Positions 1-64,000 of a DNA stretch of 64,000 bases are shown here, in pieces. The stretch is taken from positions 2,112,001 to 2,176,000 of the forward strand of contig OZ242326.1 of the NCBI GenBank assembly GCA_965208325.1, read 5' to 3'. The notes under the pieces were generated by a model, which made no database searches, had not been told where the DNA came from, and saw only the letters and a list, made by a program, of their open reading frames with translations. Position 1 is the stretch's first letter, and each line of letters opens with the position of its first letter. This stretch comes from Candidatus Poribacteria bacterium (GTDB lineage Bacteria > Poribacteria > WGA-4E > PCPOR2b). The position numbers and the translations under genes are program-made.

Positions 1-301
1 GGCGGATGGACTCAATGGGGACATTCGTGAAAAATTGGATACTACGAACCGGTCCACGTGAGGAAATTGAGATGTGGGGAACAATCCGGTAGCCGGGGTT
101 ACGGAAATACTCAATGATAGGAATCAACGCTACATCAAGGTTGCCGCATTTCAAGTCGTCTGCCAAACGACTGGGATAATCGAGAGAAAGCCTGATTTCA
201 CCGTCAGCCTGAAATAGACAATTATTTAAGAGCGGATAGATTAGAGGTTTTGTGTTCAAGTATGATACCGCACCGACCCTTACGCGGCCCTTCTGTGCCA
301 T
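1..301 (-). CDS. mqnA: Chorismate dehydratase of the futalosine menaquinone pathway; runs off the window edge
   Basis: Not in the ORF track. Manual translation from ATG at 301: MAQKGRVRVGAVSYLNTKPLIYPL...DYPSRLADDLKCGNLDVALIPIIEYF...ISISSRGPVRSI, the typical MqnA N-terminus. Overlaps the 3' end of mqnE. Confidence 0.88.
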   Translation of the reverse strand, partial: MAQKGRVRVGAVSYLNTKPLIYPLLNNCLFQADGEIRLSLDYPSRLADDLKCGNLDVALIPIIEYFRNPGYRIVPHISISSRGPVRSIQFFTNVPIESIR

Positions 302-1416
302 CTATGCCCCTCTCGGATGATTTCGTTGTAGAGCGTATCGCGTTCTATGGGAACTCTACCCGCTTCTCTGATTACGCGGGAAATCTCCGCCACGGTGACC
401 GATTCGGGGGTCACCGCGCCAGCCATGTGAGTAATCTTCTCCTCCGTCACCGTCCCATCAATGTCGTCTGCACCGTAGCTCAATGACACCTGCGCGACGT
501 TTATCCCAATCATAATCCAGTAGGCTTTGATGTGAGGGAAATTGTCCAGCATCAAGCGGGACACTGCAATATTCTGTAAATCCGTTAACCCCGACGTGCT
601 CGGTAGGTATGCCATGCGCGTGTTCTCCGGGTGAAACGCTAGCGGAATGAATGTAACGAAACCGCCCGATTTGTCCTGTTGTGTGCGCAGACGAATTAGG
701 TGGTCAACCCGGTCTTCGACCGTTTCAAGGTGCCCGTAAAGCATGGTTGCGTTTGTTGGGATATCGAGCCGGTGTGCAATGTCATGCACCTCAAGCCAGC
801 CTTCAGCACTCAGTTTGCCGGGGCAAATTTTCTCCCGCGTCTCTTCCGCAAAGATTTCCGCCCCGCCGCCGGGCAGCGAATCTAACCCTGCTTCACGCAA
901 CGCAATCAAGACTTCCTCAATCGACATCTTGAATATCCGAGAAAAATGGTGTATTTCCACCGCCGTGAAAAACTTCAGGTGCACTTGAGGCATCCGTTTT
1001 TTGAGTCCACGCAGCATGTCGAGATAATATTCAAACGGTAACTTGGGGTGCAGTCCACCGACGCTGTGGATTTCCGTGCAGCCGTGGTCGATTGAATACG
1101 CCGCATTGTCGAGAAATTCGTCTACGCTCATCTCCCACGCCCCGTCTGTCTTTATGTTCTTACGGGCGAACGCACAGAAGTGACAGCGCGCGTGCAGAAT
1201 ACATACATTCGAGTAGTCGATATGTTGGTTAATATTGTAGTAGGCGAAATTCCCGTTTTGGCGTTCTCGCACGATGTTGGCGAGATACCCGACGCCCGTG
1301 ATGTCAGGGCTTTCATAGAGCGCGACACCGTCGTCAAAAGAGAGACGCTCCTCCGCTTGCACCTTATCGTGGATGGGGTACAGGTTTGCGTCCGTTATCG
1401 GTAGATTTTTTCCCAT
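280..1416 (-). CDS. mqnE: Aminofutalosine synthase (radical SAM)
   Basis: Cys cluster NVCILHARCHFCAF; motifs GGLHP, FTAVEI, LPGGGAEIF, KAYWIM, GADDIDGTV-EEKI-HMAGA; adjacent to mqnA. Confidence 0.88.
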   Translation of the reverse strand: MGKNLPITDANLYPIHDKVQAEERLSFDDGVALYESPDITGVGYLANIVRERQNGNFAYYNINQHIDYSNVCILHARCHFCAFARKNIKTDGAWEMSVDEFLDNAAYSIDHGCTEIHSVGGLHPKLPFEYYLDMLRGLKKRMPQVHLKFFTAVEIHHFSRIFKMSIEEVLIALREAGLDSLPGGGAEIFAEETREKICPGKLSAEGWLEVHDIAHRLDIPTNATMLYGHLETVEDRVDHLIRLRTQQDKSGGFVTFIPLAFHPENTRMAYLPSTSGLTDLQNIAVSRLMLDNFPHIKAYWIMIGINVAQVSLSYGADDIDGTVTEEKITHMAGAVTPESVTVAEISRVIREAGRVPIERDTLYNEIIREGHRWHRRAA

Positions 1417-3050
1417 TTTTGCTCCTGTTTAGATATTGAATCAGTTTTTGAATTTTTTAAAAGACCGTTCGACTTCAGATGGAAGATACTTTCGGAGTAT
1501 GCGCTTTTGTCTTTTTCCGTCCGGTTGAGAACTGGCCGTTGATATTGATTGACAATTCGCATTTCTGAACGTTCGGCGATCGATGGGTACATGTTGAACT
1601 TATCATTTGCCACCAGAAAAACATCATAATTCTGGGCCAAGAATTTTGTACAATTCCGCAATACATCTGAAACACCTTTGATATACTGTTCTCTAGCCTC
1701 TTTACCCTTTCCCTTGAAGAGCGGTCCAATTTCTAGCTCATCTTTTCGATCAAATGCAAACAAATCATAGGCGTAGGCGTGTTGTTCGTGATAGTTGATT
1801 AGCCCAACATAGGGCGGACTCGAGAAAACCCCATTAATCTTCTGAGTATTCACGAAACGAGCAAAATCAGGGTTTTCCGCCTTTAATGCCTCGACTATGT
1901 CAATTGTCCGAGAATCTCCAGTCAGACAGGTTTGAAACGTGCCTGTCCTTAATCTATCGAAGTGAACGAGGCGCTGAATTGTATCTTGACAGTATCGTTC
2001 CCACCAACTCAATATTGAAAACAGCGGCCTGCACATTTTGCCATGCTTGGCGCAGTAATAAACGGTCGTTACAGGTTCTTTTAAAGTTGCCAAATCTGCA
2101 TGCGTCGTTGCTCGGCAGGTACGAATGGTTCGGCTCAAAATAATCTGAATCACCCGCTGGATTTCACGGATTTTAATGTGGCTCACACGCTCAAAAACAA
2201 AATCAATCTCCGCCCTTACCGGCGACAAATACCACATATCAAGGAAATTCTCTGACTTTCTCTGCCACAGCTTTATCCCATGTTGGTTTATTAGTTGAAA
2301 ATACCTGAGTGAGAATTCGTCCTCTTTTTCTTTCCCGTATTTCTCTTGATTAATCAGTCCTTGCCTGACTTTGTACTTGAAATCCGGAGACGGAAAATGT
2401 TCGTTATTGAACTTGGCGAGTTCCTCGGTAAGTTGTATTTCAAATTGAACAACATTGGATTGGCTGATGAACCGTTTCAGAGCGTTTGTGATGCTGTGAA
2501 TTTCATCCTGCACATCAATGAGACTATGTTTTTCTATTTTGATGTTGCTAATGAGTGTATTAAATGCAGATATATCAATTCCGATAGCGTGCATTCCAAG
2601 CTCGTTCGCTTGCACCAGTGTTGTGCCGCTGCCACAAAACGGATCCAGGATAATATCACCTTGTTCGAAACAGACATCTTTTTTAAAATCATCCGTATGA
2701 CCATCTAAGAAGTATTCAACCAGTTGCGGAATGAACTTTCCTTTATATGGGTGGAGCCTATGGACATGTTTCGTCGTATCCGCTTCTTTCAAAAAATCAA
2801 ATGACAATCCCCAATTTACGTCTTCGCCTAACTGCGCTTTCCAGTTGATTTCTCGTTTTCCTAAATATGACTGATAGTATTTAATCAAATCCTGTTTTGA
2901 TATGCTGGTGGAACCATTATTGTCATATTTTCGTATCCTTCCATACTGGATTAGATAAGAGATATTGGAAGCGGTCACATTCTTCTTCAGATATTCGGTT
3001 GCCCATTTGCTGGCTTGAGGAATTGTCAATAAATCCGCGTCTTCAACCAT
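1395..3050 (-). CDS. Orphan DNA amino-methyltransferase (probably N4-cytosine, alpha motif order) with N-terminal HTH
   Basis: HPYKGKF, motif I DPFCGSGTT, a long central region, then motif IV SPPY. HTH-like N-terminus LLTIPQASKWA...SNISYLIQYGRI. More AT-rich than its flanks. Confidence 0.85.
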   Translation of the reverse strand: MVEDADLLTIPQASKWATEYLKKNVTASNISYLIQYGRIRKYDNNGSTSISKQDLIKYYQSYLGKREINWKAQLGEDVNWGLSFDFLKEADTTKHVHRLHPYKGKFIPQLVEYFLDGHTDDFKKDVCFEQGDIILDPFCGSGTTLVQANELGMHAIGIDISAFNTLISNIKIEKHSLIDVQDEIHSITNALKRFISQSNVVQFEIQLTEELAKFNNEHFPSPDFKYKVRQGLINQEKYGKEKEDEFSLRYFQLINQHGIKLWQRKSENFLDMWYLSPVRAEIDFVFERVSHIKIREIQRVIQIILSRTIRTCRATTHADLATLKEPVTTVYYCAKHGKMCRPLFSILSWWERYCQDTIQRLVHFDRLRTGTFQTCLTGDSRTIDIVEALKAENPDFARFVNTQKINGVFSSPPYVGLINYHEQHAYAYDLFAFDRKDELEIGPLFKGKGKEAREQYIKGVSDVLRNCTKFLAQNYDVFLVANDKFNMYPSIAERSEMRIVNQYQRPVLNRTEKDKSAYSESIFHLKSNGLLKNSKTDSISKQEQKWEKIYR

Positions 3051-3120
3051 ATTTGCGATTCTCTAAAAATAGTTATCCTTAGCTGAAATCTCCGTCCATT
3101 TCCCAAAATTGGATATCAGT

Positions 3121-3149
3121 ATTATAGCCCAGAGTATGTTGCCGTGCAA
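3121..3149 (-). promoter_or_regulatory. Sigma70-type promoter for the MTase-mqnE-mqnA unit
   Basis: Minus strand TTGCAC-17 bp-TATAAT, about 70 bp upstream of the MTase ATG. Confidence 0.6.
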
Positions 3150-3228
3150 GCGAATATTTCGCCTTGCTCACGGGTTTTCATTTTGGTACACTTTCGAAAA
3201 TTGAGTCAACTGCGGGAGGTGATTTCCA

Positions 3229-4044
3229 ATGGATACTTCTCATTCCAGCGTTATCACGCTGACGACCGATTTTGGAACGAACGACCCTTACATCGGCGTC
3301 ATGAAAGGCGTGATTCTAAATATCAATCCACATATTCACATCGTTGACATCACACATTCGATTCCGCCCCAAAACATTCATGATGCCGCATTCATCATTG
3401 ATTCAGCGTACCGTTATTTTCCGAGCGGAAGTATCCATGTGGTCGTTGTAGATCCAGGAGTTGGAAGTACACGCCGGGCTATCGCCTGCCAAACTGAAAC
3501 GGGTTGCTTCGTCTGCCCGGACAACGGCGTATTGAGCTACGTGCTTGATGAGGATGCCCCGTATCGCGCTGTCTCCGTGGACAACACCGAATATTGCCTA
3601 CCTGAGATTAGCAATACTTTTCACGGCAGGGACATATTCGCACCTATTGCCGCGCACCTATCACGGGGAATTCCCCTCGGCGACATCGGGCGTACGGTTA
3701 ACAACCCCGTGCGTCTGAACAGCTCAAAAGCTCAAGTCACGAAGACTGAAATCATCGGGCGCATTATTTGGATCGATAGTTTCGGCAACCTAATCAGCAA
3801 CATTTCTAGTGAAATCTTCGAATCGACAATTGCCCGTGAAAATTTCGCCATCCGGGCAGGAGATGCCGAGATTAACCGGCTTAACGGCTCTTACGCCGAG
3901 TCTCAAGCCGGAGAGTGTTTGGCGATTATCGGCAGTTTCGGGCGGTTAGAGATCTCGGTCAACCAAGGAAATGCCGCACAACTGCTCGAATTGAAGCGCG
4001 GCGACCAAATCGTGGTTCGTAAGACGGAAAAGACTCGACAATAA
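3229..4044 (+). CDS. SAM hydrolase / SAM-dependent halogenase family protein (DUF62)
   Basis: TLTTDFG, VVVVDPGVGS-RR, PDNG, SNTFHGRDIFAP, DSFGN motifs. Confidence 0.9.
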   Translation: MDTSHSSVITLTTDFGTNDPYIGVMKGVILNINPHIHIVDITHSIPPQNIHDAAFIIDSAYRYFPSGSIHVVVVDPGVGSTRRAIACQTETGCFVCPDNGVLSYVLDEDAPYRAVSVDNTEYCLPEISNTFHGRDIFAPIAAHLSRGIPLGDIGRTVNNPVRLNSSKAQVTKTEIIGRIIWIDSFGNLISNISSEIFESTIARENFAIRAGDAEINRLNGSYAESQAGECLAIIGSFGRLEISVNQGNAAQLLELKRGDQIVVRKTEKTRQ

Positions 4045-4312
4045 ACCTCGTCAAAGCGAGGCCGTAGACTATTAGTTGCTCAAGCCGAACACCAAACGGT
4101 CTCACTGTCGTTTCACGCTGTAATCGTTGCGGCAGATTTCGTAGTGGATTCAAGTGATATATTGCAATTTTTTTACCGACTGCCTGATAAATGGTGACGT
4201 ATTAAGGGTAGTGATTTCTATTGACGGTATCAGGGATTCTTGCTACGCTATCCTGACAGCGGATTTGGCACTAACAATCCGTGAATACCTGTCTTTCGGA
4301 GGCATATAATAG

Positions 4313-5071
4313 ATGAGTTCAGTTAGTAAAGTCGCTATCGTCACGGGCGCCGGAACCGGCATTGGTAAACGGACAGCGTTGGCTCTTTTGCAGGAAGGAT
4401 ATTCCGTTTCACTAGCGGGGCGGCGCGCAGAGACGCTTGAGATGACTGCGGCGGAAGCGGGGCAGTCCGGTTGCCGAACTTTGGTTGTACCAACTGACGT
4501 GGCTCAACCTGCCTCCGTACGATCCCTCTTCGCCAAGACGAATGAGGTTTTTGGCAGGCTTGATCTTTTATTTAACAATGCGGGTACCGGCGCGCCGCCC
4601 GTACTATTGGAAGATTTAACTTTCGAACAATGGAAAACCGTGGTAGATGTCAACTTGACCGGCGCGTTTCTGTGCACGCAAGAGGCATTCAAGATTATGA
4701 AAAGCCAGGAACCTAGGGGCGGGCGCATCATCAATAACGGCTCCATATCCGCACACGTACCTCGCCCAAACTCCGCCCCTTATACAGCCACCAAACACGC
4801 GATGACTGGACTTACCCGCTCCTCGGCTCTTGACGGACGCAAATACGATATCGCGTGCGGCCAGATTGACATTGGGAATGCTGCGACTGAAATGACGGAG
4901 CGGATGAACGACGGCGTTCCGCAAGCAGATGGTTCCGTCATGGTTGAACCGAGAATGGACGCAGACAACGTCGCACGCGCGGTAGTTTACATGGCTAGCC
5001 TCCCGCTAGATACCGTGGTACAATTCATGACTGTCATGGCGTCGAAGATGCCTTACATTGGGCGCGGTTAA
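4313..5071 (+). CDS. Short-chain dehydrogenase/reductase
   Basis: [17 protein letters not shown]. Confidence 0.9.
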
Positions 5072-5088
5072 CCGAATGACGCCCTTAA

Positions 5089-5415
5089 AAGCCTGTTTGA
5101 ATAATAGGCGGCAAAGCGATTTTTGGGCGTTTGAATTGGTATAATTGGTGGGGCTTCTATCGCGCGGGATTTACTATCGCCTTCGCAATTCGCTCAGTTG
5201 ATTCTATTCAGTAGCTTGATCCCAGCAAACATCTTACGCTAGAATTGCGCGGGTCAAGATGCCCCGCCTACAGGGCGTGGTGGCGCGTGCGGGGCAAGGA
5301 AGATCTCTATCGCACTCCTTATTCAGCCGCTTGATACCCGCCTACGGAGGGTCGTGGGGTACTATTCGCCTGTCGGCCGTATCGGGCTGAATAAAATGAA
5401 TTTACAAACAGGTTC
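5089..5415. mobile_element. MITE-like non-autonomous element, copy 1 (IS5-like ends)
   Basis: Imperfect terminal IRs AAGCCTGTTTG...CAAACAGGTTC flanked by TAA/TTA. 5165-5209 is identical to 27228-27272. Confidence 0.6.
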
Positions 5416-5420
5416 TTAGG

Positions 5421-6356
5421 ATGGTAGACATGCCGAGTTGGGATATATTCGGTTGCGGCATCGTTGCTGTTGATGATTTTATCACCGTGGACAGCTACCC
5501 GCCGCCTGACGCAAAAACCCCGGTTTTATCCAAGATTCGCCAAGGCGGCGGCCTAACAGGTACTACGCTGGTTGCGGCGTCTCGACTAGGAGCGAAATGT
5601 GCGTACGGCGGTGTGTTAGGCGACGATTCACTCTCCGCTTGGACGATTGAAGAGTTAGAACGCGAAGGCGTCGATTGCGGACCGACTATTCGTCAAGCCG
5701 GCGCGCAACCATTCCACTCTGTTATTATTGTTGACCGCACAGCGAAGACCCGGAATATCTTCTACTCAGACGCAGAAGTTATACCGCGCCCGTTAGAAAG
5801 CATCAATGAATCACTCATTGGTCAGACTCGTTTGCTATTTATAGACCACCTTGGCGTCGAGAATATGTTGTACGCAGCCGGAATTGCCAAAAGGATTGGT
5901 ATTCCAACGATCGCCGATATTGAACTTTGTGAACACCCTCAAACCGGCGCGTTGATGGCACAAATCGACTATCTGATACTGTCAGCGAGTTTCGCCGCAA
6001 CATTCACGGGCAAGAATGACCCTGCTCACGCAGTTTCGCATCTAGCAGCTCAGACCCCTCGTACTTGTACGATTGTTACCGCCGGCGATCAGGGCTGCTG
6101 GTACGCCTGCGGAGAAAATCCCGGTGACATCCTACATTTTCCGGCGTTTGCGGTTCAGGTGGTGGATACAACCGGTTGCGGGGATGTTTTTCACGGCGCA
6201 TATGCGGCAGGAATAACGTCTGGATTGCCGATTTCGCAATGCATTCGCTTTGCGTCCGCTGCCGCGGCAATCAAAGCCACAAAGACTGGAGGACGCGCCG
6301 GTATCCCGGACCGCGCCGCAGTTGAACAATTCCTGAATGAACGGGATACGGTGTAA
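5421..6356 (+). CDS. PfkB/ribokinase-family carbohydrate kinase (YihV-like)
   Basis: GGG-TG-TLVAASRLG and VDTTGCGDVFHG signatures. Confidence 0.88.
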   Translation: MVDMPSWDIFGCGIVAVDDFITVDSYPPPDAKTPVLSKIRQGGGLTGTTLVAASRLGAKCAYGGVLGDDSLSAWTIEELEREGVDCGPTIRQAGAQPFHSVIIVDRTAKTRNIFYSDAEVIPRPLESINESLIGQTRLLFIDHLGVENMLYAAGIAKRIGIPTIADIELCEHPQTGALMAQIDYLILSASFAATFTGKNDPAHAVSHLAAQTPRTCTIVTAGDQGCWYACGENPGDILHFPAFAVQVVDTTGCGDVFHGAYAAGITSGLPISQCIRFASAAAAIKATKTGGRAGIPDRAAVEQFLNERDTV

Positions 6357-6450
6357 TGAAATTGTATGCGGAAACTCGTCTCTCCGCGATTTGGCCTGCC
6401 GCCGATTTTGGCGGCTCGTCCTACACATAATTTGTTCTGGAGAAAAAACG

Positions 6451-7782
6451 ATGAAGAACGATTCATTGACACACACGCTGGGAGAGGGATTGGCAGAAAT
6501 CCCTGCCCTTGATTGCCATTCCCACATTGACGCTTCTCACCTCTCGGCGCGCGGACTCCACGATGTGCTGCTCTACCACATGGTAATCTCTGACTTGTAT
6601 AGCGCCGGCTGCCCCAACGGCGGCCGACTCGCCGAACATCCTGACATAAACGAAATTCACAATCGGATATCGGAAGCCATCCCGTATTTGAAGTATATCC
6701 AGAATACCAGTTGCTATTGGGGATTGAAAATCATTCTGAGGGACCTCTACCACTGGACTGAACCAATCTCTGAGGACAATTGGCTTACACTGGATGGCCT
6801 GATAAAGGAGCGGTCAACGGATTCTGACTGGCCGCGTGAGGTTATGCGCAAAGCGAATAGCCGCCGCATCGGCACAGAATTCTGGCGCGGCCACGACGGT
6901 ACGGCTGATGATATATTGCAGTATAGCTTGGAATGGGCATTTTTTACTCGTACGCAATGGGGACAGAACGACATTCCGCTTTTTGAATTGGAGAAGGCGT
7001 GGAATGAAAACGAACCATCCCCACCGCTGCCTGTGACCATTGAATCCCGCCCAAAACTAGATCGTGTCATTCGCACGATTGACGACGTGCATAACGCAAT
7101 TCAACACTATTGCGATAGAATTCCATATGAGCGAGTGCTGAGCACAGCACAACATTTCTCAACGGACATTAACTACCGTCCGGTGAGTGACAGCGAGATG
7201 GAAACCGCCCTAAGCCGCCGATCGGACGCCACAATCCAGGATCGCGACGTCTACGCAAACTATATCCTTGAAGCATTCCTGACCGAACTGGATAAACATG
7301 CGGACGAGATAGTCTATCAGTTTTCCCTTGGTGCGGAACCCTTGCCTTATGAGACGGGAAGCAAGCTCAGGCAGGAGACCATTTTCCAGTTGGCTCAAAT
7401 TTTTGAACGCCATCCGCAGTTGAGATTTCAGGTTTTTTTATCGAGCGAGCATGCGAGTCCCGCCTTGTGCACATTGGCGAGAGAGTTGCCAAACCTCTCC
7501 TTCGCTGGTTATTGGTGGCATAACTTCTTCCCCTCGACCATCCGGAAAGTCATAGCGGATCGGCTGGATATGGTGGCGGCAAACAAGCAAATCGGCTTTT
7601 TCAGCGATGCATATACAATGGAGTGGGCATACGCGAAAGCAATACTTGTCCGCAAACAACTCGCAGAAGTGTTGGCTCAGAAAGTCAGCCAAGGACAGTA
7701 TTCCATTGATGACTCGCTTTCGATTGCAAGGCAGATTTTGTTTGTGACGCCCCAAAGCCTCTTGGGCATGCAGCCGGCGTGA
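6451..7782 (+). CDS. Uronate isomerase (UxaC)-like amidohydrolase-superfamily protein
   Basis: DCHSH metal motif, YWWHNF, FSDAY. Start moved to ATG 6451 after a GGAG RBS. Confidence 0.7.
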   Translation: MKNDSLTHTLGEGLAEIPALDCHSHIDASHLSARGLHDVLLYHMVISDLYSAGCPNGGRLAEHPDINEIHNRISEAIPYLKYIQNTSCYWGLKIILRDLYHWTEPISEDNWLTLDGLIKERSTDSDWPREVMRKANSRRIGTEFWRGHDGTADDILQYSLEWAFFTRTQWGQNDIPLFELEKAWNENEPSPPLPVTIESRPKLDRVIRTIDDVHNAIQHYCDRIPYERVLSTAQHFSTDINYRPVSDSEMETALSRRSDATIQDRDVYANYILEAFLTELDKHADEIVYQFSLGAEPLPYETGSKLRQETIFQLAQIFERHPQLRFQVFLSSEHASPALCTLARELPNLSFAGYWWHNFFPSTIRKVIADRLDMVAANKQIGFFSDAYTMEWAYAKAILVRKQLAEVLAQKVSQGQYSIDDSLSIARQILFVTPQSLLGMQPA

Positions 7783-7842
7783 TTGTTGCCCTGTGGCGAT
7801 TCAAAATCCCAGCTAGCCAAAATAGTATCAAAAGACTGGCAA

Positions 7843-8679
7843 ATGACACCAACATTTCTCGCTATTGGACACTTCTGTTATGATGTTTCACCGAGCGGTT
7901 ATGTGCTTGGAGGTTCGGCGGCATATTCGACGATTACAGCGCGAAATCTTGGTTGCCGCGCACGCGCCATTACTGCTGCCGGAAGTGATTTTGACCCACA
8001 GAATCCGACGTTAGACGGCATCGAAGTAATTTACCTAGAATCGTCAAACACGACCATCTTCGAGAACCGGTACGGCGCAGACGGCGGGCGGGAACAATTA
8101 ATCTTGTCTCTAGGCAGCAGATTAAAACCGCAGGTCATTGGGTCGGATTCTCGTAACGCAGAAATTGCTTATCTGTGCCCGATTGCTGATGAAGTTTACC
8201 CTGATTGTATTCACAGCCTCAATTCCGCCTTAATCGGTGTCACGCCGCAAGGTTGGATGCGGCAGTTGGACGGAGACTCGCAAGTTGTTCGGCCGAAGCG
8301 GTGGGATTCTTCTCCCGCTATTTTACCGTATGCCGATGTGCTAATTTTGAGTGAGGAGGATTTGATCGCCTATCCGGATGAGCTGGAGAAATATATTGAA
8401 TTGACAAGAATTGTGGTTTTAACCAAGGGCAGGTATGGCGCTACATTGTATGAAAACGGCCAAGCATTGGACTCCCAAGCCTATCCTGCGAATGAAGTTG
8501 ACCCTACGGGCGCCGGTGACGTTTTTGCAGCCGCGTTTTTAATCAAATATTTCGAAACTCGGATACCGCAGGAGGCTCTCAATTTTGCGCACTGCGCAGC
8601 GTCATTCGCGGTCGAAGGAAAATATACAACAAACATACCGACGTTGGAGGCAATCCAAAATCGCTTGAAACCAATTTAA
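7843..8679 (+). CDS. PfkB-family carbohydrate kinase
   Basis: LGGSAAYS and VDPTGAGDVFAAAF; ATG at 7843 preferred over TTG 7783. Confidence 0.85.
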   Translation: MTPTFLAIGHFCYDVSPSGYVLGGSAAYSTITARNLGCRARAITAAGSDFDPQNPTLDGIEVIYLESSNTTIFENRYGADGGREQLILSLGSRLKPQVIGSDSRNAEIAYLCPIADEVYPDCIHSLNSALIGVTPQGWMRQLDGDSQVVRPKRWDSSPAILPYADVLILSEEDLIAYPDELEKYIELTRIVVLTKGRYGATLYENGQALDSQAYPANEVDPTGAGDVFAAAFLIKYFETRIPQEALNFAHCAASFAVEGKYTTNIPTLEAIQNRLKPI

Positions 8680-8779
8680 GGCTGGTGCTTAAGAGTGCCA
8701 GCCGCGGCGATGTGAATTTTCTCTCAAATCGTCAGAACAGTGGACAGATTTGTACTTCCGATTCAACCCCACCGATGCG

Positions 8780-9754
8780 TCAGTTCACCTGCATAGCTCT
8801 TCGCCATTCAAAACAGCGCACCATCTGATCCGAATCGACCGGTTCCAATTGCGGCATTTCACTCCTGCATTGCTCGGTTGCAAATTCACACCGCGACGCA
8901 AAGCGGCAGCCATCAGGCATTTGCGTCGGTTCCGGAACACTACCTTGAATTGCGGTTAGGCGGTGAGCGTTTCCCGATAATTTAGGAACGGCATTCAGCA
9001 ACCCCTTGGTATAGGGGTGGTACGCACGTTCAAACAGCTTGTCGACCATCGCGCTTTCGACAACTTGCCCGGCGTACATGACTAATACTCGGTGCGCTGC
9101 CTCTGAAATTACACCGAGATTGTGCGTGATCAACAAGACCGCCATGCCCATATCGTCTTGAAGTTTGCCGATTAAATCAAGGATTTGTGCTTGAATTGTG
9201 ACATCGAGTGCAGTTGTGGGTTCGTCAGCAATGAGGAGGGAAGGGTAGCAGGAGATTGCCATTGCAATCATGACACGCTGCCGCATGCCGCCGCTCATCT
9301 GATGCGGATAATTGTGCACACTTTCTTTGGGAGTGGGAATGCCGACAGCAGCAAGGGATTCTATGCTCTGTTGCCAGGCTGTTTTTTTATCTAGCCCCTG
9401 ATGACGCCTAATTGCCTCAGCAATCTGATTGCCGACGGTAAATACGGGATTTAGCGAAACCATGGGTTCCTGGAAGACAATCGAAATCTCATTGCCGCGA
9501 ATATCGCGCATTTCGGATTCTCTTCGGGCGAGCAGGTTCTCACCGTTCCACCAAATCTCCCCTGCCACGATTTTTCCGGGCGGCGGCACAAGACGCAATA
9601 TCGAAAGTGCGGTCATACTTTTACCGCACCCTGATTCACCGACTATGCCAAGTGTCTCCCCTTTCGCAAGTGTGAAACTCACGTCATCGACAGCGGGAAC
9701 AATACCATCATCAGTATCAAAATAGGTTTTCAGGTTATTCACGCGAAGCAGCAT
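8780..9754 (-). CDS. Oligopeptide/dipeptide ABC transporter ATP-binding protein (OppD/DppD type)
   Basis: GESGCGKS, YPHQMSGGMRQR, ADEPTTALD, HPYT, C-terminal GCRFASRC. Confidence 0.93.
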   Translation of the reverse strand: MLLRVNNLKTYFDTDDGIVPAVDDVSFTLAKGETLGIVGESGCGKSMTALSILRLVPPPGKIVAGEIWWNGENLLARRESEMRDIRGNEISIVFQEPMVSLNPVFTVGNQIAEAIRRHQGLDKKTAWQQSIESLAAVGIPTPKESVHNYPHQMSGGMRQRVMIAMAISCYPSLLIADEPTTALDVTIQAQILDLIGKLQDDMGMAVLLITHNLGVISEAAHRVLVMYAGQVVESAMVDKLFERAYHPYTKGLLNAVPKLSGNAHRLTAIQGSVPEPTQMPDGCRFASRCEFATEQCRSEMPQLEPVDSDQMVRCFEWRRAMQVN

Positions 9755-9827
9755 AACTGAATTTTAAGGCTGATGATGTGCACGGACAGCGGAATTAGCG
9801 CCTCTGCGCATCCTGACCTCCAGTTTT

Positions 9828-10649
9828 TCATGCCTGATACCGCCAATCACTACCTGCCATACAACCGCCATCAACGAAGATTACTTCTCCGGTAACGAAA
9901 TTAGAAACTTCAGACGCTAGGTAAATTGTCAGGCCGACGAGATCCTCCGGTTCTCCCCAGCGGTTGGCGGGTGTACGATTCAAAACCCACCGGTTTCGCG
10001 AATCTTCCCGCATCGGTTCGGTGAGCGCGGTTCGGATGAAACCGGGAGCGATGCCGTTGACCTGGATATTATGCCTAGCCCATTCCACTGCAAGCAGCTT
10101 CGTGATTTGCATCAATCCGCCTTTGGATGCGGCGTACGCCGTGATTGTCGGCAGTCCAATCGCGGAAGCTAACGACAGATTATTGATAATTTTTCCGGCG
10201 TTCTGCTGAATCATGACTTTCCCGCAAGCCTGTGTAAGAAAGAAAGTTCCTTTGAGGTTCACATCTGTAACCGTATCCCAGTCAGCTTCGGTGTATTCTT
10301 CAGCGGGACGGCGCACGTTAATGCCTGCATTGTTTACGAGAACGTCGATCCTACCGAATTGATCCATTGTTTGTTCAACTATTCGACCGATATCATCGAA
10401 ATTGCCGACATCAGCTTCAATCGGTATCACCTGACGGCCGCTCTCATTTGCGATGCGTTCAGCAATCGACTGAAGCGGCTCTAATCTCCTGCCGACAATT
10501 AGGAGATTCGAACCCGCCCCGGCGAGACCCTCCGCCATTGCTAGTCCGATTCCGCGGCTCGCGCCAGTAACAATGCTGACTTTATCGTCGAGCCGAAACT
10601 TGTCGATTGTTTTGATTGCGGATGTTTGCATCATTTGCCTACCTTGCAA
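9828..10649 (-). CDS. SDR oxidoreductase (gluconate 5-dehydrogenase / KduD-like)
   Basis: TGASRGIG, NNAG, YAASKGG, RTPANRWGEPEDL. Confidence 0.85.
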   Translation of the reverse strand: MQGRQMMQTSAIKTIDKFRLDDKVSIVTGASRGIGLAMAEGLAGAGSNLLIVGRRLEPLQSIAERIANESGRQVIPIEADVGNFDDIGRIVEQTMDQFGRIDVLVNNAGINVRRPAEEYTEADWDTVTDVNLKGTFFLTQACGKVMIQQNAGKIINNLSLASAIGLPTITAYAASKGGLMQITKLLAVEWARHNIQVNGIAPGFIRTALTEPMREDSRNRWVLNRTPANRWGEPEDLVGLTIYLASEVSNFVTGEVIFVDGGCMAGSDWRYQA

Positions 10650-10740
10650 ATTAACGTCTTGTGCAATGACAGATTATATCACCCTATAGGGATGGGGGCA
10701 AACAAAATGGGCTGAAAACGCTTTACTCAGGTTCATCCGT

Positions 10741-10776
10741 GTGCTACAATAACACACCGTGCTACAATAACACACC
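10741..10776 (+). repeat. Exact 18-bp tandem duplication containing an extended -10 element
   Basis: GTGCTACAATAACACACC x2, upstream of purN. Confidence 0.8.
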
Positions 10777-10858
10777 GTTGCTTTCGCCGTAAGAAACCTC
10801 ATATGAACAACAATCAACCCGATATTTCTGCTAGACCGGAAGGACGAAATTTGAACCC

Positions 10859-11467
10859 ATGAAAATCGCCGTCTTAGCCTCTGGCAGCGGCAGCAATCTA
10901 CAAGTATTGATTGATCAGCTGCACAGAGATACCACGTGTGATATTGAGATTTGCGTGGTGATTAGCGATAAACGAACAGCTTACGCGCTCACCCGTGCGA
11001 GGCAAGCGAACATCCCCATCCATGTTGTAAAGTTACGAGATTTCCCAAATCGCAACGCGTTCGATGCAGAGATTTCAAGAGGTATTGACGAGTACGAAGC
11101 AGAGTTGATTGTCTTAGCAGGTTTTATGAAGGTGCTTCAGCCGCAGTTTGTGCAAAAGTATCGTAACCGCATTGTCAATATCCATCCATCGCTGCTGCCA
11201 GCCTTCCCGGGGGCACATCCGTTACGCGATGCCCTGGCTTATGGCGTCAAAGTTAGCGGGGCGACCATCCATTTTGTAGATGAGGGACTCGATACCGGTC
11301 CTATCATCGCCCAAGTTTCGGTTCCTGTATACGACAGTGATAACGAGGAAAGCCTGCACGCACGAATTCAGATTGAAGAGTATAAAATTTACCCGCAAGT
11401 GGTGAAATTATGTGCGGAAGGCAAGCTCGAAATCTCCGGTCGAAAGGTCACGGTGAAAGAAACCTAG
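10859..11467 (+). CDS. purN: Phosphoribosylglycinamide formyltransferase
   Basis: VLASGSGSNLQ, LAGFM, NIHPSLLPAFPG, HFVDEGLDTGPIIAQ. Confidence 0.96.
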   Translation: MKIAVLASGSGSNLQVLIDQLHRDTTCDIEICVVISDKRTAYALTRARQANIPIHVVKLRDFPNRNAFDAEISRGIDEYEAELIVLAGFMKVLQPQFVQKYRNRIVNIHPSLLPAFPGAHPLRDALAYGVKVSGATIHFVDEGLDTGPIIAQVSVPVYDSDNEESLHARIQIEEYKIYPQVVKLCAEGKLEISGRKVTVKET

Positions 11468-11468
11468 G

Positions 11469-12377
11469 ATGATAGCAGTTTCGACAATGTGGAATGCGAC
11501 AAGTCAATCCGACGGCGCGGCGATGATTGATGAACTTAAAGACCTCGGATTCGATGCTATCGAACTGAGCCGACACCTAACAATGGAGCAACTCGAACAG
11601 CTCAAACCGCATCTGAACCAGACGAAACCGTGTTCCATTCATAATTTTTGCCCTGTTCTCCCGAACCTCCCGCAAGCTGAAGCGGAAAATGATCCGGTTC
11701 AGTTATCAAGTCTGGACGTGAATGAGCGGCAGGAAGCACTGAGGTGGACCACCCAAACAATGGAACTGGCTGCCGATCTTGAGATTCCGATTGTTGTGCT
11801 TCATCTGGGAGAGGTGGACACCCATGATCGGTCTTACCTGATGAGGGATTTGTACGAATACGGGGAGCGGGAATATGAGGCATTTGGCCGCAAAGTTGAA
11901 GAGGCAACCGACTGGCGCAAACGCAAGCAAGCCAAACATCAGGACGCCGCGCTGTTCAGCCTCGACGCCTTAAATGAACTTGCGCTGCGGATGGACCTCC
12001 ATCTGGCAGTTGAGAACCGACCGCACTATTATCAAATCCCAAATTTTGATGAGATGGCGATGTTATTGGAGAAGTTCGAAGGAAGCAACATGCGGTATTG
12101 GCATGATGTCGGACATGCGGCGCTGCAAGAACGCGTTGGGCTCTGTTGGTCGCATCGTTGGCTGGAGGCGTACAAAGACCATCTCATCGGTGTCAACCTA
12201 CACGATCTCAAAGACCTCGAAACCCATTATCCCCCCGGCTTCGGGGATCTCGAATTCAATGAGATTATGGCGGAAATTCCATCGGATGTCCTCAAAGTGA
12301 TCGAAGTCCGGCACGGTCGAGCGGACGAACTCAAGGAAGCGAGGGAGTTGTGTCAATCGCTCGTGCAGGAAGGGTGA
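11469..12377 (+). CDS. Sugar phosphate isomerase/epimerase (xylose isomerase-like TIM barrel)
   Basis: AVENR, WHDVGH, NLHD, H-PPG-G metal-binding motifs. Confidence 0.8.
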   Translation: MIAVSTMWNATSQSDGAAMIDELKDLGFDAIELSRHLTMEQLEQLKPHLNQTKPCSIHNFCPVLPNLPQAEAENDPVQLSSLDVNERQEALRWTTQTMELAADLEIPIVVLHLGEVDTHDRSYLMRDLYEYGEREYEAFGRKVEEATDWRKRKQAKHQDAALFSLDALNELALRMDLHLAVENRPHYYQIPNFDEMAMLLEKFEGSNMRYWHDVGHAALQERVGLCWSHRWLEAYKDHLIGVNLHDLKDLETHYPPGFGDLEFNEIMAEIPSDVLKVIEVRHGRADELKEARELCQSLVQEG

Positions 12378-12392
12378 GGCGTAGCACGTCCG

Positions 12393-13346
12393 CTAGAACC
12401 CCTGATTTCGATTAAATGTGCCCAACATGGGTTCCCCGTTTATCCACCGAGACAAATTTTCCAAGAATTGATCCCAAGTCCGTTCGAGCCGCACCGGGGA
12501 TGCGCCCGCGCAGTGCGGTGTGATAACGACGTTTTCCATTCCCCAGAGCGGGTTGTCCGGCGGCAGCGGTTCCTCGGGTACGACATCTAACCCGGCACCG
12601 GCAATCCAGCCTTCCTGTAACGCTTCAATTAACCCATGCATGTCCATAATCTGCCCGCGCGTGACGTTAATTAGATATGCCGTCCGTTTCATCTGCTGAA
12701 ATACTTCGCGGTTGAACAACCCTCTCGTCTGCTCTGTCAGCGGCAACCCAATCATCACGACATCGGATTCCCCGAGCAGCTTAGGCAGCTGATCGAGTCC
12801 CCAAATCTCCTCTATGAAGTCCGGCGCCGGGACATCAACAACGATGTCAATGGCGAGCACACCCATCCCGAAGGCGTGTGCACGCACCGCTGCCTCTCTC
12901 CCGGTACCGCCGAATCCGACGACGCCCATGACTTTCCCGTACAACTCCTGGCTTTCATACGGGTAGCCATCCCACTTACGGTGATGCGCGGCGGGCGCAA
13001 TGCCGCGGGTCAAGGCAAGCAACAGTCCAAAAGCGTGTTCCGCCAAAGGGATCCCGACGAAGCCTTTGCCCGAGGTGAGCACAACCTCGCTCTCGACGAA
13101 TTCAGGGAACAGAAACATGTCCACACCGGCGCTGTAGGTCTGCACCCATTTCAATTTTCGCGCCTTCAAGAATAACTCCCGATCGAAATTGGGAAAGAGA
13201 ATCTCGGCATCTTCAACTTCCTTGAGCGACTCCTCTCGCGAGGAGGTGAGCGTTACTTCTATCTTTTGCTCCGGATGTGAGCGCGCGAACTGCTGGAGGC
13301 GATCCACTAGGTCACGGTTCTGAACTCCTTCGACTAATATTTTCAT
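12393..13346 (-). CDS. D-2-hydroxyacid dehydrogenase
   Basis: GFGGTG, INVTRG, AGLDV, ITPH. Start at ATG 13346 after an AAGGAG RBS. Confidence 0.9.
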   Translation of the reverse strand: MKILVEGVQNRDLVDRLQQFARSHPEQKIEVTLTSSREESLKEVEDAEILFPNFDRELFLKARKLKWVQTYSAGVDMFLFPEFVESEVVLTSGKGFVGIPLAEHAFGLLLALTRGIAPAAHHRKWDGYPYESQELYGKVMGVVGFGGTGREAAVRAHAFGMGVLAIDIVVDVPAPDFIEEIWGLDQLPKLLGESDVVMIGLPLTEQTRGLFNREVFQQMKRTAYLINVTRGQIMDMHGLIEALQEGWIAGAGLDVVPEEPLPPDNPLWGMENVVITPHCAGASPVRLERTWDQFLENLSRWINGEPMLGTFNRNQGF

Positions 13347-13582
13347 CACGGTCTCCTTCACGGTTTTTGTCAACGCAGCATTATAACAGAGATATTGATA
13401 CGGCTCAACGGAAAACCGAAATGCTCTAAGATCGCCCTTGAATCTCAATAGCGAAGTTGCTATAATTTCACACATGGAAGACATCTTGGTGCCAGGCGTA
13501 AATCGCCACGGGAGCTACTGTCTTTAGGTATTTGCCGGCTTTAACAGAATGATTGAGGAACAGGTAACTTTGTAAATAATCG

Positions 13583-14767
13583 ATGGATTGGTGCTCCATG
13601 AGTAGCCGACGCTTACAAATAACATTGCAGCCTGAGGTGCTGCGCTGGGCGCGAGAACGAGCCAAACTTCAGCCCGAAGAACTTGCGCAAAAAATGGGCG
13701 TGAAACTGCCGGACCGAGTGTTGAAGTGGGAGCATGATGGGGCGATTAGCGTTGCGCAGGTGGACAGGCTTGCTAAATGCACTTATACGCCGTTGGGGTT
13801 TCTATATTTGGAGCGGCCGCCTGACGAGCGTCTGCCAATTACGGACTTCCGAACCCGAGAGGGTACCCCTCCGCCAAGCCCCGATCTGCTTGAGACCGTA
13901 TATCTGATGCAGCGGCGGCAAGCTTGGATGCGCGATGAACTCATTGAAGACGGCGCTGAACCGTTAGACTTTGTCGGGGCATATGGGTTGCATTCCCTAC
14001 CTCGGGACGTGTCGACTGCTATGCGCGCGGTTCTACAACTTACCGATGGGTGGACAAATACACAGAGCACATGGAGCGGTGCGCTCAGATTGCTCCTAGA
14101 CCGGCTTGATACCGCCGGCGTATTGGATTGCTTTAACGGTGTAGTAGGCAATAACACGCACCGAAAGCTGAATCCAAATGAATTTCAGGGTTTTGCCTTG
14201 GCGGATGAATATGCCCCGCTTGTCTTCGTTAATAGCGCCGATTTCAAAGCCGCGCAAATCTTTACCCTAGCTCATGAGTTTGCTCATCTCTTCATCGGAA
14301 AGAGCGGAGTCTCCAACTTCAGAATCCTTCAACCGGCGTCAAATATAACCGAAAGGTTCTGCAACGAAGCTGCGGCGGAGTTTCTAATACCGGAAGAAAA
14401 ATTTCATGAACTATGGCCTCATGTGGAGCGAGCGAACGATTGCTATCAGGCTATCGCAGGTAGATTCAAAGTGAGTTCCGTGGTAGCCGCACGCCGAGCG
14501 TTTGACCTCAACCTAATCGGCAGAGATGTATTCTTCAGGTTCTATCAGGAATACGATGATAAGGAAAAACGCAGCATTCGGGAGAGCGAAGTCGGTGGAG
14601 GGAATTTCTGGAGTATTCAAAGATGGCGAATAGGCCCCCGTTTTGCCGCTGCAATCGTGCGAGCGGTCAGGGAACGACGTATGCTCTATCGCGAGGCGTA
14701 CAACCTCACAGGGTTGAAAGGCGAAACCTTTGAAAACATGCCTGAGAAACTAGGGGTGTCGATTTGA
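13583..14767 (+). CDS. XRE-HTH plus ImmA/IrrE-family metallopeptidase
   Basis: N-terminal HTH (VLRWARERA...ELAQKM); FTLAHEFAH zinc motif; ERFCNEAAAEFL. Confidence 0.88.
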   Translation: MDWCSMSSRRLQITLQPEVLRWARERAKLQPEELAQKMGVKLPDRVLKWEHDGAISVAQVDRLAKCTYTPLGFLYLERPPDERLPITDFRTREGTPPPSPDLLETVYLMQRRQAWMRDELIEDGAEPLDFVGAYGLHSLPRDVSTAMRAVLQLTDGWTNTQSTWSGALRLLLDRLDTAGVLDCFNGVVGNNTHRKLNPNEFQGFALADEYAPLVFVNSADFKAAQIFTLAHEFAHLFIGKSGVSNFRILQPASNITERFCNEAAAEFLIPEEKFHELWPHVERANDCYQAIAGRFKVSSVVAARRAFDLNLIGRDVFFRFYQEYDDKEKRSIRESEVGGGNFWSIQRWRIGPRFAAAIVRAVRERRMLYREAYNLTGLKGETFENMPEKLGVSI

Positions 14768-15279
14768 TGCACACCCGTCGCCCCTTGTACGTGCTAGATT
14801 CGGATGTCTTAATTGGGGCACACCGCCGCCATTACGCACTGGACCTGTGACCGGGATTTTGGGATTGCTTGATACATTTTTGTGGAGAAAACCGGGTGCG
14901 GAGTATTGATCGGGTGCGAGACGAGCTAATTCTCAATTCAGATCGACTGTCTGAGTGGGCGAAGCAGGCACCGGACAATCTGTTTGTATCCACAGCAGAT
15001 GAATTGGTTATAGATACTTACATGGAAATGAATAAATGGGTAGCAGAAAATGGGCAATTCCAACCGCGAGCCAAAGCAGAATTTGCAAACGCTGCCGACG
15101 GATGGGTTGCAGCCTACGCTAGTGTCCACAAAGCAATCGTGATTACCCATGAAGTGTTCAGAGAGAATGTAAAAAGAAGGGTACCCCTCCCAAACGTTTG
15201 CCGACAATTTAACACTAATTATCAGGATACGTTCGAAATGTTGCGCAAGCTAGAGGTACGTTTTGACTGGATCCGTTAA
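14767..15279 (+). pseudogene. DUF4411 (PIN-like) protein with an in-frame TGA at codon 28
   Basis: ATG overlaps the upstream stop. Reads MHTRRPLYVLDSDVLIG...YALDL*PGFWDCL...ADGWVAAYA...VITHE...LPNVC; TGA at 14848-14850. Confidence 0.8.
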
Positions 15280-15334
15280 TTCCGTTAATAATGTGTGCCC
15301 CGTCAACTTATGGTGCTGATTGGCACTCTAAACT

Positions 15335-16096
15335 ATGGACATGCGCCTTGAAGCCGCCGAATACTACGATCTACAGCCCTTTCCAAATGACATGCCATTT
15401 TATGAAAACCTGATATCTTTCAACACGGTTGATGTGCTTGAACTAGGTTGTGGAACTGGGCGTGTCCTGTCGCGTCTCGCAAACCGGTGTAGGTATATTC
15501 ATGGAATCGACCTGTCTGAAGCCATGCTCTCAATTTGCCACCAAAAGCTACAGGAAACGGTAATTCCAAAGGAGAAGGCGTACGTTGAAGTCGGCGACAT
15601 TAAAGACTTTTGTCTCGGACGCACCTTCGATTTCATCATTGCTCCGTTCCGTGCGATCCAAAACCTTGAGACTGATGATCAGGTCAATGGACTCTTTCAC
15701 TGTATTGATAAACACCTAGCACCGAATGGGAACTGTATCTTAAATGCCTTTCACCCTTGGCCCCTTGAGAAATTACGCCATATCTTGACGACCAGAGAGG
15801 AAAAGTTTAATTGGGAGGCGACATCTGGTGAGGTTCGGATTACCTGTCATTATAGATTTCGCCACATTGATTTTGAGAAACAAGTGCTATATCCTGAATT
15901 AATATATCGGAACTACAAAGACAGTACGCTCGAATGCGAGACCATCTTCAAAATTATTATGAAGTTTTACTATCCTCAACAGTTTGAGGATTTGATTGTT
16001 AGGCACGGGTTCAAGATTCTCAATCGCTGGGGCGGATATGCCGATGAACCTTACGGAGGTGGATCTGAACTGGTAATTGAGTTTGGCTTTCGTTAG
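15335..16096 (+). CDS. Class I SAM-dependent methyltransferase
   Basis: VLELGCGTGR, GIDLSEAML. Confidence 0.88.
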   Translation: MDMRLEAAEYYDLQPFPNDMPFYENLISFNTVDVLELGCGTGRVLSRLANRCRYIHGIDLSEAMLSICHQKLQETVIPKEKAYVEVGDIKDFCLGRTFDFIIAPFRAIQNLETDDQVNGLFHCIDKHLAPNGNCILNAFHPWPLEKLRHILTTREEKFNWEATSGEVRITCHYRFRHIDFEKQVLYPELIYRNYKDSTLECETIFKIIMKFYYPQQFEDLIVRHGFKILNRWGGYADEPYGGGSELVIEFGFR

Positions 16097-16250
16097 GGTA
16101 CGACTCGGACGCTTTTGCCGCCGTTCCGTAGACCGATGTATGATATAATGTCCTGATCGGAAAACGGGCAGCGAATTGAACGAATTTAGAAATTGCGACA
16201 ACGGGTTTCTGGGGAGATTCCCACATGCAGCAAGCTTTATTGATGTTGAC

Positions 16251-18509
16251 ATGAATGTGTTCAGGAGAAAGAGTTTGAGATTTGGTTTGCGATTATGTGC
16301 GTTAGCGTTCGCTGCGCTGGTGTGTATACCCATCGCTCCCGCCGCCGATGAGGAAGATGATGATATCATTATGCTGGAAGAGATAATGGTGACTGCCCGC
16401 AAACGCGAGCAGCGGTCTTTTGAGGTGCCGCTTTCGGTTTCGACGCTGCGGGGCGAAAAAGCCGACACCTTGCGCTCATCCGGACTGGACATACGTTACT
16501 TGTCGAACCGCACACCCAGTTTGCAGATGGAATCCTCGTTTGGGCGCGTATTTCCGCGCTTTTATATCCGCGGTCTAGGAAATACGGACTTTGACCTCAA
16601 CGCGTCGCAGCCGGTTTCTGTCCTTTATGACGGCGTTGTACTTGAAAATGCGCTGTTGAAAGGCTTTCCTGCCTTTGATTTGGATCGGATTGAAGTGCTG
16701 CGGGGACCGCAGGGCACGTTGTTCGGACGCAACACCCCCGCTGGCGCTGTCAAGTTTGAATCGGCGCGCCCCACGCAGGAATTTGAGGGATACGGGCGGT
16801 TTAGTTACGGCCGGCATAGCACTAGTAATTTTGAGGCTGCGGTGTCCGGCGCACTCATCCCATCTGTGCTTTCCACGCGGATTTCACTGCTTGACCAACG
16901 GCGAGATGACTGGATAGATAACGTGCATACGGATGGAGACAACGCTCTAGGCGGGCATCGGGATTTCGCAGGCCGGATACAGTTATTATGGACTCCCACA
17001 CCGGAACTAAAAACGTGGGTCAAGTTTCACCTTCGCGATTTGGACGGCACGGCGCGACTGTTCCGCGCCAATACTTTGGCGCAGGGGCAAGGCGATCTCG
17101 TGGACGATTTCGCCCGCGACCGCATTTCACACGACGGCCGTAATGAGCAAACTCTGAATTCACAAGGTTTAGCAGCGGAAGTCCGCTACAACATGGGGAA
17201 CTTCCAACTGGTTTCACTGACAGGGCTGGAGCGGTTGACCATGTTTGCGCGCGGCGATATTGACGGCGGATACGGCGCCGTTTTCAGTCCGCCGAGCGGC
17301 CCCGGCGAGATTCCTTTTTCATCCGAAACAGCGTCCGGCATTCCCAAACTCCACCAGTTTAGCCAAGAGGTCCGCTTAGTGAGTATAGCACCGTACCGTC
17401 TCGCCTATCAGTTCGGGTTGTATTTTTTCCGCGAGTTTGTGGAGATGGAGGATTTCAACTACAATACCTTAGCAGGCGGAACCGATGATGGTAAGGTGCG
17501 GCAAGAGCAAGAAGTGACTGCGCGGGCGGCATTTGCGGCGATGACATACCAATGGAACAAGGATTTGGAATTGGGCGCCGGTTTGCGATTATCTAATGAT
17601 TCGAAGGACTATACCGCATGGCGAGACACTTCCCCAGCCGTTACGGAGGCAGGTCCCATAGGTCCTATCCACCGGAATCCGCAAGGCACGGTGTGGAGTG
17701 GAGATTTGAGTCTGCGCTACCGGGTCTCGCCCAGCGTGCAGACGTATTTGCGCACAGCACGCGGATTTCGTGCGCCGAGCATTCAGGGACGCCTATTGTT
17801 TGGCAATGAGGTCACGGTAGCGGATACGGAGACGATTCTCTCTTTTGAAGGCGGCACGAAATTACGCCTGTGGGAACAGCGGATGCACCTGAACATGGCT
17901 GCATTCCATTACTTTATGCAAGATCAGCAACTGACTGCAGTTGGCGGAGAGGCTAATTTCAACCGGTTGGTGAATGCTGGCAGCACAATCGGCCGGGGCG
18001 TTGAGGCGGAACTGACCCTTGCACCGATTACAGCGATTGAGGTTAAAGCGGGACTCAGCTACAACCATACACGAATTGATGATCCGCACTTAGCGGTACA
18101 GGGCTGCGGCGCTCCCTGCACTATGTTGGATCCGCCCGGTTCTGTCGACGGAACTTACTCCATAAACGGCAACAGTCTGCCGCAAGCACCGGGTTGGATT
18201 GCAGATGCGGCGCTGCGCTACGCCCTCGCACTTCCAGGCGGTGCGCACCTCATCGCGTCTACGGACTGGGCATACCGCAGCCGCGTACGGTTCTTTCTTT
18301 ACGAATCTGCCGAATTCGGCGACGATTGGCTCTTGGAAGGAGGTCTCCGCCTCGCTTGCCTATTGCCATTCGCCGATATGGAAGTTGCAATCGTGGGGCG
18401 CAACATCCTCAACGACACGTCTCCTACCGGCGGTATTGATTTTAACAATCTGACCAGCTACGTCAATGAAACCCGGTTTTGGGGAATGGAAGTCGTGCGG
18501 CGATTTTGA
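16251..18509 (+). CDS. TonB-dependent receptor
   Basis: Signal peptide, EEIMVTARKRE TonB box, RIEVLRGPQGTLFGRN plug motif, C-terminal F. Confidence 0.92.
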   Translation: MNVFRRKSLRFGLRLCALAFAALVCIPIAPAADEEDDDIIMLEEIMVTARKREQRSFEVPLSVSTLRGEKADTLRSSGLDIRYLSNRTPSLQMESSFGRVFPRFYIRGLGNTDFDLNASQPVSVLYDGVVLENALLKGFPAFDLDRIEVLRGPQGTLFGRNTPAGAVKFESARPTQEFEGYGRFSYGRHSTSNFEAAVSGALIPSVLSTRISLLDQRRDDWIDNVHTDGDNALGGHRDFAGRIQLLWTPTPELKTWVKFHLRDLDGTARLFRANTLAQGQGDLVDDFARDRISHDGRNEQTLNSQGLAAEVRYNMGNFQLVSLTGLERLTMFARGDIDGGYGAVFSPPSGPGEIPFSSETASGIPKLHQFSQEVRLVSIAPYRLAYQFGLYFFREFVEMEDFNYNTLAGGTDDGKVRQEQEVTARAAFAAMTYQWNKDLELGAGLRLSNDSKDYTAWRDTSPAVTEAGPIGPIHRNPQGTVWSGDLSLRYRVSPSVQTYLRTARGFRAPSIQGRLLFGNEVTVADTETILSFEGGTKLRLWEQRMHLNMAAFHYFMQDQQLTAVGGEANFNRLVNAGSTIGRGVEAELTLAPITAIEVKAGLSYNHTRIDDPHLAVQGCGAPCTMLDPPGSVDGTYSINGNSLPQAPGWIADAALRYALALPGGAHLIASTDWAYRSRVRFFLYESAEFGDDWLLEGGLRLACLLPFADMEVAIVGRNILNDTSPTGGIDFNNLTSYVNETRFWGMEVVRRF

Positions 18510-18730
18510 CCAAGGTACAGGCAATCCTTCAACACTGTGATTATTGGGCATGAAACTGAAAATATGACTGGCAAATCTCGTTATAGTCATTTCGGTTCAT
18601 GTTTATGCAAGGAGTGATCAACTGATTGATAATCGAGGCTAGGAAGCCTCTCCCACAAAACAATTGGTAAGCGCATAATTTTTAGTCGTAATGGCTATAG
18701 TACAGCTTTGACAAATTTCTTGGTGGACAA

Positions 18731-19021
18731 ATGAACAAAGATTAAGTTTTGAAGGTACTCCGGGCGCACAAATCGATTCTTACGCAACGCTTTGGCGTAA
18801 CAAACCTCGCCGTATTCGGCTCAGCCGCGCGTGACGAGATGTCCTCCGACAGTGACATTGACATCTTGGTTCGATTCGACCGGCCGGGGACCTCAAAAGC
18901 CTACTTCGGCGTGCAATTTTACTTGGAGGACCTGCTGGGGCATCCAGTCGATCTGGTCACTGACAAGGCGTTGCGGGTTGAGCTACGCCCTCATGTTGAG
19001 CAGGAGGCTATTGATGTGTAG
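18731..19021 (+). pseudogene. Minimal nucleotidyltransferase (MntA-like antitoxin) with a nonsense codon at position 5; no HEPN partner gene follows
   Basis: MNKD*VLKVL...FGSAARD...SDIDILV...VDLVT; TAA at 18743-18745. Translation could restart at TTG 18749. Confidence 0.75.
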
Positions 19022-19144
19022 GTTCGGCGCGAAACCCCACGGCGGACGTTCTTTCTTTTAGAACACAATCGTATTCACGATAGGGAATCTATTTGTAGAT
19101 TAGAAATCAGCATCAAATGAACTTTTTGGTTACCAAATGACATG

Positions 19145-19224
19145 ACGGATAAATCACATTTGCTGCTAACAGATGCGCAACAAATTCGTTTGTTGCGCAC
19201 AAAATGAAAAATATGCACGACAAA
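19145..19224. repeat. Upstream short copy of the Fic-associated palindrome array
   Basis: TTTGCTGCTA-ACAGAT-GCGCAACAAA-TTCG-TTTGTTGCGC-16 nt-GCACGACAAA; same units and spacers as 20637-21504. Confidence 0.85.
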
Positions 19225-19291
19225 ACTCTCTTTTTCACATAGGAATTACGCACTTCAGTGATGAACAACAATCGTTGCTCTCTGCCAAAAG

Positions 19292-19391
19292 GTAGTAGGT
19301 ATACGCCGTATGCCGTAACCCTCGTTCCGATGCTTTCATCTGGTTTCATAGCAATACGTACATGTAACGGCACACGGAGTGTGCCTACTAC
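19292..19391. repeat. REPIN-like inverted pair of GTAG-type REP elements
   Basis: GTAGTAGGTATACGCCGTATGCCGT ... ACGGCACACGGAGTGTGCCTACTAC; the arms are complementary at 21 of 25 positions. Confidence 0.75.
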
Positions 19392-19469
19392 TATGGTTTG
19401 AGCGTTCAACTAAGTAAGTGCTCTACCTAATCACGTTCCACTAAACCAAATATCAATGACAATTTTATA

Positions 19470-20582
19470 ATGCCACCTGTTGATTATCATTACGGCCAAT
19501 TTCCTCCAGAGAATCTAGATTGGCTCCAACTCGTCCCGTATATCGGTCCAGCATCGCGTGCGCTAGGCGATTTCAGGTGGTTACTCAACGCCATACCCAA
19601 TGCCGATGTTCTGCTGGCGCCGTTGTCGGCTCACGAAGCCGTGCTATCCAGCCGAATTGAGGGGACGCAAGTGACTCTGGGGGAAGTTCTGGAATTCGAG
19701 GCTGACAACGGACGTCATCAGCCTCCGGAGCGCCGCCATGAGATTCGGGAGGTGTACAACTATCGTCTCGCCATACACCAAGCCACTGAACTGCTGGAGG
19801 AGCTGCCGCTTTGCGGTCGGCTACTTAAGAAGGTGCATGCCATATTGATGGAGGACGTGCGCGGCAAGCACAGACAATCAGGTGAGTTTAAATCAACGCC
19901 AAACTTCATTGGTCGGCCAGGCTGTACGGTAGAAACCGCCAAATTCCTCCCTTGCACACCGGACAAGCTGCCCGATGGGTTGACCGCGTGGGAAAAGTTT
20001 CTTCACAACGATTATCCAGACCGCCTTGTTCAGCTTGCGGTGGCGCATGCAGAATTTGAAGCGCTCCACCCGTTCTACGACGGTAACGGACGCCTCGGGC
20101 GTATGTTAATGCCTCTTTTTCTTTACGAGCGGGAACTATTGAACTACCCGTCATTTTATATGAGCGAATACCTCGAAGCCCATCGAGAAGAATACTACGA
20201 GCGGCTATTGGCAGTTTCACGTGATGACGACTGGACCGGTTGGTGCCGCTTTTTCCTTCAAGCACTTGAAAAGCAGGCGGAGGAAAACACGCGAAAAGCA
20301 AAAGCTATCCTCAATCTTTACGATGAACGGAAACGTTGGATTATTGAGAATACTCGTTCACAATACGCGGTCCCTTCTTTGGACTTCATTTTCCGCCAAC
20401 CTATTTTCCGGTCACCGGATTTCGGAAAAGATCAAGGGGTACCCCGTCACTCTGCTCGGCGCATTTTGGGTGAGATTCGAAACGAATTGTTTATTGAATG
20501 GTTACCACCATCAGGTTCGCGACCGGCAATCTTCGCCTACAAAGAACTACTTGACATTGTAGAACAGAAACGCACATTTTAG
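19470..20582 (+). CDS. Class II Fic-family AMP-transferase with C-terminal HTH-like region
   Basis: Canonical HPFYDGNGRLGR; N-terminal inhibitory motif SSRIEG; C-terminal FRSPDFGKDQGVPRHSARRILGEI segment resembling an HTH. Confidence 0.9.
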   Translation: MPPVDYHYGQFPPENLDWLQLVPYIGPASRALGDFRWLLNAIPNADVLLAPLSAHEAVLSSRIEGTQVTLGEVLEFEADNGRHQPPERRHEIREVYNYRLAIHQATELLEELPLCGRLLKKVHAILMEDVRGKHRQSGEFKSTPNFIGRPGCTVETAKFLPCTPDKLPDGLTAWEKFLHNDYPDRLVQLAVAHAEFEALHPFYDGNGRLGRMLMPLFLYERELLNYPSFYMSEYLEAHREEYYERLLAVSRDDDWTGWCRFFLQALEKQAEENTRKAKAILNLYDERKRWIIENTRSQYAVPSLDFIFRQPIFRSPDFGKDQGVPRHSARRILGEIRNELFIEWLPPSGSRPAIFAYKELLDIVEQKRTF

Positions 20583-20636
20583 TGGTTTGCATGTGAGTAA
20601 GGTGTGGCACTTGACAATCGCAATACGGATAAAAAC

Positions 20637-21504
20637 GAGCAATGAATCGCTTTGTTGCTAATGAATCGAGAAATACTAGCAACAAATCACTTTGTTACTA
20701 ACAGATGCACAACAAATCCGTTTGTTGCTAACGAATCGAGAAATATTAGCAACAAATCACTTTGTTGCTAACAGATGCACAACAAATCCGTTTGTTGCTA
20801 ACGAATCGAGAAATATTAGCAACAAATCACTTTGTTGCTAACAGACGCACAACAGTTTCGCTTGTCGGACACAAAACGGGAAATATGACCGACAAATGGA
20901 TTTGTTGGTCACAGGTGTCCAACAAATCTGTTTGCCGGACACGAATTGGAAAATATGACCGACAAATTGCGTTACCTGCTTATGTATGAGCAGCATATGC
21001 TTTTTGTTGCTCACAAAACCCAATATATGAGCAACAAATGGATTTGTGGTGCACAGATGCACAACAAATTGGATTGTTGGACACAAATCGGGAAAAATGT
21101 CCTACAATTGTTTATCGGCCACAGATGTCCAACAAATCTGTTTGCCGGACATGAAACGGAAAACATGACCGACAATTCACGTTACCTGCCCATGTATGAG
21201 CAGCAAATCACGTTTGTCGCTCACAAAACCCAATATATGAGCAGCAAATCACTTTGTTGCTAAAAGACGCACAACAGTTTCGCTTGTTGGACAAAAATCG
21301 GGAAATATGTCCGACAAATTAATTTGTCGGTCACAGATGTCCAACAAATCTGTTTGTCGGACACGAATTGGAAAATATGACCGGCAAATTGCGTTACCTG
21401 CTCATGTATGAGTAGCACATCACGTTTGTCGCTCACAAAAGCCAATATTTGAGCAACAAATCACTTTATTACTAACAGATGCACAACAAATTCGTTTGTC
21501 GAAC
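20637..21504. repeat. Non-coding array of about 25 palindromic units with a ~70-bp period and a ~210-bp higher-order repeat
   Basis: Units such as TAGCAACAAA-TCAC-TTTGTTGCTA, separated alternately by ~6-nt (ACAGAT) and ~16-nt (ACGAATCGAGAAATAT) spacers. Confidence 0.93.
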
Positions 21505-21651
21505 AAAAATCGGGAAAAATGTTAAAATATTCCGCTTTTCAACTAACCGCTGACCTCTCTGTCCGATCGATTGATCCTTCGCGCTTCGTTGGGTTGATTA
21601 CTTATCAGGGGGTATCTGAACGCATGTAAATATAATTTTAAATGTATAAAA

Positions 21652-21685
21652 CCACTAGCCACTGACCACTGGTCACTGGCAACTG
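21652..21685. repeat. Degenerate heptamer tandem repeat
   Basis: CCACTAG CCACTGA CCACTGG TCACTGG CAACTG, just upstream of the first WD40 gene. Confidence 0.6.
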
Positions 21686-21709
21686 TTTCTTAATAAGGAG
21701 AGTTTCTTA

Positions 21710-24196
21710 ATGAAAATAACCCTGAAGTTAGTAATCATCTTACTAGCCGTATCTTCAATAACGGCGTCTGCTCAAGAATTCTCGCAATGGAACTTACCGG
21801 AGGGTGCGAAACAACGCCTCGGCAAGGGATGGATACGAGATATTCAGTATTCTCCTACTCGCCCGCATCTCGCGGTTGCAGGTTCAATCGGGATTTGGAT
21901 ATATGACACTACGACCAACCGCGAGATTGATTTGTTGACCGGGCACACGCGAACGGTCAATGCGATAGCGTATTCTCCGGATGGCAACTTGATAGCAAGT
22001 GGGAGCAGCGACGACTCCATCCGGATCTGGGACGCGGTCACTGGCGATGAAATTAGTGCCATCACCGATTTGGACGATACTGTTTGGACTTTGGCTTTTA
22101 GTGAGGATGGCGCAACGCTTGCCAGCGGGAGTAACGATTATTTAATTCGTATTTGGGATGTTAACTCAGGCGAGGAACTTAAAAAGTTGAACGGACATAC
22201 CGATTGGGTAAATAGTGTGGCTTTCAGTCCGACACACAATGTCCTCGCAAGTGGAAGCTGGGATCATACTGTTCGTTTGTGGGATTTGGACACAGGCGAG
22301 GAAATCCGAACCTTCCCCCCGCATTCATCTTTGGTGCGGTCTGTGGCTTTCAGCCCCGATGGGAACATGCTCGCCAGTTCGGATTTTGACGCCGTAATCC
22401 GCTTGTGGGATGTTGAAGCTGGAACAGAAATCAGAACATTCAGGGGCCACACTTCGGATGTTTTCGACATCGCCTTCTCGCTGGACGGCAAGACACTCGC
22501 GAGCGCTAGCGAGGACGACACCATTCGGTTGTGGAATACCGAAACGGGCGAAACCGTCAAGACAATCACCGGACATACGGCTGATGTCTACAGCATTGTA
22601 TACAGTCATGACGGCAAGACGCTAGCCAGCGGCGGATATGACGCTACCATTAAATTTTGGGATGCCGAGACCGGAGACGAGATTAGCAGCATCACAGGGC
22701 ACACGGATCTTGTTTTGAGCGTGGTTTTCACGCCTGACGGCCGCACGCTAGTCGGAAGGAGCTGGGACAAAACCGTGCGCCTCTGGAACACTGAAACGGG
22801 TCAGCTTGATAATGTGCTGATAGGGCATACGGATGATGTAGATGTGGTCGTGTTCAGTCCTGACGGCGGTAAAATTGCGAGCGGCAGCCAAGATGACACC
22901 GTACGTGTATGGAATGCGAACACCGGAGAACTTCTGAGAACGCTGGTTGGACACTGGGCTTACCTGATTAGTTTAGCCTTCAGTCCCGACGGGAGTATAC
23001 TGGCAAGCGGCAGCGAGGACGATGTCGTTCGATTATGGCATACGAACACAGGCCTGCGATTGGATTTTCTTTACGGCCACGCGGCTGGCGTTGAGAGCAT
23101 TGCTTTTCATCCCGATGGGGAGATTCTCGCCAGCGGCAGCCGCGACGACACGATTCGAATATGGGATGTCGCTAGTGGTAGAACACAGATCCGCATTGAG
23201 GAACATGACGGAGATGTACTAAGCGTCGATTTCAATTTTGACGGTTCATTGCTCGCCAGCGGCAGCCAAGACCGAACCATCAGGCTGTGGAATCCTACAA
23301 CGGGCGATGCGATTCGGACACTAAACGGGCACGAGAGCGGCGTCCGAACCCTTAAGTTTAGCCCAGATGGACGCACGATTGCCAGCGGGAGCCGGGATAA
23401 CACCGTTCGTGTGTGGAACGCCGCTACAGGCGAACTTATGAACACGTTTGCCGGACATACGGCTGGTGTTAGGAGCGTTGCTTTCAGCCCTGACGGCAGC
23501 ACAATCGCCAGTGGAGGATGGGACGGCACGGTGTTGATTTGGGACGCGCCGATACTGCCTCCGGAGGTTATCGAAGAGCCGCTGGCCGCGGATTTAGACG
23601 GAGATGGAACAGTCGATATAGCCGACCTCGTGCTGGTCGCTTCAGCCTTTGGCGAATCAGGGGAGAACCTAACAGCCGATGTGAATGGAGACGGGGAAGT
23701 TGACATAGCGGACCTAGTAGCGGTTGCTGGCGCTTTCGGAACGGAGATTGCCGCATCACCGGCTCGTCACGATATTACAGCGGTGCTGAACGAAGCGGAC
23801 GTTAGGGAGTGGCTTTTGCAAGCTCAGCAGTTAGGGCTAACTGATTCGAATTCGCAGAGAGGCATTCTCTTCTTGGAACAACTCCTCTTAGCGTTCCGAC
23901 CATCCGAAACAGCGTTGTTGGCGAACTATCCAAATCCGTTCAATCCGGAAACATGGATTCCGTATCACCTTGCCGAAGACGCCGATGTGCAGGTTACAAT
24001 TTATGACACGAACGGCAAGTTAGTCAGGCGAATAGATTTGGGAGTTCAACCTGCGGGCTACTACACCGAACAACGCCTTGCAGCATATTGGGATGGCCAT
24101 AATCAGCGGGGCGAGGCCGTAGCAAGCGGTGTGTATTTCTATACCTTGTCCACCGCGGGTTATGTGGAAACGAGGAAAATGACGATACAGAAATAG
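21710..24196 (+). CDS. Secreted WD40 protein (about 14 repeats) with dockerin-like EF-hand pair and C-terminal FlgD-Ig/T9SS-like domain
   Basis: Signal peptide; GH...FSPDG...WD repeats; DLDGDGTVDIAD and DVNGDGEVDIAD; LLANYPNPFNPETW...SGVYFY...RKM. Confidence 0.92.
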   Translation: MKITLKLVIILLAVSSITASAQEFSQWNLPEGAKQRLGKGWIRDIQYSPTRPHLAVAGSIGIWIYDTTTNREIDLLTGHTRTVNAIAYSPDGNLIASGSSDDSIRIWDAVTGDEISAITDLDDTVWTLAFSEDGATLASGSNDYLIRIWDVNSGEELKKLNGHTDWVNSVAFSPTHNVLASGSWDHTVRLWDLDTGEEIRTFPPHSSLVRSVAFSPDGNMLASSDFDAVIRLWDVEAGTEIRTFRGHTSDVFDIAFSLDGKTLASASEDDTIRLWNTETGETVKTITGHTADVYSIVYSHDGKTLASGGYDATIKFWDAETGDEISSITGHTDLVLSVVFTPDGRTLVGRSWDKTVRLWNTETGQLDNVLIGHTDDVDVVVFSPDGGKIASGSQDDTVRVWNANTGELLRTLVGHWAYLISLAFSPDGSILASGSEDDVVRLWHTNTGLRLDFLYGHAAGVESIAFHPDGEILASGSRDDTIRIWDVASGRTQIRIEEHDGDVLSVDFNFDGSLLASGSQDRTIRLWNPTTGDAIRTLNGHESGVRTLKFSPDGRTIASGSRDNTVRVWNAATGELMNTFAGHTAGVRSVAFSPDGSTIASGGWDGTVLIWDAPILPPEVIEEPLAADLDGDGTVDIADLVLVASAFGESGENLTADVNGDGEVDIADLVAVAGAFGTEIAASPARHDITAVLNEADVREWLLQAQQLGLTDSNSQRGILFLEQLLLAFRPSETALLANYPNPFNPETWIPYHLAEDADVQVTIYDTNGKLVRRIDLGVQPAGYYTEQRLAAYWDGHNQRGEAVASGVYFYTLSTAGYVETRKMTIQK

Positions 24197-24264
24197 GCTT
24201 AAGTATGCAAACCCTTACACGCAAATGTACGCAACACACGATACCATTTATGGAGAATTCTAGT

Positions 24265-27018
24265 ATGAAAATAGTTTCGACGATATTTTTCCTTTTCTTT
24301 GCAATTTCACTGCACTGCCTTGCACAAGACCCTTCACAGTGGGATTTGCCCGAAGACGCCAGAGAGCGCGTCGGCAAAGGTTGGATTACGGAAATTCAGT
24401 ATTCGCCGGATGGCTCTCGTCTAGCGGTAGCGAGCTCTATCGGCATTTGGATTTACGATACCGAGACGCTTAAAGAGGTTTCGTTGCTCTCCGCGCACAC
24501 GGAGGAGGTCACCGCACTGGCATATTCCATTGATGGGAGTATACTCGCCAGCGGGAGTTGGGATAGGACCATACGGTTGTGGGATCCTGAAACTGGCGAG
24601 GTGCTGCAAACCCTCGAAGGGCATTGGAGTGGAATTCGCAGCATAGACATTAACTCTGATGTGACCACGCTTGTCAGCGCGAGTTACGACCGGACGGTTC
24701 GGCTTTGGGATATTGAGACGGGCGATGAGATTCGGATTCTCTGGGGGCATCGAGACCGTGTCAATACTGTGGCATTCAGTCCGGATGGCACTAAGATCGC
24801 CACCGGGAGTTGGGACCAAACGGCGCGTTTGTGGGATGCCGCCACAGGAGACCAACTCCAAATCATCACTGCGCACAGGTCGCTGGTTCAAGCGGTAGCG
24901 TTCAGTCCAGACGGGGAGACGCTTGCCACGGGAGATTACAACGGTGAGATTCACCTCTGGGACATTGCGACAGAGACACAGACTGCGGTTCTCACTGATC
25001 ATACATCCCTTATCTTTGACCTCGCCTTTTCTCCGCTAGACAGCGGCACACTGGCAAGTGTAAGTGAAGACGACACTATCCGCCTGTGGGACACGGAGGC
25101 AGGTACGCTCAAGAAGACGATTACCGAGCATACCGCCGATGTGATTAGAGTTGTTTTTAGTCCTGACGGCGGTACAATCGCCAGCGGCGCTTGGGATGCG
25201 ACTGTTCGTTTTTGGGACGCGGAGACAGGTTCACACCTAAATACAATAACCGGACATGCGGATGTTGTTTTGAGCGTTAGTTTCAGACCGGACGGTCGTG
25301 CGCTTGTTGGGCGAAGTTGGGACTCTACAATTCGGATATGGAACACGGAAACGGGAAAACTCGATCATGTCTTGTTTGGGCATACGGACGATGTAGGTAT
25401 TGTGGTCTTCAGTCCGGATGGGCGCACACTGGCTAGCGGCAGCGAAGACCACACAGTCCGTTTATGGGACGTTGAAACCGGGGCGCACTTGAAAACTCTC
25501 GTCGGGCACAGAGCTTATCTAATTACCCTCGCATTCAACGCCGATGGAACCATGCTTGCCAGCGGCAGCGAAGATGATGATATCCGCTTGTGGGATGTAG
25601 CATCCGGAGCGCGGCTGCGAACACTCATCGGACATACGACAGGGGTGGAGGGACTAGCTTTTAGCCCCGATGGCCGCACGCTCGCGAGCGCAAGCCGAGA
25701 CAATTCTGTCCGTTTATGGGATGTCGAAAACGGCAAGGAATTGCACAAACTTCTGGGACATCGCGGTGATGCGATTACCGTTGCTTTCAGTCCTGACGGA
25801 AACACGGTGGCGAGCGGCGGTTGGGACGCTGTCATCCGTTTGTGGGACGTTTCGACCGGCGAGTTGCGGGAATCCGTCGAGTCGTTTCACACCGGCATTA
25901 AGAGCATAACGTACAGTCCGGATGGTGAGAAGATTGCGACCGGAAGTTGGGATAATACTGTACGCCTTTGGGATACTAAAACGCTTGCACGTATCAAGAC
26001 CTTGCATGGACACAAGTCGTTCGTCTATAGCGTCGCATTCAATGGGGACGGCAGCGTAATTGGCAGCGGCGGGGTTGATGGTACGTTATTGCTGTGGGAG
26101 ACGCCGCCGTTACCCCCAATCTACGTCAAGACGCTAGCACAGGGATTGAACATGATTTCCCTGCCGCTAATGCCAGAAGACCCGATTTCTGCCCGTGCAC
26201 TCGCTCAGATGGCGAATGCCACCGCTGTTATTCGATTCGATAGGGAGACTCAGGGCTTCATAGCATTCACGGATGATGAGCGCGGGTCGGGCTTCCCGAT
26301 TGAAGGCGGCGAGGCTTATATCGTCAACACGCCGGATGGCGGTTCAGTGGCATTCTCCGGTGAGGCGTGGGAGAACGAACCCGCTGCAGCACCGCCGGTC
26401 AGTCCTTTTAGAGAAGCTTGGGCATTCATCGTGGCTAGCGATTTGAAAAATGCCGTGGCTGATACCAACTATACGGTAATTGCCGAGAATCTGCGTACCG
26501 GTGTTGTTGTAACTGACGAAATCGCCCCGAACAAAACACGTGTTGCTGCTGTTTGGGCCGATCTCAATCGGAATAGTGTGGTGCGAGCAGGTGATAAGCT
26601 GGACATCACAGTGATTGATGACGGAGGGAACACTGTTTCTGGCCCGCACCGCTACACGGTCGACGTTGCCGACATCCGCAAAGCTTACATTCGCCTGCCG
26701 CTAGTTGTTGGTGACATACGTCCGGTGCAGACGCTGCTCGCGCAGAATTTTCCCAATCCGTTCAACCCAGAGACGTGGCTGCCCTTCCAGCTTAGTCAAC
26801 CTGGCCTTGCCGCCATACAGATATACGATGCGTCTGGGCGCCTCATAAGGACACTTGACCTTGGCGCAAAACCGGCGGGATACTACATGACACGATCCAA
26901 AGCTGCATATTGGGATGGCCGCAACAGTTCCGGTGAACGTGTTGCCTCCGGCAGCTATTTCTACACGCTTGAGACGGACGAATTTTCCGCGACGCGTAAG
27001 ATGTTGATAGCTAAATAG
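24265..27018 (+). CDS. Secreted WD40 protein (about 14 repeats), paralog of the upstream gene, with C-terminal FlgD-Ig/T9SS-like domain
   Basis: Start ATG 24265 after GGAG; repeats colinear with the upstream gene; LAQNFPNPFNPETW...SGSYFY...RKM. Confidence 0.92.
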   Translation: MKIVSTIFFLFFAISLHCLAQDPSQWDLPEDARERVGKGWITEIQYSPDGSRLAVASSIGIWIYDTETLKEVSLLSAHTEEVTALAYSIDGSILASGSWDRTIRLWDPETGEVLQTLEGHWSGIRSIDINSDVTTLVSASYDRTVRLWDIETGDEIRILWGHRDRVNTVAFSPDGTKIATGSWDQTARLWDAATGDQLQIITAHRSLVQAVAFSPDGETLATGDYNGEIHLWDIATETQTAVLTDHTSLIFDLAFSPLDSGTLASVSEDDTIRLWDTEAGTLKKTITEHTADVIRVVFSPDGGTIASGAWDATVRFWDAETGSHLNTITGHADVVLSVSFRPDGRALVGRSWDSTIRIWNTETGKLDHVLFGHTDDVGIVVFSPDGRTLASGSEDHTVRLWDVETGAHLKTLVGHRAYLITLAFNADGTMLASGSEDDDIRLWDVASGARLRTLIGHTTGVEGLAFSPDGRTLASASRDNSVRLWDVENGKELHKLLGHRGDAITVAFSPDGNTVASGGWDAVIRLWDVSTGELRESVESFHTGIKSITYSPDGEKIATGSWDNTVRLWDTKTLARIKTLHGHKSFVYSVAFNGDGSVIGSGGVDGTLLLWETPPLPPIYVKTLAQGLNMISLPLMPEDPISARALAQMANATAVIRFDRETQGFIAFTDDERGSGFPIEGGEAYIVNTPDGGSVAFSGEAWENEPAAAPPVSPFREAWAFIVASDLKNAVADTNYTVIAENLRTGVVVTDEIAPNKTRVAAVWADLNRNSVVRAGDKLDITVIDDGGNTVSGPHRYTVDVADIRKAYIRLPLVVGDIRPVQTLLAQNFPNPFNPETWLPFQLSQPGLAAIQIYDASGRLIRTLDLGAKPAGYYMTRSKAAYWDGRNSSGERVASGSYFYTLETDEFSATRKMLIAK

Positions 27019-27150
27019 TATCAAATGACCGGATGACTGCCGCCCGCGCTGTCATTCATTGTAGCAGGTAGATGCGAACGCTGTATTGTTTCGTGGCTTG
27101 ATTTTGACCTCCATGAGTCGATTGTAACTGATAGTGATGCCATGTCCTTA

Positions 27151-27372
27151 GCGCATGTTTGAATAATTAGGTGACAAAACCATTCTTGGGCGTTTGAGTT
27201 GGTAGAACTGGTGGAAATTCTATCGCACGGGATTTACTATCGCCTTCGCAATTCGCTCAGTTGATTCTATTCGGCCGCTTAACTCCACTAAATACCTTAC
27301 TCCTGAATTGGGCGGGGGAAGATGCCCCGCCTACGGAGGGAGGTTGTATAAAATGAATTTTCAAACACGTTC
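27151..27372. mobile_element. MITE-like non-autonomous element, copy 2
   Basis: TTA|GCGCATGTTTGAA...TTCAAACACGTTC|TTA (3-bp direct repeat, imperfect IRs). Colinear with 5089-5415. Confidence 0.65.
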
Positions 27373-27488
27373 TTATAGTTTAGCTCATGGAGTCATTTGA
27401 TACATAACGAATGACAAATATTACGGCAATCTCTGTACGGATAATTGAGCCAATTCACTTAATCTTCAAAATAGGAGATTCTTTATAA

Positions 27489-27989
27489 ATGCCAACTCCA
27501 AGTGCACCTATGCCAAGCATGACTTGGCTGTACTTTGTGTTAATTACCGTCTTATGTTGGGGGCTGTACGGTGTTTTGCTTCATACGGGCCAGATGTCTA
27601 TGGGAGACCCGGTCCATGGGCGTTACAAATCATTTCTCTTCGTTGGGAGCGCTTATTTGCTGATAGCGGTTTTGGCGCCAACCATCATGTTAATCGCCAA
27701 CGGCGCGTCATGGAGTTTTCCTGTAAAGGGCATACTCTGGTCAACCCTTGCGGGTACTGTTGGGGCGGTGGGGGCATTCTGCGTACTATTGGCGTTTGGG
27801 GCGAAGGGTGTGCCGAGCGTAGTCATGTCGATTATTTTTGCCGGTGCGCCGATTGTCAATGCGATTGTGGCGATGGTGATGCACCCACCCGCCGGCGGTT
27901 TAAGTTCGCTGCGTTGGCCTTTTGTGCTAGGCATCCTGTGTGCAGCGCTCGGCGGTTGCCTCGTGACCCTTTTTAGACCCGGGTCGTAG
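27489..27989 (+). CDS. Small multi-pass membrane protein (DMT/EamA-like half)
   Basis: About 5 hydrophobic helices; CWGLYG and VMSIIFAGAPIVNA; GGAG RBS. Confidence 0.7.
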   Translation: MPTPSAPMPSMTWLYFVLITVLCWGLYGVLLHTGQMSMGDPVHGRYKSFLFVGSAYLLIAVLAPTIMLIANGASWSFPVKGILWSTLAGTVGAVGAFCVLLAFGAKGVPSVVMSIIFAGAPIVNAIVAMVMHPPAGGLSSLRWPFVLGILCAALGGCLVTLFRPGS

Positions 27990-28139
27990 GTTTTCATTTG
28001 ACCGAGTGGGAAGTAAAATAGTTTTCACTGACAGAATACTTACCGCCATAGCCGCTGAAAGCTATTGGAACCGCTACTTGCTCTTTTGAACCTTCCTTAT
28101 TCAATCTGTTAATCATATCAGAATGATACCTACCGTTCT

Positions 28140-29408
28140 TTGAGGTATCAGGAGATTTCTTTGTTAGAACTTATCGCTGGCTTTTTGAAGGGACCACATA
28201 TTAACGACGCGACAGCGGACCTCATCGCGAGAGGTGTTGTCATTGCGCTAATAATCGTATTCAGTGTGCTTACCAACTTTCTTGTTAAACGGCCGCTTTT
28301 GGCTATTCTGACCAATCTGATTGCCCGCACGCAAACGGAATGGGACGACACATTTCTTGAGAAAAAAGTCCTTAATCAACTGGCGCATCTCGCGCCTGCG
28401 ATGATGATTTACGTCACGGCGCCGCTAGCATTAGAGGGATATGAAAAAGCAATCGCATTTACTGCGGCGGCCGTGCAAATCTATATGATTGTTGTTGGGA
28501 TTTTGGTTATCAATGCGTTTCTCAATGCTGTTCTCGATATTTACCGCACATTTGAGGTTGCTAGAGAAATCCCAATCAAGGGCTTTATCCAGGTTGCAAA
28601 GATAGTTATCTGTTTAGTTGGTGGCATTTTCATCGTTTGCATTTTAATGAAAAAAACTCCGCTCGTTTTCCTCAGCGGCCTCGGTGCGTTGACCGCCATA
28701 CTGTTGCTAATTTTCAGAGACGCCATTCTTGGGTTCGTCGCAGGTATACAACTGATTACCAACAAGATGTTATCGCGGGGGGATTGGATTGAAATGCCCA
28801 AGTACGGCGCGGATGGCGATGTGCTGGATGTTGCCTTAACAACGGTCAAAGTTCAGAATTGGGATAAAACAATAACTACGATTCCGACCTATGCGTTGAT
28901 TAGCAATTCTTTCAAGAATTGGCGGGGTATGCAAGAATCCGGCGGGCGCCGCATAAAGCGGTCTGTTTATATTGATGTGAGTACGATTAAACTGTGCACT
29001 GAGGAGATGCTGGCACGGTTTTCCAAAATACAGTACATTTCGGAGTATATCGCAAGGAAAAAGGAAGAGGTCACAGCGTATAACACGGAATCACACGTTG
29101 ATGAGACAAGCGTTGTGAACGGAAGACGGCTCTCCAACATTGGGACATTTCGCGCCTATGTCGTCGCCTATCTGAAAAATCACCGGATGATTAATCAAGA
29201 CATGACGTTTCTTGTCCGCCAGTTGGCACCCACAGACCACGGTCTGCCGCTTGAGGTCTACGTATTCTGCAAAGACATAGTCTGGGCAAACTACGAAGCA
29301 ATTCAGGCAGATATTTTCGATCATATTCTTGCGGTTGTGCCTGAATTTGATTTGAGAGTCTTTCAACATCCATCGGGAAGTGATTTCATTAAATTCGCGA
29401 GCGACTAA
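28140..29408 (+). CDS. MscS-family mechanosensitive channel (YbdG-like)
   Basis: GDWIEMPKYGADGDV, VKVQNWDKTITTIP, FKNWRGMQESGGRRIKR. Confidence 0.92.
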   Translation: MRYQEISLLELIAGFLKGPHINDATADLIARGVVIALIIVFSVLTNFLVKRPLLAILTNLIARTQTEWDDTFLEKKVLNQLAHLAPAMMIYVTAPLALEGYEKAIAFTAAAVQIYMIVVGILVINAFLNAVLDIYRTFEVAREIPIKGFIQVAKIVICLVGGIFIVCILMKKTPLVFLSGLGALTAILLLIFRDAILGFVAGIQLITNKMLSRGDWIEMPKYGADGDVLDVALTTVKVQNWDKTITTIPTYALISNSFKNWRGMQESGGRRIKRSVYIDVSTIKLCTEEMLARFSKIQYISEYIARKKEEVTAYNTESHVDETSVVNGRRLSNIGTFRAYVVAYLKNHRMINQDMTFLVRQLAPTDHGLPLEVYVFCKDIVWANYEAIQADIFDHILAVVPEFDLRVFQHPSGSDFIKFASD

Positions 29409-29442
29409 TGAAACCCGCTCTTCACGCACAATAGCACGGCTC

Positions 29443-29877
29443 ATGCCACACGAATTCCACACTACACGGCGAATAGAATTCTCTGACACTGACATGGCTG
29501 GTATTGTCCATTTTTCCCGGTTTTTTGTGTTCATGGAAACCGCCGAACACGAATTTTTGCGTTCTTTGGGAACGAGCGTTACCACGGAATGGAATGGAGA
29601 TATTATCAGTTGGCCAAGGTTGGCAGCATCATGCGATTATCTCAAGCCAGCGAAATTTGAAGATGAACTGGACATCCAACTGACAGTTCATAGAAAGGGG
29701 ACCAAATCCCTCACCTACCGGTTCGTTTTTACGAAGGGCGATGTGGACATCGCTTGGGGCAAATTGTCCGTTGTGTGCTGTATCTGCAACCCCGGCGAAA
29801 AGGTGCGCGCCATCCCGATACCGGATTATATCGCTGACCATATTGAAGAAGCGCCACACACCGAATTGGACGGCTGA
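29443..29877 (+). CDS. Acyl-CoA thioesterase (4HBT hotdog fold)
   Basis: RRIEFSDTDMAGIVHFSRFF-FME. Confidence 0.88.
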   Translation: MPHEFHTTRRIEFSDTDMAGIVHFSRFFVFMETAEHEFLRSLGTSVTTEWNGDIISWPRLAASCDYLKPAKFEDELDIQLTVHRKGTKSLTYRFVFTKGDVDIAWGKLSVVCCICNPGEKVRAIPIPDYIADHIEEAPHTELDG

Positions 29878-29913
29878 CACTCAACTAGGGATGCAACAAC
29901 GAAGTCCTGAATT

Positions 29914-30603
29914 ATGACGACATCGGATTCAACCTCACTCAAAATCTCGGAAGTTTATAAGAACTTCGGGCATGAATCGCGTGAGGTCGAGGTGCTTCGC
30001 GGCGTTTCGCTCGAGATGGGCGGCGGCCAATCTCTTGCAATAACCGGCCCCTCCGGCTCCGGGAAAAGTACCTTACTGCACCTGATTGGCACGTTGGACA
30101 GACCGTCATCGGGGAAAATCGAAATCAACGATAAAGACCCGTTTGCGCTGCCAGAGCCGCAACTCGCCAAATTTCGGAACCGGGTAATTGGCTTTGTTTT
30201 TCAAGACCACCACCTGTTGCCGCAGTTTTCGGTTTTGGAAAATGTACTCATTCCCACCATGGCTTTTAAGCGGTACAACGGCGGCGCCGAAGCACGAGCG
30301 AAAATGCTGCTGGAAAGCGTTGGACTCACTCACCGACTGAGCCATCGTCCCCCCGAACTCTCCGGCGGGGAGTGCCAGCGTGTCGCTGTGGCACGCGCTC
30401 TCATTAATCGTCCGAGCCTGCTGCTCTGCGATGAACCCACGGGAAATCTTGACCGAGCTACGGCGGACACGGTCGCGTCGCTCCTATTTGAACTCCACGA
30501 GGTTGAGCAAAATATCCTGATTGTCGTAACACACAGCCTCGAACTTGCTAATCGACTTGGACGCTGTCTCGAACTGGAGGAAGGCACTTGCGTCGAAGTT
30601 TAA
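29914..30603 (+). CDS. ABC ATP-binding protein (LolD/MacB type)
   Basis: GPSGSGKS, LSGGECQR, CDEPTGNLD. Confidence 0.92.
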   Translation: MTTSDSTSLKISEVYKNFGHESREVEVLRGVSLEMGGGQSLAITGPSGSGKSTLLHLIGTLDRPSSGKIEINDKDPFALPEPQLAKFRNRVIGFVFQDHHLLPQFSVLENVLIPTMAFKRYNGGAEARAKMLLESVGLTHRLSHRPPELSGGECQRVAVARALINRPSLLLCDEPTGNLDRATADTVASLLFELHEVEQNILIVVTHSLELANRLGRCLELEEGTCVEV

Positions 30604-33600
30604 TCCATTTCTGGCGAATCCACCTCGCTGTGTTGATGGGTACGGCGGTAGCGACAGCAGTTCTCACCGGAGCGCTTCTCGTCGGCGATTCCGTTCGCGG
30701 CAGCTTGCGCGACTTAACGTTGGATCGATTGGGCGGAATTGATTATGCGTTGGTAACAGAACAGTTCATTCGAGAAGCGTTGGCGGCGGATTTATTGAAT
30801 CAGCCGGTATTTGCGGAGCAATTTGAAGACGCGGCACCCGCGATTCTTCTCGGCGGAACCGCTGTTAACGCCGACACACGCGCCCGTGCGTCTCGTGTCC
30901 AGATTCAGGGAATTGACGAACGATTTTTGAACCTGTGGACGACAGGCGAAGCAGCTAACCTAGGCGGATTTCTGGAAAAACAGCCAGGACAATCATTCCC
31001 ATCAGTCATTATTAACCGGTCCCTGCAGAGGGAATTAAAGGTCCAAGTCGGATCGCCCCTTTTAATCTCATTTGAAAGACAGAGCGATATCCATCGTGAG
31101 TTTTTACTTGGGCGCCGTGATTCTTCCGATGTCGTGCAGACTCTCCGACTCACCATTACGAACATCATCCCTGATCGAGGCCTCGGTAGATTCAGCCTAG
31201 ATTCAAGCCAATCCCTACCGTTTAATGCCTATGTCCATCTGCCCATATTACAAAACACGGTCGGGCAAGCGGAATCGGCAAACGCAGTCTTCATCTCTCA
31301 GTCTTCCCATTCGCCGCACTTCACAACCGACCTCCTAAAGTCCCTACATAGAGGGCTGCATCAGGTATTGAAACTCGAAGACCTTGGCCTGACGCTACGC
31401 CAGGGAAACGGTTATTTCGCACTTGAAAGCAAACAGTTCCTTCTCAAACCGTATGTCATTGAGGCCGCGAAAACGGTTGCCACCGAGCGGATTAACCGGG
31501 CAAATAGAACGGGCGATAGCCTTAAGATTCTCCCAATTCTGACATATTTGGCAAACACAATTGAAACCGGCCAACGGCGAGTTCCTTATTCGACGATTTC
31601 GGCGTTTAACCCGGTACACGCCGTGTCACTCCAATTGGCGGACGGTTCACCCGCACCCGCACTTGCCGAAGACGAAATATTTGTCAACGAGTGGGCTGCC
31701 GCAGATTTAGCCGCAAAGGTTGGAGACCAGATTGACGTGAGCTACTACGTTATGGGTGCTCGGGAAGAGCTACTAACACAGCACGCCCAATTCCGTTTGA
31801 AAGGTATTCTTGCTTTGGACGGCTTAGCGGCGGATCACGGCTTGACCCCGAATTTCCCAGGCGTCCACGACGCCGATGACATGTCCGACTGGAACGCTCC
31901 TTTTCCAATCGATCTGAGCCAAATCCGTTCCAAAGATGAACTCTACTGGGATCTGTTCCGTGCTACTCCCAAGGCGTTTGTTTCAGAAGAGGCGGGGCAG
32001 CGGTTGTGGCGAAGCCGATTTGGAAGTTTGACCGGAGTCTGGATTTTCCCGGCTTACCGCGGCGATGTCCAGCATGCTATAGCGGAATTTCAAGAGGGAT
32101 TATTGGAAATGATTCAGCCCGACCAGGTCGGTTTGGTGTTCAAGCCGGTCAAAGCGCAAGGTTTAAAAGCTGCCGCGGGCGCCACGGACTTCAGCATGCT
32201 GTTTATCGGGTTTAGTCTGTTTCTCATTGTGTCCGCAGTGCTCTTGGTGGGCTTGCTATTCAGGCTGGGCGTAGAGGGGCGGGCGGGTGAGATAGGGTTG
32301 TTGTTGTCTTCGGGCTACGCCGTCTCCACCATCCGTTGGCGTTTTATGAAAGAGGGTTGTTGGCTCGCCGGGATCGGCGGTGCGATTGGTCTCGGCGGCG
32401 GTGTATCATACGCATGGCTCGTAATGGCAGGCTTGCGAAGCTGGTGGCTGGCGGCGGTCGGCACGCCTTTTCTGGTACTTCACATCAGCCCGTTGAGTTT
32501 GGCGCTTGGTTACTTATTCGGTATATTTGCGGTTCTATTTTCAATCTGCTGGACGGTTCGAAAATTCGGCAAATTACCAGTTCGAGCGCTGCTTGCCGGT
32601 GATGCAATTTTAGAGTACAAGACCGCCGGACGAATTGCACCGATTATCGCCTTCGGCGGCTTGGGGCTCGCCGCAGGTTTAATCATATTTGCCGTAGTTT
32701 CCGGAAGGACATCGTCAGCGGCGCTATTTTTCGGAAGCGGCGCGCTACTACTAACTGCCGGGCTGGCTTTCTTCTCAATGCGGCTCCGAGCTTCCTCTTA
32801 CTCGCTTTCCGGCAGCCAAAAGCTGAGAATTGTGCGGATGGGTGTACGCGATAGCGCGCGCCGCAAGGGGCGGAGTATGCTCTGCGCGGCGCTGGTTGGC
32901 TGCGCCTGCTTTGTGATTGTTGCCGCCGGCGCCAATCGGCACAGCGGCGCGCGACATGATATCCTGCTGCAGGAAGAATCGGGATCGGGCGGATTCGCGT
33001 TGACTGCGGAATCAGATGTCCCGCTGCATCACAACTTAAACACGGAGGAAGGGCGATTTGAACTCGGGTTCTCTGAATCGGACGCGGCAATGGTAAATCA
33101 GTCCGAGATAACCCAGTTGCGGCTCTTGCCCGGGGAGGATGTCAGTTGTTTGAACCTCTACAAACCTAGAAAACCTCGCATCTTGGGCGTTCCCGCCGAG
33201 TTTATCGAACGCGGCGGGTTTCAGTTCCAAAAGGCGTTGTCAACAACGCCTGAGGTCAGCGCAAACCCGTGGCGTGCGCTTGAGGTTGAGGAGGAAACCG
33301 GCGTAATTCCAGCCATCGGTGATTACAACTCTGTCCTCTGGATTTTGCATCTCGGTCTTGGCGAGGATTTGATTATTCAGGACGAATTTGGAGAGTCGTT
33401 AACGTTGCGATTGGTAGGGCTTTTGCGAAGTAGCATCTTTCAGAGCGAACTGTTAATTTCTGAAGCAAATTTCAAGAAACACTTCCCCAGCCAAAGCGGA
33501 TATTCGTATTTCTTAATCCAGCCGCCCGTGGGAAAAAGTGCCGCATACGAGGGTAGCGGAGCACCTGTAGAAATTGCGCAGATTTTGGAAAACACGTTGA

Positions 33601-34049
33601 GCGATTACGGTTTTGATGTCACTTCAACGGCGGAAAAATTAGCTAACTATCGTGCCGTTGAAAACACATACCTCTCGACTTTCCAGACACTCGGCGGACT
33701 TGGGTTGCTTCTTGGGACATTGGGGTTAGCGGTTGTTCTTCTGAGGAACGTTATTGAACGACGGGGCGAACTGGCGACCTTGCGTGCGTTCGGTTTTCGC
33801 CGCTCAACCATATCCACAATGCTTCTGGCGGAAAATGCATTTCTGCTTGGAGTCAGCATATTGATCGGTAGTCTTTCCGCGATTGCGGCGGTATCTCCGC
33901 ACGTTTTCAGTCCTGCCGGCGCACATATTCCTTGGCTTTCGCTCGCAAGCACTCTAATTGCGGTGTTTCTGGTTGGAATCATTGCGAGCGCCGTATCAGT
34001 TTTCTACGCGCTGCGATCGCCCTTGCTACCCGTACTCAAAGCGGAGTAG
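30588..34049 (+). CDS. Large FtsX/MacB-type ABC permease (1153 aa)
   Basis: Two FtsX-like transmembrane blocks (E-RAGEIGLL; ERRGELATLRAFGF) with large periplasmic domains. Confidence 0.85.
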   Translation: MRRSLIHFWRIHLAVLMGTAVATAVLTGALLVGDSVRGSLRDLTLDRLGGIDYALVTEQFIREALAADLLNQPVFAEQFEDAAPAILLGGTAVNADTRARASRVQIQGIDERFLNLWTTGEAANLGGFLEKQPGQSFPSVIINRSLQRELKVQVGSPLLISFERQSDIHREFLLGRRDSSDVVQTLRLTITNIIPDRGLGRFSLDSSQSLPFNAYVHLPILQNTVGQAESANAVFISQSSHSPHFTTDLLKSLHRGLHQVLKLEDLGLTLRQGNGYFALESKQFLLKPYVIEAAKTVATERINRANRTGDSLKILPILTYLANTIETGQRRVPYSTISAFNPVHAVSLQLADGSPAPALAEDEIFVNEWAAADLAAKVGDQIDVSYYVMGAREELLTQHAQFRLKGILALDGLAADHGLTPNFPGVHDADDMSDWNAPFPIDLSQIRSKDELYWDLFRATPKAFVSEEAGQRLWRSRFGSLTGVWIFPAYRGDVQHAIAEFQEGLLEMIQPDQVGLVFKPVKAQGLKAAAGATDFSMLFIGFSLFLIVSAVLLVGLLFRLGVEGRAGEIGLLLSSGYAVSTIRWRFMKEGCWLAGIGGAIGLGGGVSYAWLVMAGLRSWWLAAVGTPFLVLHISPLSLALGYLFGIFAVLFSICWTVRKFGKLPVRALLAGDAILEYKTAGRIAPIIAFGGLGLAAGLIIFAVVSGRTSSAALFFGSGALLLTAGLAFFSMRLRASSYSLSGSQKLRIVRMGVRDSARRKGRSMLCAALVGCACFVIVAAGANRHSGARHDILLQEESGSGGFALTAESDVPLHHNLNTEEGRFELGFSESDAAMVNQSEITQLRLLPGEDVSCLNLYKPRKPRILGVPAEFIERGGFQFQKALSTTPEVSANPWRALEVEEETGVIPAIGDYNSVLWILHLGLGEDLIIQDEFGESLTLRLVGLLRSSIFQSELLISEANFKKHFPSQSGYSYFLIQPPVGKSAAYEGSGAPVEIAQILENTLSDYGFDVTSTAEKLANYRAVENTYLSTFQTLGGLGLLLGTLGLAVVLLRNVIERRGELATLRAFGFRRSTISTMLLAENAFLLGVSILIGSLSAIAAVSPHVFSPAGAHIPWLSLASTLIAVFLVGIIASAVSVFYALRSPLLPVLKAE

Positions 34050-34148
34050 ATGAAGAAAATGAGCGTGAACGTTGAACGGCGAAGACCGCTTCGAGATCAA
34101 CTACTAAACCGTCAAAACGCCGAAGACTCGATTGGCGCAGGTTTTCGC

Positions 34149-34177
34149 TTGACACCAAGTTGATTTTAGCGTATGAT
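34149..34177 (+). promoter_or_regulatory. Sigma70-type promoter for the porin and binding-protein genes
   Basis: TTGACA-17 bp-TATGAT, about 195 bp upstream of ATG 34372. Confidence 0.65.
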
Positions 34178-34371
34178 GGACTCCTCTCTATTTGAGACAC
34201 GCGGCATGTAATGAAACATGTTGTACACAAACCTATATGGTAACCGAGACGCAACGTTTGCTACCCCTACCCACGACTTTCACGCCAAATCGTACCGTTC
34301 CAAATAACCGTGAAACCAATAACAACTCTCCCATGACGTTTCTGCGTCAAGGGACTTAAAAGGAGATTTGA

Positions 34372-35598
34372 ATGCAAATTGACTTAAGGCGGCAATTGTG
34401 GCTTATCACATTTGCCGCATTGTTAATGGGTGCTACAGTTGTCTTCGCTGATCAGACAAAAAAAGGATCAGACATTCAATTTTACGGGTTTCTGCGAATG
34501 GATGCCGCCTACGATTCTTCACGGTTGAGCGACACACAGGTTCCCGCTTACGTTCTCTGTGAAGACCCCAAAGCGCTCGCAGCCAAAGGCGTAAAAGCGG
34601 CGCCTGAGAACCAAGATGAATTCACGCTCTACACGCGCATGACCCGCCTCGGCTTTAACCTGACAGGCGCGAAGGTCAAGGGGATGGGAGCCCCGAAACT
34701 CACCGGACGCATGGAGGTTGATTTCTATGGTCCGGCGTCGGATTCGCGAAACATGTTTCGCATGCGCCACGCTTGGTTGAAACTTCAATGGGGCGATTTT
34801 TCTGTGCTTGCCGGACAGACTGTTGACCTAATATCGCCGCTCTACCCGATAGCGAATGACGATATGATACTCTGGGGCGCCGGCAACCTCGCAGACCGAA
34901 GACCTCAAGCCCGTTTACAGTACGCCCTGCCCATTGGCGAGTCACGCCTGTTTCTGCAGGGGGCGGCAGGGTTGACCAGCGCGATTGACCGGAAAGACCT
35001 CGACGGAAACGGTGTAACCGACGGGGAAGTTTCCGGGCGACCGACGTTGCAGGGACGCGCCGCCTATCAAATGCCGGTGTGGGACACAAACAGTCCTCTA
35101 GAAGTTGGCGTCTGGGCGCACCAAGCGTGGGAGGAACTAGACTCGCCACTTGCCGAAGGCGGCGAGACAGAATTCCAGAGCAACGTGGTTGGTGTTGATG
35201 TAAAACTGCCGATTTACCAAGACCGGCTTGCGTTGAGCGCCGAAGGTTGGACCGGCAAGAACCTGAGCGACGTTCGGGGTGGTATCTTCCAGGGTATCAA
35301 CACCGAAACCAACGCGGAAATCAACGCGATGGGCGGATTCGCTCAATTGAGTGCAACCGTCATTAAGAAGCAGAACTACAAAAACGTCATTTTCTTGGGG
35401 GCATCGGTCGACAACCCCGAAGACGAAGATCTTAGCAACGGCGGTCGTAGTCTGAACCGTGTCTTTTTCATCGTACAACAGTCGAGTTTCGGGCCCGTGG
35501 TAATTAACTTGGAGTACCTCAACTGGACTACCGAGTATAAGGGATTCGAAGACGGTACGAGTGACCGAGTCAGATTATATGCCGCATACAAGTTTTAA
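34372..35598 (+). CDS. Outer-membrane beta-barrel porin (DcaP-like)
   Basis: Signal peptide, FYGFLRMD, TRLGF, MRHAW, LAGQT, C-terminal YKF. Confidence 0.72.
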   Translation: MQIDLRRQLWLITFAALLMGATVVFADQTKKGSDIQFYGFLRMDAAYDSSRLSDTQVPAYVLCEDPKALAAKGVKAAPENQDEFTLYTRMTRLGFNLTGAKVKGMGAPKLTGRMEVDFYGPASDSRNMFRMRHAWLKLQWGDFSVLAGQTVDLISPLYPIANDDMILWGAGNLADRRPQARLQYALPIGESRLFLQGAAGLTSAIDRKDLDGNGVTDGEVSGRPTLQGRAAYQMPVWDTNSPLEVGVWAHQAWEELDSPLAEGGETEFQSNVVGVDVKLPIYQDRLALSAEGWTGKNLSDVRGGIFQGINTETNAEINAMGGFAQLSATVIKKQNYKNVIFLGASVDNPEDEDLSNGGRSLNRVFFIVQQSSFGPVVINLEYLNWTTEYKGFEDGTSDRVRLYAAYKF

Positions 35599-35679
35599 TC
35601 GTTGATGGTCCGCAGAAGAATTCATTTTTGCGGACCATCAGATGTTGTCAAAATTCATAACACAAGAAGGGATTATCAA

Positions 35680-36558
35680 ATGATATTTTTATTCAAATCG
35701 TTTCAGAAAATTGGGACAATGCTGCTATTAACTATCCTTTGCACTTTCACGGCGTGGAGTGCGGATTTAACCTTCACCGCCATTCCGGACCAGGACACTA
35801 CCCGCCTGCAGAAGCGTTTCGGCAAGATTGCCGCTTACCTATCGGAAGAGTTGGGGATTACGGTAAAATACGTACCCGTGAAATCCTACAGCGCCTCGGT
35901 TCAAGCGTTCAAGAACAACGAGGTTCAACTGGCTTGGTTCGGCGGGTTGTCAGGTGTTAAAGCCCGCATCGCAGTTCCCGATTCCGTCGCCATCGCGCAG
36001 GGCGCGGAGGATCCCGATTTCATCTCCTATTTCATCGCCAACACGAGCACAGGTTTATCGTTCTCGGAAGCATTCCCGAAAGCCATAAAGGACAAGACAT
36101 TCACATTCGGCTCCAAGGGCTCGACATCGGGCCGCCTCATGCCGGAGTATTTTATCCGAGAGGCGTATGGGATGGCGCCCCGCGAAATTTTCAAGCGAGT
36201 CGGCTTCAGCGGCGACCACTCCAAAACCCTAGCTCTGGTTCAAGCCGGCAGCTATGAAGTCGGCGCGATGAATTACAAGGTGTGGCGGAAGGAGGTCGAT
36301 GCAGGCAAAGTTGACCCAAACAAGGTGCAGGTGATTTGGCGCACTCCGGGTTACCCGGACTACAACTGGACGATTCGCGGCGATGTCGAAGAAACGTACG
36401 GCGAAGATTTTATCAAAAGAGTTCAGCAAGCCCTTCTCGACATCACGGACCCTGCCATACTTGACGCTTTTCCGCGATCCAGCTTCATCCCTGCCGATAA
36501 TTCGATGTACAAGACTATCCTTGACACCGCTATTGAAGTTGGAATCATTAGAAAATAG
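35680..36558 (+). CDS. PhnD-like ABC substrate-binding protein, 'putative selenate' subtype
   Basis: FTAIPDQD, LAWFGGLSGV-AR, FTFGS-GSTSGRLMP, GFSGDH, YPDYNW. Confidence 0.8.
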   Translation: MIFLFKSFQKIGTMLLLTILCTFTAWSADLTFTAIPDQDTTRLQKRFGKIAAYLSEELGITVKYVPVKSYSASVQAFKNNEVQLAWFGGLSGVKARIAVPDSVAIAQGAEDPDFISYFIANTSTGLSFSEAFPKAIKDKTFTFGSKGSTSGRLMPEYFIREAYGMAPREIFKRVGFSGDHSKTLALVQAGSYEVGAMNYKVWRKEVDAGKVDPNKVQVIWRTPGYPDYNWTIRGDVEETYGEDFIKRVQQALLDITDPAILDAFPRSSFIPADNSMYKTILDTAIEVGIIRK

Positions 36559-36614
36559 CTGAAGGTGTGTTTTGAATTGCCTTAAAGACCGTTTTTTTTA
36601 ATTTAAGATTCACG

Positions 36615-36800
36615 CGTAGATTGGGTTGAACAGCAAAAAGCAAATCTCTCTGAAGGCATCCATCAGAAGCCCGCGAAAGCCACCAGCGAATCGTGTAAAC
36701 GCGCAGTAAAGAACACGATTTAATTGTTGAAGTTTTCTCCCATTCTGGAACAGTTCTAATTGCCGGAGAGTTTTCACTATTGACGTTGACCCAATCTTCG
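36615..36800. repeat. Degenerate REPIN-like inverted pair
   Basis: CGTAGATTGGGTTGAAC ... GTTGACCCAATCTTCG. Confidence 0.45.
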
Positions 36801-36940
36801 TGGAAATCGCGTTCAGCCGCCTAACGAATTACCGAAAAACACGCAAAACTGGCTGGCAGTGCTATAATCCTTTTCCGGAAATCGAATCGGATTTACCGGA
36901 TTTTCCCAATAACCTTCAATCATAGAATGAATTTTAAAAA

Positions 36941-39934
36941 ATGGAAACTACTCGGATTCCAGAAGTAAACTTGCGTCCCGGCGATCAACTGCACGGTTTT
37001 GAAGTAAAAGCCGTCACGCCGATTGACGAGTTGCGGGCGGTAAACATTGTATTGACACATCCGCATAGCGGCGCTCGCCTGCTGCATCTCTACACAAACG
37101 ACACTGAAAATCTCTTCTCTATCAATTTTCCGACGCCGCCATCGGACGATACTGGCGTACCCCATATCCTTGAACACGCGGTTTTGGCAGGGTCACACAA
37201 ATTTCCGGTTAAAGAACCATTTTTTGAAATGGTTAAAATGAGCATGGCAACCTTTATTAATGCCATGACAGGCGAGGATTTTACCTGCTATCCGGTGTCA
37301 AGCAATGTAAAAAAAGATCTCTTCAACTTAGCAGAGGTGTATTTCGACGCGGTCTTTCATCCGTTATTGACGGAAAATACTTTCAAACGTGAAGGACATC
37401 ACCTTGCGCCCGTTGATCCCGATATCCCCACTGGCGATCTGAAGATAACAGGTATTGTCTACAATGAGATGAAAGGGGAATTCTCAGATCCCGAAGCTCG
37501 GTTATACCGATCGGTGATGTGCAAGCTCCTTCCTGATACGCTCTACGCCTACGAATCTGGCGGCGATCCAGATGCCATTCCGGATTTGACATACGCGCAG
37601 CTCAAAGCGTTCCATGAAACCTATTACCACCCAAGCAACGGCTATTTTGTCCTCTACGGCGACATTCCAACGAGCGAGTATCTTGCCTTCCTTGCTGATA
37701 AGTTAGATAACATCCCGAAAAACGCCGCGACCGATGTTTTGCGTCCATTGCGGCCGGAGGTCACACACCAACCGAAGTGGAATGCTCCGAGGGATGTAAC
37801 GAATAGCTATCCTGTCGGGGCGGATGAGCCGCTTACGGAAAAGACCTATCTCATGCTCAGTTGGATTATCGGGGATGCAACCAACCCAGAAGAGGTCGTC
37901 TTGGGTCGTATCCTGAGTCTCATTTTGCTCGGCAATGAAGCGGCGCCTCTTCGTAAGGCGATTATTGATTCCAACCTCGGTGCCGACATGATATTTTCCG
38001 GAGCCGGTTCAATTGGACCCGCAGCCACTTTTGACATCGGACTCAAAGGGAGCGAAGCGGATCGGGTTGAAGCGTTTACGACACTGGTGTACGACACCCT
38101 AACACAGATTGCAGATTCAGGAATTGCTAGCGAAAGGGTGGAAGCAGCCTTTCAACAAGCGACCTATCACTATCAAGAGGTCGCGTCAATGTTCCCGCTC
38201 CATATGCACTACCGTGCCATCCAAGGTTGGATATATGAAAAAGAGCCCGATACCTTCCTGAACATGGGGCAATGCCTCGCTGATGTGCGCGAACAGTGGC
38301 TGGAAAATCCATCAATATTCAACCAGTTAATCCGAGAAAACCTTATTGAAAACCCGCATCGCCTGACAAATATACTATCCCCTGACCGGGACATGCAGGC
38401 GAAAACGGACGCTGAACTCGCCGAACGGATGAAGGAGACGCGGGCACGGCTGACTGATGAGGAAGTCCGGCGAATTGCCGCTGATGCTGCCGAGCTTGAA
38501 CGGCTTAATGGCCTCCCAAATTCGCCGGAAGCACTCGCCAACCTGCCGCAACTCCTAGTCAGTAATCTCCCTGAAAAACCGAAACATATTCCTACAACGA
38601 TTGAAAATGTGAGAGGCCAGGTGTTGCTCCACAACGATGTTTTTGCCAACGGCGTTAACTACCTCGTGCTGAACCTCGATCTGCGAGGGTTGCCCGAGCA
38701 TCTCTGGACTTTTCTACCCAGATATGCTGATGCTATTGGCAAACTCGGTGCGGCTGATATGAGCTATGAAGAGATGGCGCAGCGGACATCTTCATTCACC
38801 GGTGGCATTGGATGCGCACCGTGGTTTTCTACAAACGCTCTTGACCCTAGTCGTGCCACGCAGGGTATGTTCTTTCACCTTAAAGCACTTGACAACAGAA
38901 TGGATGCCGCACTGGATGTCTTGTACGATTTACTTTTCGCTGTGAATCCACGCGATACGGAACGTCTCCGCGATGTCATGGTTCAAGCGGTTGCGAATTA
39001 TCAGACTGAAATGATCCATGACGGCTCAAGTACCGCGATTCATCACGCTTCACGCGGACTCTCATCGAACGCGCATCTTGCTGAAACCATCTATGGACTG
39101 CCTCAACTCCGCAATAGCGAAACGTTGCTTGACAGTTTTGACGAACTTAGCACCGGACTTATGCGGCATATAGAAGGGATTCGCGATTTTCTGTTAACAC
39201 GTGGACGGGTAACCGCAAGTTTCACCGGCTCCGATCCTGCGTTTGAAACAACGCGAACCAAACTCAGTGGGTGGCTTGACGCGATGCGGGATGAACCTGT
39301 TTCTTCAGCATCAATTACATTCCAGCCGTTTGGAACGCCGCCACGAGAAGGATTAGCCGGTCCCATCCAGATTGCGCACTGCGCCCACGTGATGCCGGCA
39401 CCGCACTATTCGCATCCGGATTCAGCGCTGCTGACGATCGGTGCACATCTCATTCGGCTGGATTACATACTGAGCGAGATCCGATTTAAAGGAAATGCTT
39501 ACGGGGCAAGGTTTTCCTATAGTCCTTATGATTCGGTGCTGTGCCAATCTTCATACCGAGATCCACACGTCGCCCGCACGGTCAATGTCTTCGATCAGAC
39601 CGTAGACTATGTTAAACAGGTGGAATGGACGCAGGTAGACATAGACCGGGCGATTATCGCTACGGCAAAAGACGGCGAGAAACCGATTCGTCCTAGTCAA
39701 GCTACAAGCGACGCGCTGAGGCAACATCTTGTTGGGCAAACACGCGATATGCGCGAGGAACGCTACGCGCAACTCCGGCGTGCCACCCCAGTAAAAGTGA
39801 AACGCGCATTGCTTCAACTCTTGGAGGGAAGCGGAGATAAGGCTGCGGTGTGCGTCGTTTCGAGCCGCGAGAAACTGGAAGCAGCGAACAGCGAACTGGT
39901 GCAACCTCTCGTTATTGAAGATATTTTAGCCTAA
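36941..39934 (+). CDS. M16C (presequence protease / insulinase-family) zinc peptidase
   Basis: GVPHILEH (HxxEH), FINAMT, GIVYNEMKG, YHPSN, IRFKGNAYG. Confidence 0.93.
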   Translation: METTRIPEVNLRPGDQLHGFEVKAVTPIDELRAVNIVLTHPHSGARLLHLYTNDTENLFSINFPTPPSDDTGVPHILEHAVLAGSHKFPVKEPFFEMVKMSMATFINAMTGEDFTCYPVSSNVKKDLFNLAEVYFDAVFHPLLTENTFKREGHHLAPVDPDIPTGDLKITGIVYNEMKGEFSDPEARLYRSVMCKLLPDTLYAYESGGDPDAIPDLTYAQLKAFHETYYHPSNGYFVLYGDIPTSEYLAFLADKLDNIPKNAATDVLRPLRPEVTHQPKWNAPRDVTNSYPVGADEPLTEKTYLMLSWIIGDATNPEEVVLGRILSLILLGNEAAPLRKAIIDSNLGADMIFSGAGSIGPAATFDIGLKGSEADRVEAFTTLVYDTLTQIADSGIASERVEAAFQQATYHYQEVASMFPLHMHYRAIQGWIYEKEPDTFLNMGQCLADVREQWLENPSIFNQLIRENLIENPHRLTNILSPDRDMQAKTDAELAERMKETRARLTDEEVRRIAADAAELERLNGLPNSPEALANLPQLLVSNLPEKPKHIPTTIENVRGQVLLHNDVFANGVNYLVLNLDLRGLPEHLWTFLPRYADAIGKLGAADMSYEEMAQRTSSFTGGIGCAPWFSTNALDPSRATQGMFFHLKALDNRMDAALDVLYDLLFAVNPRDTERLRDVMVQAVANYQTEMIHDGSSTAIHHASRGLSSNAHLAETIYGLPQLRNSETLLDSFDELSTGLMRHIEGIRDFLLTRGRVTASFTGSDPAFETTRTKLSGWLDAMRDEPVSSASITFQPFGTPPREGLAGPIQIAHCAHVMPAPHYSHPDSALLTIGAHLIRLDYILSEIRFKGNAYGARFSYSPYDSVLCQSSYRDPHVARTVNVFDQTVDYVKQVEWTQVDIDRAIIATAKDGEKPIRPSQATSDALRQHLVGQTRDMREERYAQLRRATPVKVKRALLQLLEGSGDKAAVCVVSSREKLEAANSELVQPLVIEDILA

Positions 39935-40265
39935 ACCTGTTTATGCAAGCACATCTCTGCTTGGTCGGCGTGTTTAAAAAACCACGCGGCATTTAAAATG
40001 GAAAGTGAATGGCATTACAGCGGACTTTGAATATGATCCAAGCAGAATTACGTGCTTACCTTGAGCGTCTTATTCATCGTACCGAACGGGGAAACCATGA
40101 ATCGTTGCGATTGACGGCGGTTCGGTTTGTCAAACATGTTTGATCAGTCTCTGTCGCAACTGAATTAGGTTGATAGGAAATAGGCAGATAACGTATCATT
40201 GATTCATCTGGCACTTCAGTTCGTGGTTTTATGATTGCCGACTTATCCATAAAGGACATATCCCG

Positions 40266-40478
40266 ATGACAGCACGACTTGAACAAGCTTTCACAGAAGT
40301 CTCAAAACTCTCCCCAAAGGAACAAGATGCAATAGCGGATTGGTTGCTTGCTGAGCTTGAATCCGAAAGGCGATGGGATAAGCGATTTGCAGATTCTCAA
40401 GACATATTACCCAAGCTGGCCGGAGAAGCACTTGCCGAACATCGCAAAGGTCAAACTCAAGAATCAGATCAAATATGA
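40266..40478 (+). CDS. Small putative antitoxin of a ParE/RelE-like module
   Basis: MTARLEQAF...EQDAIADWLLAELESERRWD..F...LAGEAL; ATGA overlap with the toxin-like gene. Confidence 0.65.
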   Translation: MTARLEQAFTEVSKLSPKEQDAIADWLLAELESERRWDKRFADSQDILPKLAGEALAEHRKGQTQESDQI

Positions 40479-40738
40479 ATTCAAAAACGACAAAATATTT
40501 TCGCTAGATTCCTGCAACATTACCGAGCTACATTCGACACCAGCCGAGGAAAGCCAATACGCATTTCCGGGAGAATCCAAACCATCCAAGCCTTCGGTTC
40601 AAAAAGATACATACCACTGAACCGATTTGTTCCGCTCGTATCAATATGAACTATCGGGTGGTTGGAGTCGTTGATGACGGAGTGATTGTTTGGTTCTGGA
40701 TTGGAACACACGCTGACTATGATGAACTGATTCAGTAG
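40475..40738 (+). pseudogene. ParE/RelE-like toxin with an internal TAG at codon 11
   Basis: MNSKTTKYFR*IPATLP...NPNHPSLRFKKI...SARINMNYRVVG...WFWIGTHADYD; TAG at 40505-40507. Confidence 0.8.
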
Positions 40739-41089
40739 TCACTGCACACGACGTTTAAACCCAAAACCTCGTACCATCAAAAGTTAGTATGAATAACGGG
40801 CCACCAAACGAAATGAACGACTTTGGTGAATTGCGGAGAGGCGGAAGGCGTTTGTCGCTAGGCTTGAAAAAAACTGGGGCTTGTGTTAATATTTTAGCTT
40901 AATGAGGAGTTTTTGTTTTCGGCTGGTTTCGCAGCGCAGCGGTGGATTTCATCGCAGATTATTCTTGTGCGGCGTGAATAGTCACCCCTAGCAACTGTTG
41001 TCCCTTTTTCACACCAACCGCACATGGAATGCTCTCACTAAAAACTTGAGCCACTTCATTTCACCCAACCCAAGGAGGAGGTAATCGAA

Positions 41090-41887
41090 ATGAAAGTCAA
41101 ATTGGCGTTTTTATCCATGGTGTTCGGGCTCGTTGTTATCGGATTGATACTAACCGCGGAAAGCGATGCAAAGATTGTATCCGTTGGCGCATGGCTTTTG
41201 GATGAAGCTGAAGGAAACACGGTTGAAGACGTTTCCGGTAAGGGCATCAATGGAGAGATCCAGGGTGCCTATAAATACGTTAAGGGCCAGTTCGGCGAAG
41301 CGTTGGAGTTTAATGGACGGGACACGCTTGTTCTGTTCGAGAATGACGACCCGAATCAGGCATTTATTCTCCACCGTGACTACGATGTTTCATTCATATT
41401 CTGGCTCCAACCTCTTGATGACAACCATAGATCCATTTTCTGGACAAGAGGTAATGCCGCCGATTCAGATAGATTTAATTTCTATTCAGGCCCTGGGGAA
41501 ACGCTTGGGTTCGACTACCGGGAAGTGGATGGGGCGGTGATACACCTTATCAGCCAAGAGATAGCGCTTCCCCTAAAGGAATGGTCCCATCTTGCTGTCG
41601 TAAGAGCAGGTGACAATTATAAGATATTTAGAAACGGGAATGAAGTCGCGCATAAGACAGATTCCAATCCAAAATTGCCCGAGGCTACAAGCTGGATGAT
41701 GTCGGGCAGACCGAATTTTACTTTTTTCGGGCTTATGGACGAAGTTGCGTTCTTCGACTTCGCTCTGAGTGAAGCCGATATCTCCAATGTTATGAATAAT
41801 GGACTCGTAGAATTTTCCGTGGAGGTTGCTGTACAACCATCAGACAAACTCGCGGCGGCTTGGGCACGGTTGAAGACCAGTAGATAA
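41090..41887 (+). CDS. Secreted LamG/concanavalin A-like protein with a Poribacteria-type C-terminal motif
   Basis: WLLDEAEG, GQFGEALEFNG, WSHLAVV, GLMDEVAFF; ends AVQPSDKLAAAWARLK. Confidence 0.85.
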   Translation: MKVKLAFLSMVFGLVVIGLILTAESDAKIVSVGAWLLDEAEGNTVEDVSGKGINGEIQGAYKYVKGQFGEALEFNGRDTLVLFENDDPNQAFILHRDYDVSFIFWLQPLDDNHRSIFWTRGNAADSDRFNFYSGPGETLGFDYREVDGAVIHLISQEIALPLKEWSHLAVVRAGDNYKIFRNGNEVAHKTDSNPKLPEATSWMMSGRPNFTFFGLMDEVAFFDFALSEADISNVMNNGLVEFSVEVAVQPSDKLAAAWARLKTSR

Positions 41888-41941
41888 TGACGCTTCCGAG
41901 ATTTAATCTAGGCAGCGTATGGCTTATGGTAGGTTTATGGT

Positions 41942-42104
41942 CTAGGGTGTGTTGAAATTTGCGAAACTGTCTGTAATCGTAGGGGATCAACCGAGTGAAT
42001 AGCGAGGGCGATAGTGTTTATCAGGTTGCCTCGCCCATTGACCTACAGGACTCCGATATCGTCTTTGACGTGTGAACAAAGGGTTGGGAGACCCAACCCC
42101 TACG
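41942..42104. repeat. Third, diverged relative of the MITE core, within a GTAG-type REP pair
   Basis: Reverse complement of 41986-42015 matches the MITE core at 26 of 30 positions. The region ends with GGGTTGGGAGACCCAACCCCTAC. Confidence 0.55.
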
Positions 42105-42152
42105 AAGGAACGTGTGTCTCTGCACACCTCTCGATTATCTTGTTGCAGTGAA

Positions 42153-42362
42153 ATGTCAACAGTACCCAGTGTAGAAGAACTGCAATCATCCGTTTCCCAA
42201 CTTTCGGCGGAGGAACTTGCTCGCTTCAGGGCATGGTTTGATGAATTCGATGCCGGCGTTTGGGATGGGCAGTTTGACGAAGATGTGGAATCAGGAAAGT
42301 AAGACCGCCTAGCAAAACGTGCAATTGCAGAATTCCGGGCAGCGAAGTGCAAACGAATATGA
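42153..42362 (+). pseudogene. Putative antitoxin with an internal TAA
   Basis: MSTVPSVEELQSSVSQLSAEELARFRAWFDEFDA..WDGQF..DVESGK*DRLAKRAIAEFRA; TAA at 42300-42302. Confidence 0.75.
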
Positions 42363-42561
42363 ATCACTTCGCGTCACCCTCATCCTGCGAGCGTTATCGA
42401 AAACTCCGGCAAATATTCGAGAGCGAATAGATGACGATTTCAATCTGCTAAAGCGCGATGCGAGACAACCATCCTTACATCTGAAGAGAGCCGGAGGGTG
42501 TTGGTGCGCTAAGGTGAAGAAGGCGCTTGTTGCGATGCTTGAAATAAACCGGGACTTGTGA
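42359..42561 (+). pseudogene. ParE/RelE-like toxin, frameshifted and truncated
   Basis: MNHFASPS...YRKL, then a frame change to PANIRER...FNLLKRDARQPSLHLKR..GCWCAKV; the WFWIG tail is missing. Confidence 0.7.
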
Positions 42562-42714
42562 TAAGATTTCAAGTTAATTGGGAGCCGCTATTTTCGGCGG
42601 ATCTCGCCGCGAAGCGTTGGGTGTCATCTCAAATCACCTTGCGCGGCGTGAAAGGTCACGCCGCGCCGAATGTAACGTGTTACACATATCAATCCGTTGT
42701 CGAAGAGGAGAAGT

Positions 42715-43764
42715 ATGAAACAAATCTGCCGCGTCTTGAGAAATAACCCCTTTTGGGCATTAGGACTACTTTTAATCTGTAGTTGCGACTTTGTTCAAGA
42801 ACTTATCATCTCGGAACCATCAAGCGGAATGGATCCTGGATCGATTCATGTGGCCATGGTGTATCCAAGCGATTGCGTTGGGGATTCATCATATTGTGAT
42901 AGTTTCCATATTGGCGTTAGGACTGCGGAGGCGGAACTTGGAATTAGCCTGACCGAGTTAGACGGCATGGAGAGCGATCCGGCAGCAACAGAGATGGTTT
43001 TGAGAGAAACCGCACAGAATTCAGCCCTCGTTTTAGCGGCAGGTTACCAGATGGGACCACCGCTCGCGCGCGTTGCAGCCGAATTTCCTGATGTCAAATT
43101 TGCGATTTTTGATGTTGTGCTTGACGTTCCGAACGTAGCTTCTATCAACTATAAGGCGAACGAAGGTTCATTTCTGGTTGGTGCGATTGCAGCTTTAAAA
43201 TCAGAGAGCGGAAAAATTGGATATATCGGCGGCGCGGATGTTCCGTTATTACACGAATTTGAAGCCGGTTACGCCGCCGGGGTTCGTGCAATCAATCCGG
43301 ATGCAGCGGTTGCCATTGAATATATCAGCGAGAATGAAGCGGGTTTCGGTCAGCCGGACAGAGCGAAAGAGATAGCGCTGGCACTATATGAGAGCGGCAT
43401 TGATGTTATATACGTCGCTGCGGGCGGATCGGGTCAAGGTGTGCTTGAAGCCGCCCAAGAGCAGGGGAAATTTATCATTTGGGTTGACTCTAACGGCAAT
43501 CATCTCGCGCCCGGAATCGTCTTGACGAGTATGGTCAAAGAGCTTTCGGCGTCTGTCGAGCGAGTCATCGGTGAAACCGCTGACGGCAATTTTATGGCAG
43601 GCGTCCGATACTTCGGACTTGAGGATGGCGGAGTCAGCTATGCCGTTGATGAACATAATCAGTCGTTGCTGTCAGATGAGATTTTACAGACCGTTGAATC
43701 ATTGAAGGCGCAAATCATCGCCGGCGAAATTGATGTTCCGAATGAAGTCTCACTTCCCCGTTGA
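42715..43764 (+). CDS. BMP/PnrA-family substrate-binding lipoprotein
   Basis: Lipobox-like LLICSC, EGSFLVGAIAA, GKIGYIGG, FEAGY, IIWVDS, LTSMVK. Confidence 0.88.
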   Translation: MKQICRVLRNNPFWALGLLLICSCDFVQELIISEPSSGMDPGSIHVAMVYPSDCVGDSSYCDSFHIGVRTAEAELGISLTELDGMESDPAATEMVLRETAQNSALVLAAGYQMGPPLARVAAEFPDVKFAIFDVVLDVPNVASINYKANEGSFLVGAIAALKSESGKIGYIGGADVPLLHEFEAGYAAGVRAINPDAAVAIEYISENEAGFGQPDRAKEIALALYESGIDVIYVAAGGSGQGVLEAAQEQGKFIIWVDSNGNHLAPGIVLTSMVKELSASVERVIGETADGNFMAGVRYFGLEDGGVSYAVDEHNQSLLSDEILQTVESLKAQIIAGEIDVPNEVSLPR

Positions 43765-43923
43765 CGGGACGCGCTGTCGCATCGCTGTAGTAACGGGTTT
43801 GTACGCCGATGGCACAATCAGTAAGTGTCATTGAGATTGGTGAGTACCTCCGACACTGAGTTACAGTTCCATCTGATTTTCCGGGATTATAGAAAATCGT
43901 TTAGTTCAATACGGATTGGCGAA

Positions 43924-44541
43924 ATGAACTTCTTCAATCAGGAACGAAAACTCTTTGGCGAACGGCTTGAACCCGATGCCCCGAATCTTAGCGCGCCGGT
44001 TGCGGCCTCGGAGGAACAGCCGGCTGAAGACAATGAATCTCACGCAGCGGACAACGCGAAACAGGGCACGCTCATCTTTACTAATCGAGCGTGTCTTTTT
44101 TCGCAAGTGGAGTTGAATTCCTTTTTCAATCGCATCTCAACCCAGATTCGCGGCGAGAAGAAACGCGGGCGAATACCGACAGCGGATGAAATTCGCGGTC
44201 GCTTTGAGCAGGGGCGTTGTGTCATGGGTGCCGCTGATTGTCAAGTGTGGGGATATACGTGTATCGTACCAATCACGGAAGAGATCGATGTTCTTGAAAC
44301 AACGATACAGCGGGATTTCCAAAATACCCAACCCGCGAAACAGTTAGTCGACCTCGTTTCGCAGGGGTTGCTGCACCCAGAGAAAACCGCCTTCGCGCTC
44401 TCGTGGACATCTTATACCAAACGACTTTACGGTAAATTGGGCTGGTTACCTTGTAATATTAAAATGCTGGATTCCGGCACGAAAGAAGCACTTAAAACAT
44501 ATGATGAAGTCGTCGAACAATACAACATTTTCATACCCTGA
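43924..44541 (+). CDS. Hypothetical protein, possibly a degenerate GNAT fold
   Basis: Long ORF co-oriented with its neighbours; IQRDFQN..PAKQLV and AFALSW...LYGKLGW resemble GNAT motifs A and B. Start uncertain. Confidence 0.5.
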   Translation: MNFFNQERKLFGERLEPDAPNLSAPVAASEEQPAEDNESHAADNAKQGTLIFTNRACLFSQVELNSFFNRISTQIRGEKKRGRIPTADEIRGRFEQGRCVMGAADCQVWGYTCIVPITEEIDVLETTIQRDFQNTQPAKQLVDLVSQGLLHPEKTAFALSWTSYTKRLYGKLGWLPCNIKMLDSGTKEALKTYDEVVEQYNIFIP

Positions 44542-44607
44542 TATGTGTAAAAGAGAGCCGTTTTGACGAGGTTTAGCACGGCAGTCTTTATTTCCCATTC
44601 CTAGCAC

Positions 44608-45294
44608 ATGAAATCATCCCCCGGTAACCCGCTGTTTAGTTTGGTCGCGGAAAGTGTAGCCTACCAAGACACTGTTGCGCTAAAGAATATCACGCTGCAA
44701 ATCGACAGAGGCGAAAAGGTCGCGCTAGTAGGTCCGAGCGGCGCCGGCAAAACCACATTACTTCGTACACTCTACGAAAGCGTCGAGGGTCAGCCTTCAT
44801 TCGTTCATCAACACTATTCCCTTGTGCCGCAACTCTCCGCATTTCACAACGTCTATATTGGACGGCTCGATCGATATTCCACAGCATACAACCTCTTGAA
44901 CCTGATAAAACCGCAGAAAAAATCTTTGCAAGAGATTGTACCTATCCTGCGCGAATTGGGCATGGATGAAAAGACTTTTGATAAGGCTGGTGCGTTGTCT
45001 GGCGGACAAAAACAGCGGGTCGCTGTCGCACGCGCGATTTACCGGGGAGAGGAAATCCTGTTGGCGGATGAGCCGGTGTCTTCCGTAGACCCTCATCAGG
45101 CAGGCACGGTGATGGAACTCATTATGCAGAATGCAGAGACCGTTGTTGTGTCGCTTCACGCTGTAGAATTCGCCCTGAAGTTCTCACAGCGAATGGTCGG
45201 GCTTCGCGGCGGCGAGGTTCAATTCGATCTGCCAGCCGAGGCGGTGACCCAGATGATGCTTACGGAACTGTATCGCAATGAGAATGCCCATTGA
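44608..45294 (+). CDS. PhnC-like ABC ATP-binding protein
   Basis: GPSGAGKT, HNVYIGRL, LSGGQKQR, LADEPVSSVDP. Confidence 0.88.
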   Translation: MKSSPGNPLFSLVAESVAYQDTVALKNITLQIDRGEKVALVGPSGAGKTTLLRTLYESVEGQPSFVHQHYSLVPQLSAFHNVYIGRLDRYSTAYNLLNLIKPQKKSLQEIVPILRELGMDEKTFDKAGALSGGQKQRVAVARAIYRGEEILLADEPVSSVDPHQAGTVMELIMQNAETVVVSLHAVEFALKFSQRMVGLRGGEVQFDLPAEAVTQMMLTELYRNENAH

Positions 45295-45326
45295 ATTCAT
45301 GACGTTTCAAAGGGAATACTGCCGCC

Positions 45327-46817
45327 ATGTTGAGAACCAGCCTTGTCTTCTTCGCCATTGCGCTGATTGCTTTACTACTTGCAGACCTTGAAATCTCCAC
45401 ACTTCACCCTTGGACCGAACTGAGCCGACTTGCTTGGGGGGCAATCACGCCGGATATTCCTGCCCTTTGGGGTTTTAAATCCGCAGTTCTCAACACAGTA
45501 ATCTTTGCTGTCTGCGGTACGTTCCTCGGTGTTGTGCTCGGCATCGGATTAGCCTTCGTTTTTCGTTTTATGGCTGTCAGGTTGTTCTGCGCATTCATCC
45601 GCGCCATTCACGAGATTTTCTGGGCATTTATCTTCCTGCCTATCGTTGGCTTAAATTCAACCTGCGGCGTGCTCGCCATTGCGATTCCTTATGCAGGCAT
45701 CTTTGCCAAGGTATATGCGGAGATTATTCAGGAATCGGATCGGGGCCCGCTTGAGGGAGTGCCTAAAGGGACTGGGGGTTTGAGCCGTTTTGTTTACGGT
45801 ATTCTCCCGGTCATTTATGCCGATACCAAACACTACACCAGCTACCGTTTCGAGTGCGCCCTGCGTTCTAGCGCTATTCTCGGATTCATCGGACTGCCGA
45901 CGCTCGGATTCCATCTTGAGACAGCGTTTCGAGAAGGTTTGTATTCGGAGGCGTGGGCGCTGCTCTACGCCTTCTACATCTTGATTGCCTCGCTCAGGTA
46001 CTGGCTCAAACCGCGACTTGCCGCACTTTACATTGCAGCGTCGTTCGTGTTGTTGTCAAAGACAATCAACGTGTCATGGGAGAACATCGTCCGCTTTTTC
46101 ACCTACGACATCCTGCCGTGGCCAATGCGCCGGGAAGGTATTCACGACGGATCGCACGACGTTTCGTTTGTGTGGGAATCAATTCCTGGCTGGGCGCACA
46201 AAATTTTCGTTCAGGAGGCTTGGGAAGGTATAGGGAACACCGTAGTTTTGACCCAAATTGTGTTGGTTGGGACTGGCTTATTTGCGCTATTGAGTTTTCC
46301 ATTCGCATGCCGGCACTTCTCGGGGAAAATCTTCAATCGGATCTCGCACTTCGGGCTGATTGTCATCCGCACGACTCCGGAGTACATGCTCGCGTATATC
46401 CTTGTACAGCTCTGGGGACCGTCAATGCTTCCGGCTGTTTGGGCGATTCTTCTGCACAACGGAGCAATTCTTGCGTTCCTGACTAGTAACAACGCCGATT
46501 TGGTCTCTCCCAGAATAGATACGCCCCAGAGACGGATAGACCGGTATTTGTTCGAATTCTTGCCGCGCGTATACGGCCAGTTCCTCGCGTTCCTGTTTTA
46601 CCGATGGGAGGTGATGATGCGGGAGTCCGCCATTCTTGGGATTCTCGGCATATACACGCTGGGATTCTACATTGAGAGCGCAATTTCCGATGATCAGATT
46701 GATAAAGTAGTTCTGCTGATTCTCATCACGGCGCTGCTCAACATGGGCATTGATTCCGTGTCGCAGTTTGTACGCCGGCGCCTTAAGATTTCTACGAAAC
46801 TGGTCACGTCTTCGTGA
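45327..46817 (+). CDS. Duplicated PhnE/PtxC-like ABC permease
   Basis: Two PhnE-like halves (RAIHE...YRFECALRSSAILG; RTTPE...YRWEVMMRESAILG). Confidence 0.87.
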   Translation: MLRTSLVFFAIALIALLLADLEISTLHPWTELSRLAWGAITPDIPALWGFKSAVLNTVIFAVCGTFLGVVLGIGLAFVFRFMAVRLFCAFIRAIHEIFWAFIFLPIVGLNSTCGVLAIAIPYAGIFAKVYAEIIQESDRGPLEGVPKGTGGLSRFVYGILPVIYADTKHYTSYRFECALRSSAILGFIGLPTLGFHLETAFREGLYSEAWALLYAFYILIASLRYWLKPRLAALYIAASFVLLSKTINVSWENIVRFFTYDILPWPMRREGIHDGSHDVSFVWESIPGWAHKIFVQEAWEGIGNTVVLTQIVLVGTGLFALLSFPFACRHFSGKIFNRISHFGLIVIRTTPEYMLAYILVQLWGPSMLPAVWAILLHNGAILAFLTSNNADLVSPRIDTPQRRIDRYLFEFLPRVYGQFLAFLFYRWEVMMRESAILGILGIYTLGFYIESAISDDQIDKVVLLILITALLNMGIDSVSQFVRRRLKISTKLVTSS

Positions 46818-46996
46818 GAGGACTACCTACTGCTTGTCAATAACAACGAATCATTTCGCATTAATTTTCGTTACCGTGTGCGAAGGTGACGATTTCCCTG
46901 TTACGGCGTTTCAGATATTCTTCGCGGTATTTCACAATAATAATGTACATCGCATAACCACTTAACTGGCTTACAATGAAAGGAGAATCGACTTAA

Positions 46997-47689
46997 ATGA
47001 CTGAGAAGGAAGTGCTCGAAGAACTAGAGTCGCTCGGCACAGCGCAGAACCGAAAAATCTATAAACGCCACGGCGCCGATGAGACGGTCTACGGCGTCAG
47101 TTTTGCAAATTTGAGGAAGATGCACAAACGGATTAAGGTCGACCATGCGTTGGCGTTAAAGCTCTGGGCAACGGGCCAGCTCGAAGCCCGCCTCATCGCT
47201 TCCATGATTGCTGACCCAAAGTTGACGGATGAGCCTCTGCTTGACGCTTGGGCGGAGGACTTGAACAGTGGTATGGTTGCCGGTGAATTCGTAGAACTCG
47301 TCAGCAAAACACCATTTGCCCGCGCCAAAATGGAGCAGTGGTGTGACTCGGAAGGCGAATGGACCGGACGCGCAGGCTGGCAACTTCTTGCCCATCTTGC
47401 AATGAAAGACGAAGAATTGTCCGACGAATATTTTGAAAACTATCTTCAAATCATCGGGGAAGAAATTCACTTGCGGAAAAACATGGTGAGGGACGCCATG
47501 AATTCAACACTCATCGCCATTGGGATTCGCAACAGTAATTTGGAGAAACTTGCTCTTGCCGTTGCGGCGAAAATCGGGAAGGTAGATGTCGATCACGGGG
47601 AGACGAGTTGCAAGACGCCTGACGCCGCCGAATACATCCGCAAAACGCTCAATCGTAGGCAGCAGAAGAGGAAGAAATCAGCAGCTTGA
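46997..47689 (+). CDS. DNA alkylation repair protein (AlkD-like HEAT repeat)
   Basis: YGVSFANLR...DHALALKLWATG..EAR; IGKVDVDHGETSCKTPDA. Confidence 0.82.
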   Translation: MTEKEVLEELESLGTAQNRKIYKRHGADETVYGVSFANLRKMHKRIKVDHALALKLWATGQLEARLIASMIADPKLTDEPLLDAWAEDLNSGMVAGEFVELVSKTPFARAKMEQWCDSEGEWTGRAGWQLLAHLAMKDEELSDEYFENYLQIIGEEIHLRKNMVRDAMNSTLIAIGIRNSNLEKLALAVAAKIGKVDVDHGETSCKTPDAAEYIRKTLNRRQQKRKKSAA

Positions 47690-48007
47690 CCGCCTGTTTA
47701 AGAAGGCTCATCATTGGATTAACGCAACGGGGCACAAAAATTATGCGCGGTATGGACCGGTTGCGTTTACGTTCCTGCACCGCGCCAAACGCGTGGAGTC
47801 TGTCATTTCATGGATTTACCGCAACCTCCGATTTGAAAATGTGCTTCCCAAATGCAGCGCTTGACGGCTGAAAAACACGCTAAATAGATTACTATCATTG
47901 AGCCATGAGTTATCACAAAGGATTCATGGCTCATTTTTATATTTTGACTACATTTTATGATATTTTAAATGAATGTGGCGAATATATATGAATATTTGCA
48001 TTATGCC

Positions 48008-48036
48008 TTGACATACATTTATAACTATGTTATATT
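48008..48036 (+). promoter_or_regulatory. Near-consensus sigma70 promoter
   Basis: TTGACA-17 bp-TATATT with an extended TG, in an AT-rich tract. Confidence 0.7.
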
Positions 48037-48234
48037 CTATTCGCAGCAACCCACTGATTCAATCATCACATCAACCTCTAAGATGAAGTTCATCTTGCGA
48101 ATGATATCGGAAAAATGCACATACAGCTATTTGCCGTCCCTTTTGTGATTGATGGGCAATAAAATTAAGGGCGCACCCCTACGATAGCAGGTGTCGGACG
48201 GCAAAACAAAAACGAAGAATTAGAGGAGTTCTAA

Positions 48235-48471
48235 ATGACAGAGATGATCTTGATGCTAGTAATTGTATTTGGAAGTATTATGGTAACAACGCTGGGCTGT
48301 GTCTGGATGGGTACATCTTACTCTTCAAAGAAACGGGGTTTTATAACGGGCGCGTCCGAACGCGAGATAAAGCAACTACATGAACAAGTGGTGCAAATCC
48401 AGCAAGAGGTGAGGTTTCTCCAAAAAGAGGTGAAATCACTCATCAAGATCGCAAAAGGCATTATACAGTAA
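48235..48471 (+). CDS. Small single-TM plus coiled-coil protein
   Basis: GAGGAG RBS, hydrophobic N-terminus, heptad-like C-terminus. Confidence 0.72.
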   Translation: MTEMILMLVIVFGSIMVTTLGCVWMGTSYSSKKRGFITGASEREIKQLHEQVVQIQQEVRFLQKEVKSLIKIAKGIIQ

Positions 48472-48485
48472 GGGAGGGACGTTGA

Positions 48486-48827
48486 ATGGCACTACTGCTT
48501 CTACTGCTTTTTCTAGGGTTGACGTTCTTTTTCGTCATAAAATTTTCAGTGATAATTACAGCGGTGGCGGCTATAATTTTGGGGAGTATAACGGTTACGG
48601 TGCTTGCAATTGTCTGGTTGGCAACATCGCGTTCACTAAATAGAACGGGAAAATACCGGTACACCGGGCAAGTGACCTATCAACAAATACAATCAGATTT
48701 AAGCCAGATTTCTGAGGATTTGAACGGTATTCGCTGGCAGTTGCAAGACATCGCCCCGCGATTACATGATATGGAATTCCTGAAGTATGCGCGGCGAGAA
48801 GACACTGATCAAGGTAATCCTCAATAG
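48486..48827 (+). CDS. Small TM plus coiled-coil protein, apparent paralog of the upstream gene
   Basis: GGGAGG RBS; shares the GSI-VT-L--VW--TS-S pattern with the upstream gene. Confidence 0.72.
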   Translation: MALLLLLLFLGLTFFFVIKFSVIITAVAAIILGSITVTVLAIVWLATSRSLNRTGKYRYTGQVTYQQIQSDLSQISEDLNGIRWQLQDIAPRLHDMEFLKYARREDTDQGNPQ

Positions 48828-48958
48828 ACCTGTCTACTGGGCGGGAAACAACAATCACTAAAACCTTAACTAAAGGCGTGGCAGGGATTTTCACAACAAA
48901 GGTGGACGATTGGACAAACCCGCACAATAAATCGAAATCCGCACGAACAGATTTGCCG

Positions 48959-49183
48959 CTAGGATTGGCGTTTTTCTAGCGTCCTTCCGACAAAGAATAT
49001 GAGGATGCCTAAAATCAACGAACCCATCTCGGCGCCCATCGCTTTGCCTTCGCTTAGTCCATGTGGATTGATACAACCAATATACAAACCTGCCCCGAGT
49101 AATGCCATGCCGATTAGTTCTAGCGTTTTGCCAATAAAAAACACGGCGCCTCCGGGGGCAAACGAAAAATCAAGAATCGGCAA
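48959..49183 (-). CDS. Small two-TM membrane protein
   Basis: Two hydrophobic helices; follows 49198-49908 on the same strand. Start uncertain. Confidence 0.55.
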   Translation of the reverse strand: MPILDFSFAPGGAVFFIGKTLELIGMALLGAGLYIGCINPHGLSEGKAMGAEMGSLILGILIFFVGRTLEKRQS

Positions 49184-49197
49184 TCTTACCCATGGGT

Positions 49198-49908
49198 TCA
49201 GTAAAGACTTTTGATGCTACCCCACTGCATAGCCTTCAGGTTGGTGTCTAGCTTTAGCTTGGAAGTGAACACCAAATCCGCGAGTGTGTTATCTTCAGTG
49301 GACGCGATTGGCGCCCAGCTAATTTTATGGCGCAGACGCCCGCCATCCACGTCGTTATATAAGATGCCAAATCCGATTGCATCATCCTTTTTCGGGGACT
49401 GCCCTAAATTAACGCTCAATTCGCACGATTGTCCATCATCACCCCAAGCTACCATTATGATGGGTGAGTTAGGGTCTGGGTTGTGCTCACCAGCACGAAG
49501 TGTATGATGAAAAACATTGCTTTTGTACCCTGTATGATCTATATCAAGATATATTTCAAGATGGTCTTGGCGAGAGAGTTTTTCCTCATGGGTTTCGACT
49601 AGGTCGTCAGTCAACTTGATCGCGATGTAAAGGAAGCTATTACGCCACACAGCAACAAAGGTGCCTGTGAAGTCATCTGAGTGCTGGTTCCAGCGTTTAT
49701 TTTCGATCGTATCCCACTCCAAATTTCCTAATTCTGCTGCTTCCCAGGCTGGGTCGTCGAGGAACCCATCGACCAAAGGCGCGACCTCCGCTAAATTGGC
49801 TCTGTATTGAAAAGGAAATCCGGTGTCTGGATCGACGATATGGGCAAAGCCGGTACTCGCTATAGTAAGCATGAAAAAAACCGTGAAATGCTGTTTCCAA
49901 GTTTTCAT
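49198..49908 (-). CDS. Secreted CBM9/DOMON-like sugar-binding protein with a Poribacteria-type C-terminal motif
   Basis: P-VDG-LDD-AW, W-NSFLYIAI-L-DD, DHLEIYLD, GFGILYNDVD; ends KAMQWGSIKSLY. Confidence 0.72.
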   Translation of the reverse strand: MKTWKQHFTVFFMLTIASTGFAHIVDPDTGFPFQYRANLAEVAPLVDGFLDDPAWEAAELGNLEWDTIENKRWNQHSDDFTGTFVAVWRNSFLYIAIKLTDDLVETHEEKLSRQDHLEIYLDIDHTGYKSNVFHHTLRAGEHNPDPNSPIIMVAWGDDGQSCELSVNLGQSPKKDDAIGFGILYNDVDGGRLRHKISWAPIASTEDNTLADLVFTSKLKLDTNLKAMQWGSIKSLY

Positions 49909-49953
49909 ATCATCTTCCCTTTCTTTGCAATCAAATTGGAGATCCGATAAGTT

Positions 49954-49982
49954 AGTATACTGTCAAGTAAGTGGGCTGTCAA
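49954..49982 (-). promoter_or_regulatory. Sigma70-type promoter
   Basis: Minus strand TTGACA-17 bp-TATACT, 45 bp upstream of ATG 49908. Confidence 0.7.
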
Positions 49983-50191
49983 GGCAAAATAATTCGATTA
50001 ATTTTGTGTAATGCTGGTTCGCACCCGCGCCATACGCGCGCAGTTTATTCCTCCTCGTATCATACCCTGCCAAAGCGAAGACTATTGCTTCAAATTATTC
50101 TGTAAATTGCCGGCGCGGGTAGTGTACAATCGGTAAACGTTATTTTGAAATTTCAAAATCAAAGGCGCGTTGAACTTAGATTATTACAATA

Positions 50192-51838
50192 TCAAATTGC
50201 ATGGGCGATATTTCCCAAGCGTTCAGTTAGCAGCGAGTTTTCGCGATAGTCGATTGGAACAACGACGAGGCACGGCCGATCAGCGGCAAAAGCCTGCTCT
50301 AAAGCAGGGGCTAGGTCACGCGCATTCTCCACTTGGATTCCTTTCCAATCGAACGCCTCAGCTAACTTAACGAAGTCGGGGTTGTCAAACGACAATTCTG
50401 TATTATATCCAAATTCATTCCGCTGTTTCCATTCAATAAGTCCATATCCGCGGTCTTCCCAAATCATCACGACGATATTCGTCCCAATCCTCCGTGCGGT
50501 TTCTAAATCTTGTACATTCATAAGAAACCCGCCATCGCCGCAAATTGCCAGCACACGTCTGTCTGGATTAACCAACTTTGCGGCAATGGCTCCCGGCAAG
50601 GCAAATCCCATGGAGCAGAAGCCGTTGGATATTAAGCAGGTATTCGGTTCGTCACAGTGATAATAACGGGCGATCCACATCTTGTGCGCACCGACGTCGC
50701 TTAAAAGTATATCTGTGGCGCCCAGCACCTTTCGCACATCCCAGAGCACTTTTTGCGGACGGATGCTACCCTCTGTGTCATCATCTTTGTGTTCAGCGAA
50801 ATCGGATAGCATTACATCTCGAATCGGTTTGTATTCATTCACATCATAGCGAATCGGCTCCTGTTTGATACGCTCATTGAGCATCCAAAGGGTGTGCCCA
50901 AGGTCGCCAACAACCTCTACATCTATACGATAATTTTCGTCGACTTCGGCTGGAAGAAAGTCGATATGAACGATTCGTTTATCTGCTTTTGGGTTCCACA
51001 GCCGTGGGTGGTATTCAACCAAATCGTATCCGAGCGTGATGACGAGGTCAGCGGCATCAATGGCTAAAGCCACGACATCCTTGGCTTGCAACCCGATAGT
51101 AAAGAGGTAGTTCGGCGCGTGGCGAGAGATACACCCTTTGCCCATGAATGTGCTAATTACGCCGATGCCTGTGGCGTCCGCGAACTGCCGCAGTTGCGTG
51201 CTTGCTCGTTTGCGAATGGTGCCGTTACCTGCAAGGATTACCGGATTTTTCGCGCTGCGAATTAAATCCATCACCTGATTCACAATCTTGTCATCTGGCA
51301 CTGGGCGGCGCATCCGCTTACTGGGGATAGGCCGGTTTTCAACGGGTAACTTGGCGATATCTTCGGCAAGTTCAATATGGCAGGCTCCGGGTTTTTCGGT
51401 CATTGCCACCTTGAAGGCTTTACGGACAACTTCCGGAATGTTCCCAGGGTGAATTATCGGCATTGCCCACTTCGTGACGGGCTTAAACATCCCGACGACA
51501 TCCATGTTTTGGTGGCTCTCTTTGTGCTGCCTTCGGCTGTCAGCCTGCCCCGTAATAACGACAAGCGGGGCGCGGTCCATGTTGGCGTCGGCCACACCCG
51601 TAATAAGATTCGAAGCGCCGGGCCCCAATGTGCCGAGACAGACAGCCGCCTGGCCGGTCAGTCTTCCGTGCACGTCTGCCATGAAGGCGGCGGCTTGTTC
51701 GTGCCGCGTAAGGATGAACTCAATGGATGAATTCTCAAGCGACATCATAAACTCGGCATTTTCTTCACCCGGTACCCCGAATATATATTTTACGCCCTCG
51801 GCTTCGAGGCACTGTATAAACAGATCTGCAGCTTTCAT
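50192..51838 (-). CDS. Acetolactate synthase large-subunit-like ThDP enzyme
   Basis: FGVPGEE, TRHEQAAAFMA, TLGPGASN, GDGGFLMN. Confidence 0.9.
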   Translation of the reverse strand: MKAADLFIQCLEAEGVKYIFGVPGEENAEFMMSLENSSIEFILTRHEQAAAFMADVHGRLTGQAAVCLGTLGPGASNLITGVADANMDRAPLVVITGQADSRRQHKESHQNMDVVGMFKPVTKWAMPIIHPGNIPEVVRKAFKVAMTEKPGACHIELAEDIAKLPVENRPIPSKRMRRPVPDDKIVNQVMDLIRSAKNPVILAGNGTIRKRASTQLRQFADATGIGVISTFMGKGCISRHAPNYLFTIGLQAKDVVALAIDAADLVITLGYDLVEYHPRLWNPKADKRIVHIDFLPAEVDENYRIDVEVVGDLGHTLWMLNERIKQEPIRYDVNEYKPIRDVMLSDFAEHKDDDTEGSIRPQKVLWDVRKVLGATDILLSDVGAHKMWIARYYHCDEPNTCLISNGFCSMGFALPGAIAAKLVNPDRRVLAICGDGGFLMNVQDLETARRIGTNIVVMIWEDRGYGLIEWKQRNEFGYNTELSFDNPDFVKLAEAFDWKGIQVENARDLAPALEQAFAADRPCLVVVPIDYRENSLLTERLGNIAHAI

Positions 51839-51916
51839 TTAGGCAACTCCTCCTAGTTCATTATCGAAAAGCGAATAGGTCTTTACTTACCCCCAATGTT
51901 TAGACAGTTATGTTTG

Positions 51917-52129
51917 TTATCTATATTGAAATTCGTCCCAAGATAAATCTAAATCGCGAACCACTTTACGGACGATTTCTAATGCTATATCCTGAGAACC
52001 ATGATATGGGATAATTGTTAAACCTCTTGTAGCAGGGTTAAATCACTTTCGGTGAGAACCGCGTTTTGGGCGGGATAATTCTTGGCAACCAAGAGCTCTA
52101 AGCCTCTTTGACAATTTCCGATAGCACAT
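51917..52129 (-). pseudogene. hicA: HicA mRNA interferase with an internal TGA
   Basis: MCYRKLSKRLRALGC...KRGSHRK*FNPAT...IIPYHGSQDI...VVRDLDL; TGA at 52043-52045. Confidence 0.8.
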
Positions 52130-52508
52130 GTGGCACTGTTGCCTCAAACACGTAAGGGCGTGGATACTCGTTAGTCTTATTGGGAGTTTTTGTCGCAAAC
52201 AAGGAAGCTATATCGGTTGCTTTCCAATCATCTATTGGAAGTTGTTGCCAAAATTTTGGGAAAGACACATTTGCGTTTGCGTAAACAATACTATCCGGTA
52301 TTTCTTTACCCAAATCCAAATCTTCGTATAGCTCTATTGTTGCAACAAAAGCATCTAAGGATTGGTGTAGAGCTTCTTCTATAGTATTACCCTGAGTTGC
52401 TAATTCTGGTAATTCTTCACACGTTACCATATAGCAACCTTCCGGTTGTAAATCTAGATTGACTGTAATTCTATAGCAAACCTTGCCAGTAGTAAATCGC
52501 CCTTCCAT
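52098..52508 (-). CDS. hicB: HicB-family antitoxin with extended C-terminus
   Basis: QPEGCYMVTCEELPELATQGNTIEEAL. Confidence 0.82.
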   Translation of the reverse strand: MEGRFTTGKVCYRITVNLDLQPEGCYMVTCEELPELATQGNTIEEALHQSLDAFVATIELYEDLDLGKEIPDSIVYANANVSFPKFWQQLPIDDWKATDIASLFATKTPNKTNEYPRPYVFEATVPHVLSEIVKEA

Positions 52509-52812
52509 TTGCTTTGCCTTTCAAAGCGTGTCTGGTTTTGAATCTTGAAGCAACAACATGGCACCGGAGTTCCATCTACTCCCGCTCAATTTTAGCACTA
52601 CATGTAGTATAGCGTCAAGAAATACAACAACCTCCCACAATTTTGTTAGCAGGCATCGGTATTATGTGTTAAGCTAAAATACCGAATATGTGCGAATGTT
52701 CGTGTGACATACTTAACAGAATGAGTTAGTGAATCTAGAAGCACAAGATCCGTCTGAAACAAGACAGTTCAAAGACAATATCTGATTCTCAGACGTACTT
52801 GGAGTTACCGCT

Positions 52813-53175
52813 ATGATAATCAGCTGCCTCACCGCGAAAAACTGGCGTAATTTTCAATAGATTGATGTACATCTTAGCGAACGCCAGTTTGTTGTAGGCG
52901 CGATTGCGTCCGGAAAATCCAACCTTCTCGGCACTATTCGCTTTCTTCGAGATATCGTAAAAGCGGAGGTCGGACTCCTCCGCTACTTGGAAATATGGGC
53001 TCGGATTTCGCCAAGAAACTCGGGGATATCGCCGTCCCTTCCTCAGCTACGAGCGCGTGTGGAGAAATAATGAACGAATCCTCAATAGACCGGATAAACG
53101 AGACGAGGCAGATCCAGATAGACTGACCCAGACCTTTCTTGAACAGATTAATGTTAATGCCAAATTTCGGGAGGG
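52813..53175 (+). pseudogene. Remnant of an SMC/AAA_21-type ATPase gene
   Basis: MIISCLTAKNWRNFQ*IDV...FVVGAIASGKSNLL..IRFLRDI, then a frameshifted segment WKYGLGF...ERVW...RLTQTFLEQIN; TAG at 52858-52860. Confidence 0.65.
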
Positions 53176-53183
53176 GGCAGCGC

Positions 53184-54290
53184 TTGAGTGTCAGCCATGC
53201 GGATGTTATAATTGTTGGCGGTGGTGTCATCGGTTGTGCGGTTGCTTATAACCTCGCCAAATCTCAGGTAAAGCCGCTTGTAATCGATAAAGCCGGCGGA
53301 GTGGGACGGGAAGCTTCTCGGGCGGGTGCAGGCATATTGGCTTCCCACGCTTCAACGCGAGAACCCTATGCGGAATTGTGCCGTGCGAGCCTTGCGCTTT
53401 ATCCGCCGCTGGCAGAAGAGTTAAAAGCCGAGACGCAGATTGACATTGAGTTTATCCGATCCGGCTCAATCGCCGTATATTCGACTGACGCTGAAAAAAA
53501 TGGCTTGATAAGTCTGGCAGAACGGCGTATCGAGCGCGGCTTTTCTGCTGAAGTGTTGACCGCCGCGCAGGTGTTGGAAATCGAACCCGCCGTCTCAAGA
53601 GATGTGATTGGAGGGGTTCGCTTCCCCCACGATGCGCAGGTCAGAAGTGTCAAACTCTCCAAAGCGCTTGCGAAGGGGGCAGCACAACTGGGGGCGCAGT
53701 TTTTGTTCGGCAACCCAGTCACCGCAATTTTACGCAAGGCAGAACGCGCCGTTGGAGTTGAGGTAAACGGCGAGGCGCACTACGGCGAAACAATCGTAAT
53801 TGCCGCGGGGTGCTGGTCGGGAAAGATGGCTGCGTTCCTCGACTACTCCCTGCCGATTCAACCCGTCCGCGGGCAAATGGTGTTAACTGAAACCACGCCG
53901 CCGCTCTTTCGGCACATCATTGACGGATACGGCGTTTACGTCGTTCCTCGATCAGACGGCAAAGTCCTTATTGGCGCCACAGTTGAATTTGCCGGATTCG
54001 ACAACCGGACAACGTTGGGCGGCATACACGGGCTGATTGAAGCCGGTACCACATTGATGCCGGCGCTCGCCGAAAAGCCGTTCGTACAGGCATGGTCTGG
54101 ATTGCGCCCTTATTCAAAGGGAGGACCTTATCTTGGGAAACTGCCCGGGTACGAAAACGTAATCGCCGCATCAGGACATTTCAAAAATGGCATTCTCCTC
54201 GCGCCGATTACGGGAAAATTAATCGGTGAACTTATAACAACAGGTCGTCCATCAATGTCGCTTGAGCCTTTTCACCTCGGTAAAACGTGA
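53184..54290 (+). CDS. thiO: Glycine oxidase (FAD-dependent)
   Basis: VGGGVIG, ASRAGAGIL, PVRGQM, YVVPR-DG, WSGLRP, GHFKNGILLAP. Start approximate (TTG after GGGAGG). Confidence 0.8.
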   Translation: MSVSHADVIIVGGGVIGCAVAYNLAKSQVKPLVIDKAGGVGREASRAGAGILASHASTREPYAELCRASLALYPPLAEELKAETQIDIEFIRSGSIAVYSTDAEKNGLISLAERRIERGFSAEVLTAAQVLEIEPAVSRDVIGGVRFPHDAQVRSVKLSKALAKGAAQLGAQFLFGNPVTAILRKAERAVGVEVNGEAHYGETIVIAAGCWSGKMAAFLDYSLPIQPVRGQMVLTETTPPLFRHIIDGYGVYVVPRSDGKVLIGATVEFAGFDNRTTLGGIHGLIEAGTTLMPALAEKPFVQAWSGLRPYSKGGPYLGKLPGYENVIAASGHFKNGILLAPITGKLIGELITTGRPSMSLEPFHLGKT

Positions 54291-54440
54291 AAGATTTGCA
54301 ATAATCTAAAGTAGCGTCCTGACGGGAAAGGTTGACCTGTTCTAATTCGCCGATTGCCACGACTGAAAAATGAGGCGATACACCGAGGTAGATTTTCTCA
54401 TCGTACTGCATCAATTTGGAAAGTCTCTCTAAGTGTAAAC

Positions 54441-55478
54441 ATGACACAACACAAGGCTCCGTTAACAGTAGCCGCGTTTGAAATTGCCGCAATCCTGTTG
54501 CTTCTGTCTTCTGTGACGGCAATCTCCATCGGCTGTGATGACAACAAAGCGCCAGATAAAATCGGCGTCAGCGTGCCAACGGCGAAAGCACCGGTTAATG
54601 TGCTCATGAATAAGGCGATGATTGAGCATGAACAGGAGTACGGGGTCGAGATATTGTGGAATGAGGTGCGGCATGAAGGGCCGCAACAAGATGCCGTCGT
54701 TCTGGAAAGGCGTCAGATTAAAGGCATGTTTGAAGATGGGATTCAGGCACTAATCTTGAATCCCGTCGAGGGGAGTGCCGCATATCCAATTTTATTAGAG
54801 GCGCGCCGCTGGGGTGTGCCTGTTATATCCTTAGACAATATGTTAGCCAGTATGCCGGTGCGAGGGCATGTGGGCGTAAATGAGGTGAGGCTGGGAGAGG
54901 AAGCTGCGAAATACGCCGTTTCGCAGATTGGCCATAAGGGAAACGTCCTACTATTGGAAGGCTCTGCCGGATCTGAATCTCTGCGGAACATTGCAATTGG
55001 GGTATACCGAATTTTAGACAAATATCCTGAGGCGATTCATGTTTTTGCACAACCATCCGCACTCACTGCGGAGGCAGCATTCGATTTTACGAATCGGATG
55101 CTGAAAAACTACGCGGGAAACATCCAAGCAATTATAGCAGTTGACAGCACACTCGCAGTCGGTGCAGTTCGCGGTGTTCAGTTGCACGAGCTTGTAGATA
55201 GAATAGTCACCATAGGGGTTGGTGCGGGAGAAGAAGCGTGCCGCCAAATTATGTCCAAGCAACACGACGCAGAAGTCGACCTGATGCCTTATGAACGAGG
55301 ACTTACCGCGTTCAAGGCTGCTATCTACGCTTTGAAGAATCAATCATTCGCTTATGATGCCCAATTGCCCAATGGTGAGATTTTTACCAAAACGAAATTT
55401 GGTCCCGTTCGCCTCATCACCTCTGCGAATTTTGGCGTTCTCAAGCAGATGTGGCCAGATTTGTTCATCCCAAAATGA
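54441..55478 (+). CDS. Sugar ABC substrate-binding lipoprotein (RbsB-like)
   Basis: Lipobox SIGC, ALILNP, GVPVISLD; periplasmic-binding-protein type I pattern. Confidence 0.8.
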   Translation: MTQHKAPLTVAAFEIAAILLLLSSVTAISIGCDDNKAPDKIGVSVPTAKAPVNVLMNKAMIEHEQEYGVEILWNEVRHEGPQQDAVVLERRQIKGMFEDGIQALILNPVEGSAAYPILLEARRWGVPVISLDNMLASMPVRGHVGVNEVRLGEEAAKYAVSQIGHKGNVLLLEGSAGSESLRNIAIGVYRILDKYPEAIHVFAQPSALTAEAAFDFTNRMLKNYAGNIQAIIAVDSTLAVGAVRGVQLHELVDRIVTIGVGAGEEACRQIMSKQHDAEVDLMPYERGLTAFKAAIYALKNQSFAYDAQLPNGEIFTKTKFGPVRLITSANFGVLKQMWPDLFIPK

Positions 55479-55500
55479 GCGAACACGTTGACAGATTAGC

Positions 55501-56073
55501 GTGGAGAATCCTATAATGCCTAAACTCGTCGAGGTAATAATTTTCGGCTTTTTCGTTTGCGGTTCCTTTGCGGCAAACTCAGCGGAGACTGACAAACGGC
55601 CTGAGGTCGGCGGCAAAGCACCAGAATTCGCGCTGCAAGACGCAGCCGATCGGACACATTCGCTGAAAAAGCTGCGCGGCAAGGTGGTCGTTCTAATCCT
55701 CGGAAATCGTAAGATACAAAAAGAAGATGACAAATGGGCACATGCCATTCAAAAGGATTATCAAGAAAACAGCCGTATCGCAACGTTCATCATCGCTGAT
55801 ATGCGGAGCGTTCCGCGGTTTGTACCGAAAGCGCTCATTAAGCGGCAACTCAAGAAAAACAAACCGCCCGTAACGCTGTTGCTCGATTGGAAAGGCGAGA
55901 CCCATAAAGCCTACCGGACGCAAAAAGAGATGCCGAACCTGTATGTTGTAAATCCTGACGGTAAGATAGCATTTCACATCAAATCGAATTTCAGTGACGA
56001 GAAATACGAAAAACTGAAAGCTGTCACTGAGAAAGAAATTGCCAAAATTAAGACAAGAAAGGAAATTGAATGA
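55501..56073 (+). CDS. Secreted redoxin-fold protein lacking the catalytic Cys
   Basis: VG-KAPEF-LQD, LRGKVVVL, LLDW-G, P-LYVVNPDGKI; no CxxC motif. Confidence 0.7.
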   Translation: MENPIMPKLVEVIIFGFFVCGSFAANSAETDKRPEVGGKAPEFALQDAADRTHSLKKLRGKVVVLILGNRKIQKEDDKWAHAIQKDYQENSRIATFIIADMRSVPRFVPKALIKRQLKKNKPPVTLLLDWKGETHKAYRTQKEMPNLYVVNPDGKIAFHIKSNFSDEKYEKLKAVTEKEIAKIKTRKEIE

Positions 56074-56612
56074 CGACAAAGGCGTTATCATCAGAAAGTC
56101 CCTTGGTCAGCATTGTCATGGGAAGCGATTCAGATCTTGCGTGCATGGCTGAGGCTGCCAAGATACTAGAAGAATTTGAGGTTCCGTTTGAGATTACAGT
56201 TTCGTCAGCCCACAGATCGCCGGAACGGACGATTGAGTATACCGTAGATGCTCCCGATCGAGGAATTCATGTGATAATTGCGGGCGCCGGACGCGCCGCC
56301 CATCTTGCCGGCGTCATTGCAGCACATACAACGCTTCCGGTGATTGGCGTTCCGGTGGATGGAGGGCCGCTTAACGGGGTTGATGCACTTTACGCAACCG
56401 TTCAAATGCCGCCCGGCATTCCGGTGGCAACGGTCGCAATCGGATCTAGCGGCGCGCGAAACGCGGGCATACTCGCCGTCCAGATTCTCGCATTAAAATT
56501 CCCGGAACTTGACGATAAACTCAAAGCCTACAAAGCCAATCTTAGCGAAGGCGTGGCAAAGAAAGCCGCGCGGTTATCGGAAGTCGGGTATCGTGAGTAT
56601 TTAACAAAATAG
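56070..56612 (+). CDS. purE: N5-CAIR mutase
   Basis: IVMGSDSD, SAHRSPE, AGAGRAAHLAG, VQMPPGIPVATV. Confidence 0.96.
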   Translation: MTTKALSSESPLVSIVMGSDSDLACMAEAAKILEEFEVPFEITVSSAHRSPERTIEYTVDAPDRGIHVIIAGAGRAAHLAGVIAAHTTLPVIGVPVDGGPLNGVDALYATVQMPPGIPVATVAIGSSGARNAGILAVQILALKFPELDDKLKAYKANLSEGVAKKAARLSEVGYREYLTK

Positions 56613-56672
56613 TATTCATGCGTATTTCGTAATTTTTCAGGTTTTTTCAAATTCTGAATTAATTCATCAAAC

Positions 56673-57095
56673 ATGGCTGAATCCTTTCGCGCGCATAGTC
56701 CGGAAGAAACACAAGCAATCGGGGTACGCGTAGGGCAAAACCTCAAACCCGGCGACATTGTTGCCCTCATCGGAGACCTTGGGGCAGGCAAAACTTGCCT
56801 GACGCAAGGCATTGCGCGCGGCGCGAAAATCGATCCGAACCAGATTGTCAACAGCCCGTCCTACACCCTGATTAACGAATATGAAGGCGAAATTCCAATT
56901 TACCATATAGACCTTTATCGACTCCAACGGCGGGAAGAGATATTAGATCTGGGATTAGAGGTATATTTTGAGGGAAACGGCATCTGTATCATTGAATGGG
57001 CGGATCGAATGCTCGACCTGCTTCCTGAGGGTTACATGGAGATTAAACTCAACTGGGAAGATGAGTTTGTACGTACAATCGAATTTAACCCTTAA
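56673..57095 (+). CDS. tsaE: tRNA threonylcarbamoyladenosine biosynthesis ATPase
   Basis: GDLGAGKT, SPSYTL, HIDLYRL, IIEWA. Confidence 0.95.
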   Translation: MAESFRAHSPEETQAIGVRVGQNLKPGDIVALIGDLGAGKTCLTQGIARGAKIDPNQIVNSPSYTLINEYEGEIPIYHIDLYRLQRREEILDLGLEVYFEGNGICIIEWADRMLDLLPEGYMEIKLNWEDEFVRTIEFNP

Positions 57096-57222
57096 AACCC
57101 GGCTTTACCCGATGGCGGTAAAAGCTAAACACACGGCGAGCATACCGCTATAGAACAAAACGATTCCCCGGTCCAACTCAATAACGAAAAAGGAGCGGCG
57201 CATTTGCGCGCCTCACGTTCCC

Positions 57223-58611
57223 GTGGCAAAGCAACCCAACATCGTGCTCATGGGGGTCGATTCCCTGCGAGCCGATCACATGAGCTGTTACGGCTATCAG
57301 CATTGCACCACACCGCATATTGATCGATTTGCCCAGAGCGGAACGCTCTTTGAGCAAACTTACAGTCCACATATTCCGACAACTAGCGCCTATGCGTCCA
57401 TGCTCACCGGCATGGATTGTTTCAGTACGCAGGCCGTTGCGCTGCGGCATAAAGGGCCGCTAAGGCATGAAGTGAAAACCTTGGCGGAGATACTCCATGG
57501 CGCAGGCTATAACACGGCGTGCGTTGGTTTCGAGGGCAACCCAAGCTCACGCGGTTTTGACAAATACTTGGACTACCGTGCCTGGGGCAGTTGGGCAGAA
57601 GGGCGCAGCCCGAAAGCGCAAAATCTCAACAACGCGGCAATTCCGGAACTGGATCGATTGATTAACTTGGGTGACCCATTTTTTTTGTTCCTTCGCCACA
57701 TGGACCCGCACGCCCCCTATTTACCGCCCGAACCGTACGAGCGCATGTTCTACCACGGGGACGAATTCGACCCGCACAATAAATCCATGAAGCCTGTGAT
57801 GGATTTTAAGCCGTTCTGCGATTTTTTCGCCAGTTGGATGCCGCCCGGCATAACGGACAAAGATTACGTCATCGCCCAATACGACGGAGCAATCGCTTAC
57901 ATGGACGCCTGTATTCAGACAATTTTTACAGCCCTCAAAGCCCGTGGCATCCTGGACGAGACCATCGTCGTCATCAACGGCGATCACGGAGAAACGCTCT
58001 ACGACCATGAATGCTGGTTCGATCATCACGGCCTCTACGATCCGACATTGCATGTGCCGTTAATTATCCGATACCCGAGCAAGATTCCCGCCGGCGCGCG
58101 CGCAAGCGGTTATAATCAGCACAAAGACTTGGCGCCAACCATTCTCGAACTGGCAGAAATCGAGACCGAGATTGAATTTGACGGGGTGAGCCTAATTCCC
58201 TTGATTAACGGTGCAGTTTTTTATTACGAAAGTGAATTCTACATTACTGAATGCACCTGGATGCGGAAGCACGGGTGGCGCACGCCAGAATGGAAGTTAA
58301 TTCACGCCCTTGAGCCTGACTTCCATTTTAAGCCGATGGTAGAACTCTATAACCTCATTAAGGACCCTCAAGAAAACGACAATCTTGCGGAAGCAAATCC
58401 AGATATCGTCGCTAAATTAGAGACGCGGATGCAAAGCTGGATTGAAAAGCGCGAAAGTGAAACTGGCATGGAAAACCCCATGATGACGCAAGGGGATTGG
58501 CACGGGCATAACGGCATTGGCCCTTTCAAGACCTCGCAGCAGGCTTATGATACGCTTCATATCGGCAATCCGGGACAAGCTGCGCGAATGCAGGCGGAAG
58601 CCAGAAAATGA
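57223..58611 (+). CDS. Sulfatase-like hydrolase (alkaline phosphatase superfamily) with a non-canonical active-site motif
   Basis: PNIVL..VDSLRAD, TP-ID, DPHAPY, GDHGE, ELYNL-KDP-E. The signature reads PTTSAYASMLTG rather than CxPxR. Confidence 0.85.
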   Translation: MAKQPNIVLMGVDSLRADHMSCYGYQHCTTPHIDRFAQSGTLFEQTYSPHIPTTSAYASMLTGMDCFSTQAVALRHKGPLRHEVKTLAEILHGAGYNTACVGFEGNPSSRGFDKYLDYRAWGSWAEGRSPKAQNLNNAAIPELDRLINLGDPFFLFLRHMDPHAPYLPPEPYERMFYHGDEFDPHNKSMKPVMDFKPFCDFFASWMPPGITDKDYVIAQYDGAIAYMDACIQTIFTALKARGILDETIVVINGDHGETLYDHECWFDHHGLYDPTLHVPLIIRYPSKIPAGARASGYNQHKDLAPTILELAEIETEIEFDGVSLIPLINGAVFYYESEFYITECTWMRKHGWRTPEWKLIHALEPDFHFKPMVELYNLIKDPQENDNLAEANPDIVAKLETRMQSWIEKRESETGMENPMMTQGDWHGHNGIGPFKTSQQAYDTLHIGNPGQAARMQAEARK

Positions 58612-58730
58612 AACTAGCTTTTTTGCGTTTGACCGTTGACTTATCCGCTCATCTTGGTGATATGCAACAACGTTAAAACCTTGTAATTGAACTTGCTTGA
58701 TAGCTCCAACTATAAGGAGGAAAAAAACAG

Positions 58731-58916
58731 ATGCCCATCTATGAATATCAGTGCACAGCATGCGCGTCCAAATTTGAAGCCCTGCAACGCATCAATGCGG
58801 ATAATCAAGATTTAATTTGTCCCATATGCGGTGCACCGGAACCGACCAAGGTCTTCTCACGCTTTGCATCTTTGGGCGTCGAGAGTGGCGGTGCATGTGA
58901 GACAGGCTCTACATGA
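58731..58916 (+). CDS. FmdB-family zinc-ribbon protein; possible selenocysteine read-through to 58940
   Basis: MPIYEYQC-AC...CPICG; AAGGAGG RBS. Confidence 0.88.
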   Translation: MPIYEYQCTACASKFEALQRINADNQDLICPICGAPEPTKVFSRFASLGVESGGACETGST

Positions 58917-59180
58917 GCACTGCCTGGATCGGACAGTTAGTCCGAATATGATAGCGCAGTTGAAGACCTTTGTGTCTGGTAATGGGCAGTGACCCCAATT
59001 GTTTGGGCACAAATTGTGCCGATTCCCGCGTAGTCTTTACGTATGAATATAGGAGTGGGCGAACGTTGACTACGATGGTATGTAAAATAGCCAACGTCCA
59101 TCTTTTCTTTTTTGAGAGATTGAGGCATAATCGGAGGTGAATGCCTCTCCCGCTTCCTTCCTAATTGATCGGCTTAAGAG

Positions 59181-59387
59181 TTAATCCGCTACTGGAATCG
59201 AATCCAATAGTTTCTTCAACCCTTCAATGCTTTCCAGTGTTTTCATTGCGTTATCAAATGAGCTATTATCAGCATCGAAACTAGTGTGACGCAGTGTCTT
59301 GATGACTTCTCCGATTATTGTTCCTGAATCCAAAACCTTATCAATTACTTCGTTCTTAACATCTTCCGTGAATTGTGTAGTGGGCAT
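59181..59387 (-). CDS. Hypothetical 68-aa helical protein
   Basis: GGAGG RBS before ATG 59387; natural amino-acid composition. Confidence 0.6.
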   Translation of the reverse strand: MPTTQFTEDVKNEVIDKVLDSGTIIGEVIKTLRHTSFDADNSSFDNAMKTLESIEGLKKLLDSIPVAD

Positions 59388-59702
59388 GACATCCTCCGTT
59401 GAATTAGTTTTCTGTTTACGTGCGAACACATGAGTGAGTGCACGTCAGAAGGCGCAAACAACCATGTTTTGACGTCCATCTCCCCGAAGTTTGAGAATTG
59501 GATAGGAGCATAAAGCAAATCCAATTCCACCGTCCATATCTTAACATGAAGTATATTCCTGCCTCAAATATTTTCGCCTTTACTTCCTACAAATTTTAAG
59601 TTGCCAAACGCGCGATTGGTTTGCGATAAATCCGCGACCTACAAAACGTCAATCTTCCCACTGCGTAACGCCAATTAAATTCGGATATCGCTTAAAATTC
59701 AG

Positions 59703-59737
59703 ACAGCATATTGCACAAATTTTGAGCAATATGCTGT
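59703..59737. promoter_or_regulatory. Palindrome containing an NtrC-like enhancer site
   Basis: ACAGCATATTGC-N11-GCAATATGCTGT; core TGCACAAATTTTGAGCA resembles TGCAC-N7-GTGCA. Confidence 0.55.
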
Positions 59738-59902
59738 TTTTTTTGTTTGGGCTGATTGTATGAGAATTCTTTTTACACAATTTTCTGTTGGCCAAATCGT
59801 GTTGAATAGTGCCGCGAACACTTGAAATTTCTATGTTTACGTTGATAGGAGTGGAGTGATACAATTTAATGCCTATAGCAAGCTAGACGCTAAATTAGGT
59901 TT

Positions 59903-59918
59903 TGGCATCTCTTTTGCT
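59903..59918 (+). promoter_or_regulatory. Sigma54 (-24/-12) promoter
   Basis: TGGCATCTCTTTTGCT, with exact GG-N10-GC spacing, upstream of porin-urtA-urtB. Confidence 0.75.
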
Positions 59919-60116
59919 TCTCTTTAAGAGAAATTGAGTGACTAAACAGGATTCTTTTCCTGTTTTTCAATTCTCCTTAAACTCTCTGTTATAACCTGTG
60001 GCGCTCTGGTAGTTTCCGTTAAGTAATTTTTTGAGTTTTAGAGATTAATGTACGGTGTAACAGGATAACAGGTTTTTAAGGCAACGATTTTCTATCACAA
60101 AATTGGAGATTTTTTC

Positions 60117-61058
60117 ATGAAAAAATTTGCATTAACCACACTGCTTTTTGTCGTTCTCGCGTTCACCACAGGTACTCTCAATGCTGAAATAAAGCTGACA
60201 GACAACCTGTCATTATCGGGTTTCCTGGATATGTCAACCGTAATAGGCAGCCATGACGATCACACCGACGCAAGTCTGTCTTTCGATCAGTTCGAGTTGG
60301 ATTTCCATCTCGACTACGGCTCAGTTACCGGGCGTATTGATATTGATAGCACAGACACGGACCAAGGGATTAAACTGGAACAGGGTTTCGTGACATACAC
60401 GCTTCCCGAAGATGTTGTATCCGGCGTAAGCATCACCGCTGGTAGATTTCTCAGTTCGTTCGGCTTTGAAGCCGCAGAGCCGACAGGGCTCTATCAGTAT
60501 TCCTTTTCCGAGGGAATTCCTTATCCGGGTTATCAGAATGGCGTCGCAGTCAATGTCAGTCCCGTAAAAGAGGTCGGCATTTACTTAGCGCTCTTGTCCG
60601 GTGTTTGGGACGTGAACGATACGGATGTGAAAGACCCGGGCGTCGAGGCGCAACTGTCGTTGATGCCTATCGATCAGATTACCGCAAAGGTCGGTTACGC
60701 GATGGATATGTTGGAAGACTATTCACAGTCGGAACTCAACGCTTGGGCGCAATTCACGCAAGGGCCATTGACCCTCGCTGGGGAAATTGACCTCTTGGGC
60801 AACTGGGGTGCCGACGGGAATAACGGCATCCACTTTTTGGGGATGGCGAATGTTTCGCTCGAAGATGCGATTTCCGCGCCGGTTGCGGTTACCCTCCGTT
60901 TCAGCGGCATCAACTTGGATGATACGGACAGCTCTACGGAGTTTACGTTCAGTCCATCTTATGCGGCGACGGACAATTGGCTGCTGCTCGCCGAGTTTAA
61001 ACGGCGAATTGACGCGGAAGAGACCATAATTGCGGCCGAATCCCTTTTCACTTTCTAA
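60117..61058 (+). CDS. Outer-membrane beta-barrel porin
   Basis: Signal peptide, SGFLDMS, LEQGFVTY, AGRFLS-FGFEA-EP, C-terminal FTF. Confidence 0.8.
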   Translation: MKKFALTTLLFVVLAFTTGTLNAEIKLTDNLSLSGFLDMSTVIGSHDDHTDASLSFDQFELDFHLDYGSVTGRIDIDSTDTDQGIKLEQGFVTYTLPEDVVSGVSITAGRFLSSFGFEAAEPTGLYQYSFSEGIPYPGYQNGVAVNVSPVKEVGIYLALLSGVWDVNDTDVKDPGVEAQLSLMPIDQITAKVGYAMDMLEDYSQSELNAWAQFTQGPLTLAGEIDLLGNWGADGNNGIHFLGMANVSLEDAISAPVAVTLRFSGINLDDTDSSTEFTFSPSYAATDNWLLLAEFKRRIDAEETIIAAESLFTF

Positions 61059-61104
61059 ATGAAAACCACTTAGTTGAAAAACACTCTTAAGGAGATCATT
61101 AGTT

Positions 61105-62400
61105 ATGTTTAGGTCGAAACCAAAATTGCGCAGTATTGCTACTATAAGTTTACTACTCATAGTTGTTGGGATGTTTAGTGTCACGCCGGTAAACGCCGGG
61201 GATGGCGAAGTAAAAATCGGAATACTGCACTCGTTGAGTGGTACAATGGCAATCTCAGAGACCTCTCTCAAAGACGTCGTTCTGATGGCGGTTGACGAGA
61301 TTAACGCAAATGGCGGCGTAATGGGTAAGCAGGTTAAACCGGTCGTCGTCGATCCCGCCAGCGACTGGGACCTTTTCGCTGAAAAAGCCAAGGATTTGAT
61401 TGTTAAAGAGAAAGTTGCTGTCGTCTTTGGCTGCTGGACCTCTGTGAGCCGAAAGTCTGTACTTCCGGTTTTTGAGGAAAATAACTCCCTGCTTTTCTAC
61501 CCGGTGCAGTATGAAGGTGAGGAACAGTCGCTCAACGTCTTCTACACCGCTGCCACTCCTAACCAACAGTTGGTTCCCGCGGCTGAGTATATGATGGAAG
61601 AAATCGGGGCAAAAAAATTCTACCTTCTCGGAACCGACTATGTGTTTCCACGCACGGCGAATAAAGTGCTGAAGGCTTACTTGAAAACGAAGGGCGTTCC
61701 CGATGAGAACATCGTCGAGGAGTATACGCCGTTTCACCACCAAGATTATCAAACGATTGTCGGGAAGATTAAGACGTTCGCAGCGGGCGGCGATGCTTGT
61801 GTATTGTCCACAATTAACGGTGACAGCAACGTGCCGTTCTACAAGGAGTTCGCCAACCAAGGGTTGACGTCCGACGACTGCCCGATTATGGCGTTCTCTG
61901 TTGCGGAAGATGAATTGCGCGCGATGGATGTGCCGCCTCTCGTTGGACATCTCGCCACCTGGAATTATTTCCAAAGCATAAATACACCGGAAAACAAGAA
62001 ATTCGTCAAGAACTTCAAGGCGTTCTGCGAGCAGAATAATCTGCCCGGCGGTTCGGATCGGGTCACGGATGACCCAATCGAAGCCGCTTACTTCGGCGTA
62101 TACGTGTGGAAGGCTGCCGTTGAAAAGGCGAAGTCCTTCGATGTTGATAAGGTCCGAGCGGCTGTCTACGGCTTGGAATTTGACGCGCCCGGCGGTAAGA
62201 AGATGATGCACGCCAGCAACCAGCATACGCTCAAGCCGGTATACGTCGGCGAAATTAAGAAGAACGGCCAGTTCAAGATTGTTTACAAGTCAGACGGATT
62301 AGTTTCGCCCGATTCCTACAGCAAATATCTCCACCCGGACGGCAAATTCCCAGCGCCGACAGGCGGTCCGAAGGTTGCTGTTTTATCGTCTGAGGAATAA
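61105..62400 (+). CDS. urtA: Urea ABC transporter substrate-binding protein
   Basis: GILHSLSGTMAISE, VDPASDW, FGCWTSVSRK, YPVQYEG, GTDYVFPRT. Confidence 0.94.
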   Translation: MFRSKPKLRSIATISLLLIVVGMFSVTPVNAGDGEVKIGILHSLSGTMAISETSLKDVVLMAVDEINANGGVMGKQVKPVVVDPASDWDLFAEKAKDLIVKEKVAVVFGCWTSVSRKSVLPVFEENNSLLFYPVQYEGEEQSLNVFYTAATPNQQLVPAAEYMMEEIGAKKFYLLGTDYVFPRTANKVLKAYLKTKGVPDENIVEEYTPFHHQDYQTIVGKIKTFAAGGDACVLSTINGDSNVPFYKEFANQGLTSDDCPIMAFSVAEDELRAMDVPPLVGHLATWNYFQSINTPENKKFVKNFKAFCEQNNLPGGSDRVTDDPIEAAYFGVYVWKAAVEKAKSFDVDKVRAAVYGLEFDAPGGKKMMHASNQHTLKPVYVGEIKKNGQFKIVYKSDGLVSPDSYSKYLHPDGKFPAPTGGPKVAVLSSEE

Positions 62401-62587
62401 TTGAGATTGTTGCCTGCCGTCAGAATGTAGCTTCGTCGGCTATAATCGAGCGGCGTAAATCAAGCGTTCGCAAAGCGTAAGGCGTCCTATGGCGTTTTGC
62501 GTTTTGCGAACTTCATTTTACAATTCGAACCGTCGCGACACCAAAATCCTTCCCGTTTCTTACGTAGGCAATCCAAGGTGCACTCCC

Positions 62588-64000
62588 ATGCCGAAAGTGC
62601 GTTTTCTGTTAAGTATCCTCGCAATCTCCTTTTCGCTGCAAATCCTCAGTGGCTTTTTCATCTGTTCAGCTCGTGCGGACGATGGATTCATCCGCTCTGA
62701 AATTCACAAACTCACCAGCGAAAACACTGCAACCCGCAAAGATGCTGTCATCGCGCTAGCAAAAACTGGTGACATGCGTGTGGAGGCAATTCTCCAATCG
62801 TATAAATTGAGCGAACTATACGTTTGGAATGAGGCAGTCGTGCTCTGCAAAGAGATTATCGAAGACGAGGATTTCAACGAATTCTGCCGTGTCTCGGACG
62901 TGCTGACCGGCGAACCAATTCTGGACGCAGGCGGCGAGCCGCATGAAATCCCGGTGGAGGAACTTGAGGAGATTAGTCCCTCTAGAGCAGAACGCAAACT
63001 TGCGAATAGCGCTAAATTTCTTCTCCGGCTGTCATCTCCAGACCGTGATATCCGGATGTCGGGCGCAAAGAAATGCGGCGACCCGCCGGGCATTATCGCA
63101 TCAGTACGCCAACTCCGAGAGATGTCAGAGAACGACCCGGTCAAAAAAATTCGCTATATTGCCAAAGAAAGCCTGCTTCTCATCCGCTTAAATCAAACCT
63201 CCGTAGCGTCCGATCCACATGCACACCTTGAAGTTGCCCGTGAATTGGGAAACATGAAGAGTATGCGCGGGCGGCCGCAGTTGCAAAAACTTTTCGATGC
63301 GCTGATGAAAACCCCCAACGGAGCCAAGCCCGTATACGACGACGCTAGGAAGACTTACAAATTCTCGATTGACCAGATTGACGGCTATCAAGGATTCGTA
63401 GGCGGGGTCGGCAACATATTTCGCGGGCTATCGCTCGGATCTGTGCTCATCCTCATGGCGCTTGGACTTGCGATTACCTTCGGTCTGATGGGCGTCATCA
63501 ATATGGCGCACGGCGAGTTGATGATGATTGGGGCTTACGCGACCTTTGAGATGCAAAGATTGTTCGGCCATTCACCTGATAACCCTTCAGACCTATATTA
63601 TATCGCTGCATTACCTGCCGCATTCCTCACAGCGGCATTCGTCGGTTATCTCATTGAGGTGTCGGTCGTCCGTTACCTGTACCGGCGCCCATTGGAGTCG
63701 CTGCTCGCAACATGGGGGATTGGACTTATACTGATTCAACTTGTGCGTATTCGATACGGAGATAATATTGGGGTTAACGCCCCGACTTGGGCGCGCGGCG
63801 GTGTCGAAATTGTGCAGGATCTCGTCCTCCCTTACAGCCGTTGCTTCATCATTGTCTTGTGCGGCATTTGCGTTCTGCTTATCTATTACCTCATGAACTA
63901 CACCAAGCTTGGTTTGCGGATGCGAGCGACGATGCAAAATCGGAATATGGCAAGGAGCGTTGGCGTGAACACGCAGCGTGTAGACCGGTATACGTTTGCC
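62588..64000 (+). CDS. urtB: Urea ABC transporter permease with a large N-terminal periplasmic domain; runs off the window edge
   Basis: Not in the ORF track. Manual reading from ATG 62588 is in frame with GLSLGSVLILMALGLAITFGLMGVINMAHGELMMIGAY. Confidence 0.9.
   Translation, partial: MPKVRFLLSILAISFSLQILSGFFICSARADDGFIRSEIHKLTSENTATRKDAVIALAKTGDMRVEAILQSYKLSELYVWNEAVVLCKEIIEDEDFNEFCRVSDVLTGEPILDAGGEPHEIPVEELEEISPSRAERKLANSAKFLLRLSSPDRDIRMSGAKKCGDPPGIIASVRQLREMSENDPVKKIRYIAKESLLLIRLNQTSVASDPHAHLEVARELGNMKSMRGRPQLQKLFDALMKTPNGAKPVYDDARKTYKFSIDQIDGYQGFVGGVGNIFRGLSLGSVLILMALGLAITFGLMGVINMAHGELMMIGAYATFEMQRLFGHSPDNPSDLYYIAALPAAFLTAAFVGYLIEVSVVRYLYRRPLESLLATWGIGLILIQLVRIRYGDNIGVNAPTWARGGVEIVQDLVLPYSRCFIIVLCGICVLLIYYLMNYTKLGLRMRATMQNRNMARSVGVNTQRVDRYTFA

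Follow-up and report, generated by a model that had tools for sequence, protein, structure and literature searches.

An array of palindromes downstream of a Fic gene in the genome of a sponge-associated member of the Poribacteria probably represents, in amplified form, the DNA site on which the enzyme itself docks. The locus lies in the window, which here denotes the whole stretch of 64,000 nucleotides that was analyzed. We consider it reasonably probable that the palindromes are half-sites of the consensus TGanCgaCAAa for the C-terminal winged helix-turn-helix (wHTH) domain of a SoFic-like Fic, and that these half-sites have been tandemly amplified. The observations behind this explanation are the anatomy of the array, its linkage to Fic genes across the family, its exclusivity to one locus in the genome, and arm statistics unlike those of RNA. 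Fic probably binds these half-sites, with possible consequences for its function.

Class II Fic proteins are defined by an inhibitory helix with the motif (S/T)xxxE(G/N). The 370-residue Fic of the window carries this motif as SSRIEG at residues 60–65, within one polypeptide and on the N-terminal side of the Fic core, and its active-site motif HPFYDGNGRLGR conforms to the pattern HxFx(D/E)GNGRxxR. Pfam detects a Fic_N domain (E = 4.5e-21) and a Fic domain (E = 8.4e-19). In the AlphaFold2 model (pLDDT 91.3), the C terminus forms a winged helix made up of helices at residues 300–309 and 326–340, the latter of which is the predicted recognition helix, and a hairpin wing at residues 342–356. The whole length of the model can be superposed on SoFic (3eqx), with a TM score of 0.83 and a structural-alignment identity of 27%. 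SoFic is the closest solved structure (E = 2e-38), the CccR structure (7xux) is a structural relative (Foldseek E = 1e-9), and the CbFic2 structure (8cil) is a distant relative with a TM score of about 0.6. The reading frame, the Pfam domains, and the model agree with the original prediction of an intact class II Fic with SSRIEG and a C-terminal HTH-like tail. As judged from its sequence and predicted structure, the protein is a SoFic-like Fic-wHTH enzyme in which the active site, the inhibitory helix, and the wHTH domain are all present.

Features of the Fic locus (positions in the window)
Feature	Position	Strand	Basis
MNT-type nucleotidyltransferase gene	18749–19021	+	Pfam NTP_transf_2; synteny
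Upstream partial module, 5 half-sites	19143–19224	+	blastn of array, arm scan
MITE-like dispersed hairpin repeat	19288–19422	+	Inserted between upstream module and Fic start
Class II Fic gene	19470–20582	+	ORF translation (370 aa), Pfam, predicted structure
Canonical stop-abutting arm positions (X′0, X1, X′1, X2)	20578–20650	+	Offsets from 80 homolog loci
Amplified array, 47 alternating half-sites	20651–21522	+	Tandem Repeats Finder, arm scan

The array is ∼0.9 kb in length and begins about 50 nt 3′ of the Fic gene. Tandem Repeats Finder places it at 20631–21522 with a period of 70 and 11.9 copies, in addition to a super-period of 212 bp. The 70-bp unit has the form X-4-X′-4(CAGA)-X-4-X′-14 nt, in which each half-site, or arm, is 11 nt long and has six invariant bases (T1, G2, C5, C8, A9, and A10). 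A register count yields 47 arms in 20640–21525, equivalent to about 23–24 palindromes; all six invariant bases are present in 30 arms, five in 10, and four in 7. The arms start 15/15/15/25 nt apart, and the palindrome centers therefore lie 30 and 40 bp apart, in line with the predicted spacing and close to the predicted number of about 25. Within the array, 2.9 copies of the 70-bp period at 20651–20854 are 97% alike, and the older part comprises about 3.4 super-units of 212 bp (20813–21522). An independent sponge metagenome contig from a different study (run X5) spans 20816–21800 with two differences, and a second independent sponge metagenome contig (also run X5) spans 19369–20727. The breaks of these short-read contigs at 20727/20816 restrict the independent support to features other than the copy number of the near-identical 70-bp units. 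A CRISPR array, with identical repeats around unique spacers, was rejected because even the spacers recur here (CAGA and a conserved 14-mer), as does the 70-bp unit as a whole.

The units of the array had been predicted to recur upstream of the gene and nowhere else in the window. A scan of 19120–19235 finds five upstream arms that start at about 19143, 19159, 19174, 19189, and 19214 and whose order and spacing (X, X′, X, X′, 14-nt spacer, X) are those of the array, and a blastn search of the array against its own genome returns this module as an 84% match at 19151–19214. The pattern ACAAA-N4-TTTGT with at most one mismatch has 18 matches in the window versus 3.15 ± 1.79 in shuffled sequences, none of which reaches 18 in 100 shuffles, and 16 of the 18 matches lie within 19180–21499. 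The exact pattern occurs 13 times in the 4.7-Mb genome, including 11 times at the Fic locus. The prediction of exclusivity thus extends from the window to the genome, in which blastn and the pattern scan confine the array motif to the Fic locus. Dispersed palindromes of the REP/BIME type were rejected as an identity for an array that occupies one locus in 4.7 Mb instead of many. The hairpin repeat between the upstream module and the Fic gene (fold −47.3 kcal/mol, z = −4.97) has at least 50 further matches in its own genome and is outside the palindrome system. The MNT gene is conserved to the left of the array throughout the four species that make up the genus, and its HepT partner is a short remnant at about 19040–19085; the claim that the other toxin–antitoxin modules of the window are broken holds for this module, the sole one examined.

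A survey of 80 Fic loci from many phyla (52–58% identity; 327 genome matches in total) reveals that the array is an amplified form of a widespread module of ∼91 nt, a result that supersedes the original view of a layout without a known counterpart. As anticipated for homologs of this Fic, 63 of the 80 loci carry the same half-sites at fixed offsets from the stop codon (at least two arms within 200 nt downstream). At least two arms are found upstream at 17 of the loci, and in some lineages a similar module is present upstream instead or additionally. The downstream module consists of six arms, the first of which overlaps the stop codon (TTTGA...). Relative to the stop, the arms start at −4(−) in 38, +11(+) in 11, +26(−) in 35, +51/52(+) in 35, +66/67(−) in 20, and +81/82(+) in 28 of the 80 loci, with steps of 15/15/25/15/15 nt that match the spacing of the 70-bp unit of the window. 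The core of the module is a tail-to-tail pair with a 14-nt A/T-rich spacer, accompanied by flanking pairs with gaps of 4–6 nt. Six arm positions are near-invariant across the homologs, and the others are variable, which fits half-sites read by a protein. An ungapped stack of the 80 loci, built without the motif, also displays conserved non-coding positions, such as +6 A (61/80) and +29 G (58/80). A recognizable module is absent at about 10 of the 80 homolog loci. The arms that abut the stop of the window's Fic are degenerate, with no good arms at the expected offsets in the arm scan. The top plasmid match (52% identity) is a Fic encoded on a plasmid of Novosphingobium; by eye, its upstream arms are degenerate and downstream arms are absent. 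Full-text searches of the literature found no description of the ∼91-nt module.

The palindromes are tied to the Fic family by these fixed offsets, by their exclusivity, and by a metagenome search with the DNA pattern only that returns Fic genes. All 25 generic-pattern matches in four complete genomes from other phyla are at the Fic locus, 24 of them within about 630 nt of Fic and one 2.6 kb off, and a reversed-pattern control has no matches in these genomes. The motif therefore occupies a single locus in the four genomes and in the window's own, not the many unrelated loci that the original prediction had named as evidence against itself. The pattern-only search finds a Fic homolog (42–47% identity) beside the match in 13 of the 79 metagenome loci listed. 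Most of the pattern loci listed are single chance matches, and one is an unrelated 84-bp repeat. The arm density of 17.7 per kb versus 0.5–0.8 per kb is partly circular because the flanks that were scored had also served to train the arm model.

The neighbors of the module vary, and Fic is therefore its only constant partner. The 76 upstream genes at homolog loci include 14 DNA methylases, 4 HsdS, and 6 TonB-like genes, with the rest being diverse. It is very unlikely that the sites belong to a downstream gene, such as the DNA methylase of the sister species G001 and G003 and of G035 and G061, or to another DNA-binding protein with Fic as a frequent neighbor. Such an assignment would account for the two families that lack Fic and have a unit upstream of the same N6_N4 methylase, at a distance of about 70–100 nt, and for the many Fic homologs that sit in restriction-modification operons. 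However, the flanking genes vary widely on both sides, no other protein is constant, and the array is kept in the window and in the sister species G002 though the methylase is absent. The next downstream ORF is on the opposite strand at 28 of the 80 loci (by a crude ORF rule, with one locus of the 80 having no qualifying ORF), which argues that the module is not generally an operator of the downstream gene. The position of the module 3′ of the gene is odd for an autorepressor, and this counts against its assignment to Fic.

A paralogous Fic subfamily (33–38% identity) has a half-site of different sequence, CG[T/C]TAATAA. Its layout is similar and includes a tail-to-tail pair with a 12–14-nt spacer; these half-sites lie upstream of the paralog in the window's own genome and in 12 of 19 relatives. 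A paralog with its own half-site fits a reader that is encoded by the gene, and it argues against dif/attC-like recombination sites (two inverted arms with a short center) that are read by a recombinase and that delimit a mobile Fic cassette or serve as its landing pad. We regard this alternative as unlikely. No recombinase domain is found in ORFs of 150 aa or longer at 7.8–34 kb (within about 10 kb of the array), the module overlaps the Fic stop codon and stays in a fixed register to it, which indicates that it is not an independent element, and 6 to 47 arms far exceed the needs of a recombinase core site. Fic is also the only constant neighbor and always the flanked gene, whereas a cassette system would have varied genes. 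The alternative draws on two genus pairs in which the module is retained and Fic, as a discrete unit, is present or absent next to it, on three loci (L056, L058, and L088) where the module is followed by a duplicate of the hsdM 3′ end, on a second Fic C-terminal fragment at two others (L095 and L123), and on a methylase with its upstream unit that is near-identical, by eye, between two families. The 10-6-10 geometry of the arms presumably resembles that of Xer or integron core sites, which would also count in its favor.

In type III toxin–antitoxin systems of the ToxIN type, repeats precede the toxin gene, act as RNA, and are cut by the toxin, an endoribonuclease. The original prediction offered a type III-like RNA antitoxin as its alternative, and the window does have tandem repeats that adjoin a toxin-like gene. 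An array acting as RNA would be a 3′ UTR with secondary structure or a repeat RNA for the binding or neutralization of Fic, and a module that begins at the stop codon would be co-transcribed with the gene. Strand asymmetry of the spacers (CAGA and A-rich 14-mers on the + strand) is in its favor, and the array folds well, as does any palindrome array. The arm statistics nonetheless disfavor this alternative, which we judge highly improbable. Adjacent arms in the homolog modules are only 66–86% complementary, and non-wobble mismatches outnumber wobble mismatches in 5 of 5 adjacent arm pairs (e.g. 41 versus 12; narrowly in the core pair, 24 versus 22), both of which argue against RNA helices. The mismatches are without strand bias (10 versus 12 in the core pair), and all arms within a locus share one sequence, direct or inverted. 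An Rfam scan of 18000–22500 gives five weak matches of microRNA or snoRNA type, all with E ≥ 0.12 and far below gathering scores, and no match near threshold. The repeats of the window follow the Fic gene, they lack the covariation and conserved structure of an RNA, and Fic is not an endoribonuclease; a type III system is therefore disfavored.

Further scans of the region address other identities. A consensus promoter scan of 18600–21800 finds one promoter-like site, on the minus strand, versus 4.5 expected, and none on the + strand; a terminator scan of the same interval finds four terminator-like sites versus 3.3 expected. The X′-14-X core lacks sigma-70 spacing by eye. An origin or terminus was rejected, with the extremes of a noisy cumulative GC skew at 3.1 and 4.6 Mb versus 2.13 Mb for the locus, and so was a CsrA sponge, with GGA motifs in the 14-nt spacers of the window that are, by eye, not conserved in G001 and G003.

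A column scan of protein residues against variable arm positions yields associations that are scattered over the whole protein, which points to phylogenetic signal; the recognition helix is not singled out. The arginine of a TA-x-R motif (R330 in the window's Fic) tends to accompany a G in position 6 of the arm (counts 29/8/6/1), with only three independent changes on the tree.

Plasmid iterons, parC/ParR centromeres, and datA for DnaA are regularly spaced repeated sites that hold many copies of one protein. They differ from the array in having no Fic-like enzyme, and a role in replication control or partition lacks support at the window locus. Among Fic-wHTH enzymes, the only defined cognate sites known to us are the two half-sites of CccR. 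CccR of Yersinia pseudotuberculosis is described as a dimeric autorepressor that binds AGATAATCAT-N26-ATGATAATCT at its own promoter (PMC9755527). Like the window's Fic, it is of the class II type, carries an HTH at its C terminus, and has inverted repeats, of 10 bp, at its own gene (PMC9755527), and the inverted repeats of the window are likewise specific to the locus of their Fic. In contrast with the two half-sites 26 bp apart in the reported CccR promoter, the half-sites of the window are 11 nt long, differ in sequence, and are amplified to 47, while the subfamily module has six half-sites in steps of 15/15/25 nt, starting in the stop codon. The main module is downstream of the stop, and the 5-arm unit is about 250 nt upstream of Fic with the hairpin repeat between. 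The regulatory and AMPylation activities of CccR are reported to be separable (PMC9755527). CccR is a secreted T6SS effector (PMC9755527), and nothing suggests such secretion for the window's Fic.

SoFic of Shewanella oneidensis shares the Fic_N/Fic/wHTH build of the window's Fic. The SoFic dimer is reported to bind sequence-specifically within 100 bp upstream of its own start, and its AMPylation of EF-Tu to depend on dimerization (10.64898/2026.07.09.737422). It differs in that the available text of this report places binding upstream and defines no site, whereas the array is mainly downstream. CbFic2, also a class II Fic with a wHTH, provides a precedent for control of enzyme state by DNA, in that DNA binding is reported to drive dimerization and to change the enzyme's activity from AMPylation to deAMPylation (PMC10628234). 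Its DNA binding is largely non-specific, unlike that proposed here, and the available text describes no cognate repeats at its gene (PMC10628234).

If the half-sites are docking sites for Fic, the ancestral unit of the subfamily would consist of the Fic gene and a ∼91-nt module of six alternating half-sites that starts inside the stop codon. Fic dimers would dock on the core tail-to-tail pair, with more dimers on the flanking pairs, and would form a nucleoprotein complex at the enzyme's own gene. This complex would feed back on transcription, on the CccR model, and would probably also set the dimer state that decides between AMPylation and deAMPylation, as in CbFic2 and SoFic. Unequal recombination or slippage may have amplified the 70-bp unit to about 47 half-sites in the window's genome, which would multiply the local binding capacity roughly eightfold over the canonical module. 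Fic-wHTH enzymes are common in bacteria, and relatives are reported to bind DNA and to switch activity by dimerization or DNA binding (PMC9755527, 10.64898/2026.07.09.737422, PMC10628234). Under the docking explanation, an entire Fic subfamily is predicted to have a precise and conserved DNA partner with multiple sites, specified by a half-site consensus, a spacing, and a stop-codon overlap. The subfamily spans many phyla, often inside restriction-modification operons, and naturally amplified versions exist. Control of AMPylation by specific DNA becomes testable with defined oligonucleotides, and the natural series of 6, 13–16, and 47 half-sites makes dose effects testable.

The number of arms varies among close relatives, and arrays are also found without Fic. 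The sister species G001, G002, and G003 have 13–15 arms at the same site with no adjoining Fic, versus 47 arms in the window, and no Fic is detectable anywhere in G002; persistence of the array is therefore independent of the gene. Intact arms make up 0.46–0.71 of the total in the sister species versus 0.64 in the window, which indicates no visible decay. A second genus is alike, with Fic and the module in G054 and the module alone at the corresponding site in G053, which has another Fic elsewhere with its own array. A 3–4-arm unit is present upstream of a DNA methylase in G035 and G061 without a cognate Fic. These arrays and units without Fic count against the docking explanation, as do the homolog loci without a module and the scattered protein associations.

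These observations bear on whether the array is functional. It is possible, although doubtful, that the arms are or were Fic sites and that the 0.9-kb array is a functionless, satellite-like product of slippage or unequal crossing-over that drifts in copy number. The unequal copy number among close relatives (47 versus 13–15 arms), the recent origin implied by three units that are 97% identical, and the persistence of arrays without Fic, including Fic-less joints in metagenomes, are compatible with such drift, and recurrent amplification in other lineages could be explained by mutational bias. However, independent amplification of the whole unit in at least five lineages and the 30 of 47 arms that are intact would also fit selection and do not discriminate between the two. 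Selection may have favored the amplification, with the array storing or titrating Fic, or the amplification may be neutral, both being compatible with the data; the array as a titration sink, scaffold, "DNA antitoxin", or sensor, as originally proposed, is speculative. An improbable extension of the docking explanation is that Fic dimers are stored harmlessly on the 3′ array in a deAMPylating or inactive form, and that freed enzyme AMPylates targets such as EF-Tu and stops growth. Release would follow DNA loss, cutting, unwinding, or competition, for example upon island loss or phage attack in a restriction-modification context, and the array would then be an addiction or abortive-infection switch with a DNA repeat as the "antitoxin".

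Amplification is also present elsewhere in the family, with 16 arms at L051, 13 at L101 and L105, at least 11 at a 70-bp period at L080, and the C21 array of G053. In the at least five lineages concerned, the amplified unit is always the whole 70-bp unit, and the invariant bases are kept.

The prediction of a palindrome array downstream of the Fic gene, with the same units upstream, is borne out by tandem-repeat detection and by blastn (see table). Read in register, the array consists of 47 arms, 11-nt half-sites with the consensus TGanCgaCAAa, in alternating orientation. The unit holds two pairs, each made of an arm and an inverted arm 4 nt apart; CAGA separates the pairs, and a 14-nt A-rich spacer follows the second. 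Start-to-start steps are 15, 15, 15 and 25 nt, and all six near-invariant bases are intact in 30 of the 47 arms. Tandem Repeats Finder reports 2.9 near-identical copies (97% alike) and an additional 212-bp super-period; the 70-bp unit appears to have been tandemly amplified ∼eightfold in this genome. The Fic-array junction and positions 20816-21800 are both covered by contigs of an independent sponge-metagenome study, which give no independent confirmation of the number of copies among the three youngest units. Confinement to the Fic locus was likewise upheld. The window contains 18 motif matches against 3.15 expected, a number reached in none of 100 shuffles, and 11 of the 13 exact matches in the 4.7-Mb genome fall at the Fic-array locus; apart from the array, blastn of the array sequence against this genome recovers only the upstream unit. 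The stretch from the upstream half-sites to the start of Fic is interrupted by an inserted hairpin-forming repeat; some copies of this repeat form regularly spaced groups, for example at ∼4.014-4.016 Mb and 4.248 Mb.

Features of the Fic locus and of the paralogous Fic gene
Feature	Position	Strand	Basis	Remarks
Upstream half-sites, 5 arms	19143-19224		blastn of array, arm scan
Hairpin-forming repeat, ∼135 nt, MITE-like	19288-19422			at least 50 matches elsewhere in own genome
Fic ORF, 370 aa, intact	19470-20582	+	translation; Pfam Fic_N, Fic
Tandem array, period 70	20631-21522		Tandem Repeats Finder
Pair of large proteins with tandem WD40 repeats, 828 and 937 aa	21710-27018			downstream of array
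Second Fic-wHTH paralog, 35% identity	G000:C1:2843858-2845063 (own genome)			relatives at loci L014-L032

The product of the Fic gene carries the Fic motif HPFYDGNGRLGR and, near its N-terminus, SSRIEG. Among proteins of solved structure, SoFic is the nearest (E 2e-38). An AlphaFold2 model built from 47 homologs (pLDDT 91.3) predicts a winged helix at the C-terminal end, formed by helices 300-309 and 326-340 together with a 342-356 hairpin, and superposes over its whole length on SoFic with a TM of 0.83. All sequence and fold features tested place the protein in the class II, SoFic-like Fic-wHTH group.

A scan of 185,579 species genomes identified 327 relatives, of which the best 80, with 52-58% identity to the window Fic and spanning at least 10 phyla by record titles, were analyzed. 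In these 80 loci, arms of alternating orientation start at -4, +11, +26, +51/52, +66/67 and +81/82 relative to the Fic stop codon, which lies inside the first arm (TTTGA...); the spacing is that of the window array. This module usually measures 91 nt with 4-6 arms. At least two arms occur within 200 nt downstream of Fic in 63 of the 80 loci and upstream in 17, and no module is recognisable in ∼10. An ungapped stack anchored on the stop codon, made with no motif model, yields conserved non-coding positions that agree with the arms. Arm densities (per kb) are 17.7 downstream, 0.47 within the gene and 0.78 elsewhere, a contrast that is partly circular because the position-weight model was trained on the same flanks, which leaves the positional regularity unaffected. 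A generic three-arm pattern has 25 matches in four complete genomes of other phyla, every one of them at the Fic locus (24 no more than ∼630 nt from Fic, one at 2.6 kb); the reversed pattern, used as a control, gave no matches in these genomes, and a fifth genome, whose Fic lacks the module, has no match to the three-arm pattern. A metagenome scan by DNA pattern alone returned at least 79 loci; 13 of the 79 listed encode, next to the match, a homolog of Fic with 42-47% identity, and the remainder look like chance matches. One such match, L172 (1250-2350), is a tandem array unrelated to the module, with a period of 84 bp and a 28-nt sub-repeat that contains GTTAACAAAG; no Fic lies nearby.

The genes around the homologs vary. 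Upstream (n = 76) are 14 DNA methylases, 4 HsdS and 6 TonB-like genes, with other restriction/defence and housekeeping genes; a crude ORF rule puts the first ORF downstream on the opposite strand at 28 of the 80 loci and finds no qualifying ORF at one. Fic is the sole constant partner of the module, and the linkage between half-sites and Fic is solid. The comparison suggests that a six-arm module abutting the stop codon is standard equipment of this Fic subfamily; in some lineages an upstream module accompanies it or takes its place. A full-text literature search found no published description of it. Directly after the window Fic stop codon the expected arms are degenerate, with no good arms at these positions, and the window array is the largest among the loci examined. 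Other amplified loci include L051 (16 arms over 630 nt), L101 and L105 (13 arms each), L080 (at least 11 arms at a 70-bp period) and the array of a second Fic in the species G053.

Arrays of 13-15 arms also occur in all three sister species directly 3' of the same MNT-type nucleotidyltransferase gene with no Fic there, and the link to Fic therefore looked accidental at first, a view reversed by the homolog loci. One sister, G002, has no Fic match in its whole genome; compared with it (flanks 91% identical), the window carries an extra 2.1 kb (19212-21313) containing Fic and ∼660 nt of array, with repeat units at both ends. No decay of the Fic-less arrays is visible in the three sisters. Of two sister species in a second genus, one carries Fic together with the module and the other (G053) the module alone at the corresponding site, G053 having another Fic with its own array at a different place. 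In another family, a 3-4-arm unit stands upstream of a DNA methylase and the cognate Fic is absent. This presence and absence of Fic beside retained modules, in the sister species and the second genus, keeps alive the explanation that the half-sites are recombination sites, but no recombinase was found among the scanned ORFs of at least 150 aa within ∼10 kb of the window array and the module keeps a fixed register with the stop codon, which argues that it belongs to the Fic gene.

Contigs bearing Fic and contigs skipping it between repeat units (joints at 19119-21165; runs X5 and X6) are found in the same sponge metagenomes of two other studies, so Fic-less relatives or alleles co-occur with the Fic-bearing form. 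Elsewhere, a second hsdM 3' end lies downstream of Fic and module in three type I restriction-modification operons (L056, L058, L088), and two Bryobacterales loci (L095, L123) carry a full Fic followed by a second Fic C-terminal fragment; both arrangements resemble what recombination would leave behind after replacing a cassette.

The alternative of a structured repeat RNA acting like a type III antitoxin is disfavored. Adjacent inverted arms are only 66-86% complementary across homolog loci. Each of the five adjacent arm pairs has more non-wobble than wobble-compatible mismatches, though by a small margin (24 against 22) for the core pair, and no strand bias is seen. Within a locus, all arms, direct or inverted, share one variant of the variable positions, and T1, G2, C5, C8, A9 and A10 are near-invariant at every locus. 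Because of the poor complementarity, the per-locus variants and the six near-invariant positions, the arms behave as repeated protein half-sites rather than conserved RNA helices. The best-matched arms (86%) are the tail-to-tail pair flanking the 14-nt A/T-rich spacer, and this pair is taken as the core site. Type III toxin-antitoxin, CRISPR array, REP/BIME element and integron array were each rejected for the window array, since defining features of each were absent when tested.

By analogy, the arms are most likely the cognate sites of the Fic winged helix. CccR, a Fic-HTH protein, is reported to bind two inverted 10-bp repeats as a dimer and repress its own promoter (PMC9755527), and dimeric SoFic to bind specifically within the 100 bp that lie upstream of its start and to AMPylate EF-Tu in a dimer-dependent manner (10.64898/2026.07.09.737422). 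Judged from sequence and analogy, Fic and its half-sites resemble these autoregulators, whereas the sites here are 3' of the gene and overlap the stop codon, number six (amplified to 47 in the window) and differ in geometry and half-site sequence. As a direct test of which protein reads the sites, covariation between the recognition helix and the variable arm positions was sought; scanned column by column, associations were spread over the entire protein and did not single out the helix. An Arg at TA-x-R (R330 in the window Fic) accompanies G at arm position 6, with both in 29 loci, Arg without G6 in 8, neither in 6 and G6 without Arg in 1, counts that reflect no more than three independent changes on the tree. 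Reading by Fic is supported indirectly by a paralogous subfamily of Fic (33-38% identity), whose half-site in this genome and 12 of 19 relatives is a different one, CG(T/C)TAATAA, and the half-site therefore changes with the Fic subfamily. The layout, upstream of the gene, is similar and includes a tail-to-tail pair with a 12-14-nt spacer; two palindromes, CG(T/C)TAATAA-N9-TTATTA(A/G)CG, lie 100-200 nt 5' of the paralog start and are kept in the same proportion of relatives.

In the proposed mechanism, docking of Fic dimers on core and flanking pairs would form a complex at their own gene, which would feed back on Fic expression and probably on the dimer-dependent balance of AMPylation and deAMPylation; CbFic2 is reported to become a dimer with deAMPylating activity when it binds DNA (PMC10628234). 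Array length may reflect selection for a Fic sink or store, or may reflect a mutational bias of palindromic repeats, and the array-controlled Fic function of the original prediction is a hypothesis. The half-site module offers a concrete ligand with which control of AMPylation by DNA could be tested.

Left of the array (18749-19085), the MNT-type nucleotidyltransferase is intact, and only a short N-terminal piece of its HepT partner is left, containing an in-frame stop. In G061, a relative from another family, locus L038 carries MNT-HepT followed by an ORF of 122 aa without a Pfam family, a single palindrome unit and a DNA methylase, in this order. An N6_N4 DNA methylase of 1059 aa with a palindrome unit upstream occurs at L033 (5145-8321) in the sister species G001 and from ∼1600 at L037/L038 in G035 and G061; the gene is absent from the window and G002. 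By eye, its first ∼200 nt are ∼90% identical between two families of the phylum, which suggests recent horizontal transfer of methylase and unit. The first of the two WD40-repeat proteins has a signal-peptide-like N-terminus and a C-terminal extension, and each of the genus's four species keeps the pair downstream of array or methylase.
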